Shown here one piece after another: positions 1-25,618 of a stretch of 25,618 nucleotides of DNA. This stretch comes from an uncultured Methanosarcinales archaeon. Lineage in GTDB: Archaea > Nanobdellota > Nanobdellia > Woesearchaeales > GW2011-AR4. The translations under genes and the position numbers were made by a program. Position 1 is the stretch's first letter; each line of letters starts with the position of its first letter. The stretch is taken from positions 1 to 25,618 of the forward strand of contig CAZFPU010000004.1 of the NCBI GenBank assembly GCA_964521145.1, read 5' to 3'. The notes under the pieces are model-generated. The model was not told the DNA's origin, searched no databases, and was given only the letters and a program-made list of their open reading frames with translations.

Positions 1-1
1 G

Positions 2-619
2 CAATTTTGGGATACTATCTCTGAGATTGAGTTCAATTCATATTTTGCAGGGAGATACCAAATAGAATTAGAACCTAAACTTTGGTACTCTCCTGAGAAA
101 TTCAAAAAATTAGATTCCCGAATAAAGTTGCATCAAAGAGATTTATTTTTTGAAATTTTAACGCCAAAAATGAATGAAGCTTTATTCAAAGGGAATGGCG
201 CAAAATTTTTGCCAAATCGTTCAAAAAATAAGTTTTTGGATAAACTAGATGGACAGCTGCAAGCTATTAAGGATATTGCAAGAAATCCAATTATTCTAGT
301 TATCAATTGTTCTTACTCAGAAATTGATGAAATTGATATAGAGAATACAATTCTTGGCGAAGATAAGTTCAATTGGACTGTTAATAGAAAAACAGGAGAA
401 GCAGTTGACTTCTATGAAACAAGAGATAATAATGCGATGGTTGATACAAATCCCAATTCTAAATGTATCAGTGCAGTTTTATTTTATAAGAGATTTGTTA
501 AGCCTTGGGGAATAGAATTTAAAAAAAGTTTAATACTTAATAAGAAAGCCGATTATCCCTTAAGTGCGACTGAATATAAGAAGCTTTGTAGATTTGATTT
601 GAGAAAAATTAGTTTGTGA
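2..619 (+). CDS. 5'-truncated hypothetical protein, possibly PD-(D/E)xK nuclease-like fold
   Basis: The frame is open from base 2 (QFWDTISEIEFNSYFAGRYQIELEPKLW...), so the TTG start at 128 in the ORF track is probably internal. LDSRIKLHQRDLFFEILTP followed by KFLDKLDGQL and IILVINCS loosely resembles a D...E-x-x core. Low GC (74/240 in the first 240 nt). Confidence 0.6.
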   Translation, partial: QFWDTISEIEFNSYFAGRYQIELEPKLWYSPEKFKKLDSRIKLHQRDLFFEILTPKMNEALFKGNGAKFLPNRSKNKFLDKLDGQLQAIKDIARNPIILVINCSYSEIDEIDIENTILGEDKFNWTVNRKTGEAVDFYETRDNNAMVDTNPNSKCISAVLFYKRFVKPWGIEFKKSLILNKKADYPLSATEYKKLCRFDLRKISL

Positions 620-681
620 TTCGTATTCCTATTGAAGTAATTTTTGCAGTAGTAAATGGTCATCCATTTGCATCACTGTTC

Positions 682-1392
682 TTATTTCCTAAAAAAATCA
701 ATCGCTTCCTGCAAAACCTGATACGCCCGAATGAATTCCTTCTTCTTGAAAGCAAAGGTAATCTGAGTATACGTAGAAACAACCGAAACCAAGTTGATCC
801 CATTTCTTGCCAGCCGATTTGTAAAATGCGCATAGATACCCGGATATTCGATCGATCTTTCCGATATTTTTTGGTTTTCCCTAATAGAAATCACGCTAAG
901 GCCTTTGGTTCTCTCAATTTGATATTTCTTGCATCCATCAAGCAAATGCTCGCTTTTAGAATCAATGATCAAGGTAACTTCTCCCGAACCTTGGTTGATG
1001 AAAAATATCTCCTCCTCATCCCACTTAATTTTTTTGGATACCTCGGAAAGTTGCTGCAATATGAAGTCATTGCGCTTAAAAGTTATATGTATGACATCGT
1101 TCTTGGTTGAGAGTTGTGACTGGGCTATGATGTTTTTCACCGCCCTAGAAACCGATTCCTTTTTCGTTTTATCGACGTAGCGCTTAATGGCAATAGAGAT
1201 CGATTCAATGGTCACCTTAGGATTCTCTTTTTGCAGGATCGGCAATAGCTTTCGAGCAAGCGCGCTGACATTTACCAGATCTTCATGCAAGATCTCGAGC
1301 AAGTAGAGATCATTCTCAAGCTGTTCTTTAACCAGATCCGTTGTCTTCGATAAATCTAACATTTTACTCAATTTTTGTTTATTTTTAGACAT
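682..1392 (-). CDS. ACT-domain protein with N-terminal helical/HTH-like region (aspartokinase C-terminal ACT-like, no kinase domain)
   Basis: C-terminal PGIYAHFTNRLARNGINLVSVVSTYTQITFAF matches the aspartokinase-type ACT repeat. N-terminal LVNVSALARKL...ESISIAIKRY is typical of archaeal stand-alone ACT proteins. Confidence 0.75.
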   Translation of the reverse strand: MSKNKQKLSKMLDLSKTTDLVKEQLENDLYLLEILHEDLVNVSALARKLLPILQKENPKVTIESISIAIKRYVDKTKKESVSRAVKNIIAQSQLSTKNDVIHITFKRNDFILQQLSEVSKKIKWDEEEIFFINQGSGEVTLIIDSKSEHLLDGCKKYQIERTKGLSVISIRENQKISERSIEYPGIYAHFTNRLARNGINLVSVVSTYTQITFAFKKKEFIRAYQVLQEAIDFFRK

Positions 1393-1452
1393 AATGTTGA
1401 AATATATAAAAATGTTTCCATTGCATAGATTGAAAAATCGGAGGAAAAGAAA

Positions 1453-2220
1453 ATGTGTGGCTCAATGTATGCACCAAGTATTGATGGATCGAATATAACC
1501 TTGATTGGGGTCGATTTTAGGGACAGAGAAGAAGGGCTAGGAAAATTGGAGCAATTATTGCATAAACTAAAACCAACCCTCATTGTCCATCCCTTCAGCG
1601 AAGAGGATCATCAGGAATTGACTCGAGCCCTGGATGAAACAGGATCAGAACTGCTTCAAAAAGGAGTTGATCCTGGTCAAATAGAAGATGCAGTAGAAAA
1701 GCTATACGATCTGATAATCCCATTCCCCGTTGCTGTAGGAAATGAATATGCCCAGGAGAATGGCATAAAGATCGCCTATGGCCAAAGGCCCTATCCATTC
1801 CTGATGATTGAGAGCAGGATCGATCATGCTAAGAGGCTTGCAACTGATCTTGTAGAGAGCGCTCAAAAGGGCAAACTGGGTAACAAAGCACTGTGGCAAA
1901 TCAATAATGCCTTGCACCAATACTATGGTCCAATTCCTTCAGAAGAAAAATTGGAGAGCCAGTGGGAGTATCTTAACGCCAAAGAAGGGTTCTGGAAGCA
2001 ATCAATGCATAATATCATCGACCAGCAAATCCTAAACCCCGGGCCAAATCATCCAAACAAGCTCATGAAACGGATAATAAAAGAGCTTGCGCAGGAAGAG
2101 GGCATCGTCGCAATTCCGATGAGAATGCAAAACATCACAACAAGCGTCGGATCGATCTATAACAAGACGAAAGGATATGGGGTGCAAAGAATCCCGCTGC
2201 TATACTCAAGCATAGGCTAG
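1453..2220 (+). CDS. hypothetical protein (weak N-terminal resemblance to TraB/PrgY/GumN fold)
   Basis: 255 aa ORF with GGAGG RBS near 1440, divergent from the ACT gene. ITLIGVDFRD...KLEQLLHKLKPTLIVHP resembles the TraB-family start. Confidence 0.65.
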   Translation: MCGSMYAPSIDGSNITLIGVDFRDREEGLGKLEQLLHKLKPTLIVHPFSEEDHQELTRALDETGSELLQKGVDPGQIEDAVEKLYDLIIPFPVAVGNEYAQENGIKIAYGQRPYPFLMIESRIDHAKRLATDLVESAQKGKLGNKALWQINNALHQYYGPIPSEEKLESQWEYLNAKEGFWKQSMHNIIDQQILNPGPNHPNKLMKRIIKELAQEEGIVAIPMRMQNITTSVGSIYNKTKGYGVQRIPLLYSSIG

Positions 2221-2900
2221 CGGTATTTTTTTAGAACATCATTGACTGCATTCTCAAGCCGCGCATCAGAAGCCTCCACAATTACCTGATCGTAAGGCCC
2301 CCTAAGCACGCCGCGCTCGATAAGATGCTCCTCGATCCATTCAGGGGTTTTTTTCTTTTTCATATCGATGAACCGTTGGAATTTTTCCTGAGAATAGCCG
2401 CCTTTATGTGTCCTTCGAAGCTCTCGAATCTTGTTTAAGATAACTCTTTTCTTGCCATCGATCCATTCATGGACCTTTATGTGTTTCATATCCACAAAAA
2501 CATACAATACTTTGTGGTATTTCTTGCTAAGAGAGATCGCTTCATCTTCAAGAGAGATCCGAATGGGCTTTGAATCAAAGTCATCGGGAAGGGGATCGTC
2601 GTCATCTTCATTGTGATCTTTTTTTTGTTTTATTTCTGTTGCTTTTTTTTGTTTGTGTTCTTGCAGTTTCTTTTCATTCTCTAATTGCTCTTTTAATGAT
2701 TGGTTTGCACGCTCCTCGTTCTCTTTTCTCCTTTGCTGCTTTTTTTCCTTCTGAGTTTGCTCGATTGTTTGTTTTTTTTGCGCTTGTTCGTTTTGATATT
2801 CAGAGGAGCAAGAATCGCACATTTTTTTATCGTCCACTAAAGTATAATTAGAAAAATATTTTCTTGAAGCGCATCTTGAGCATGCGAATGTAAAAGCCAT
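2217..2900 (-). CDS. Zn-ribbon plus coiled coil plus eRF1 middle-domain/VLRF1-like domain protein
   Basis: CSRC...CDSC at the N-terminus; K/Q/E-rich coil; acidic linker; then VLYVFVD-HIKVHEW-KRVILNKI-RRTHKGGYSQEKFQRFID-helix-YDQVIVEAS, in the order of the aeRF1/VLRF1 catalytic domain. Confidence 0.7.
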   Translation of the reverse strand: MAFTFACSRCASRKYFSNYTLVDDKKMCDSCSSEYQNEQAQKKQTIEQTQKEKKQQRRKENEERANQSLKEQLENEKKLQEHKQKKATEIKQKKDHNEDDDDPLPDDFDSKPIRISLEDEAISLSKKYHKVLYVFVDMKHIKVHEWIDGKKRVILNKIRELRRTHKGGYSQEKFQRFIDMKKKKTPEWIEEHLIERGVLRGPYDQVIVEASDARLENAVNDVLKKYR

Positions 2901-2934
2901 TTTGTATTGTTTTCTGGTTTTTTATTTTTTGATT

Positions 2935-3085
2935 TAAAGGCTATTGTATTTAGGCCGGGCCAGAGATGCCCGGCTACTTATTAATCAATATCCTAGTGCA
3001 ATGGAACGCCAAAAAAGCTATTGAACGAAACACCGTGCACTAAGATAGCAACAAAATGGATTCCGCGCGCACTAAATATCCTAGT
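2935..3085. repeat. Palindromic intergenic repeat family, copy 1 (composite)
   Basis: TATTTAG (2947) is followed by the stem gccgggc/gcccggc (2954-2974) and TATCCTAGTGCAA (2989-3001). Inverted motif copies TGCACTAAGATA (3036-3047) and GCACTAAATATC (3069-3080). Confidence 0.75.
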
Positions 3086-3120
3086 TTTTAAATTTCTCAA
3101 AAGCCTCACTCATCCAAATT

Positions 3121-5295
3121 CTAAGATAAACTACTCGTCAAGATGCCCGCTGCAACATAGTTGAAGATCAGCATCACGATCAATGATATCATGCAATAGA
3201 GTATCGTGCTCTTGATTAAATTCTTTCCTAACAAATATCGCTCATTGAGCTTGTCTGACCCGTTTTCAATGCCATTGACCAGGATGGTAAGTATATACGT
3301 GATCTGCACCACATAGATCCCAACGATGATCTGGAAGTAAAAAGTAGGGATGCCATCACCAAACAAACCGACCAAGCCTACCTGCTGCCCGGCCGCTGAT
3401 GCGCCTTCGGTCACCACCTGCAGTTGGCTTCCTAGTTTCCCTAAGATAGTCGTTACCATTGAGGTTATGCCAATCACAATGCCCGCGATCGCAGGGGTCA
3501 AGAATTTTATCTGCGAATTCATAGAGGATATAATGTCGGCCATCAGATCCCTAAGGCGCTCATTGACAGAATGGATCTCTTTTATGTATCGGCTTACATT
3601 GGTTAAGGCCTGGGCTGCGATATAAGGCCCTTTCTTCACGCTCTGAACCAATACCTTCATCGAGCTCTCGATCAGGCTAGAGGGATAATGGACGAGTGCC
3701 CCATGTTCGGGATCAAAGATGGCTTTTTGTACACTCAGCCCCAGTCTTCTGATGTTCGTATTTACCAGGCGAAAGAAGCTGCCAGAGATCGTCCCTTCCA
3801 TAACATTAGCAACCTTCTCAAATGCTATCTCGGCAGGAAGCCCATCTCCTAATCTATTCCCTAGTTGAAATAGCGCGCCTGCGAACTCCATCTCAAGTTT
3901 TTTTCCACGTTCACGGATCTCGATTATGTTTTTTGAGCGCAGCGAAAAATAGAGTCCAAATCCAAGCCCAAGGCCCAGGGTGACTCCAAGGCTTAATATT
4001 CCCGCGCCAAGACCAAAGGGGCCTATCTCCTCTTGAGTTGTTTGGCTGATCTTATAGCCAAGCAGGCAGAATTTACCTTTACACATGACATCCTTATCAT
4101 CGATGCCAAAGGGGATATCGGGAAATCCTATCTTATGCAAGATGAGCGGGCTAAAACCGATCAATAGAAGCACAAACCCAATGATGAGGCAGAAATACAA
4201 TGGGTTCATCGCAACTTCTGACTTCCCTATCTTGAAAAGGATGTTCTTGTACTTCTTGAGCTCTGGATTTTCTTCTGAGATATCGGTCTGCCCATAGCCC
4301 GTTGGCCTTCGAGAGAGCACATCTCTTCCAATAAAATAGACTGAAAGCGGCAAAGCGACATTATAGAGCGCGGCAATGTGATACCACTGCACGCCATCCA
4401 TGAAGCTGACGACAAGTGGGAGGATCACCAGCCCTAAAATGGGCAAGATGACCCCAAGCATGTGAAGCATGGTGATCGGGCTCTGCAAATTATGCGCGTA
4501 GTGCAACATCTTCTCATAGGTCTCGCTTAAGATCACATCAAGCGCCTTATCAAGAGTGGAAAGTCTTCGCTCTTCACTACCTTCATACAATGAGCCCTCG
4601 ACCAGGTGAAAGCTTTCAATGAACTCAAAGTTCCATTTTTTCCATGTCTCAAGATACATATCAACGCTTTCTTTGAGGCTGTCATACTTGTTGGTCTCGA
4701 CATCCCAAAGCACTTTTTTAAGATCCATGCTTAAAGGAGGCGCAAGATGATCAGCTGCAAATTCAAGAGCGTTCTCGAGATTCGATGTATGGCGCATATA
4801 GGTGACCACATAAAAGATGCATAATACCATCTGGTTGCTTGCCCTCATGCGCCAATTGTTTGCAAAGGATGCTGGAATGCCCCCCAATGGCTTAATGAGT
4901 ATAAGTCCTGATAGGAAACAGAATACAATGAGAAACGTGGATTGGGTTAGTAGATACGTAAGCAAAGACCCGAAGACTATTACTACCAGCGGAGCAAGAT
5001 ATGATAAAGAAACAACTCCCGTTGGAGTCACATTAAGATGGGCGATGTTGATGTGCTCAATGAGCTCCGCTTCCTTTTTCTTTCCAGGCCTAATGTTTAG
5101 TATCTTCTCGCTTAGGTTGCATATCTTCTCATAGAAGGTCATATGCAAAGGCATTAGCTCTTGCCTAAACTGCTGGTATTCTAGCGAAGAAGAAGCCTTT
5201 GGCTTGTAATTGACATCTCCTAATTCCTTCTCAATCTGCTTGCGATAATACGCGACAAGATCGCGTATCTGCGCACGTTCATCGACTGGTGGCAT
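3121..5295 (-). CDS. Type IV filament/T2SS-F inner membrane platform protein (TadB/TadC- or ArlJ-like, two T2SS-F domains)
   Basis: 724 aa polytopic membrane protein with two T2SS-F-like blocks (QMVLCIFYVVTYMRHTSNLENALEFAA; EFAGALFQLGNRLGDGLPAEIAFEKVA). GAGGT RBS. Downstream of and co-oriented with a VirB11-like ATPase. Confidence 0.85.
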   Translation of the reverse strand: MPPVDERAQIRDLVAYYRKQIEKELGDVNYKPKASSSLEYQQFRQELMPLHMTFYEKICNLSEKILNIRPGKKKEAELIEHINIAHLNVTPTGVVSLSYLAPLVVIVFGSLLTYLLTQSTFLIVFCFLSGLILIKPLGGIPASFANNWRMRASNQMVLCIFYVVTYMRHTSNLENALEFAADHLAPPLSMDLKKVLWDVETNKYDSLKESVDMYLETWKKWNFEFIESFHLVEGSLYEGSEERRLSTLDKALDVILSETYEKMLHYAHNLQSPITMLHMLGVILPILGLVILPLVVSFMDGVQWYHIAALYNVALPLSVYFIGRDVLSRRPTGYGQTDISEENPELKKYKNILFKIGKSEVAMNPLYFCLIIGFVLLLIGFSPLILHKIGFPDIPFGIDDKDVMCKGKFCLLGYKISQTTQEEIGPFGLGAGILSLGVTLGLGLGFGLYFSLRSKNIIEIRERGKKLEMEFAGALFQLGNRLGDGLPAEIAFEKVANVMEGTISGSFFRLVNTNIRRLGLSVQKAIFDPEHGALVHYPSSLIESSMKVLVQSVKKGPYIAAQALTNVSRYIKEIHSVNERLRDLMADIISSMNSQIKFLTPAIAGIVIGITSMVTTILGKLGSQLQVVTEGASAAGQQVGLVGLFGDGIPTFYFQIIVGIYVVQITYILTILVNGIENGSDKLNERYLLGKNLIKSTILYCMISLIVMLIFNYVAAGILTSSLS

Positions 5296-5389
5296 TGACC
5301 TCTTTTTTTAATGATTTGAAATGATTGTGAAAGTTAATAATTTTAGTGAAACAGTATCTTGATTTTTTGGATCTTTGTTTTTTGATTTT

Positions 5390-5490
5390 GAAAAGCTGCC
5401 ATCTACGCCGCACCAACTGCTAGGCAACTCACTTCGTTCGTTGCGGCGTGCGTGCGGCTTCTTATAATGCCCATATCTTAGTGCAATGGT
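5390..5490. repeat. Palindromic intergenic repeat family, copy 2
   Basis: GAAAAGC...ATCTAC, an inverted repeat acgccgca/tgcggcgt (5405-5412/5442-5449) and ATATCTTAGTGCAA (5473-5486). Its reverse complement shares TTGCACTAAGATAT-N6-TATAAGAAGCCGCAC with 11617-11651. Confidence 0.8.
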
Positions 5491-5505
5491 ATTTTTTAAA
5501 TTGGG

Positions 5506-6435
5506 TTATGATTTTTTCTTACGACTTTTTGAATGGCTCCTAGTTTTTGATGGATTAGATTGTTTTTGACCCATAGGCATTGCGTCTCGTATGCGCGCAC
5601 GAATGCCATGGGCTACATGCAGTATTTCCTCGAATTGAATGCCTTTTTTGGGATCGCTTCGATCTCTCCATAACACAACGAATGTATCCACGCTGTTGAG
5701 CACTTCTCGCAGTTGCGCTAGGCTTTCTTCGTGGGATATCCAATCTATATTTTCTCTCTGCAAGGTATCGAGCAGATTATTAACTCGATGCAGGGTTCGA
5801 TGGAATGCTTCTACCAACAGCTCTTCTCTTCTTAAATCAATCACGTACAGATGATGCTGGTAATCATAGAAATTAGGAATTTCATGCAAGAGATTGGAAA
5901 TCTGCTTATATGCAATGCTAAGGCGATTCCACTCCTGCTCACCAAGCGCATGCGAGGTTTTAGCGACATGAAGGATATGCTCAAAATCTCTTCGCACGAT
6001 GTAGAGATCTTCGCGGACAGCATGCGAGATCCCTTCAAGGGATATCTTGTGCATTTGCCGAATAGCCACGTCCTGATAGCGCGATACCAATCGTGCCATG
6101 AAAAGAGCAAACAAGAACAGACCACCGAAGCTTTCCAGCGCCGCAAAGGCACGCGAGAGTCCCTGTGGCACGATATCCCCATAACCTGTGTTCGTCGCTG
6201 TAATGACGCTATAATACAAGCTGTTTAAGAGCCTACCCTCCAAAGAAAAACTATCGATCGAAGTGGGCCCATTGCCGGGGCTGTAACTTAACAGGGTGTA
6301 TATCAATGCAAATAAGCATGCGTTTGCCAGCCATAATACAAAAATGGTTTTATAGGAGAATTTGTCGATCCAGTCCATGAGATCGCGCTTTTTGCGCAGG
6401 GGTAGCCAGCTGCCGTTGTCATTTGTTGCAGTCAT
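5506..6435 (-). CDS. Potassium channel family protein (2TM pore plus helical C-terminal cytoplasmic domain)
   Basis: TM1 (TIFVLWLANACLFALIYTLL), pore helix and filter (SLYYSVITATNTGYGDIVP), TM2 (RAFAALESFGGLFLFALFMARLV). The start may be at the second Met (MDWIDKF). Confidence 0.88.
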   Translation of the reverse strand: MTATNDNGSWLPLRKKRDLMDWIDKFSYKTIFVLWLANACLFALIYTLLSYSPGNGPTSIDSFSLEGRLLNSLYYSVITATNTGYGDIVPQGLSRAFAALESFGGLFLFALFMARLVSRYQDVAIRQMHKISLEGISHAVREDLYIVRRDFEHILHVAKTSHALGEQEWNRLSIAYKQISNLLHEIPNFYDYQHHLYVIDLRREELLVEAFHRTLHRVNNLLDTLQRENIDWISHEESLAQLREVLNSVDTFVVLWRDRSDPKKGIQFEEILHVAHGIRARIRDAMPMGQKQSNPSKTRSHSKSRKKKS

Positions 6436-6645
6436 TGTTTTGTTGTTTCAGGAAATGTTTTTAATTCCTCATATTTGTTCGCAATTATGCTGATACGACC
6501 GACTCGGCATTTATTTCCTATTGGTTGGATCGTTACTTGCATTGTTTGAGGAAATCGGGACAAAAGACCAATGATGTCTTTTATGCAGTCGCGGAGATTT
6601 TCCGTTTGACATTTTTTATTAAAAGATGAGTCGAAAATTTTGCTC

Positions 6646-8970
6646 CTACTTCATCCTGCTTCTTCCTTCCACGCTAAAGGTCTGCTTCTTGACAGTCCTT
6701 CTGAGCCATTCGTTCCAATCAAAAAATATGCGCTTGCTATCGAGCGAGCCCACTTCATCCTTTACTGACTCAGATAGCTTGTGGAATTGGTCGTTTGCCT
6801 GCACCACGAATTCCGCTTCAAGAAGATCAAGGTTATTTGTTTTATGCGCAACCTCCACCAATGTTTCCTTCAGTTTGGCCCGAAGGGTGATATTATCCCA
6901 TACGGCATCCCAGCTGCCAGACCATTCCTTGACGTTGCCTGCTATTGATTTTAGGATGTCACTCTCGCCATTGATAAGTTCATCGGTTGGTTCGATTGAA
7001 TCCGTTTCTGTCTTGTATTTCATCAGGTCGACAAAGCCATTTTCTAGGAGAGGATCATCCTCCCAGAGCTTTCGAACCTCGGTTATTTGCGTCACTCTTC
7101 TCCACCTATGTAATCCATCGGCGCTTCGAACAGGATTTGCGACAATGATGATGTCAGTTGCCTTGAAGCTGGTTCTTGGGACCCCTAAGTCATTGACGAC
7201 ACGATCAAAGACACCATACGGGCTATCACCGTGGATCGTGCCTGCGACCACATTGGCAAGTGCCCCGACTCTCATCGCCTCATACAATGCCAAAGCTTCC
7301 TTGCTTCTGATCTCTCCAACAATCAATGCGCTATCGCCCAAACGAAGCGTGGTTCGAATCCCTTCATCGGCAGGAACTTCAGAGCTTGATTTGCTCAAAG
7401 CAGATGAGACTTTCATCGGCTGGATGTTGTATCCTAATTTTCGAAGCTCATTGGTTGGCAATTCCAAGGTATCCTCAATAGTAATAACCCTATATTTTCG
7501 CATCAGTTCGACAAGCAATGCGCTGAGTACTGAAGTCTTTCCAGCGCTTCTTGTTCCCGCAACGAGCATGGTTCTTGCACCATCGACGATGAAGCTCATG
7601 AGGCCCGCGGCCAGCGGAGTTATCATCTGCGAATGGATAAATAAGGGTAAGGTCCATGGCTTATCCCGATGCCTTCTTAGAGCAAACGCAAGCCCATAGG
7701 GGTTCAGTGGAGGCCCAACGGCGGCAACTCTCGCGTTCGCGCCATCAAGGATCAGTTCGGTATCTAAGATAGGATTTGCTTCATCGAGTGGTCTTCCAGA
7801 AACCAATCTTAATTTCGTCGCCCATGAATCCGCTTCCGCTCTTGTTGGGATTATGTTTGTCCTGCAGTCCGCATATTCGGAATGCACAAGGAATGCGGGA
7901 ACGTCGCCCATCTGGTTGTTGATAGAGATGTCCTGTACTTTTTCATCCTGCAACAGTACCTCGATTAGTCCAAAGCCAACAGTGTATCTAACCAGGATCG
8001 TTGTCAACTGCTCAAGCTCCGCTTCCTTGAGTTTTATTCCCCTATACGAAGCAAGTTCCTCTATGAGATCTTCCCCTACATTATAGAATACCTGTCTCAT
8101 GCGCTCAGGCTCGACAAACTCGCTTTTCTTTGGCTCATGCTCTGCCATGATATTTCTTGCAGTGTCTAGGATCTCATACTTTTCCTCGGTGAGCTTGAAT
8201 TCTGGGGGAACGACATGATAGAGATATTGGACCGTGTCAGGAAGCTCAAAAATAGTGACATCGACATCCTTTCCAACCGTATATCGCTCAAGCTCCCGTG
8301 CATCATGGGGAAAAGAGGCCATGAGCTTGGTGAACATGAAATCAGGGCGAACCATCGCCGAGAATAATCTTCGATAGAGATCCCTGCTTCCTACCTTATA
8401 TCCTGCTATGTCTTGCTTGACTATGTTTATGATCCTGGTCTTGTCAAGCAATTGTACCATATATTGCAGGATGCTCAGGTATTTTTGCAGGCATTCGCGA
8501 AATTGAGCATCAGAACTTCTATCTAGAATGATTCGCTCATCTCTCTCGAGACGGATAAGCTCCACATACGCGCCGATAGGGTCTGAGCGAAGCAGGTTTG
8601 AGATGATATTCTGGATGGTCGCATACCAAGTGTTTGCCCATCTGCTGCATTTCATGTCCGCAAGCAGCGCACCATAGTTGAATGAGTCCCTTCTTTTGGT
8701 GAGCTGCTCATAGACCATGGCAATCTCTCGAAGATAGGTTGTCTGCGCATAATCATACTCGTAGTTCCTCTTCTGCAGGAAAACTATCTTGGATGCGTCC
8801 TTGACTTCCAGGATCATGTCGCATACCTTTGACATCACCACCGCATCATCCTCTAATGAAGGCACTTTGGGATACTGCTCGAGGTTTACCGATAGGATGA
8901 CATCATCGCCTTCCCGAAGTACTTCGAAGGAGAATGGCTTGTCGCTTGCTTTTCTGTCAAATAGTGCCAT
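6646..8970 (-). CDS. VirB11/TadA/ArlI-family type II/IV secretion ATPase with long N-terminal extension
   Basis: Walker A (AGTRSAGKT), Asp box (ITIEDTLEL), Walker B (LIVGEIRS), His-box remnant (AGTIHGDS), and the conserved GFGLIEVLLQDEKVQDISIN and SGRPLDEANPILD segments. Confidence 0.93.
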   Translation of the reverse strand: MALFDRKASDKPFSFEVLREGDDVILSVNLEQYPKVPSLEDDAVVMSKVCDMILEVKDASKIVFLQKRNYEYDYAQTTYLREIAMVYEQLTKRRDSFNYGALLADMKCSRWANTWYATIQNIISNLLRSDPIGAYVELIRLERDERIILDRSSDAQFRECLQKYLSILQYMVQLLDKTRIINIVKQDIAGYKVGSRDLYRRLFSAMVRPDFMFTKLMASFPHDARELERYTVGKDVDVTIFELPDTVQYLYHVVPPEFKLTEEKYEILDTARNIMAEHEPKKSEFVEPERMRQVFYNVGEDLIEELASYRGIKLKEAELEQLTTILVRYTVGFGLIEVLLQDEKVQDISINNQMGDVPAFLVHSEYADCRTNIIPTRAEADSWATKLRLVSGRPLDEANPILDTELILDGANARVAAVGPPLNPYGLAFALRRHRDKPWTLPLFIHSQMITPLAAGLMSFIVDGARTMLVAGTRSAGKTSVLSALLVELMRKYRVITIEDTLELPTNELRKLGYNIQPMKVSSALSKSSSEVPADEGIRTTLRLGDSALIVGEIRSKEALALYEAMRVGALANVVAGTIHGDSPYGVFDRVVNDLGVPRTSFKATDIIIVANPVRSADGLHRWRRVTQITEVRKLWEDDPLLENGFVDLMKYKTETDSIEPTDELINGESDILKSIAGNVKEWSGSWDAVWDNITLRAKLKETLVEVAHKTNNLDLLEAEFVVQANDQFHKLSESVKDEVGSLDSKRIFFDWNEWLRRTVKKQTFSVEGRSRMK

Positions 8971-9310
8971 GGTCTGTTGGTTTTGTTGCTATTGCTTGAT
9001 TTTTATTTATTAATTAGCTTTGGATTGTTTTTTTTCTGTTATCATTGGTTTTTTATTGTTGATTTTTATTTTAAATTTTGAGATCCTTTATTTGTTTGGT
9101 TGCCATTGGTTGGTTTATTGGGTCTTTGTAGTTATGATGCACTGGTTTTTTGTCGTTTTGAATTTTTTTGTTTTTGCCCTCTACGATGCCTTATTTTCAA
9201 TGTTGAAATGGTTTATTGTTCGCTTGTCATTGGTTTTGTCGTATTGGGTCGTTGGTTTTTGGGTCTTTGTAGTTATGATGTATGATTTTTTCGCACTCTG
9301 TTTCCATTTT

Positions 9311-9377
9311 TCAAAGGCGAGGATATCTAGGCGCTCCCAATGCGTCGCGCATTGATTTTGTTGAGATCTTAGTGCAA
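9311..9377. repeat. Palindromic intergenic repeat family, copy 3
   Basis: TCAAAGGCGAGGATATCTAGGCG, the hairpin caatgcg-tcg-cgcattg (9338-9354), then GATCTTAGTGCAA. Aligns along its length with 11505-11571. Confidence 0.8.
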
Positions 9378-9489
9378 GAGTACTGTTGAATGGTTTTATC
9401 ATCATTACCACTAGTAAACCAACTCCTAGTTTTGCTATGATTTAATCTTAATGAAGATAATGGATTGTGCGAATAGATAGCCTTAGAAT

Positions 9490-9633
9490 TCATTTTGGTC
9501 CTCGTTTTCTCAAAAGATCGAGGGCGATCTCGATGAGATGTGATTTGTTTCGGTAGCGGTATCGATCATGTACTTCATGCTCGATCCACTTGATAAGCTC
9601 CTCGTCGATCGTTGCTGAGATTGGCTTTTTCAT
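9490..9633 (-). CDS. Ribbon-helix-helix (CopG/MetJ/Arc-type) transcriptional regulator, 47 aa
   Basis: MKKPISATIDEELIKWIEHEVHDRYRYRNKSHLIEIALDLLRK shows a beta strand, helix A, a YRNKS turn and helix B. The true start is the ATG at 9633; the longer ORF-track extension runs through the promoter. Confidence 0.85.
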   Translation of the reverse strand: MKKPISATIDEELIKWIEHEVHDRYRYRNKSHLIEIALDLLRKRGPK

Positions 9634-9695
9634 CGAATATATTATAAAATATATTTTGAATATTTTTAAATAAAGTATATATTTTATATTATGAT

Positions 9696-9708
9696 TATAT
9701 AAAGCTTT
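9696..9708 (-). promoter_or_regulatory. BRE/TATA promoter for the RHH gene
   Basis: Minus strand AAAGC-TTTATATA about 60 nt upstream of the ATG at 9633. Confidence 0.5.
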
Positions 9709-9711
9709 GTA

Positions 9712-9875
9712 TCGGCTGAAAAACAAGGCAGCAATCTGGTGATGAACCAGATAGTTCAGTATATTCACAGCCAGCTGTTGTTCCCAGTCACCCTCGGGGT
9801 CGAGCGCCGCCGACACGAGCTTGCGAGTGTCTTGGCATTCGCGAGTGCCCCTTTGTGCCGGCTGCGATCAGCCGA
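9712..9875. other. GC-rich multi-hairpin element between divergent promoters (candidate ncRNA or non-autonomous element)
   Basis: Stems at 9734-9752, 9790-9800, 9812-9831, 9834-9849 and 9859-9874. An 8-bp inverted repeat TCGGCTGA (9712-9719)/TCAGCCGA (9868-9875) bounds the region. Confidence 0.4.
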
Positions 9876-9915
9876 AATAAAAAGACTTATTAATCATGGC
9901 ATCTAGAATCAGATC

Positions 9916-10389
9916 ATGGACCCGCCACCACCAATGATGCAGCCGCCTGTGCCTGAGAAAAAGAAGGGCACGATCACGCTTTTTCAGAGCAAGAAGCCCA
10001 TCATGCCCGATATTTCTGGCATAACAGAAGATGTAAGCAACGTGAGCCGAAGGCTTCGGATTCTTGAAGAGAGCTTCTCGAACATGCGTAAGGCCCTTCA
10101 GGTGACCGAAGATAACATGCTCAATAAGAACAAGTCAAATTCCACCGAGATTCGCACCATAACCTCAGATATATCGGAGATGAAAAAAGAGATGCATGAA
10201 GTGAAAGAGCGCATCTTTGAATTGGTGAAGGAGCTGCAAGACACTGCTAAAAAAGGGGATGTGAAGGTGCTTGAGAAATACATCAATCTTTGGAATCCGG
10301 TGAAATTCGTCACGCAAAATGAGATCGAGCAGATAGTGCGTGAGATCATCGATAAACGAGAAAAGATGAAGAATTTGGAGCAGCCTTAG
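9916..10389 (+). CDS. Coiled-coil hypothetical protein with Pro-rich N-terminus
   Basis: Heptad-rich core (VSNVSRRLRILEESFSNMRK...MKKEMHEVKERIFELVKEL) ending in LEKYINLWNPVKFVTQNEIEQIV. TATA-like AAAAGACTTATTAA near 9880. Confidence 0.85.
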   Translation: MDPPPPMMQPPVPEKKKGTITLFQSKKPIMPDISGITEDVSNVSRRLRILEESFSNMRKALQVTEDNMLNKNKSNSTEIRTITSDISEMKKEMHEVKERIFELVKELQDTAKKGDVKVLEKYINLWNPVKFVTQNEIEQIVREIIDKREKMKNLEQP

Positions 10390-10510
10390 GTTCTGATTGG
10401 TTTATTCTTAGAAGTTGTGTTCTAAATCTCGCTTGTGCTCGGAGTAACGTTTTATCATCAGCCCTCACAAAGTCTGACACAGGATAACCGAATACTTGGT
10501 CACTATAATT

Positions 10511-10582
10511 ATGCGATGCCGCAGCGCAATGGAGTCTAGAAGCGAAGGCATCGCACTAAATATTGCCCAAGGCGTTTTGAAA
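10511..10582. repeat. Palindromic intergenic repeat family, copy 4 (inverted)
   Basis: A 9-bp inverted repeat tgcgatgcc/ggcatcgca (10512-10520/10547-10555) abuts GCACTAAATAT (10553-10563) and CGTTTTGA. On the minus strand this reads TCAAAACG...ATATTTAG followed by the hairpin. Confidence 0.6.
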
Positions 10583-10669
10583 CTTTTCTAATGCATCAAA
10601 AAACTCATGCTCGACCTTTGTGGCGCTGCCTTCATTAGAACAAACTTCTCTCCAAAAAAATAAGGAAAA

Positions 10670-11389
10670 TTATTCCATCCCCGGCCGTCTTGGTAATCCA
10701 GCAGGTTTTGTTGGAGTCTCGGGGCTTTTTGAGAGCCGCTCTAATTTGTTCACGTTCTCAGTTAACGAAGGCAGGATCTTTTGGAATACTTTTTCCATCG
10801 CCTTGATCTCGGTTCCCACATCGACTATGTTTCTATCGTATTCTGAGATCTTGTTGAGAAGGTTCTTGTGCAGCGCGCCAAGACTGGTGTTTAGGTCCTG
10901 CACCTGCTGCGAGAGCTGTGTAAGTTTTGAGTCGCTCTGCTCTTTCCAGGCGATTATCTTTCTTAGGTCATCTTCAAATTCTTTCCATTTCTCATCTATG
11001 ATGGCTTCCGCGATCTCTTCGATAAGCTCCCGATTGCTCACCTGATTCTGTTCAGGGGCCACAGGTGGCGGCTCAGGAAAATTCTGAGAGGAAGGCATGG
11101 TCATGGTACTATCTTGCATGTAGCCTGGCATCTCATATTGAGGAGGCGCCTGCATCTGCATTTGCATTTGAGGTTGGGCCATCATGGGCGCCTGCATCTG
11201 CACCTGATTGAGCGCATCATAGATCTGAGAAGAGTTAAATCCCTGGCGCTGCAGCTCGAGAACGATCGTGTTGGTATCGAGGCCCTGGCGCTGCATGACC
11301 ATTATCTGCTCCATTGGACTTCCCGGCGCTGAAGACTGGGGCGCAGCTGAACCTTTCTTTTGTTTCTTTCCAAAACTGAAGAGAGCCAT
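10670..11389 (-). CDS. Hypothetical protein: small helical domain, Q/M/P-rich linker, C-terminal coiled coil
   Basis: QRQGLDTNTIVLELQRQGFNSSQIYDAL domain, low-complexity QMQAP repeats, and the coil ELIEEIAEAIIDEKWKEF...EKVFQKILPSLTENVNKL. GAGGT RBS and TATA at 11424-11431. Confidence 0.85.
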   Translation of the reverse strand: MALFSFGKKQKKGSAAPQSSAPGSPMEQIMVMQRQGLDTNTIVLELQRQGFNSSQIYDALNQVQMQAPMMAQPQMQMQMQAPPQYEMPGYMQDSTMTMPSSQNFPEPPPVAPEQNQVSNRELIEEIAEAIIDEKWKEFEDDLRKIIAWKEQSDSKLTQLSQQVQDLNTSLGALHKNLLNKISEYDRNIVDVGTEIKAMEKVFQKILPSLTENVNKLERLSKSPETPTKPAGLPRRPGME

Positions 11390-11423
11390 GTAAACCTCTT
11401 TTTGTCAATTTCATTGAAGTTCG

Positions 11424-11437
11424 TATATAAACGTTTC
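11424..11437 (-). promoter_or_regulatory. BRE/TATA promoter for the 10670-11389 gene
   Basis: Minus strand GAAACG-TTTATATA about 35 nt upstream of the ATG. Confidence 0.55.
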
Positions 11438-11504
11438 TAAAATGAGGAGTTTTGGTAATAAAGTCGAATAAATTGAATTATTTTGGAAAAATAGCGGGCG
11501 AATT

Positions 11505-11685
11505 GAAAAAGCGAGGATATTTAGTCGGCCCCAATGCGGCCGGCATCGATACTATGGATATCTTAGTGCAATAGGTTAGTTTGCATTGCGCTTTAAAGAA
11601 AAATCAAAGGCACTCCTTGCACTAAGATATCCACCATATAAGAAGCCGCACACATTGGTGCGGCCTAGATAACACGCGTTTTGTC
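11505..11685. repeat. Palindromic intergenic repeat family, copies 5a/5b (inverted pair)
   Basis: Perfect 16-bp inverted repeat GGATATCTTAGTGCAA (11556-11571)/TTGCACTAAGATATCC (11617-11632). Each arm extends to an AAAAGCG/AAAACGCG...TATYTAG flank with a GC hairpin (11526-11542; 11645-11664). Confidence 0.85.
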
Positions 11686-11733
11686 ATCGTTAAATTATAG
11701 AGTAAGAACTGAACAGAACTCAAACGACATATC

Positions 11734-12249
11734 TCACATGCTCTTCGAAGCAAGCAGCGCAACGGTGAATACTGCTATCAAGAAAAACAAGATCAGACCA
11801 ATGAAGTTGGGATGGAAGATGACTGAACTTGTCTTCTCAAAGCTCTCTTCTCCTGGCTCAGGGATATCGATCTTATCGCGAACCTGCGCAAGCGTGCCAA
11901 CAACGAGCGCGATGACCAATATCACGAGAGCGATCCATTTGAGGCTATCAATTGATTGAGGGACATGCCCCTGGCCACCCATCATGCTGCCGGCAACTAC
12001 GGAGATTATTATAGCGAAGACAAGAAGCACAACAAAGACCGGAGCTATGCTGCTTATGATATCTGTAGCCATCTGAGACATCGCAACAAAGATAGCCAGG
12101 ATAACGGCGATCATCCAGATGAAGAGTTGATTGCCCTTGAACATATTGGCTGCATACATGAACGCAGCGGCCAATACCAGCACGAAAAGAAAAACGAAAA
12201 TAGCAGAGAATGGAGATAAGGTAGTTGATAGGTCGAGGAACGTGGCCAT
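11734..12249 (-). CDS. Polytopic membrane protein, paralog 3 of tandem triplet
   Basis: About 5 hydrophobic segments; 2 nt from the upstream paralog's stop; AIFVFLFVLVL...NMFKGNQLFIWMIAVILAIFV aligns with the other two paralogs. Confidence 0.85.
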   Translation of the reverse strand: MATFLDLSTTLSPFSAIFVFLFVLVLAAAFMYAANMFKGNQLFIWMIAVILAIFVAMSQMATDIISSIAPVFVVLLVFAIIISVVAGSMMGGQGHVPQSIDSLKWIALVILVIALVVGTLAQVRDKIDIPEPGEESFEKTSSVIFHPNFIGLILFFLIAVFTVALLASKSM

Positions 12250-12251
12250 AC

Positions 12252-12848
12252 TTAGTGCCTTCCGCCGCCACCGCCACCAAACAGCCTATGTGCATAAATT
12301 CCGGCTCTCTCCATTCCTTGTCTATCACTATCAGACCCAGTTATGAAAGCTATAATGATGCCAAATATCAAGATCATTATGACTATAGTGATCGCATCAG
12401 ACCCAAAGATTCCTTCAAGAAAACCCATGAATGTTGGTGCCCACCAGCCAGCAGCAGAGCCAAAGATAAAAATAATGGTGACAATGCAGACAAATGCGAT
12501 CCAGCCAGGAGCCGCGAGCCCCAAGAAGATTTTGTCATGGGCAAACACCCCAAGCAAGATGAGCAGTGCCATGACTGCAACTACCAAAAGAGAAACCTGC
12601 GGCAAAGCCTTCTTTAAGATCTCAAAGGGATCTTGCGTTGGTGGCAAATACGCTGTGAAATGAACGAATAAAACGACCAAGGAAAAAAGAAGCGAAAATC
12701 CGACATTGAGATTTTTTTTAGATTCTCCAAGGACCTTGGTCTTCTCAAGGACCGCAAAGAGTATAGTGAAGATAAGAAGGAAGATCAGCATATCTACGAT
12801 TTGGAATCTTTCCAATTCCCGAATGATTTCGCCAAATTCTATTGCCAC
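12252..12848 (-). CDS. Polytopic membrane protein, paralog 2 of tandem triplet (GTG start)
   Basis: IFLLIFTILFAVLEKTKVLGESKKNLNVGFSLLFSL motif; GGTGA RBS before the GTG; Gly-rich tail. Confidence 0.87.
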   Translation of the reverse strand: MAIEFGEIIRELERFQIVDMLIFLLIFTILFAVLEKTKVLGESKKNLNVGFSLLFSLVVLFVHFTAYLPPTQDPFEILKKALPQVSLLVVAVMALLILLGVFAHDKIFLGLAAPGWIAFVCIVTIIFIFGSAAGWWAPTFMGFLEGIFGSDAITIVIMILIFGIIIAFITGSDSDRQGMERAGIYAHRLFGGGGGGRH

Positions 12849-12937
12849 TCTATCACCTTTTCCATATTTTTCTTCTTGTTGTTTTTAAACTTTACTGATT
12901 GATATGTTTTATGTTTGTTATTGTGTTTGATAATAAC

Positions 12938-13027
12938 AATCAAAAGCGAAGATATTTAGGCGCCGCCATTGCGCGGCGCAATGATTGCGGCCCGCATTGG
13001 GGCCGCCTAGATAACACGCTTTTGATT
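12938..13027. repeat. Palindromic intergenic repeat family, copy 6 (90-bp head-to-head palindrome)
   Basis: AATCAAAAGCG (12938-12948) pairs perfectly with CGCTTTTGATT (13017-13027). Internal stems cattgcg/cgcaatg (12967-12983) and gcggccc/gggccgc (12987-13006). Confidence 0.85.
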
Positions 13028-13063
13028 CATGCTAAACACTTTAAAAATTAAATACGCTTATTC

Positions 13064-13621
13064 TCAATGATTATGATCATCACTCTTCGAGTTCTTGCCC
13101 CTATCTTGGGTTATCCAGACGATGAAGAGCACTAACAAGATGAACAGAATAGCAGTTCCTACGATCTCTCCCTGGTTATGTCCCGAAACGAATCCAAAGG
13201 TATCATCGAGCCACCCAAGCGCATCGAGGAAGATGAAAAGCAATGCAACGAATACTATTACCATGAAGAGCGTCTTCCAGCCCCCAGTAAGATAGACCGC
13301 TTCTGGCTTTTCCTGGAAAAATGATCCAACGAGCAACAGGAAAAGTACTATCAAAAATAGCAATATCACGAATTTGGATGCGATCGAGGTGATGACCGCG
13401 ACCAACTGAGAGGATAAGACAACAAAAAAGGCGATCACAACAGCCGCAATCGTGTTGAGATTCTTCTTTGGCCATTTCTTGCCATCGATTTCTTCCATCC
13501 CAAACACTTTGGTTCTCTCAAGAAGCGCAAAAACAATGGTAAATACCAGAAGGAAAGGCAAAATTACGTCATAAAAGCCCAAATTTACGAGAAAATCCAG
13601 GATGTTTCTAAATTGCGACAT
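13064..13621 (-). CDS. Polytopic membrane protein, paralog 1 of tandem triplet
   Basis: YDVILPFLLVFTIVFALLERTKVFG...KKNLNTIAAVVIAFFVV motif. Start moved to MSQFRN (13621) because a TATA box lies at 13649-13656, inside the ORF-track extension. Confidence 0.87.
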   Translation of the reverse strand: MSQFRNILDFLVNLGFYDVILPFLLVFTIVFALLERTKVFGMEEIDGKKWPKKNLNTIAAVVIAFFVVLSSQLVAVITSIASKFVILLFLIVLFLLLVGSFFQEKPEAVYLTGGWKTLFMVIVFVALLFIFLDALGWLDDTFGFVSGHNQGEIVGTAILFILLVLFIVWITQDRGKNSKSDDHNH

Positions 13622-13648
13622 GTATTCTCTCATTTTTGAGAAAGTCAA

Positions 13649-13662
13649 TATATAAAGGTTTC
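13649..13662 (-). promoter_or_regulatory. BRE/TATA promoter for the membrane-protein triplet
   Basis: Minus strand GAAACC-TTTATATA, 27 nt upstream of the ATG at 13621. Confidence 0.55.
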
Positions 13663-13756
13663 TAAATGGGAAGACAGCGTTCGAAATGTAGATTAGCGGG
13701 CTTAAGGTCGAGCATATCAATTCTTCCAGATCCATTGAAAATTCATGGAATTTTCA

Positions 13757-13909
13757 GGGTGCTGAAAATCCGCTGATTTTCTAGCACAATCGACAAGGAG
13801 GAAGTCCCATCGGGGGAACCAAGAAAATCCGGGATTTTCGGGGTGCCAAAATGCCGGGCATAGCAGGAAAATCCGGGATTTTCTGGCTCCCGGAATTTCT
13901 TTAATTCCG
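13757..13909. repeat. Cluster of GAAAATC-N3-4-GATTTTC palindromes (second repeat family)
   Basis: GAAAATCCGCTGATTTTC (13764-13781), two identical GAAAATCCGGGATTTTC (13823-13839, 13867-13883), and CGGAATT-TCTTT-AATTCCG (13891-13909). Confidence 0.85.
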
Positions 13910-14038
13910 AGGATTTAGCATGTCGGTTATTGAAATAAACATTGAATACTAGAAGCCCGCTAATCCGAGTGATAGCGAGATTTTGAACACTGCCGCTCCA
14001 ATAAAAACTTTTAAATACTAACGAACAGGAGGCCAATC

Positions 14039-14812
14039 ATGCAAAAAAGAGGGCAGCTTACCATAATTTTCATAGCCGGCATTCTGCTGCTTGCCATCGC
14101 TTTTTTTGCCTCGATGGCTCAGGAGAGCGCAAAGAAAGGAGAGATTGCAAGGGAGATCCAAAGCGATCCGCTCACTTCTATCAATAATTATATGCAGACC
14201 TGCTTGAGCCAGACAAGTGATGCGGCGGTGTATTTTGTCTCATTGCGAGGCGGCTATTTCAACGCGCCGATCGCAAGCACCCAGGTCCTTAACGCCAATA
14301 TCGCGCACTATTGGGATGTGAATAGAGCGATTGTCCCAACGCCTGAGCGCATCTCAGAAGAGCTGGGGAGATATATTGAGTCGCATATCGGGGAGTGCAT
14401 AAATGATTTCTTAGTCTTTAGAGAGCAGGGATTTTCAATCATAGACGCGCAGCCAAAGGTGATCGTAGCCCTCTCCGCACAAAACATGGTATTTAGTCTA
14501 ATCTATCCTGCAAAGATAAAGAAAGGAGATAGCGAATTTTTGCTCAATGAATTCTCAAGCACGGTCTCCTTGCCCTTGGGCAATGCGTATACCTATGCGA
14601 ACATGATCCTAGCAGAGCAATCAAAAACACCTGATCTTATGCCGATCGGATACATCGCTGCCTTGGCAAAAGAGAAAGGATTTACCTTCGAGATGATCAA
14701 TTATGAAGAGGATAAAGTCATAGTAAGCCTGATCTTTGATGTTTCCCCTAAGGACGAATATCTGTATACGTTTGTCAATAAGTATGATTGGAAAAACAAG
14801 GCTGAAAGCTAA
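14039..14812 (+). CDS. Pilin-like protein with class III signal peptide
   Basis: MQKRGQ-LTIIFIAGILLLAIAFF (basic-G-Q cleavage motif plus hydrophobic helix); GGAGG RBS; paralogous to 16758-17597. Confidence 0.8.
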   Translation: MQKRGQLTIIFIAGILLLAIAFFASMAQESAKKGEIAREIQSDPLTSINNYMQTCLSQTSDAAVYFVSLRGGYFNAPIASTQVLNANIAHYWDVNRAIVPTPERISEELGRYIESHIGECINDFLVFREQGFSIIDAQPKVIVALSAQNMVFSLIYPAKIKKGDSEFLLNEFSSTVSLPLGNAYTYANMILAEQSKTPDLMPIGYIAALAKEKGFTFEMINYEEDKVIVSLIFDVSPKDEYLYTFVNKYDWKNKAES

Positions 14813-14902
14813 ACCAAAGCAAGAGCCGCCTGAATTCTGTTATGCTTGCATGATTTGCTTGTTTTCCAAAAAACTTATATTGAAAGTACCTATTCAAATG
14901 CC

Positions 14903-15436
14903 ATGATCCTAACCATCTCAGGAAAAGCAGGCTCTGGAAAAAGCACCATTGCCAAGGATCTTGCGAAGAAACTCAAGATAAGGCATTATTCCATTGGAGA
15001 TCTGATGCGCCAGCTTGCGCAGGAAAAAAAAGTCTCGCTTTTAGAACTTAGCAAGCTTGCCGAGGAAGATGAGAGCATCGATAGGGAGCTTGACCAAAAG
15101 CAGATCGAATTAAGAAAGCAGGATAATTTCGTGATCGATGGGAGATTAACGGCATTTTTCATTCCAAACGCGACCCTAAAAGTTTTTCTTGACTGCGACA
15201 ATATTATCAGGGCCAAAAGGATCATAAAAGAGAAGAGGCATGATGAGCAGCATGAGACCGTGCAGCAGGCACTGAAACGAATCAAGATGCGAGAGGATTC
15301 TGAGAGGAAGAGGTATAAGCAGTATTACGATGTTGATTATTATGATCCTAGATTGTATGATATGGTCATCGATACTTCTAATCTGAGGGTTGATCAGGTG
15401 CTTGGGAAGATAATGGATAGAATCAAGAAAGGTTAA
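14903..15436 (+). CDS. cmk: Archaeal cytidylate kinase
   Basis: P-loop ISGKAGSGKST, SIGDLMRQLA, IDRELDQKQ, FVIDGRLT and YDMVIDTS. Start at the ATG at 14903 (MILTISG). Confidence 0.9.
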   Translation: MILTISGKAGSGKSTIAKDLAKKLKIRHYSIGDLMRQLAQEKKVSLLELSKLAEEDESIDRELDQKQIELRKQDNFVIDGRLTAFFIPNATLKVFLDCDNIIRAKRIIKEKRHDEQHETVQQALKRIKMREDSERKRYKQYYDVDYYDPRLYDMVIDTSNLRVDQVLGKIMDRIKKG

Positions 15437-16761
15437 TTTTTCACTCTAAAACGCGCTTTGTCGAATGCCTTATCTAAATCGGGTGTCAATTCTTTCAATG
15501 ATGGTGCTTGTATCGGTTTACTATCCGCGATTAGATTATTATCATCAGTAATCAATATATATGTGGGGGGGAGACCAAATCTATTTAGTGTGGCTGTCAT
15601 TAAATAAGACCCCTTGCCATCTACAGATTTAGCAGATCCTTTCCATTGACCATCCATGAAAGCGATATGTACATTGCCATTGTATAGATTCGCGTAGCTT
15701 AAATCGGTCCAAGGATGGATATCCAGGTTTGGCGCGGTTCTGCCCGAAGGATGCGTCACCATACTTAAGCTAAAATCAACTTCTGCAGGAGCAAATACCA
15801 CGTCTCTTCCGCTCACTTCTGGCAGGAAAGGATTTCCTGAAAGAAGCGAAATTGGAGTCATAGTGTCAACCCGTCCGGCAAGAGTTGGCTTTCCATCCAA
15901 ATGTCCGAATGAGATGTATCTTGCCATATCCGAGGTTTCACCTTTAAGATACAAAGCAAATTGATCGTTTGATTGCCCAAAATTGACTCCGTTCAGCGTT
16001 TTCATTTCATAAGGCAAGAAAAACAATTGAGAAGACAGCACTTTTCCATCTTCGTTTATAGGCTGATCTTGCAGAATTGTGCCATCGATTACACCACTAT
16101 CGATTCCATTTTTAGCGTCAATAATCTGATATAAGCCTTCAATTTTTCCATGGAAGGTGGGGTCAATGCCAGAAACCTTTACAGGCGTGTTTTCACTAGT
16201 TCCCGCAGGTGGTGAACTGCCTTTCAGAGCTAAGCGTGGATATCCATCTTTATGTAATGGATTATAAGTAAAGTCATTTCCTCCTTCTACTTTAACGCCA
16301 GCGACATGGGCTTGTACTCCTAAGAATGCCCCCGAAATTTTGCCATCGGCTCCAACTTTAAGATCCGCTAGGTCTTTTACGTGGATCGTATCCCCTGGTA
16401 TGCGAGGAGAACCAATTTTGCCATCTCCCAAAACGCTTACTGATCCAAATCCTATTTCGGAATTACGTGCTTTTACAAGCAAATTGTCATGTTTATAGGA
16501 ACCATCTGCAAGAATTTCGATCGTTGAAGTAGTATGCACTTGGAGTTTGCTTCCATCAGCAAGTTGATAGGGGTTGTTGCGTGGATTTAGCTTCACATAA
16601 ACTGGTTTATCACCGGAAGCAGGAGTTAGCTTTCCATCATAATCCTTGGGAACTTCCTTAGGTACCCCATTAGGACTCTCAAACGTAAGTTCGCTTGCAT
16701 GAATCATCATTCCTGCCAAAATAAAAATGCAGCCCAATGCGATCAAAAAAGAAAATCTCAT
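15433..16761 (-). CDS. Secreted/surface beta-rich hypothetical protein
   Basis: Sec-type signal (MRFSFLIALGCIFILAGMMIHA) and a Gly/Val/Asp-rich mature region. 4-nt ATGA overlap with the upstream pilin-like gene. Confidence 0.8.
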   Translation of the reverse strand: MRFSFLIALGCIFILAGMMIHASELTFESPNGVPKEVPKDYDGKLTPASGDKPVYVKLNPRNNPYQLADGSKLQVHTTSTIEILADGSYKHDNLLVKARNSEIGFGSVSVLGDGKIGSPRIPGDTIHVKDLADLKVGADGKISGAFLGVQAHVAGVKVEGGNDFTYNPLHKDGYPRLALKGSSPPAGTSENTPVKVSGIDPTFHGKIEGLYQIIDAKNGIDSGVIDGTILQDQPINEDGKVLSSQLFFLPYEMKTLNGVNFGQSNDQFALYLKGETSDMARYISFGHLDGKPTLAGRVDTMTPISLLSGNPFLPEVSGRDVVFAPAEVDFSLSMVTHPSGRTAPNLDIHPWTDLSYANLYNGNVHIAFMDGQWKGSAKSVDGKGSYLMTATLNRFGLPPTYILITDDNNLIADSKPIQAPSLKELTPDLDKAFDKARFRVKN

Positions 16762-17597
16762 GCATTCACCTTATCTAACTTAAGTTCAAGGCATCTGGCC
16801 ACTAAACTTGCCTTCTCATTCTCATCTAAATATGATGGAATTGAATCGCATGACATCTCATCGAATTTGCTCGCGAATGAAAATTCATAGGGAGCATCTG
16901 TTATCTGAGAGTTCGGGTCAATTATGGTTATCAGCAGGCTATCGGTACCGGTTCGCTGCGCCTGCACATAAAAGTCATGTCTTGTTGCCCGATCCACAAT
17001 ACATGATACGCATAACGATGCAGTTCCTATCTGATCCTGTGTGATCTCATGCGCCATTTGGTATATGAGATCCAACCGCATCTGCTCAATTTTTAATGAA
17101 AAATCAGAGATGGTCTGCACTGAATTGCCTGTTATCACAGAAAGGGGATAATGGATCTGGATATTCACCTGGTCATCGAGAATCTGCGTATTTGATTCAA
17201 GCGACTGAGCTTCAATTCGCATGCCCTGCTCAACGAAATCCTCAAACCCGCTCATGCATGTCTCTAAGTTTTCCACTAGATAGCTATCTATTTCATCCTC
17301 TATTGTATTTTGAGAGGGAGTAAGATCGATGTTTGCAAAATAGTAGTAAGGAGTGTTGTTGATAGAAGATTGCGGAAGATCATAATATCCCCCTTGCTTT
17401 CCAACAAAAACTAGGGCTTCCTTGCCCACACGCTCCATGCATTCCTCCACATATGATTGTACGGCCAGCGTTGATTGCTCCTGCCTCGGCAGGCTGGGCC
17501 GATCGTTTAATATGGAAGGAATTGCGAGCGCCAAAAGCAGCAGGATAACTCCGATGACAACAAAATATGTGACTTGAGCGCGCCTAGATACTGCCAT
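16758..17597 (-). CDS. Pilin-like protein with class III signal peptide
   Basis: MAVSRRAQ-VTYFVVIGVILLLLALAI. Start placed at 17597 because a TTTATATA box lies at 17621-17628. Shares YxxxC, GGY, P..I..E and QG motifs with 14039-14812. Confidence 0.82.
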   Translation of the reverse strand: MAVSRRAQVTYFVVIGVILLLLALAIPSILNDRPSLPRQEQSTLAVQSYVEECMERVGKEALVFVGKQGGYYDLPQSSINNTPYYYFANIDLTPSQNTIEDEIDSYLVENLETCMSGFEDFVEQGMRIEAQSLESNTQILDDQVNIQIHYPLSVITGNSVQTISDFSLKIEQMRLDLIYQMAHEITQDQIGTASLCVSCIVDRATRHDFYVQAQRTGTDSLLITIIDPNSQITDAPYEFSFASKFDEMSCDSIPSYLDENEKASLVARCLELKLDKVNA

Positions 17598-17690
17598 CCT
17601 CCTCATTTTCGAGAAAGCCATATATAAATATTTGGGAAATGATAAAAAAGTAATCAATACACATGCAGCAAAATACATCAATTGTTTTCA

Positions 17691-17704
17691 GAAACCTTTA
17701 TAAA
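17691..17704 (+). promoter_or_regulatory. BRE/TATA promoter for the FKBP gene
   Basis: GAAACC-TTTATAAA about 40 nt upstream of the ATG at 17743. Confidence 0.55.
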
Positions 17705-17742
17705 AATCCAAACTGCCCATTCCTCATTCTCAGGTGATACTT

Positions 17743-18390
17743 ATGACCATAACAAAAGGAGATTTCATAGAGATAGAGTATACTGGAAAAATAAAAGATG
17801 GCAATACAGTATTTGATACGACAAACCCAGAGATAGCAAAGCAAAACGAGCTGCATTCCCATGCCGGCTTTGGGCCCGTTGTTATCTGCATTGGCCAAAA
17901 TCAGGTTCTACAAGGAATCGATAAGCATCTTGAAGGCAAGGAAGTGGGCAAGGAATATAGTATGGTAATTGAGCCTGAGCTTGCGTTTGGCAAAAAAAGC
18001 ATGCAGCTCATCCAGATGATCCCCTCCAATAAGTTCAAGGCACAGCATGTCGAGCCAATGCCCGGTTTGCAGGTAAATATCGATGGCGTCACAGGACTCA
18101 TAAAGACAGTCAGTGGTGGCAGGGTCATGGTCGATTTCAATCATCCACTTTCAGGAAAAGATCTGTATTACACGGTCAAAGTCAACAAGAAAGTCACAAG
18201 CGATCAGGAAAAGCTTACGGGCCTTTTAAAAAACATGCTCGCAATCAAGGAGATCGATGCAACAGTGCATGAAGGGAAGGCAACAGTTACCTTAAAGCAA
18301 GCCCTACCCAAAGAAGCGCAGGATCACATAAGCAAAAAAATCACGTCTCTGGTGAGTAGCATCAAAGCAGTGGAATTTTCTACTGGCTAG
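17743..18390 (+). CDS. slyD: FKBP-type peptidyl-prolyl cis-trans isomerase (archaeal long-type SlyD)
   Basis: GDFIEIEYTGK...VFDTT, EPELAFG, the IF domain, and VDFNHPLSGKDLYY, plus an extra C-terminal domain. AGGTGA RBS 5 nt before the ATG at 17743. Confidence 0.92.
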   Translation: MTITKGDFIEIEYTGKIKDGNTVFDTTNPEIAKQNELHSHAGFGPVVICIGQNQVLQGIDKHLEGKEVGKEYSMVIEPELAFGKKSMQLIQMIPSNKFKAQHVEPMPGLQVNIDGVTGLIKTVSGGRVMVDFNHPLSGKDLYYTVKVNKKVTSDQEKLTGLLKNMLAIKEIDATVHEGKATVTLKQALPKEAQDHISKKITSLVSSIKAVEFSTG

Positions 18391-18430
18391 GAAAAAAAAT
18401 ACATAAATTTAAATAAATGGATGGGATAAA

Positions 18431-19570
18431 ATGACCTTAGGGAGGATGGAGCCGGCAATGCAGGTAATGCACATGGATTATACACATCCCAAAGGGACAC
18501 AGTCAAGACAGCAGAGCAAGACAGCCGATATAGATGCGGAACTTGAGAAGCTCGTTGCGACCCAGAAGGCCACGATCAAAGTAGTTGGCTGCGGTGGTGG
18601 CGGAAACAATACTATCCAAAGGATTTCTGAAGTAGGTATCATTGGAGCAGAAACCGTTGCCATAAATACCGATGCCCAAGATCTTCTATATACCAATTCT
18701 GATCATAAGATACTCATTGGAAAAGAGCTGACAAAAGGCCATGGCGCTGGTTCAGACCCAAGAGTTGGCGAAGAAGCGGCAAGAGAGCAGGAACAGGAGC
18801 TTAGAAAAGCGCTTGATCATGCAGATATGGTTTTTATAACCTGTGGACTTGGTGGCGGAACCGGAACAGGCAGCGCTCCAGTAGTTGCTGAAGCCGCCAA
18901 AAAAAATGGCGCCCTAACTGTCGCTATTGTCACATTGCCCTTTGCCATGGAAGGCCATAGAAGATATGAAAATGCGGTCATTGGTCTTGAAAAATTAGAG
19001 CAGATCGTTGACACACTCATCGTTATTCCCAATGAAAAATTGCTAGAGCTTGCCCCTGATCTTCCATTGCATACCGCGTTCAAGGTAGCAGATGAGATCC
19101 TGACCAATTCAGTAAAAGGCATTGCAGAATTAGTTACGAAAGCAGGTCTTGTCAATCTTGATTTTGCCGATATCCGGGCAGTCATGCGCGGTGGCGGTGT
19201 TGCTTTAATTGGCGTTGGCGAGTCTGATTCTGAAAATCGGGCAGTCGAAGCTGTTGAGAAAGCAATAAACAATCCGCTGCTTGATGTAGATATCTCAGGG
19301 GCCAATGGCGCTCTTATTAACGTGGTTGGCGGCAATGACCTAACCCTTGATGAAGCAAGGCAGGTTGTTGAAACCATATCAAAAAAACTAGATCCTGAAG
19401 CCAGAATAATCTGGGGAGCCCAATTAAGTGAGGACATGGGAGCGACTTTGCGAGTAATGCTCATAGTAACCGGCGTAAAAAGCGCGCAGATATTGGGAGC
19501 GGGCATAAAACCAAGAAACAAGGAAGCGCAGGAAATGAAATCACAATTAGGAATAGATTTTCTTGACTAA
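18431..19570 (+). CDS. ftsZ: Cell division protein FtsZ (FtsZ1-type by neighbourhood)
   Basis: IKVVGCGGGGNN, AINTDAQ, the tubulin signature GLGGGTGTG, and GLVNLDFADIR. The exact start is uncertain (several Met codons in the first 15 codons). Confidence 0.97.
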   Translation: MTLGRMEPAMQVMHMDYTHPKGTQSRQQSKTADIDAELEKLVATQKATIKVVGCGGGGNNTIQRISEVGIIGAETVAINTDAQDLLYTNSDHKILIGKELTKGHGAGSDPRVGEEAAREQEQELRKALDHADMVFITCGLGGGTGTGSAPVVAEAAKKNGALTVAIVTLPFAMEGHRRYENAVIGLEKLEQIVDTLIVIPNEKLLELAPDLPLHTAFKVADEILTNSVKGIAELVTKAGLVNLDFADIRAVMRGGGVALIGVGESDSENRAVEAVEKAINNPLLDVDISGANGALINVVGGNDLTLDEARQVVETISKKLDPEARIIWGAQLSEDMGATLRVMLIVTGVKSAQILGAGIKPRNKEAQEMKSQLGIDFLD

Positions 19571-19585
19571 AAAAAGAGGGAGATT

Positions 19586-19765
19586 ATGTGGACACGATTT
19601 AAGGGATTTTTAGGAGAATGTGTTAGAGTTTTGAAGGTGACGAAGAAACCGACGAAAGTAGAGTTCATGACCATTGTGAAAGTTGCAGGTCTTGGTATCC
19701 TGATCATTGGATTGCTTGGGTTTAGCATCACGATGCTTAAGGAAGTCATTATGCATTACAGGTAA
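19586..19765 (+). CDS. secE: Protein translocase subunit SecE/Sec61-gamma, 59 aa (not in ORF track)
   Basis: Translated by hand: MWTRFKGFLGECVRVLKVTKKPTKVEFMTIVKVAGLGILIIGLLGFSITMLKEVIMHYR. RVLKVTKKP and a single TM; GAGGGAG RBS; directly after ftsZ. Confidence 0.95.
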   Translation: MWTRFKGFLGECVRVLKVTKKPTKVEFMTIVKVAGLGILIIGLLGFSITMLKEVIMHYR

Positions 19766-19788
19766 AAGTCTAGTGAAGGTGAAATAAG

Positions 19789-20322
19789 ATGGTTGGGTTT
19801 AGAAGAAAGAAAAAAGATGCGCCAGAGATTGTTGAAAGAGACTGGGAGTTTTCCAATGACCAGATGCAGACATTTGAAGATTTGCACAACGCAGTCGTGG
19901 CGCAGTTGGCTGAAGATAGAAAAGAATTTCTTGAGGATCAGCAGCTAGAGAAGCTGATGCAAACAGCCAAAAACGAGTTTCATGAATTAAGCGAAGGCCT
20001 TGCGCAAGTCCAAAAATTTCTTGTGAAGGAAAGAGAAATCAACAGCGGAACCAATTTGTCGCGCATCCAAAGAGCTCCTGAGCTAGAGAACTTAAGGAAA
20101 CAGATCAAGCTTACCGAAGAGAGGGCAAGGGAGTTGACTCTTAACCTAAGGAGCAAGGTAGAGTACATCGAAAAAATGGCTGCGCAGATTGCGGATCAGA
20201 AAATGAAGGATAAAAAAGTTGAACAGTATCTTACTGACACAGTCGATAGGATACGAACAAAGCTTGGGGAAGTTGAACGAGATATCCTCAACACTCAACC
20301 GGAAGAAAAGATAGTATCATGA
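19789..20322 (+). CDS. Coiled-coil hypothetical protein
   Basis: 177 aa, E/K/Q-rich heptads, GGTGA RBS, 23 nt after secE. Confidence 0.8.
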   Translation: MVGFRRKKKDAPEIVERDWEFSNDQMQTFEDLHNAVVAQLAEDRKEFLEDQQLEKLMQTAKNEFHELSEGLAQVQKFLVKEREINSGTNLSRIQRAPELENLRKQIKLTEERARELTLNLRSKVEYIEKMAAQIADQKMKDKKVEQYLTDTVDRIRTKLGEVERDILNTQPEEKIVS

Positions 20323-20495
20323 TTTTGCTTAAGTCTATTTTGACCTGTATCAGAGCTGATTCTTTACGCACCTGATTTTGATTTAGTCTCAAATCGAATT
20401 GCGCACAACATGGGTAGCACTGCAAACTCAAAAAAAACAAACCCTAAGGATAGGATGCAGAAATACTTAAATAATTACCATGAATTCACCCAGTC

Positions 20496-20831
20496 ATGAC
20501 AATAGAATCAAGAATCGTAGAGACCAATAAGGGTGAATTTCCACCAGCGGATGTGTTGATACAGATCAATGGAAGCAGCTTCTATACCAACTCCTATGGG
20601 CAGGGATTCAAGCAAATGGGTGATGGCTACATGCAACTCTACGACAAAAATGAGATGTTGCAACTTGCCAAAAAGGGGAAGGCTTTGAGCGATCACAGCT
20701 ATAATCTTGCAGTTTTAGTGGTAACTGGCTATCTTCGCAGAAGGGGCGATCTTCCACCCACAGAAAGCAAGACATCAACTGATATTCCCATCACGCAAGG
20801 AAGCCGCAGTGTTTTTGCGAGCAGAAGATAA
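20496..20831 (+). CDS. Hypothetical protein
   Basis: 111 aa ORF with TATA-like GAAATACTTAAATA near 20460; no recognisable motif. Confidence 0.65.
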   Translation: MTIESRIVETNKGEFPPADVLIQINGSSFYTNSYGQGFKQMGDGYMQLYDKNEMLQLAKKGKALSDHSYNLAVLVVTGYLRRRGDLPPTESKTSTDIPITQGSRSVFASRR

Positions 20832-20942
20832 GATCTTGCATTTATTTCTGAATTTATTATTGTTTAATATTTCGCCGCCAAGAATAGGATTCATAGCCAA
20901 ATCGATAACTCAATCCTAAAAATCAAAGAAGAGCTAGAAAAA

Positions 20943-21605
20943 CTAACCGCTTGTTTTCCATCTGGAATCTATCGAATGCAAGATTGCAAGGGTTGCGAAC
21001 ACAAGAACACCCGACCATAGCACATCGGTGAAGAAATGCATCCCTCCGATCATCCTTCCTAATCCTAATAAAGTTCCGGCGAGAAGCCCGATGGTAAGGA
21101 ATCCATACGCAATTGCCTTATTTTTTCTTCGAAAGGTAAAGAAAGGGCTTGTGAGCAGAAATCCTATTGCTGCGCTCGATGAAGGGAATGATTTTGATTG
21201 CACATCTCCTACCATGCCGAACGCAAATACGTTCCTATAATCATCTTGGCCACCCAGTTCTTTTATTTCTTTTGGGCGCGGACGATCCGTGTATTTTTTC
21301 AAACCAGCTTCAACAACTCCATTCACGGTTATGAGCAGTGCGAGAAAAATCACGATGATGCTTTTGGTCATTTGAGGATATTTTTTTCTTATGCGGGTAA
21401 AGATAAGTGGAATAATTGCTATGAATCCTGCAACGTAGAGCACACCTGCGATGTCATCTGCTAGGGTGCTTACTGGGGCATTCGCTATGTAGAGTGCTTT
21501 TGCTATCGCCATATCGAGATTAAGGAGGATTGAGACGATGGTTAAGGTGATGCCGATACTTAGGATTATGAGAAGGTCTTTTTTTAGTTGTTTTGGGAGG
21601 GGCAT
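20943..21605 (-). CDS. PAP2-superfamily membrane phosphatase-like protein with atypical C2 motif
   Basis: C1 KKYTDRPRP, C2 SFPSSS (canonical PSGH), C3 GRMIGGMHFFTDV; several TM helices. Confidence 0.85.
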   Translation of the reverse strand: MPLPKQLKKDLLIILSIGITLTIVSILLNLDMAIAKALYIANAPVSTLADDIAGVLYVAGFIAIIPLIFTRIRKKYPQMTKSIIVIFLALLITVNGVVEAGLKKYTDRPRPKEIKELGGQDDYRNVFAFGMVGDVQSKSFPSSSAAIGFLLTSPFFTFRRKNKAIAYGFLTIGLLAGTLLGLGRMIGGMHFFTDVLWSGVLVFATLAILHSIDSRWKTSG

Positions 21606-21699
21606 TTTCGGGATATTGGTATTTTAGCTTTTATTTGTTTCGTTTATATAGCCTATATAGCAAAAACTCTTAAAAGCACTTTTAGATTCCATCTCCTCA

Positions 21700-23340
21700 A
21701 TGATCCCTCAAGACACCTCACTTGAGTATTTGGTAACTCTGGAAAGCATCGGTCTATTTCTGAATCCATTTGACATTACCACCGCATATTTCTCGACACT
21801 TAGCAATAAGGAGATAAGTGGAGTGCTCGATAGGGCGACAAGAAGAAAGCCGCTTACCAAATTCAGAAAGATGTTATCCTCGAATGCTTTGAGGGATCAA
21901 ATACGGAAAAAAGTCCCTAAAGCCTATCACCAGAACCTAGACAAAATGAGCACTTTGAAATTCCACGACGCGAGCAATCCTGCAGAAACGCTGCTTTTAG
22001 TGACTTTCTTTGATGCACTAATTTCTCGAAGCTTTATCAACCCCTATTCAGAGCTCAAAATCGAGGAAGGAAAGAGCGAATTGATTGCGAACAACAAGCG
22101 CCGCATTCACACGAAGCGGCAAGGACAGATAGGAGAGATACTTTACGAGGCGCTGCATCCATTCCATCGAAAGACCTATGCACTCTTTGAGCCTTATCAT
22201 TCTCTTTCATTTCCCCAGTTTGAAAACCTATTCGAAGAGGGGCTTGCTTCCAAAATAAAAGATGAAGGCAAGGGAGCTGCATTTGGGCTTTATTTGCTTG
22301 CCCATTCTGATTTGCGAATCAATCTCCTTTCCTTGTATTTCACGCAAAGAAATCCGAGTAATGTTCTGGAATGGATGAAAACGACCGGAAGGGATTTGAC
22401 GCTACGATTCGACATAGCGTATCCAAAAGGAGACAATATTCCCGAGGAATCCACAAGAAATTACCTTAAGGGGATCATCGACAAAGGAAATCGAATATTG
22501 CAGCTCGATCCCACGCTTTCTGCCGACTCCTCGTATCAGCCATCCGAATATTCCAATATTGGCCAGCTCATCGAGCGCTTGACCACAGTGATTTTTAGTT
22601 CTGAGCGGCGCATGCAAGCCAAGGAAAAAGCGTATGTAGGGCAAGCGCAAGAACTGAAAACGGAGAATGCATCACTGCAGCGGAGATTGGAAGAGGAGCG
22701 AGAGAAAGTGCGTGCCCATGCAGGAGCGGCCATACAGATGACAAAGACTATCGACGATCTTGAAATGCGCGAGCCTATTTACAGTCCTAACGAGCGATAT
22801 GATCAATTGAAGCGCTCTTATGATGAGTTGGAATCAGGCAACCAAGAATTGACTGCAGAAAAATCAAGGCTTTCAGGAAAGGTGCAAAGGCTTGCGCATG
22901 ACCTGGAGGCTGCCAAATCAAGGAATAAAGAACGCCAAGAGTTAATCGAGGTAAAAAACACTGAGATAAAAAGACTGGAAGGAGAGTATGGCGTCCTGCA
23001 ACAAAAAATAGAATCACTTACGACAATTCCAACGCTGGAAAAGATCTATGGGAAAAAATCGATTTTGTTCGTGACTGGATTTTACGATCAGATACCAAAA
23101 TACAAAAAAGAGCTTGATAAAGTATTCGGCTATGTGGAAGTGGTCGCTCCCGATGAGGTGAAGCGCCAGAACCCCCAGAATTTCGATGTCATCATGATGG
23201 CAGGGGGACTGACAAGGCATCCGGATAGATTTTTGATGGAAAGCCAAGGGAATAAAGTCATTGTGTATCCAAATCAGCCAAATCAAGTATTGCAGTTCTT
23301 GTATGATAGGAATGCGCCGAAGCAGAAGAATGGGAAGTAG
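21700..23340 (+). CDS. Large coiled-coil protein with small C-terminal alpha/beta domain (DUF2325-like)
   Basis: Long heptad region (about residues 300-445), then SILFVTG...FDVIMMAGGLTRH...KVIVY. TATA-like AAAACTCTTAAAAG near 21662. Confidence 0.75.
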   Translation: MIPQDTSLEYLVTLESIGLFLNPFDITTAYFSTLSNKEISGVLDRATRRKPLTKFRKMLSSNALRDQIRKKVPKAYHQNLDKMSTLKFHDASNPAETLLLVTFFDALISRSFINPYSELKIEEGKSELIANNKRRIHTKRQGQIGEILYEALHPFHRKTYALFEPYHSLSFPQFENLFEEGLASKIKDEGKGAAFGLYLLAHSDLRINLLSLYFTQRNPSNVLEWMKTTGRDLTLRFDIAYPKGDNIPEESTRNYLKGIIDKGNRILQLDPTLSADSSYQPSEYSNIGQLIERLTTVIFSSERRMQAKEKAYVGQAQELKTENASLQRRLEEEREKVRAHAGAAIQMTKTIDDLEMREPIYSPNERYDQLKRSYDELESGNQELTAEKSRLSGKVQRLAHDLEAAKSRNKERQELIEVKNTEIKRLEGEYGVLQQKIESLTTIPTLEKIYGKKSILFVTGFYDQIPKYKKELDKVFGYVEVVAPDEVKRQNPQNFDVIMMAGGLTRHPDRFLMESQGNKVIVYPNQPNQVLQFLYDRNAPKQKNGK

Positions 23341-23373
23341 ACGTTAAGTTCAGGAATTAAAAATTAAAATCCC

Positions 23374-23385
23374 AAAGCTTATAAA
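23374..23385 (+). promoter_or_regulatory. BRE/TATA promoter for spt5
   Basis: AAAGC-TTATAAA about 50 nt upstream of the ATG at 23437. Confidence 0.45.
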
Positions 23386-23436
23386 CTGATACAATCTCCT
23401 ACACAGTAATTCTTATTTTTTAGTGAGTGTAAAAAA

Positions 23437-23943
23437 ATGGAGCAGAAAGAAAACCCAAAGGAAGAGAAAAAGGAAGCAGAGTCACAGATATTTGGACTTA
23501 GGACGACGGCAAATAGGGAAGACCAGGTCATGGATTTCATTGTATCAAACGCACAGAGAAAAAAGCTCGAGGTGCTTTCAGTCATAAGACCGCACGGGAT
23601 GCGAGGATATATTTTCTTAGAAGCAACCAATAAAGGGGATGCTGAGCAGGCTGCATTCAACGTGCCCTATGCTCGAGGCATTTTGCCAAAGCCGGTTGCC
23701 TACAGTGAAATTGAACACATGCTTGAGCAAGTGAAGCACGAAGTCAACATCCAGAAGCACGATATTGTCGAGATCATCTCAGGCCCATTCAAGAGAGAGC
23801 AGGCAAAGATCACAAGAATCGATAAGACCAAGGAAGAAGTTGTTGTAGAACTGCTTGAAGCCGCCGTTCCGATCCCAATTACAGTCAAATTGGATTCAGT
23901 TAAGGTCATCCGAAGAGATACTGATGATAAGATAGGGAATTGA
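23437..23943 (+). CDS. spt5: Transcription elongation factor Spt5 (NusG family)
   Basis: NGN domain (IFGLRTTANRE...RGYIFLEA) plus KOW motif (DIVEIISGPFKREQAKITRID) and VPIPITV. Confidence 0.96.
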   Translation: MEQKENPKEEKKEAESQIFGLRTTANREDQVMDFIVSNAQRKKLEVLSVIRPHGMRGYIFLEATNKGDAEQAAFNVPYARGILPKPVAYSEIEHMLEQVKHEVNIQKHDIVEIISGPFKREQAKITRIDKTKEEVVVELLEAAVPIPITVKLDSVKVIRRDTDDKIGN

Positions 23944-23959
23944 TTTTTTTCTTTTATTA

Positions 23960-24901
23960 TTAATTTGTTTTCTTAGAAGAAGCAAGTGTGCTGATGTAGC
24001 CCTTAATAAGTTGCTCGATGGCGTTTCTATGCACGAATACGGCTCCTGTCTGTTGCATGGTATCGTAACCAAACAGTTTTTTGGGAAGATCGATATCATG
24101 CACTACACCGTAAGCTTTGCTTACGATTCCTGAATGAAGGTATTTATCCTCACCAACTCTTGAAAATAACGGCTCCCCGCTTTCGCCATCGTAGATCAGC
24201 GTAGACGCGAATCGTAGATTTTCATTTCTTGTCTTGAATTTTTTTTGTGGCATTAAGTCAGGTCGATATTGCAGAACACGGCCCTGTGCCTCGAATAGCA
24301 AAGAATGAGCGGGCATTATTAGCCTACCGAGTTTGTCTACTTTTTTTGTAACATCGTAAAAATCCAATCCCCCGTACGAAAAGTCGAATCCATTTTCTGA
24401 TGCTCTTCCAGTCACGCGAATAAATGTCGAGACAGGATCTTCGAGAGCTGGCATCGCAGGATACAGATGTATCGTTGCCTTTCCTTTGCCTGGAATGCCC
24501 TTTGTTTTCAGCAACGCCAGATCAGACATCACATCATAGGCTACAACCTCAAATGGCCGATTGAACAGCAGCGCATTTGCTCTTGCTCTCTGAGGGATAA
24601 GACGAAGGTCATGCACGTTTTCATCCACGACATGGTATGCGGTTAGAAAAAGATTATCGCCAAGGTGCGTTGCCCTTCCATGAGTGGGGAATTGTTTACC
24701 CTGAGTTTTGGAAATATGAACTCTCGAAATATCATAGAGTATGGATTCAATTGTTGATTTGGATGTATATGTCCTCCCGGGATTGGTCAGAAAGTCCTTC
24801 AGTAATTCCATTTCAAGATCTGTTTCCGATTTTGAGCAACCGGCTAGCTGAGGGACAAAGAGAGCGGCAATACCGCCAGCGGTGAATTCACGTCTGTTCA
24901 T
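23960..24901 (-). CDS. Trypsin-like (S1) serine protease with Tat-like signal and lipobox
   Basis: MNRREF twin-arginine motif and LAGC lipobox. Catalytic His (LTAYHV), Asp (SDLALLK) and Ser (GESGEPLF) motifs in order. Confidence 0.8.
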   Translation of the reverse strand: MNRREFTAGGIAALFVPQLAGCSKSETDLEMELLKDFLTNPGRTYTSKSTIESILYDISRVHISKTQGKQFPTHGRATHLGDNLFLTAYHVVDENVHDLRLIPQRARANALLFNRPFEVVAYDVMSDLALLKTKGIPGKGKATIHLYPAMPALEDPVSTFIRVTGRASENGFDFSYGGLDFYDVTKKVDKLGRLIMPAHSLLFEAQGRVLQYRPDLMPQKKFKTRNENLRFASTLIYDGESGEPLFSRVGEDKYLHSGIVSKAYGVVHDIDLPKKLFGYDTMQQTGAVFVHRNAIEQLIKGYISTLASSKKTN

Positions 24902-25028
24902 AGAGGTGAACGGTGATTTCCTCTTTATAAATCTTTCTTTTTGTAATTACTTTATAGTAGTTAATTAATGAGTATTTCTGAATACCAAAAATGATAGCAA
25001 AGCTCACAAACACCTTTAAAAACCCCTA

Positions 25029-25042
25029 GAAACCTTTATAAA
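25029..25042 (+). promoter_or_regulatory. BRE/TATA promoter for rpl11
   Basis: GAAACC-TTTATAAA about 43 nt upstream of the ATG at 25086. Confidence 0.55.
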
Positions 25043-25085
25043 TGGGTCAAATCTCCTTCAACTAGAAAAATCTTATATTTTTATC

Positions 25086-25618
25086 ATGGCAACACAAAGC
25101 GTCGAAACTCTTGTAGCAGGCGGAAAGGCAACTGCAGCCCCCCCATTAGGTCCGGCCCTAGGACCATTAGGAGTAAATATCGGTCAGGTTGTCATGGAGA
25201 TAAACAAGAAGACCGCTGTGTTCAATGGCATGCAGGTGCCTGTCAAGGTAAAAGTCGATACTGATACCAAGGCATTCACGATCGAAGTGGGAACACCACC
25301 GGCATCATCTCTTATTCTTAAGGAAGCGGCTGTAGAAAAAGGCTCTGGCGCTCCAAATACCGACAAAGTCGCTGATATTAGAATCGAGCAGCTAATCAAG
25401 GTCGCAAAAATGAAATTTGACAATCTTCTAGGCAAGGACTTAAAGCAAAAGATCAAGGAAATTGCTGGTACCTGCCAATCAATGGGAATCCTCATCAATG
25501 GAAAGCCAGCTCCTGAAACTATAGCAGACATCAATTCCGGAAAATACGATAAAGAGATTAAGGATGAGAAGACCGAACTTACCGCTGCTGAACTAAAAGA
25601 GCTCGAAGAAGAGAAGAA
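25086..25618 (+). CDS. rpl11: 50S ribosomal protein L11 (uL11), 3'-truncated by window end (not in ORF track)
   Basis: Translated by hand: MATQSVETLVAGGKATAAPPLGPALGPLGVNIGQVV...GTPPASSLI...EIAGTCQSMGILI...SGKYD. No stop before the window end. Confidence 0.97.
   Translation, partial: MATQSVETLVAGGKATAAPPLGPALGPLGVNIGQVVMEINKKTAVFNGMQVPVKVKVDTDTKAFTIEVGTPPASSLILKEAAVEKGSGAPNTDKVADIRIEQLIKVAKMKFDNLLGKDLKQKIKEIAGTCQSMGILINGKPAPETIADINSGKYDKEIKDEKTELTAAELKELEEEK

What the first reader, a model, noticed from the sequence alone, without database searches (positions are those of the whole stretch)
2217..2900. Zn-ribbon protein carrying a minimal release-factor (eRF1/VLRF1-like) domain with a GGYSQ loop
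Seen: the C-terminal roughly 100 aa follow the order of the aeRF1 middle domain: three beta strands, a basic loop RRTHK-GGYSQ (2388-2402), a long helix EKFQRFID, a strand YDQVIVEAS and a helix. The stop-codon-recognising N domain and the C domain are absent; a Cys4 Zn ribbon (CSRC/CDSC) and a K/Q/E coiled coil sit in front instead. Known: aRF1/eRF1 use GGQ. The VLRF1 clade (Vms1/ANKZF1 and prokaryotic relatives with GGxSQ-type loops) acts on peptidyl-tRNA at stalled or split ribosomes, and Vms1/ANKZF1 carry an N-terminal Zn finger. Inference: a compact, codon-independent ribosome rescue factor or tRNA-cleaving enzyme in a DPANN archaeon, with an architecture I do not recognise as described.
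Basis: partly seen in the sequence, partly recalled or inferred. Interest (0 to 1): 0.75.

Follow-up and report, generated by a model that had tools for sequence, protein, structure and literature searches.

The report
Minimal release-factor-like protein of DPANN archaea
This small archaeal gene encodes a zinc ribbon, one very long helix and a stripped-down copy of the catalytic domain of release factor eRF1. In relatives the domain is repeatedly fused or adjacent to a ribosome-quality-control domain (NFACT-R), so it probably frees unfinished proteins from stalled large ribosomal subunits.

Summary
Window 2217-2900 (-) is a real 227-aa gene with a Cys4 zinc ribbon, a ~70-residue single helix, an acidic linker and a C-terminal ~110-aa domain carrying RRTHK-GGYSQ. 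An AlphaFold model (pLDDT 94) has the predicted strand/helix order. Its 18 best PDB matches are all eRF1, aRF1, Pelota/Dom34 or Balon. The nearest Pfam model is acVLRF1, below threshold.

The family is tiny: 55 representatives among 1.84 billion proteins, in 25 of 185,579 GTDB species. Organism labels are mainly Nanoarchaeota, Woesearchaeota and Altiarchaeota.

GG is invariant, but the "catalytic" Gln is not: Q 58%, A 31%, K 11%.

The unexpected result is a link to NFACT-R. In 12 of 48 distinct loci, spanning four sequence classes, the domain is fused to, or overlaps the gene of, an NFACT-R protein (a NEMF/RqcH C-terminal half). This includes the closest relative found in the metagenome contig scan.

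I read it as a codon-independent, Vms1-like peptidyl-tRNA release module working with an NFACT-R partner. A GGxSQ archaeal VLRF-1 family was predicted in 2019, but with an N domain and without RQC partners, so this is a new variant of a known kind. No function was tested.

The parts
2217..2900 (-). Complete gene, 227 aa plus stop: zinc ribbon, long helix, acidic linker, eRF1-M-like domain
   Evidence: ORF list and sequence. 55 representative homologues. Full-length AF2 model with mean pLDDT 93.6.
2808..2900 (-). N-terminal Cys4 zinc ribbon (residues 1-31; C7, C10, C28, C31)
   Evidence: Sequence. Four short strands with pLDDT 92-97. CxxC-x(10-25)-CxxC is present in 53 of 71 long family members. 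Weak Zn_ribbon_8 and LIM hits in 6 members each.
2610..2816 (-). K/E/Q-rich single long alpha helix (residues 29-97, roughly 100 A if straight)
   Evidence: DSSP helix 29-97 at pLDDT 97-98 in the full-length model. Whether it is monomeric or a coiled coil was not tested.
2682..2708 (-). Conserved motif inside the helix, ANQSLKEQL (residues 65-73; family pattern A[DN]xxL[KRL]xEL)
   Evidence: R64, A65, N66, L69, K70, Q72, L73 are invariant in the 3-sequence alignment. The motif is found in 54 of 71 long forms. Its function is unknown; a partner- or ribosome-contact site is an inference.
2553..2609 (-). Acidic, proline-containing flexible linker (residues 98-116, HNEDDDDPLPDDFDSKP...)
   Evidence: This is the only low-confidence stretch, with no secondary structure and block pLDDT of 77 and 59. 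It is poorly conserved.
2220..2552 (-). eRF1 middle-domain-like (RNase H fold, RF-PH type) domain, residues 117-227
   Evidence: AF2 domain model with pLDDT 94 and pTM 0.83. Foldseek against PDB: ranks 1-18 are all eRF1, aRF1, Pelota or Balon, with E down to 4.5e-4, probability 1.0 for most (0.99 for two) and TMq 0.40-0.56. The full-length model reproduces this. Pfam acVLRF1 E 0.073 for this protein, and 5.2e-4 (plus eRF1_2 at 0.019) for the family consensus.
2388..2426 (-). Loop between strand 3 and the following helix: RELRRTHKGGYSQ (residues 159-171). G167 and G168 are invariant in the family.
   Evidence: Alignment A4: G55, G56 and W76 (window G167, G168, W188) are invariant, and R159, E160, R162, T164, S170, K173, Q175 are conserved at >= 90%. 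hhalign places GG on the GG of a canonical aRF1 GGQ loop. Q171 is variable: Q 60, A 32, K 11.
2932..2938 (-). TTTAAAT, a candidate archaeal TATA box about 35 nt upstream of the ATG
   Evidence: Read directly from the sequence. This is inference only; no archaeal promoter tool is available.
2953..2975 (.). GC-rich 8-bp hairpin in the intergenic region, between the upstream membrane-protein gene and the target gene
   Evidence: Terminator-like scan. It possibly separates the two transcription units; this was not tested.

Best explanation
The gene encodes a minimal member of the archaeo-eukaryotic release factor (aeRF1) superfamily, closest to the Vms1-like (VLRF-1) type. It keeps only the RNase H-fold domain that in eRF1 and Vms1 reaches the peptidyl-transferase centre. 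In place of the stop-codon-reading N domain and the GTPase-binding C domain there is a zinc ribbon, a ~70-residue helix and a flexible acidic tether.

The most likely role (inferred) is codon-independent. After a stalled ribosome is split, the protein would bind the large subunit that still holds peptidyl-tRNA. The zinc ribbon and basic helix would act as anchor and spacer. The invariant Gly-Gly loop (RRTHK-GGYSQ) would enter the peptidyl-transferase centre and free the nascent chain, either by ester hydrolysis or by cutting the tRNA 3' end as reported for Vms1/ANKZF1.

It probably works together with a 'half-NFACT' protein made of the end of the NEMF/RqcH coiled coil plus the NFACT-R domain. 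Relatives are fused or translationally coupled to that protein.

Shown here: the fold, family conservation, phyletic range and the NFACT-R linkage. Inferred: ribosome binding, the substrate and the chemistry.
For: 1. Fold. The AF2 model (pLDDT 94) has the order beta1-beta2-beta3, loop, helix, beta4, helix. Foldseek ranks 1-18 are exclusively aeRF1-superfamily middle domains: eRF1, aRF1, Pelota and Balon, including the isolated human eRF1 M domain 2hst.

2. Sequence. 34 of 49 members weakly match Pfam acVLRF1 (best 2.7e-5) and 12 of 49 match baeRF_family10. The family consensus hits acVLRF1 at 5.2e-4 and eRF1_2 at 0.019, both over the loop and helix. hhalign aligns RTHKGGYSQEKFQRFI with the KMKAGGQSSNRFRRII of a canonical aRF1.

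3. Loop conservation. GG is invariant, followed by a small residue. K173 is conserved at >= 90% and R176 is the majority residue in the following helix. This is the pattern PMC6514570 describes for active RF-PH domains, and it reports GGxSQ for aVLRF-1 and acVLRF-1.

4. Context. 12 of 48 distinct family loci link the domain to NFACT-R. Seven are C-terminal fusions (L027, L028, L045, L049, L052, L058, L061), as are proteins P0048 and P0078. Four have an overlapping downstream gene (L005, L011, L016, L018). One has an overlapping upstream gene: L034, the closest relative found in the metagenome contig scan, at 57% identity with the same zinc ribbon. The partner matches human NEMF residues 462-647 at E 4.9e-31.

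5. Not the main terminator. A canonical aRF1 with NIKS and GGQ lies 3 kb from a family member on L005.

6. Neighbours are often translation genes: L11, S19e, L31e, Cbf5 and aminoacyl-tRNA synthetases.
Against: - No member reaches the curated threshold of any Pfam or NCBIfam release-factor model.
- HMM searches against PDB sequences find nothing.
- Foldseek scores are moderate (E about 5e-4, TM about 0.5), and Vms1 structures are not among the top 50.
- The presumed catalytic Gln is A or K in 42% of members. Either Gln is dispensable or many members are inactive.
- In the window itself no NFACT-R gene is present within 25.6 kb, nor on the syntenic locus L008.
- Ribosome binding, the substrate and catalysis were not and cannot be tested here.
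Confidence: 0.55

Rival explanations
1. The domain is a non-catalytic ribosome-binding module. It would occupy the A site or peptidyl-transferase-centre region of a vacant or obstructed large subunit, as inactive aeRF1 relatives (Dom34/Pelota, Balon, most baeRF-1 families) do. There it would recruit or position the NFACT-R partner, and that partner's conserved histidine would perform the release.
For: - Gln is lost in 42% of members, while loop length and GG are kept.
- PMC6514570 notes that aeRF1 families which have lost their flanking domains usually lack the Gln and are probably inactive.
- Balon is among the best structural matches.
- All NFACT-R partners keep the D-x-V-F-H motif. Its His aligns with the WFH histidine of CCDC25 and with the His of NEMF and RqcH, but not yeast Rqc2.
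- A preprint reports that the solo NFACT-R protein Jlp2 releases peptides through His44, which it equates with CCDC25 H41 (10.1101/2025.09.04.673968). Assigning H41 to the WFH histidine rests on my recollection of native CCDC25 numbering.
Against: - Absolute invariance of GG, and >= 90% conservation of R159, E160, R162, T164, S170 and K173 around it, is more than a mere scaffold would need.
- From my own knowledge of bacterial release factors (not checked here): the Gln side chain contributes far less to catalysis than the glycines and the backbone, so a Q-to-A change need not mean inactivity.
- Most loci, including the window, have no adjacent NFACT-R gene.
Confidence: 0.27
2. It is an RNase H-fold nucleic-acid enzyme or binding protein that acts away from the ribosome, for example on free tRNA or another RNA. 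The resemblance to eRF1 would then reflect only shared ancestry of the fold.
For: - Lower-ranked Foldseek matches include generic RNase H-like and actin-like folds such as Ppx/GppA, UvrC C-half, FtsA and Hsp70 NBD.
- NFACT-R was originally predicted to be simply an RNA-binding domain and occurs in tRNA thiolation contexts (PMC4075521).
- The basic helix and zinc ribbon would suit general RNA binding.
Against: - The classic acidic catalytic residues of RNase H nucleases are not conserved. The Asp at the end of strand 1 varies, and the invariant positions are G167, G168 and W188.
- The top 18 structural matches and the only recurring Pfam signals are release-factor families.
- The partner is homologous specifically to the ribosome-quality-control protein NEMF.
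Confidence: 0.1
3. It is the organism's ordinary stop-codon-dependent termination factor in a reduced form, replacing aRF1 in a minimal genome.
For: DPANN genomes are reduced, and the domain is of the eRF1 type.
Against: - There is no N domain and no NIKS-type codon-reading element. There is also no C domain to bind aEF1alpha/aRF3-type GTPases.
- A canonical three-domain aRF1 with NIKS and GGQ coexists with a family member on L005-L007.
- The family occurs in only 25 of 185,579 GTDB species.
Confidence: 0.02

Closest known systems
[quoted passage not shown]
   Same: - RNase H-fold RF-PH domain with a GGxSQ loop and basic residues at the start of the following helix.
- No Pelota/C domain.
- aVLRF-1 is archaeal and has a long N-terminal coiled coil.
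- acVLRF-1 has lost the stop-codon domain.
- acVLRF1 is the best Pfam match of this family.
   Different: - No member reaches the acVLRF1 threshold: the best is 24.8 bits against 27.1.
- aVLRF-1 is described as keeping the stop-codon-binding domain, which is absent here. Only a 10-residue helix precedes strand 1.
- A zinc ribbon is not mentioned for aVLRF-1.
- The paper states that prokaryotic VLRF-1 proteins occur independently of other RQC components, whereas this family is repeatedly fused or adjacent to NFACT-R.
- Gln is replaced in 42% of members.
- The paper's accession lists were not available, so identity with aVLRF-1 could not be settled.
Vms1 / ANKZF1 (eukaryotic eVLRF-1)
   Same: An eRF1-M-like domain that acts without a stop codon on 60S-peptidyl-tRNA, after or in competition with the NFACT protein Rqc2/NEMF. 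It carries an N-terminal zinc-binding module thought to anchor it on the large subunit (PMC6514570).
   Different: - Vms1 has a GxuQ loop without the double glycine, a Rei1-type C2H2 finger rather than a Cys4 ribbon, ankyrin repeats, a VTC domain and a Cdc48-binding VIM motif. None of these is present here.
- Vms1 structures were not among the top 50 Foldseek matches.
Classical aRF1 / eRF1 middle domain (Pfam PF03464 eRF1_2)
   Same: Same fold and same placement of a Gly-Gly loop between strand 3 and the helix. These are the best structural matches.
   Different: - The motif is GGxSQ/A/K rather than GGQ. When the glycines are aligned, the canonical Gln position holds an aromatic residue (F/W/Y) or, in some members, Met.
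- There are only four strands.
- The N and C domains are missing.
- The sequence match is only E 0.019 for the family consensus.
Single-domain baeRF-1 families and Balon (bacterial aeRF1 homologues)
   Same: These are precedents for aeRF1 relatives used for something other than termination. Three baeRF-1 families retain only the RNase H core. Balon ranks third in the fold search, and baeRF_family10 is matched weakly by 12 of 49 members.
   Different: Those families are bacterial, mostly lack a conserved Gly-Gly-x-x-Gln loop, and are linked to hibernation factor HPF rather than NFACT-R. This family is archaeal with an invariant GG.
NFACT proteins (NEMF/Rqc2/RqcH) and solo NFACT-R proteins (CCDC25/Jlp2); these are relatives of the partner, not of the window protein itself
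   Same: The partner or fused domain matches NEMF 462-647 (E 4.9e-31), RqcH and CCDC25, and keeps the His of the D-x-h-F-H motif.
   Different: The partner lacks the NFACT-N and HhH domains that recruit tRNA for tailing. A fusion of NFACT-R to an eRF1-like domain was not found in the literature searched.

Membership tests
aeRF1 superfamily (RNase H-fold RF-PH / eRF1 middle domain) | [quoted passage not shown] | tested here: met
   AF2 pLDDT 94 with DSSP order E-E-E-loop-H-H-E-H. Foldseek ranks 1-18 are all aeRF1-superfamily proteins.
aeRF1 superfamily (RNase H-fold RF-PH / eRF1 middle domain) | Glycine-rich loop between strand 3 and the helix, followed by conserved basic residues at the start of the helix | tested here: met
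   G167 and G168 are invariant. K173 is conserved at >= 90% and R176 is the majority residue.
aeRF1 superfamily (RNase H-fold RF-PH / eRF1 middle domain) | Significant sequence match to a curated family model (Pfam eRF1_2 or another aeRF1 model at gathering score) | tested here: not met
   eRF1_2 reaches only E 0.019 (15.7 bits against 27.1), and only for the family consensus. No PDB sequence hits.
VLRF-1 clade (aVLRF-1 / acVLRF-1) | GGxSQ catalytic-loop motif | tested here: inconclusive
   The window protein has GGYSQ. Across the family, GG plus a small residue is invariant, but Q is present in only 60 of 103, with A in 32 and K in 11.
VLRF-1 clade (aVLRF-1 / acVLRF-1) | Match to Pfam PF18859 (acVLRF1) at the gathering score | tested here: not met
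   13.7 bits for the window protein and 24.8 bits for the best member, against a cut-off of 27.1. It is nevertheless the most frequent match, in 34 of 49 members.
aVLRF-1 (archaeal VLRF-1 as described in PMC6514570) | Long N-terminal coiled-coil extension and no C-terminal Pelota domain | tested here: met
   A helix spans residues 29-97 and nothing follows the RF domain.
aVLRF-1 (archaeal VLRF-1 as described in PMC6514570) | Stop-codon-binding (eRF1 N) domain between the coiled coil and the RF-PH domain | tested here: not met
   Only a 19-residue disordered linker and one short helix lie between the long helix and strand 1. No eRF1_1 hit.
aVLRF-1 (archaeal VLRF-1 as described in PMC6514570) | Sequence identity with, or clustering among, the authors' aVLRF-1 members | not testable with these tools
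   The supplementary accession lists are not held, and no Pfam model of aVLRF-1 turned up in the scans.
Classical aRF1/eRF1 | Three-domain architecture with NIKS-type N domain, GGQ, and C domain | tested here: not met
   There are no N or C domains, and the motif is GGYSQ rather than GGQ. A true aRF1 coexists with a relative on L005.
Vms1/ANKZF1 (eVLRF-1) | GxuQ loop, Rei1-type C2H2 finger, ankyrin repeats, VIM | tested here: not met
   None of these domains is detected in the Pfam scan. The zinc module is a Cys4 ribbon.
Peptidyl-tRNA release activity (functional class) | Binding to the large subunit and release or cleavage of peptidyl-tRNA | not testable with these tools
   This needs biochemistry. 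The only support is contextual: NFACT-R fusions and operons.

The most novel reading that the evidence does not exclude
DPANN and Altiarchaeota archaea may possess a two-part, minimal ribosome-quality-control release system. One part is a single-domain Vms1-like factor (this family). The other is a 'half-NFACT' protein: an NFACT-R domain that retains the histidine reported as essential for release in yeast Jlp2. The two would act together on split large subunits. In some lineages they are one polypeptide, in others an operon, and in others (as in the window) separate genes.

This would be the first prokaryotic physical link between the Vms1-type and NEMF-type arms of RQC, which were thought to be independent outside eukaryotes. 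The Q-to-A/K variants would show which of the two domains supplies the chemistry.
Probability: 0.35. Interest if true: 0.8.

Novelty: new variant of a known kind. Interest (0 to 1): 0.66.

Why it matters
How archaea dispose of peptidyl-tRNA left on split large subunits is essentially unknown.

A Vms1-like release domain that is repeatedly fused or translationally coupled to an NFACT-R domain would give a concrete, testable candidate system. The proteins are small and could be purified and examined by structural methods.

It would also tie together two release activities that eukaryotic work treats separately: Vms1/ANKZF1, and the recently proposed NFACT-R factor Jlp2.

The natural Gln-to-Ala/Lys variants within one orthologous family are a ready-made experiment on what the GGQ-type loop actually contributes.

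Finally, it bears on the evolutionary origin of eukaryotic RQC, where prokaryotic VLRF-1 proteins were said to act alone.

Tried and rejected
- **PDB sequence searches.** Single-sequence and profile searches against PDB sequences gave only chance-level hits.
- **NCBIfam.** Only low-complexity noise from the K/E-rich helix.
- **Word-indexed homology search.** With the domain alone it found just two relatives. The exhaustive search was needed.
- **Bridge to acVLRF1.** Searching with the divergent member P0052, the best acVLRF1 match, returned only itself.
- **Exact look-up of the window protein.** Not on record in the assemblies, so the source genome, its aRF1 and any NFACT-R gene could not be examined.
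- **Supplementary lists of PMC6514570.** Not held, so identity with aVLRF-1 stays open.
- **Rfam scan.** Nothing in the whole window. The sigma-70 promoter scan is irrelevant for an archaeon.
- **Canonical terminator.** Rejected: no N or C domain, and aRF1 coexists with a relative.
- **DEDD-type RNase H nuclease.** Rejected: no conserved acidic set.
- **Chance ORF in low-complexity DNA.** Rejected by the conservation. The short plus-strand ORFs inside the gene (2431-2616, 2570-2851, 2700-2840) are by-products of the A/G-rich coding strand.
- **Conserved neighbours.** No conserved neighbour other than NFACT-R was found. L11 and a His_Phos_1 gene recur in one marine subclade only, which probably reflects shared synteny.
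Full report
**1. The observation**

The minus-strand ORF 2217-2900 (ATG start, 227 aa) is present as described. It begins with CSRC...CDSC (C7, C10, C28, C31) and continues with a K/Q/E-rich stretch and an acidic run (DDDDPLPDDFD). It ends in a domain containing RELRRTHK-GGYSQ-EKFQRF. GGYSQ is residues 167-171, which is nt 2388-2402.

A TTTAAAT box lies about 35 nt upstream of the ATG. A GC-rich hairpin (2953-2975) separates the gene from the upstream 724-aa membrane-protein gene. The 3' end overlaps the stop codon of a convergent 255-aa ORF (1453-2220).

Other genes in the window are archaeal in character: FtsZ, FKBP26-type PPIase, cytidylate kinase, Spt5, L11 and a T2SSE-family ATPase. The window holds no tRNA and no Rfam match. 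GC content is 43% for the window and 39% for the gene.

**2. A real but very small family**

Single-sequence searches of Pfam, NCBIfam and PDB gave nothing significant. The only suggestive hit was acVLRF1 (PF18859), E 0.073, over residues 162-192. The word-indexed search found two relatives at 49% identity.

An exhaustive HMMER search of 1.84 billion representative proteins, using a three-sequence profile of the C-terminal domain, found 55 representatives. Of these, 48 had E <= 1e-10, and all were short proteins of 37-308 aa.

Scans of one genome per GTDB species found the family in 25 of 185,579 species. The labels were Nanoarchaeota/Nanobdellota, Woesearchaeota, Altiarchaeota, unclassified 'archaeon', and some third-party assemblies labelled 'uncultured Methanosarcinales'. 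JGI metagenomes added 33 more loci. Each hit came from a different assembly, which is consistent with a single copy per genome; copy number was not checked directly.

The window's own genome is not in these collections. Locus L008 is syntenic with it: T2SSE ATPase, 722-aa membrane protein, family gene, 255-aa ORF, ACT-domain gene.

**3. Anatomy**

The full-length AlphaFold2 model (49-sequence alignment, mean pLDDT 93.6) shows four parts:
- a four-stranded zinc ribbon, residues 1-28;
- one uninterrupted helix, residues 29-97;
- a low-confidence acidic linker, residues 98-116;
- a compact domain, residues 117-226.

The domain modelled alone (45 sequences; pLDDT 94, pTM 0.83) has this order: helix, three strands, a 10-residue loop ending in GG, two helices, a strand, a helix.

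Among 71 long forms, 53 carry CxxC-x(10-25)-CxxC. Another 54 carry a conserved motif, A[DN]xxL[KRL]xEL, in the middle of the helix; in the window protein this is ANQSLKEQL, residues 65-73. A marine subclade replaces the ribbon with a basic MSLxKKIKSxF N-terminus. Short forms of about 105-125 aa consist of the domain alone.

**4. Fold and family relationship**

Foldseek of the domain model against the PDB returned only aeRF1-superfamily proteins at ranks 1-18. These were human, wheat and yeast eRF1 on ribosomes, archaeal aRF1, Pelota/Dom34, the bacterial hibernation factor Balon, and the isolated human eRF1 M domain (2hst). E-values went down to 4.5e-4, probability was 1.0 for most (0.99 for two), and TM-score on the query was 0.40-0.56. 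Generic RNase H/actin-like folds followed at lower probability. The independent full-length model gave the same list.

At sequence level:
- 34 of 49 members weakly match acVLRF1 (best 2.7e-5, 24.8 bits against a 27.1 cut-off), and 12 of 49 match baeRF_family10.
- The family consensus hits acVLRF1 (5.2e-4) and eRF1_2 (0.019), both over the loop and helix.
- hhalign against the M domain of a canonical aRF1 aligns RTHKGGYSQEKFQRFI with KMKAGGQSSNRFRRII.

In that alignment the glycines coincide. The canonical Gln position is aromatic in this family, and the family's Gln lies two residues later, as in the GGxSQ motif.

The domain therefore belongs to the aeRF1 superfamily by fold and loop anatomy, and is nearest to the VLRF-1 type. 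It passes no curated sequence threshold.

**5. Conservation of the loop**

In alignment A4 the invariant residues are G167, G168 and W188. R159, E160, R162, T164, S170, K173 and Q175 are conserved at >= 90%.

Across 103 distinct near-complete domains the motif is GG-[F/W/Y/M]-[S/A]-x, where x is Q in 60, A in 32 and K in 11. K-GG..Q, A-GG..A and A-GG..Q combinations all occur.

The glycines and their surroundings are under strong constraint, but the Gln is not.

From my own knowledge, not tested here: in bacterial class-I release factors, Gln-to-Ala changes reduce peptide release far less than changes to the glycines. Loss of Gln therefore does not by itself prove inactivity.

**6. The unexpected finding: linkage to NFACT-R**

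Two representatives carry a C-terminal NFACT-R_1 domain (E 2.6e-19). Looking at contigs, the short form P0070 is followed by a 195-aa NFACT-R gene whose start overlaps the family gene's end by 14 nt. This sits in an archaeal locus that also holds histone, SRP54, S19e, L31e, Cbf5 and a canonical aRF1.

Across 48 distinct family genes, 12 are linked to NFACT-R:
- seven C-terminal fusions (L027, L028, L045, L049, L052, L058, L061; GGFAQ type);
- four with an overlapping downstream NFACT-R gene (L005, GGMSK type; L011, L016 and L018, GGFSA type);
- one with an NFACT-R gene immediately upstream, with ATGA stop/start overlap (L034, GGFSQ type).

L034 is the closest relative found in the metagenome contig scan. 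It is 57% identical in the domain and has the same MxxTFxCSxC...C..C ribbon. The linkage thus appears in four sequence classes and in three different arrangements, which chance cannot explain. Many of the remaining loci have truncated flanks.

The L034 partner (260 aa) matches human NEMF residues 462-647 at E 4.9e-31, as well as Rqc2 and RqcH. The L011 partner also matches the end of the NFACT_N/middle model. These partners are therefore the C-terminal half of an NFACT protein, without the tRNA-recruiting NFACT-N/HhH part.

All partners keep a D-x-V-F-H-T motif. Its His aligns with the His of NEMF and RqcH, is absent from yeast Rqc2, and aligns with the WFH histidine of CCDC25.

A preprint (10.1101/2025.09.04.673968) reports three things: the solo NFACT-R protein Jlp2 releases peptides from ribosome-bound peptidyl-tRNA; this requires His44 (CCDC25 H41); and Rqc2 lacks this His. 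The correspondence of positions is my inference from these alignments.

No NFACT-R gene lies within the 25.6-kb window or on L008.

**7. What is already known**

Burroughs & Aravind 2019 (PMC6514570) defined the Vms1-like RF-1 clade with four families. They state that aVLRF-1 (a subset of archaea) and acVLRF-1 carry a GGxSQ motif. They describe aVLRF-1 as lacking the Pelota domain and having a long coiled coil N-terminal to a retained stop-codon-binding domain, and acVLRF-1 as having lost that domain. They also state that prokaryotic VLRF-1 proteins are standalone and occur independently of other RQC components.

The present family shares the motif, the coiled-coil-like helix and the missing C domain. 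It differs in having no N domain, in having a zinc ribbon, and in being linked to NFACT-R. The paper's accession lists were not available, so I cannot say whether this is their aVLRF-1 loosely described, a derivative of it, or a sister family.

The 2014 NFACT paper does not mention any release-factor association. Literature searches found no other description.

**8. Mechanism**

Best-supported reading, confidence about 0.55: the protein is a codon-independent release or rescue module of the Vms1 type. The ribbon and basic helix would anchor it on the large subunit, the acidic tether would give reach, and the invariant GG loop would enter the peptidyl-transferase centre. There it would free the nascent chain by hydrolysis or by 3'-end cleavage of the tRNA, in cooperation with a half-NFACT partner.

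The fold, the conservation, the phyletic range and the linkage are shown. Ribosome binding, the substrate and the chemistry are inferred.

Rivals:
- Main rival, about 0.27: the domain is a non-catalytic positioning module and the His-bearing NFACT-R partner does the chemistry.
- About 0.1: a ribosome-independent RNA role.
- About 0.02: a reduced canonical terminator. This is effectively excluded by the missing N and C domains and by coexistence with aRF1.

**9. Verdict**

The structural interpretation is supported. The functional interpretation is plausible and is now supported by context, but it is untested and the 'catalytic' Gln is not conserved.

This is a new variant of a known kind, not a categorically new system. 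The NFACT-R coupling is the part most likely to interest specialists.

Noticed in passing
window 3121-8970 (-): A T2SSE-family secretion/pilus ATPase (774 aa, 6646-8970), a two-pore-type K+ channel (5506-6435) and a 724-aa polytopic membrane protein with no Pfam match (3121-5295). The ATPase and the large membrane protein occur in the same order on the syntenic locus L008. This is possibly an archaeal type IV pilus- or archaellum-like assembly pair.
   Followed up: partly
window 1453-2220 (+) versus 2217-2900 (-): A 255-aa ORF of unknown function converges on the target gene, and the two stop codons overlap by 3-4 nt. A 255-aa gene sits in a similar position on syntenic L008, so it is probably real.
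   Followed up: partly
window 2682-2708 (-), and homologues: A short conserved motif, A[DN]xxL[KRL]xEL (here ANQSLKEQL), lies in the middle of the otherwise low-complexity long helix. It is present in 54 of 71 long family members and may be a docking site. No function is known.
   Followed up: partly
window 2953-2975: A GC-rich 8-bp hairpin lies in the 220-nt intergenic region upstream of the target gene, followed on the minus strand by a TTTAAAT box (2932-2938). This may be a terminator for the upstream gene followed by a promoter for the target gene.
   Followed up: no
L001, L012, L015, L022; window 25086-25618: Ribosomal protein L11 lies 0.2-1.3 kb downstream of the family gene in four loci, while in the window L11 is 22 kb away next to Spt5. 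This may be lineage synteny rather than functional linkage.
   Followed up: partly
L005:3788-4885 (-): A canonical aRF1 (365 aa; NIKS at residue 55, GGQ at residue 177) lies 3 kb from a short family member and its NFACT-R partner. This shows that the mini-factor coexists with the normal terminator.
   Followed up: yes
L009, L012-L014, L016, L020, L023, L024, L031 (GTDB genome contigs): Several third-party-annotated MAGs that carry the family are labelled 'uncultured Methanosarcinales archaeon'. The other informatively labelled carriers are DPANN or Altiarchaeota, so the label looks doubtful. It was not checked.
   Followed up: no
P0020 (308 aa), L009 (303 aa), L037 (330 aa): A few family members have much longer N-terminal regions. 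P0020 has a Cys-poor, apparently globular extension of about 130 aa instead of the zinc ribbon. These were not analysed.
   Followed up: no
window 21700-23340 (+): A 546-aa ORF whose only Pfam matches are to coiled-coil and leucine-zipper models (HALZ, E 2.6e-7). This probably reflects a coiled coil rather than homology.
   Followed up: no

What the first reader, a model, noticed from the sequence alone, without database searches (positions are those of the whole stretch)
2935..13027. Family of dispersed palindromic elements with conserved flanks and covarying stems in the pilus region
Seen: six spacers (about 2935-3085, 5390-5490, 9311-9377, 10511-10582, 11505-11685, 12938-13027) carry one architecture: (T)CAAAAGCG-N2-4-TATYTAG, then a GC-rich hairpin, often followed by ATCTTAGTGCAA. 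The hairpin sequence differs between copies but pairing is kept: gccgcac-acattg-gtgcggc at 11645 versus gcggccc-gcattg-gggccgc at 12987, both followed by CTAGATAACACGC. Units occur singly, tail-to-tail (perfect 16-bp inverted repeat at 11556/11617) and head-to-head (90-bp palindrome at 12938). By eye I found no intergenic copy right of 13.1 kb. Known: REP elements and IS200/IS605 ends pair a hairpin with an adjacent short motif recognised by HUH tyrosine transposases. Inference: an undescribed archaeal REP/MITE-like family, or a structured RNA or operator that segments this locus. No transposase gene is in the window.
Basis: partly seen in the sequence, partly recalled or inferred. Interest (0 to 1): 0.72.

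Follow-up and report, generated by a model that had tools for sequence, protein, structure and literature searches.

The report
Dispersed palindromic repeat family in Woesearchaeota
The spacers of this archaeal pilus locus hold copies of a short, many-copy palindromic DNA repeat that resembles bacterial REP/REPIN elements; the copies sit where genes have been inverted, and the repeat is not a regulator specific to this locus.

Summary
Nine units in six spacers (2.9-13.0 kb) share one plan. A head (CAAAAGCG) is followed by N3 and a tag (ATATYTAG). Then comes a GC-rich hairpin whose stem differs between copies but whose loop is conserved (CCAATGCG). About 14 nt further on is a tail (ATATCTTAGTGCAA). 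Three sites are inverted doublets and three are single units.

The window comes from a groundwater Woesearchaeota (DPANN) archaeon. In assemblies of the source metagenomes, summed contig depth rises from single-copy (4-10x) to 35-120x exactly over the units. The extra depth comes from 8-16 contigs per run with unrelated flanks. So this is a dispersed family with tens of copies, not a device of this locus.

Only 2 of 9 related genomes carry related elements, and the orthologous spacers elsewhere are 36-66 nt and empty. Between those two genomes the element interior is inverted and 92% identical, while the flanking genes are about 85% identical. In the window, one gene bracketed by inverted units is itself inverted.

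Best reading: a REP/REPIN-like non-autonomous repeat. The enzyme that moves it is unknown. No transposase gene, RNA data or complete genome were available. The operator and locus-specific RNA readings are not supported.

The parts
2935..3004 (+). Unit A1. Degenerate head TTAAAGGC, tag GTATTTAG, hairpin GCCGGGC/GCCCGGC (2954-2974), tail ATATCCTAGTGCAA.
   Evidence: (covariance model 36.6 bits; this unit was in the seed)
3030..3092 (-). Unit A2, a degenerate partner of A1. Tag ATATTTAG (3072-3079 on the minus strand), no clean hairpin, tail ATCTTAGTGCAC (3035-3046).
   Evidence: 16.8 bits; not in the seed
5390..5489 (+). Unit B, a singlet. Head GAAAAGCT, tag CATCTAC, stem GCCGCAC (5407-5413) / GTGCGGC (5452-5458) with a 38-nt insertion in the loop, tail ATATCTTAGTGCAA (5473-5486). 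Stem and 3' linker (TTCTTATA) are the same as in E2.
   Evidence: 12.6 bits
9308..9380 (+). Unit C, a singlet. Head TCAAAGGCG, tag ATATCTAG (9323-9330). Hairpin GCGC...GCGC, or alternatively CAATGCG/CGCATTG. Loop motif CCAATGCG (9337-9344), tail AGATCTTAGTGCAA.
   Evidence: depth 5x rises to 110x over 9308-9379
10494..10586 (-). Unit D, a singlet. Head CAAAACGCC (reverse complement of 10571-10579), tag ATATTTAG (10556-10563), 9-bp stem TGCGATGCC/GGCATCGCA (10512-10520 with 10547-10555), 26-nt loop holding CCATTGCG, no clear tail.
   Evidence: depth 10x rises to 122x over 10521-10567 at 90% identity or more
11505..11577 (+). Unit E1. Head GAAAAAGCG, tag ATATTTAG (11517-11524), stem CGGCC/GGCCG, loop CCAATGC, tail ATATCTTAGTGCAA (11558-11571).
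   Evidence: depth 7x rises to 49x over 11506-11577
11578..11613 (.). Single-copy spacer between the two tails of doublet E.
   Evidence: depth stays at baseline
11614..11686 (-). Unit E2. Head CAAAACGCG, tag TATCTAG, stem GCCGCAC/GTGCGGC (11645-11664), loop CAATGT, tail ATATCTTAGTGCAA (11617-11630 on the minus strand).
12938..12982 (+). Unit F1, without a tail. Head TCAAAAGCG, tag ATATTTAG, stem GCGCCGC/GCGGCGC (12960-12979), loop CATTGC.
12983..13027 (-). Unit F2, without a tail. Head TCAAAAGCG, tag TATCTAG, stem GCGGCCC/GGGCCGC (12987-13006), loop CAATGC. F1 plus F2 form a 90-nt palindrome, and the whole doublet recurs in other contigs.
   Evidence: z = -7.3; contigs covering 12942-13023 with 8 differences
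10670..11440 (-). The 239-aa gene with its BRE/TATA promoter (TATA at 11424-11431). It is inverted relative to its conserved neighbours and bracketed by units D and E1 in inverted orientation, heads facing the gene.
   Evidence: (gene order in relatives)

Best explanation
The sites are copies of a dispersed, non-autonomous palindromic repeat family of a groundwater Woesearchaeota genome. They behave like bacterial REP singlets and REPIN/BIME doublets.

A unit is about 70-80 nt. It consists of a conserved head (CAAAAGCG), a YTAG tag abutting a 5-9 bp GC hairpin with a conserved CCAATGCG-type loop, and a conserved tail (ATATCTTAGTGCAA).

Shown here:
- Units and whole doublets occur in many genomic contexts.
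- Subfamilies differ by fully complementary stem changes.
- Elements are present or absent in orthologous spacers of relatives.
- Element interiors and one flanked gene have been inverted at the tag boundaries.

Inferred:
- Copies spread as DNA, most plausibly as folded single strands handled by a structure-specific enzyme encoded elsewhere. The YTAG at the hairpin foot would play the role of the REP GTAG. I put about 0.35 on an IS200-type Y1 HUH transposase being that enzyme.
- Inverted copies act as recombination substrates that remodel the locus.
- Any role at the RNA level, such as a 3'-end hairpin or terminator, would be secondary.
For: Multi-copy, with unit-exact boundaries. Summed contig depth in three to four runs rises from 4-10x to 35-120x:
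- over E1 and E2 but not over their spacer;
- over D;
- over the F doublet;
- over C.
In the single-element stretches, 8-16 contigs per run were laid. Their flanks disagree (loose-end agreement about 0.6). Their depths (2-12x in most cases) track that of the window contig across runs.

Position and arrangement. Nine of nine units lie in spacers, as three inverted doublets and three singlets.

Hairpins. They are significant against shuffles, and 4 of 7 stem pairs show compensatory changes.

Patchy distribution. Related tag-plus-hairpin elements occur only in L081 and L082 among nine relatives. Orthologous spacers in L078, L080, L081, L083 and L084 are 36-66 nt.

Recent copying.
- L081 12324-12410 and 5584-5670 are 95% identical over 87 nt, in inverted orientation.
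- B and E2 share stem and linker.

Inversions bounded by the tags.
- The interior of the L081 element is the reverse complement of the L082 one: 140 of 152 identical, and 77 of the first 78. The flanks are colinear and about 85% identical.
- The window's 239-aa gene is orthologous to L081 7538-8182 (56% identity), is inverted relative to its neighbours, and is bracketed by inverted D and E1.

RIVAL RULED OUT. The promoter reading is excluded: real archaeal promoters (GAAAC[CG]TTTATAWA) sit between each element and the next gene.
Against: - No complete genome was available. Copy number per genome is inferred from community contigs, which could partly come from co-resident relatives.
- No transposase lies in the window or in the gene lists of about 150 kb of relatives.
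- RAYT-type Y1 subclasses were not seen in 172 archaeal genomes (PMC6006769).
- The tag is YTAG or CTAC, not GTAG.
- The long conserved non-palindromic head and tail, and the conserved loop, are unusual for REPs. They could equally reflect selection for a protein- or RNA-level function.
- The covariance model separates non-seed relatives (22-23.5 bits) only weakly from the best hit in 372 kb of unrelated DNA (20.7 bits).
- No excision or empty-site variants were seen within the population, though contigs hide rare variants.
Confidence: 0.7

Rival explanations
1. The units are primarily RNA elements. They would be 3'-end hairpins acting as terminators or mRNA stabilisers, kept by selection after genes and only secondarily repeated.
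For: - All elements lie after a stop codon and before the next gene's own promoter.
- Each of the three singlets (B, C, D) is oriented so that the transcript of an upstream gene would read hairpin, then CUAAAUAU, then a U4-5 run (CGCTTTTG) (read directly from the sequence).
- Doublets have A-tract and T-tract bases, like bidirectional terminators.
- Bacterial REPs are also often transcribed as 3' hairpins (PMC3733652).
Against: - The T run is separated from the hairpin by about 11 nt.
- A T5 run already precedes F, directly after the stop at 13064.
- The spacer after the ATPase gene has no unit.
- Relatives manage with 36-66 nt spacers that hold no element.
- Sequence-identical heads and tails, and doublets copied whole, are not expected from convergent terminators.
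- No RNA run exists to test this.
Confidence: 0.17
2. The inverted units are sites of a dedicated site-specific inversion system (invertons, phase variation) that switches pilus-locus genes.
For: - There are two independent inversions whose break points coincide with inverted tag/head repeats. One is the gene at 10670-11440 in the window. The other is the spacer interior directly upstream of the pilus membrane-protein gene in L081 versus L082.
- That interior is more conserved (92-99%) than the neighbouring genes (85%).
Against: - The inversions are fixed differences between species.
- No opposite-strand joints were seen at these sites in four runs.
- No recombinase gene is in the locus.
- The promoters lie outside the inverted spacer segment.
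- The family is dispersed far beyond this locus.
Confidence: 0.07
3. The units are operators for a DNA-binding regulator of this pilus cluster, such as the RHH protein at 9490-9633, and they segment the locus.
For: - The non-palindromic motifs are conserved, and six of eight spacers between 2.9 and 13.1 kb are occupied.
- No unit lies in the spacers to the right.
Against: - The RHH gene is conserved upstream of the ATPase in relatives that lack any element.
- Many copies sit in unrelated contexts.
- The elements lie upstream of the promoters rather than over them.
Confidence: 0.03

Closest known systems
REP / REPIN / BIME elements of bacteria (GTAG-tagged REP superfamily; Bertels & Rainey 2011, PMC3116915; Di Nocera et al. 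2013, PMC3733652)
   Same: - A short GC-rich hairpin carries an unpaired tetranucleotide tag at one foot.
- The elements are extragenic, mostly after genes.
- They occur as singlets and as inverted doublets that fold into long hairpins, and the doublet is copied as a unit.
- Subfamilies differ by complementary stem changes.
- Presence is patchy among close relatives.
   Different: - The host is an archaeon (DPANN).
- The tag is YTAG or CTAC rather than GTAG.
- There are about 20 nt of conserved head and about 14 nt of conserved tail outside the palindrome, and the loop is conserved.
- No RAYT was found, and RAYT subclasses are unreported in archaea (PMC6006769).
- The apparent copy number is tens rather than hundreds.
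PATEs and SMR-A repeats of Haloquadratum walsbyi (Dyall-Smith et al. 2011, PMC3119063)
   Same: - They are archaeal, transposase-free short mobile repeats with near-terminal palindromes.
- They make no target duplication.
- They differ between strains and occur as 'switch repeats' in opposite orientation at one position.
   Different: - PATEs lack inverted termini and derive from IS605-type ends.
- Here the doublets have inverted termini, and no IS605-type parent is known.
- There is no sequence similarity.
IS200/IS605 ends recognised by the Y1 HUH transposase TnpA
   Same: - A subterminal hairpin has a short adjacent motif at its foot.
- No target duplication is made.
- This would explain why hairpin shape is kept while stem sequence varies.
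   Different: - IS200/IS605 ends are not inverted repeats.
- No tnpA or tnpB gene was seen.
- Cleavage and guide sequences are not defined here.
MITEs
   Same: The doublets are small and non-coding and have imperfect terminal inverted repeats of 20 bp or more.
   Different: - No target-site duplication flanks A, E or F.
- Singlet units are common.
- No parent DDE transposon is known.

Membership tests
REP/REPIN (RAYT-associated) | A 20-40 nt GC-rich imperfect palindrome, extragenic. | tested here: met
   Seven of nine units have perfect 4-9 bp GC stems. All nine lie in spacers.
REP/REPIN (RAYT-associated) | A conserved unpaired GTAG (or CGTC) tetranucleotide at one end. | tested here: not met
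   The tag is TTAG, CTAG or CTAC, directly 5' of the stem. It is analogous in position but is not GTAG or CGTC.
REP/REPIN (RAYT-associated) | Dispersed and multi-copy in one genome. | tested here: inconclusive
   In the single-element stretches, 8-16 contigs per run were laid, with different flanks and matching depth (for D). The window holds nine units. No closed genome was available to count copies per genome.
REP/REPIN (RAYT-associated) | Inverted doublets that form hairpins and act as the copied unit. | tested here: met
   A, E and F are inverted doublets. Contigs carry a whole F-like doublet, 12942-13023, with 8 differences.
REP/REPIN (RAYT-associated) | A single-copy RAYT gene flanked by the REPs. 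| not testable with these tools
   None is in the window or in the loci of relatives. The genome is not in the searchable collections.
PATE / IS200-IS605-derived | Near-terminal palindromes and no inverted termini. | tested here: not met
   Doublet ends are inverted repeats: head and tag against their reverse complement.
PATE / IS200-IS605-derived | Ends similar to a resident IS605-type transposon. | not testable with these tools
   No genome or IS copy was available.
MITE | Terminal inverted repeats plus a target-site duplication. | tested here: not met
   Inverted repeats are present, but no direct repeat flanks A, E or F (reading).
Intrinsic (hairpin plus U-tract) terminator | A U-tract directly 3' of a GC hairpin, with RNA 3' ends mapping there. 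| tested here: inconclusive
   The T4-5 run lies about 11 nt after the hairpin in single units. No RNA data exist.
Any Rfam RNA family | A match to a curated covariance model. | tested here: not met
   No match at E <= 1 in the whole window, and no tRNA.

The most novel reading that the evidence does not exclude
Woesearchaeota may carry a REPIN-like hairpin repeat system that spreads without a RAYT. An IS200-type Y1 enzyme or an unknown structure-specific enzyme would read the YTAG tag and the conserved CCAATGCG loop. Its inverted copies would drive recurrent inversions that rewire the pilus locus, which would be the first archaeal counterpart of REPIN/RAYT biology and possibly of inverton-like switching.
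Probability: 0.12. Interest if true: 0.75.

Novelty: new variant of a known kind. Interest (0 to 1): 0.45.

Why it matters
DPANN archaea have very small genomes and are thought to carry little repetitive DNA. A family of tens of tagged hairpin repeats that turns over quickly between close relatives shows that such genomes are actively remodelled by miniature repeats. The repeats also coincide with gene and spacer inversions in a cell-surface (pilus) locus.

REP/RAYT systems are so far described only in bacteria. An archaeal analogue with a different tag and a conserved loop would give a new test case for two questions: how hairpin repeats are recognised and copied, and whether they are selfish or domesticated.

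In practice, these repeats break short-read assemblies of such genomes exactly at the units.

Tried and rejected
- Exact composite pattern TTGCACTAAGAT-N30-40-CTARATA. It gave 17, 51 and 9 hits in the genome, metagenome and viral collections. On inspection all were chance matches with no GC hairpin and no head. The window's own genome is not in those collections.
- Exact look-up of the window ATPase. It is not on record.
- Rfam and tRNA scans found nothing.
- Promoter reading of the head and tag. I rejected it because real BRE/TATA promoters (GAAAC[CG]TTTATAWA) lie closer to each gene.
- Covariance model R1. It recovers its seeds and weakly recovers L081, L082, A2 and B. Its best hit in unrelated control DNA scores 20.7 bits, so it cannot by itself define distant members.
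- Whole-unit folding energies are not exceptional for single units (z from +0.3 to -2.0). Only the doublet F (z = -7.3) and the position-specific stems are significant.
- A 151-nt contig in the freshwater run X7 is 98.6% identical to doublet E. I first read it as unusual conservation. At depth 2 and read length it is most likely a single sequenced fragment of a rare close strain (my inference), so it is uninformative.
- Search for population-level inversion or deletion joints at D and E. None was credible. Joints such as 5448 to 11637 are other genomic copies.
- RNA runs: none.
- Literature on palindromic repeats in Woesearchaeota: none.
- I did not search for a Y1 transposase with a sequence written from memory. 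The listing cannot be restricted to this lineage.


Full report
**Source and gene context**

The window is archaeal.
- It encodes FtsZ, an FKBP26-type isomerase, an archaeal-type cytidylate kinase, Spt5/NusG, and a T2SSE/FlaI-like ATPase followed by a 724-aa membrane protein.
- The ATPase's nearest database relatives, at 70-78% amino-acid identity, are annotated Candidatus Woesearchaeota or Nanoarchaeota.
- Near-identical DNA is held only in groundwater metagenome runs. One freshwater run holds a fragment.
- Genes carry their own archaeal promoters, GAAAC[CG]TTTATAWA, some 30-50 nt before the start codon.

**The observation**

Reading the sequence and orienting all sites the same way gives nine units in six spacers. 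The plan of a unit is:
- head, (T)CAAAAGCG;
- about 3 nt;
- tag, ATATYTAG;
- a GC-rich hairpin starting at the next base;
- a linker of about 14 nt;
- tail, ATATCTTAGTGCAA.

A (2935-3092), E (11505-11686) and F (12938-13027) are inverted doublets with heads outside. B, C and D are singlets.

The tail occurs four times exactly and twice with one mismatch. The head-plus-tag occurs three times with one mismatch or fewer. Repeat finding recovers the 68-nt and 37-nt families.

The hairpin stems are GCCGGGC, GCCGCAC (twice), GCGCCGC, GCGGCCC, CGGCC and TGCGATGCC, all perfectly paired. Shuffles of each GC-rich core rarely reach the same stem at the same position, 1-55 times in 5000 for five units. 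In a 6-unit alignment, 4 of 7 stem pairs show changes on both sides. The covariation score is 0.36 against 0.18 for shuffles, and 20 of 500 shuffles reach it. Two units are mis-registered by one base in that alignment, which dilutes the count.

Doublet F folds with z = -7.3. Single units as a whole are not thermodynamically exceptional.

No unit is found outside 2.9-13.0 kb, but the spacers on the right are mostly short.

**The family is dispersed and multi-copy**

The large collections do not hold this genome, and the strict composite pattern gave only chance hits. The assemblies of the runs that do hold the window were informative instead.

I laid their contigs on short stretches and compared summed depth over the units with the single-copy baseline.

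| Site | Region of raised depth | Baseline | Over the unit |
|---|---|---|---|
| E1 and E2 | 11506-11577 and 11614-11676 | 4-7x | 23-54x |
| Spacer of E | 11578-11613 | 4-7x | stays at baseline |
| D | 10521-10567, at 90% identity or more | 10x | 122x |
| F | 12942-13023 | 4-7x | 72x |
| C | 9308-9379 | 5x | 110x |

- In the single-element stretches (E, F, C), 8-16 contigs per run were laid. Their sequences beyond the unit disagree with one another.
- Their depths (2-12x in most cases) track the depth of the window's own contig in three runs.
- Some contigs carry an entire F-like doublet.
- Loose ends show further stem variants, such as CCCGCAC and GCCGCCC, behind the same ATATTTAG tag.
- The assemblies break at the units, as expected for repeats.

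So the family has at least tens of copies in several subfamilies. It is almost certainly multi-copy in this genome. A closed genome is still needed for a per-genome count.

**Relatives**

I fetched nine syntenic loci through ATPase homologues.

- The gene order 182 / 197 / 167 aa, then 208-216 aa and about 145 aa on the opposite strand, then RHH, ATPase and a 722-aa protein is conserved in the six relatives whose fetched DNA covers that side (L078-L083).
- Only L081 (GCA_016180235.1) and L082 (GCA_016184145.1), both about 41% GC, carry related elements. These are TATTTAG or CTAGATAA tags abutting GC hairpins with CAAT- or CATT-type loops, for example TATTTAG-GCGCCGC-caatacc-GCGGCGC. That stretch shares 16 of 16 bases with window F1.
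- L080 and L083-L087 have none.
- L078 and one L082 spacer carry a different hairpin family, GTCAAAAACCAC...GTGGTTTTTGAC.
- Where elements are absent, the orthologous spacers are 36-66 nt and hold only the promoter.
- L081 also has an 87-nt copy, 95% identical and in inverted orientation, in a second spacer 6.7 kb away.

**Rearrangements at the elements**

1. Between L081 and L082, the roughly 150-200 nt element lying between the ATPase gene and the membrane-protein gene is inverted. Everything between TAG| and |CTAG is reverse-complemented: 140 of 152 bases are identical, and 77 of the first 78. The flanks are colinear at about 85% identity.
2. In the window, the 239-aa gene (10670-11389) with its promoter is the orthologue of L081 7538-8182 (56% identity). 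It points the other way relative to its conserved neighbours. It is bracketed by D and E1 in inverted orientation, with the heads facing the gene.
3. A K+ channel gene (5506-6435) is inserted between the ATPase and the membrane protein. It is followed by unit B. That spacer holds the composite element in L081 and L082.

No alternative orientation was seen within the sampled populations, but contigs hide rare variants.

**Interpretation**

These properties match bacterial REP singlets and REPIN/BIME doublets in behaviour (PMC3116915, PMC3733652):
- a tagged GC hairpin;
- an extragenic position after genes;
- singlets plus inverted doublets, with the doublet copied whole;
- subfamilies with complementary stem changes;
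- patchy distribution;
- association with rearrangements.

Several defining features are not met or not testable.
- The tag is YTAG, not GTAG.
- There are long conserved non-palindromic flanks and a conserved loop.
- No RAYT or other transposase was found in the window or the fetched loci.
- RAYT-type Y1 subclasses were not observed in archaea in a survey of 172 genomes (PMC6006769).

Archaeal transposase-free repeats are known in Haloquadratum (PATE, SMR, MITE; PMC3119063), but they differ in architecture. I therefore file this as a new variant of the kind 'miniature palindromic dispersed repeat'. It works like a REPIN, and membership in the REP/RAYT family is unproven.

A conserved hairpin shape, conserved loop and adjacent tag, combined with variable stem sequence, is what structure-specific recognition of folded single-stranded DNA would produce. 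That step, and the identity of the enzyme, are inference.

**Rivals**

- A primary RNA role (terminator or stabiliser) fits the position after stop codons and the orientation of the three singlets. It does not explain the copied heads, tails and doublets, or the element-free spacers of relatives, and it cannot be tested without RNA data.
- A dedicated inversion switch fits the two inversions. It lacks a recombinase, population heterogeneity and locus specificity.
- An RHH operator is contradicted by RHH conservation in element-free relatives and by the dispersed copies.
- Chance is excluded.

**Verdict**

Interest is moderate: this is a new repeat family in a lineage where none is described, with suggestive links to locus remodelling, but it belongs to a well-known general kind and its mechanism is unresolved.

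Noticed in passing
window 9700-9885: A GC-rich non-coding stretch lies between the RHH gene and the 157-aa gene, just after an AT-rich promoter-like tract (9640-9700). It folds into a closed multi-stem structure at -69.2 kcal/mol, z = -4.2. It has no Rfam match and may be an undescribed ncRNA.
   Followed up: partly
window 13740-13910 (inside the doubtful 97-aa ORF 13743-14036 on the minus strand): A tandem unit of about 44 nt has hairpins built on GAAAATCCGGGATTTTC. The fold is -65.6 kcal/mol, z = -3.9. There is no Pfam or Rfam match. It may be an ncRNA rather than a gene.
   Followed up: partly
window 8970-9310: The 340-nt spacer upstream of the ATPase gene is extremely T-rich and holds a direct repeat (9115-9150 and 9256-9291, 83% identity, 141 nt apart). 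Relative L078 has long A-rich low-complexity tracts at the same place.
   Followed up: no
window 5506-6435: A K+ channel gene (Ion_trans_2) is inserted between the pilus ATPase gene and the membrane-protein gene. These two genes are adjacent in all nine relatives.
   Followed up: partly
L078 6035-6330; L082 60-165: A second, unrelated hairpin repeat family has GTCAAAAACCAC...GTGGTTTTTGAC ends that look like bidirectional terminators. Copies are clustered upstream of the 182-aa gene.
   Followed up: no
L082 8922-9849; L086 6041-6700: The tRNA-like region downstream of the 722-aa gene carries an insertion of about 700 nt. The insertion encodes a LAGLIDADG-type homing endonuclease (PF14528 in L086).
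   Followed up: no
Proteins P0077, P0079, P0084, P0093: Some Woesearchaeota homologues of the pilus ATPase are about 1270 aa long and contain an intein with a LAGLIDADG domain (PF14528, PF14890).
   Followed up: no
window 19565-19795 and 25090-25190: Two stretches that the ORF list treats as spacers seem to hold unlisted short genes. One starts at an ATG near 19587 and reads as a possible small membrane protein. The other is the start of ribosomal protein L11 ([29 protein letters not shown]...). Both calls are by eye only.
   Followed up: no
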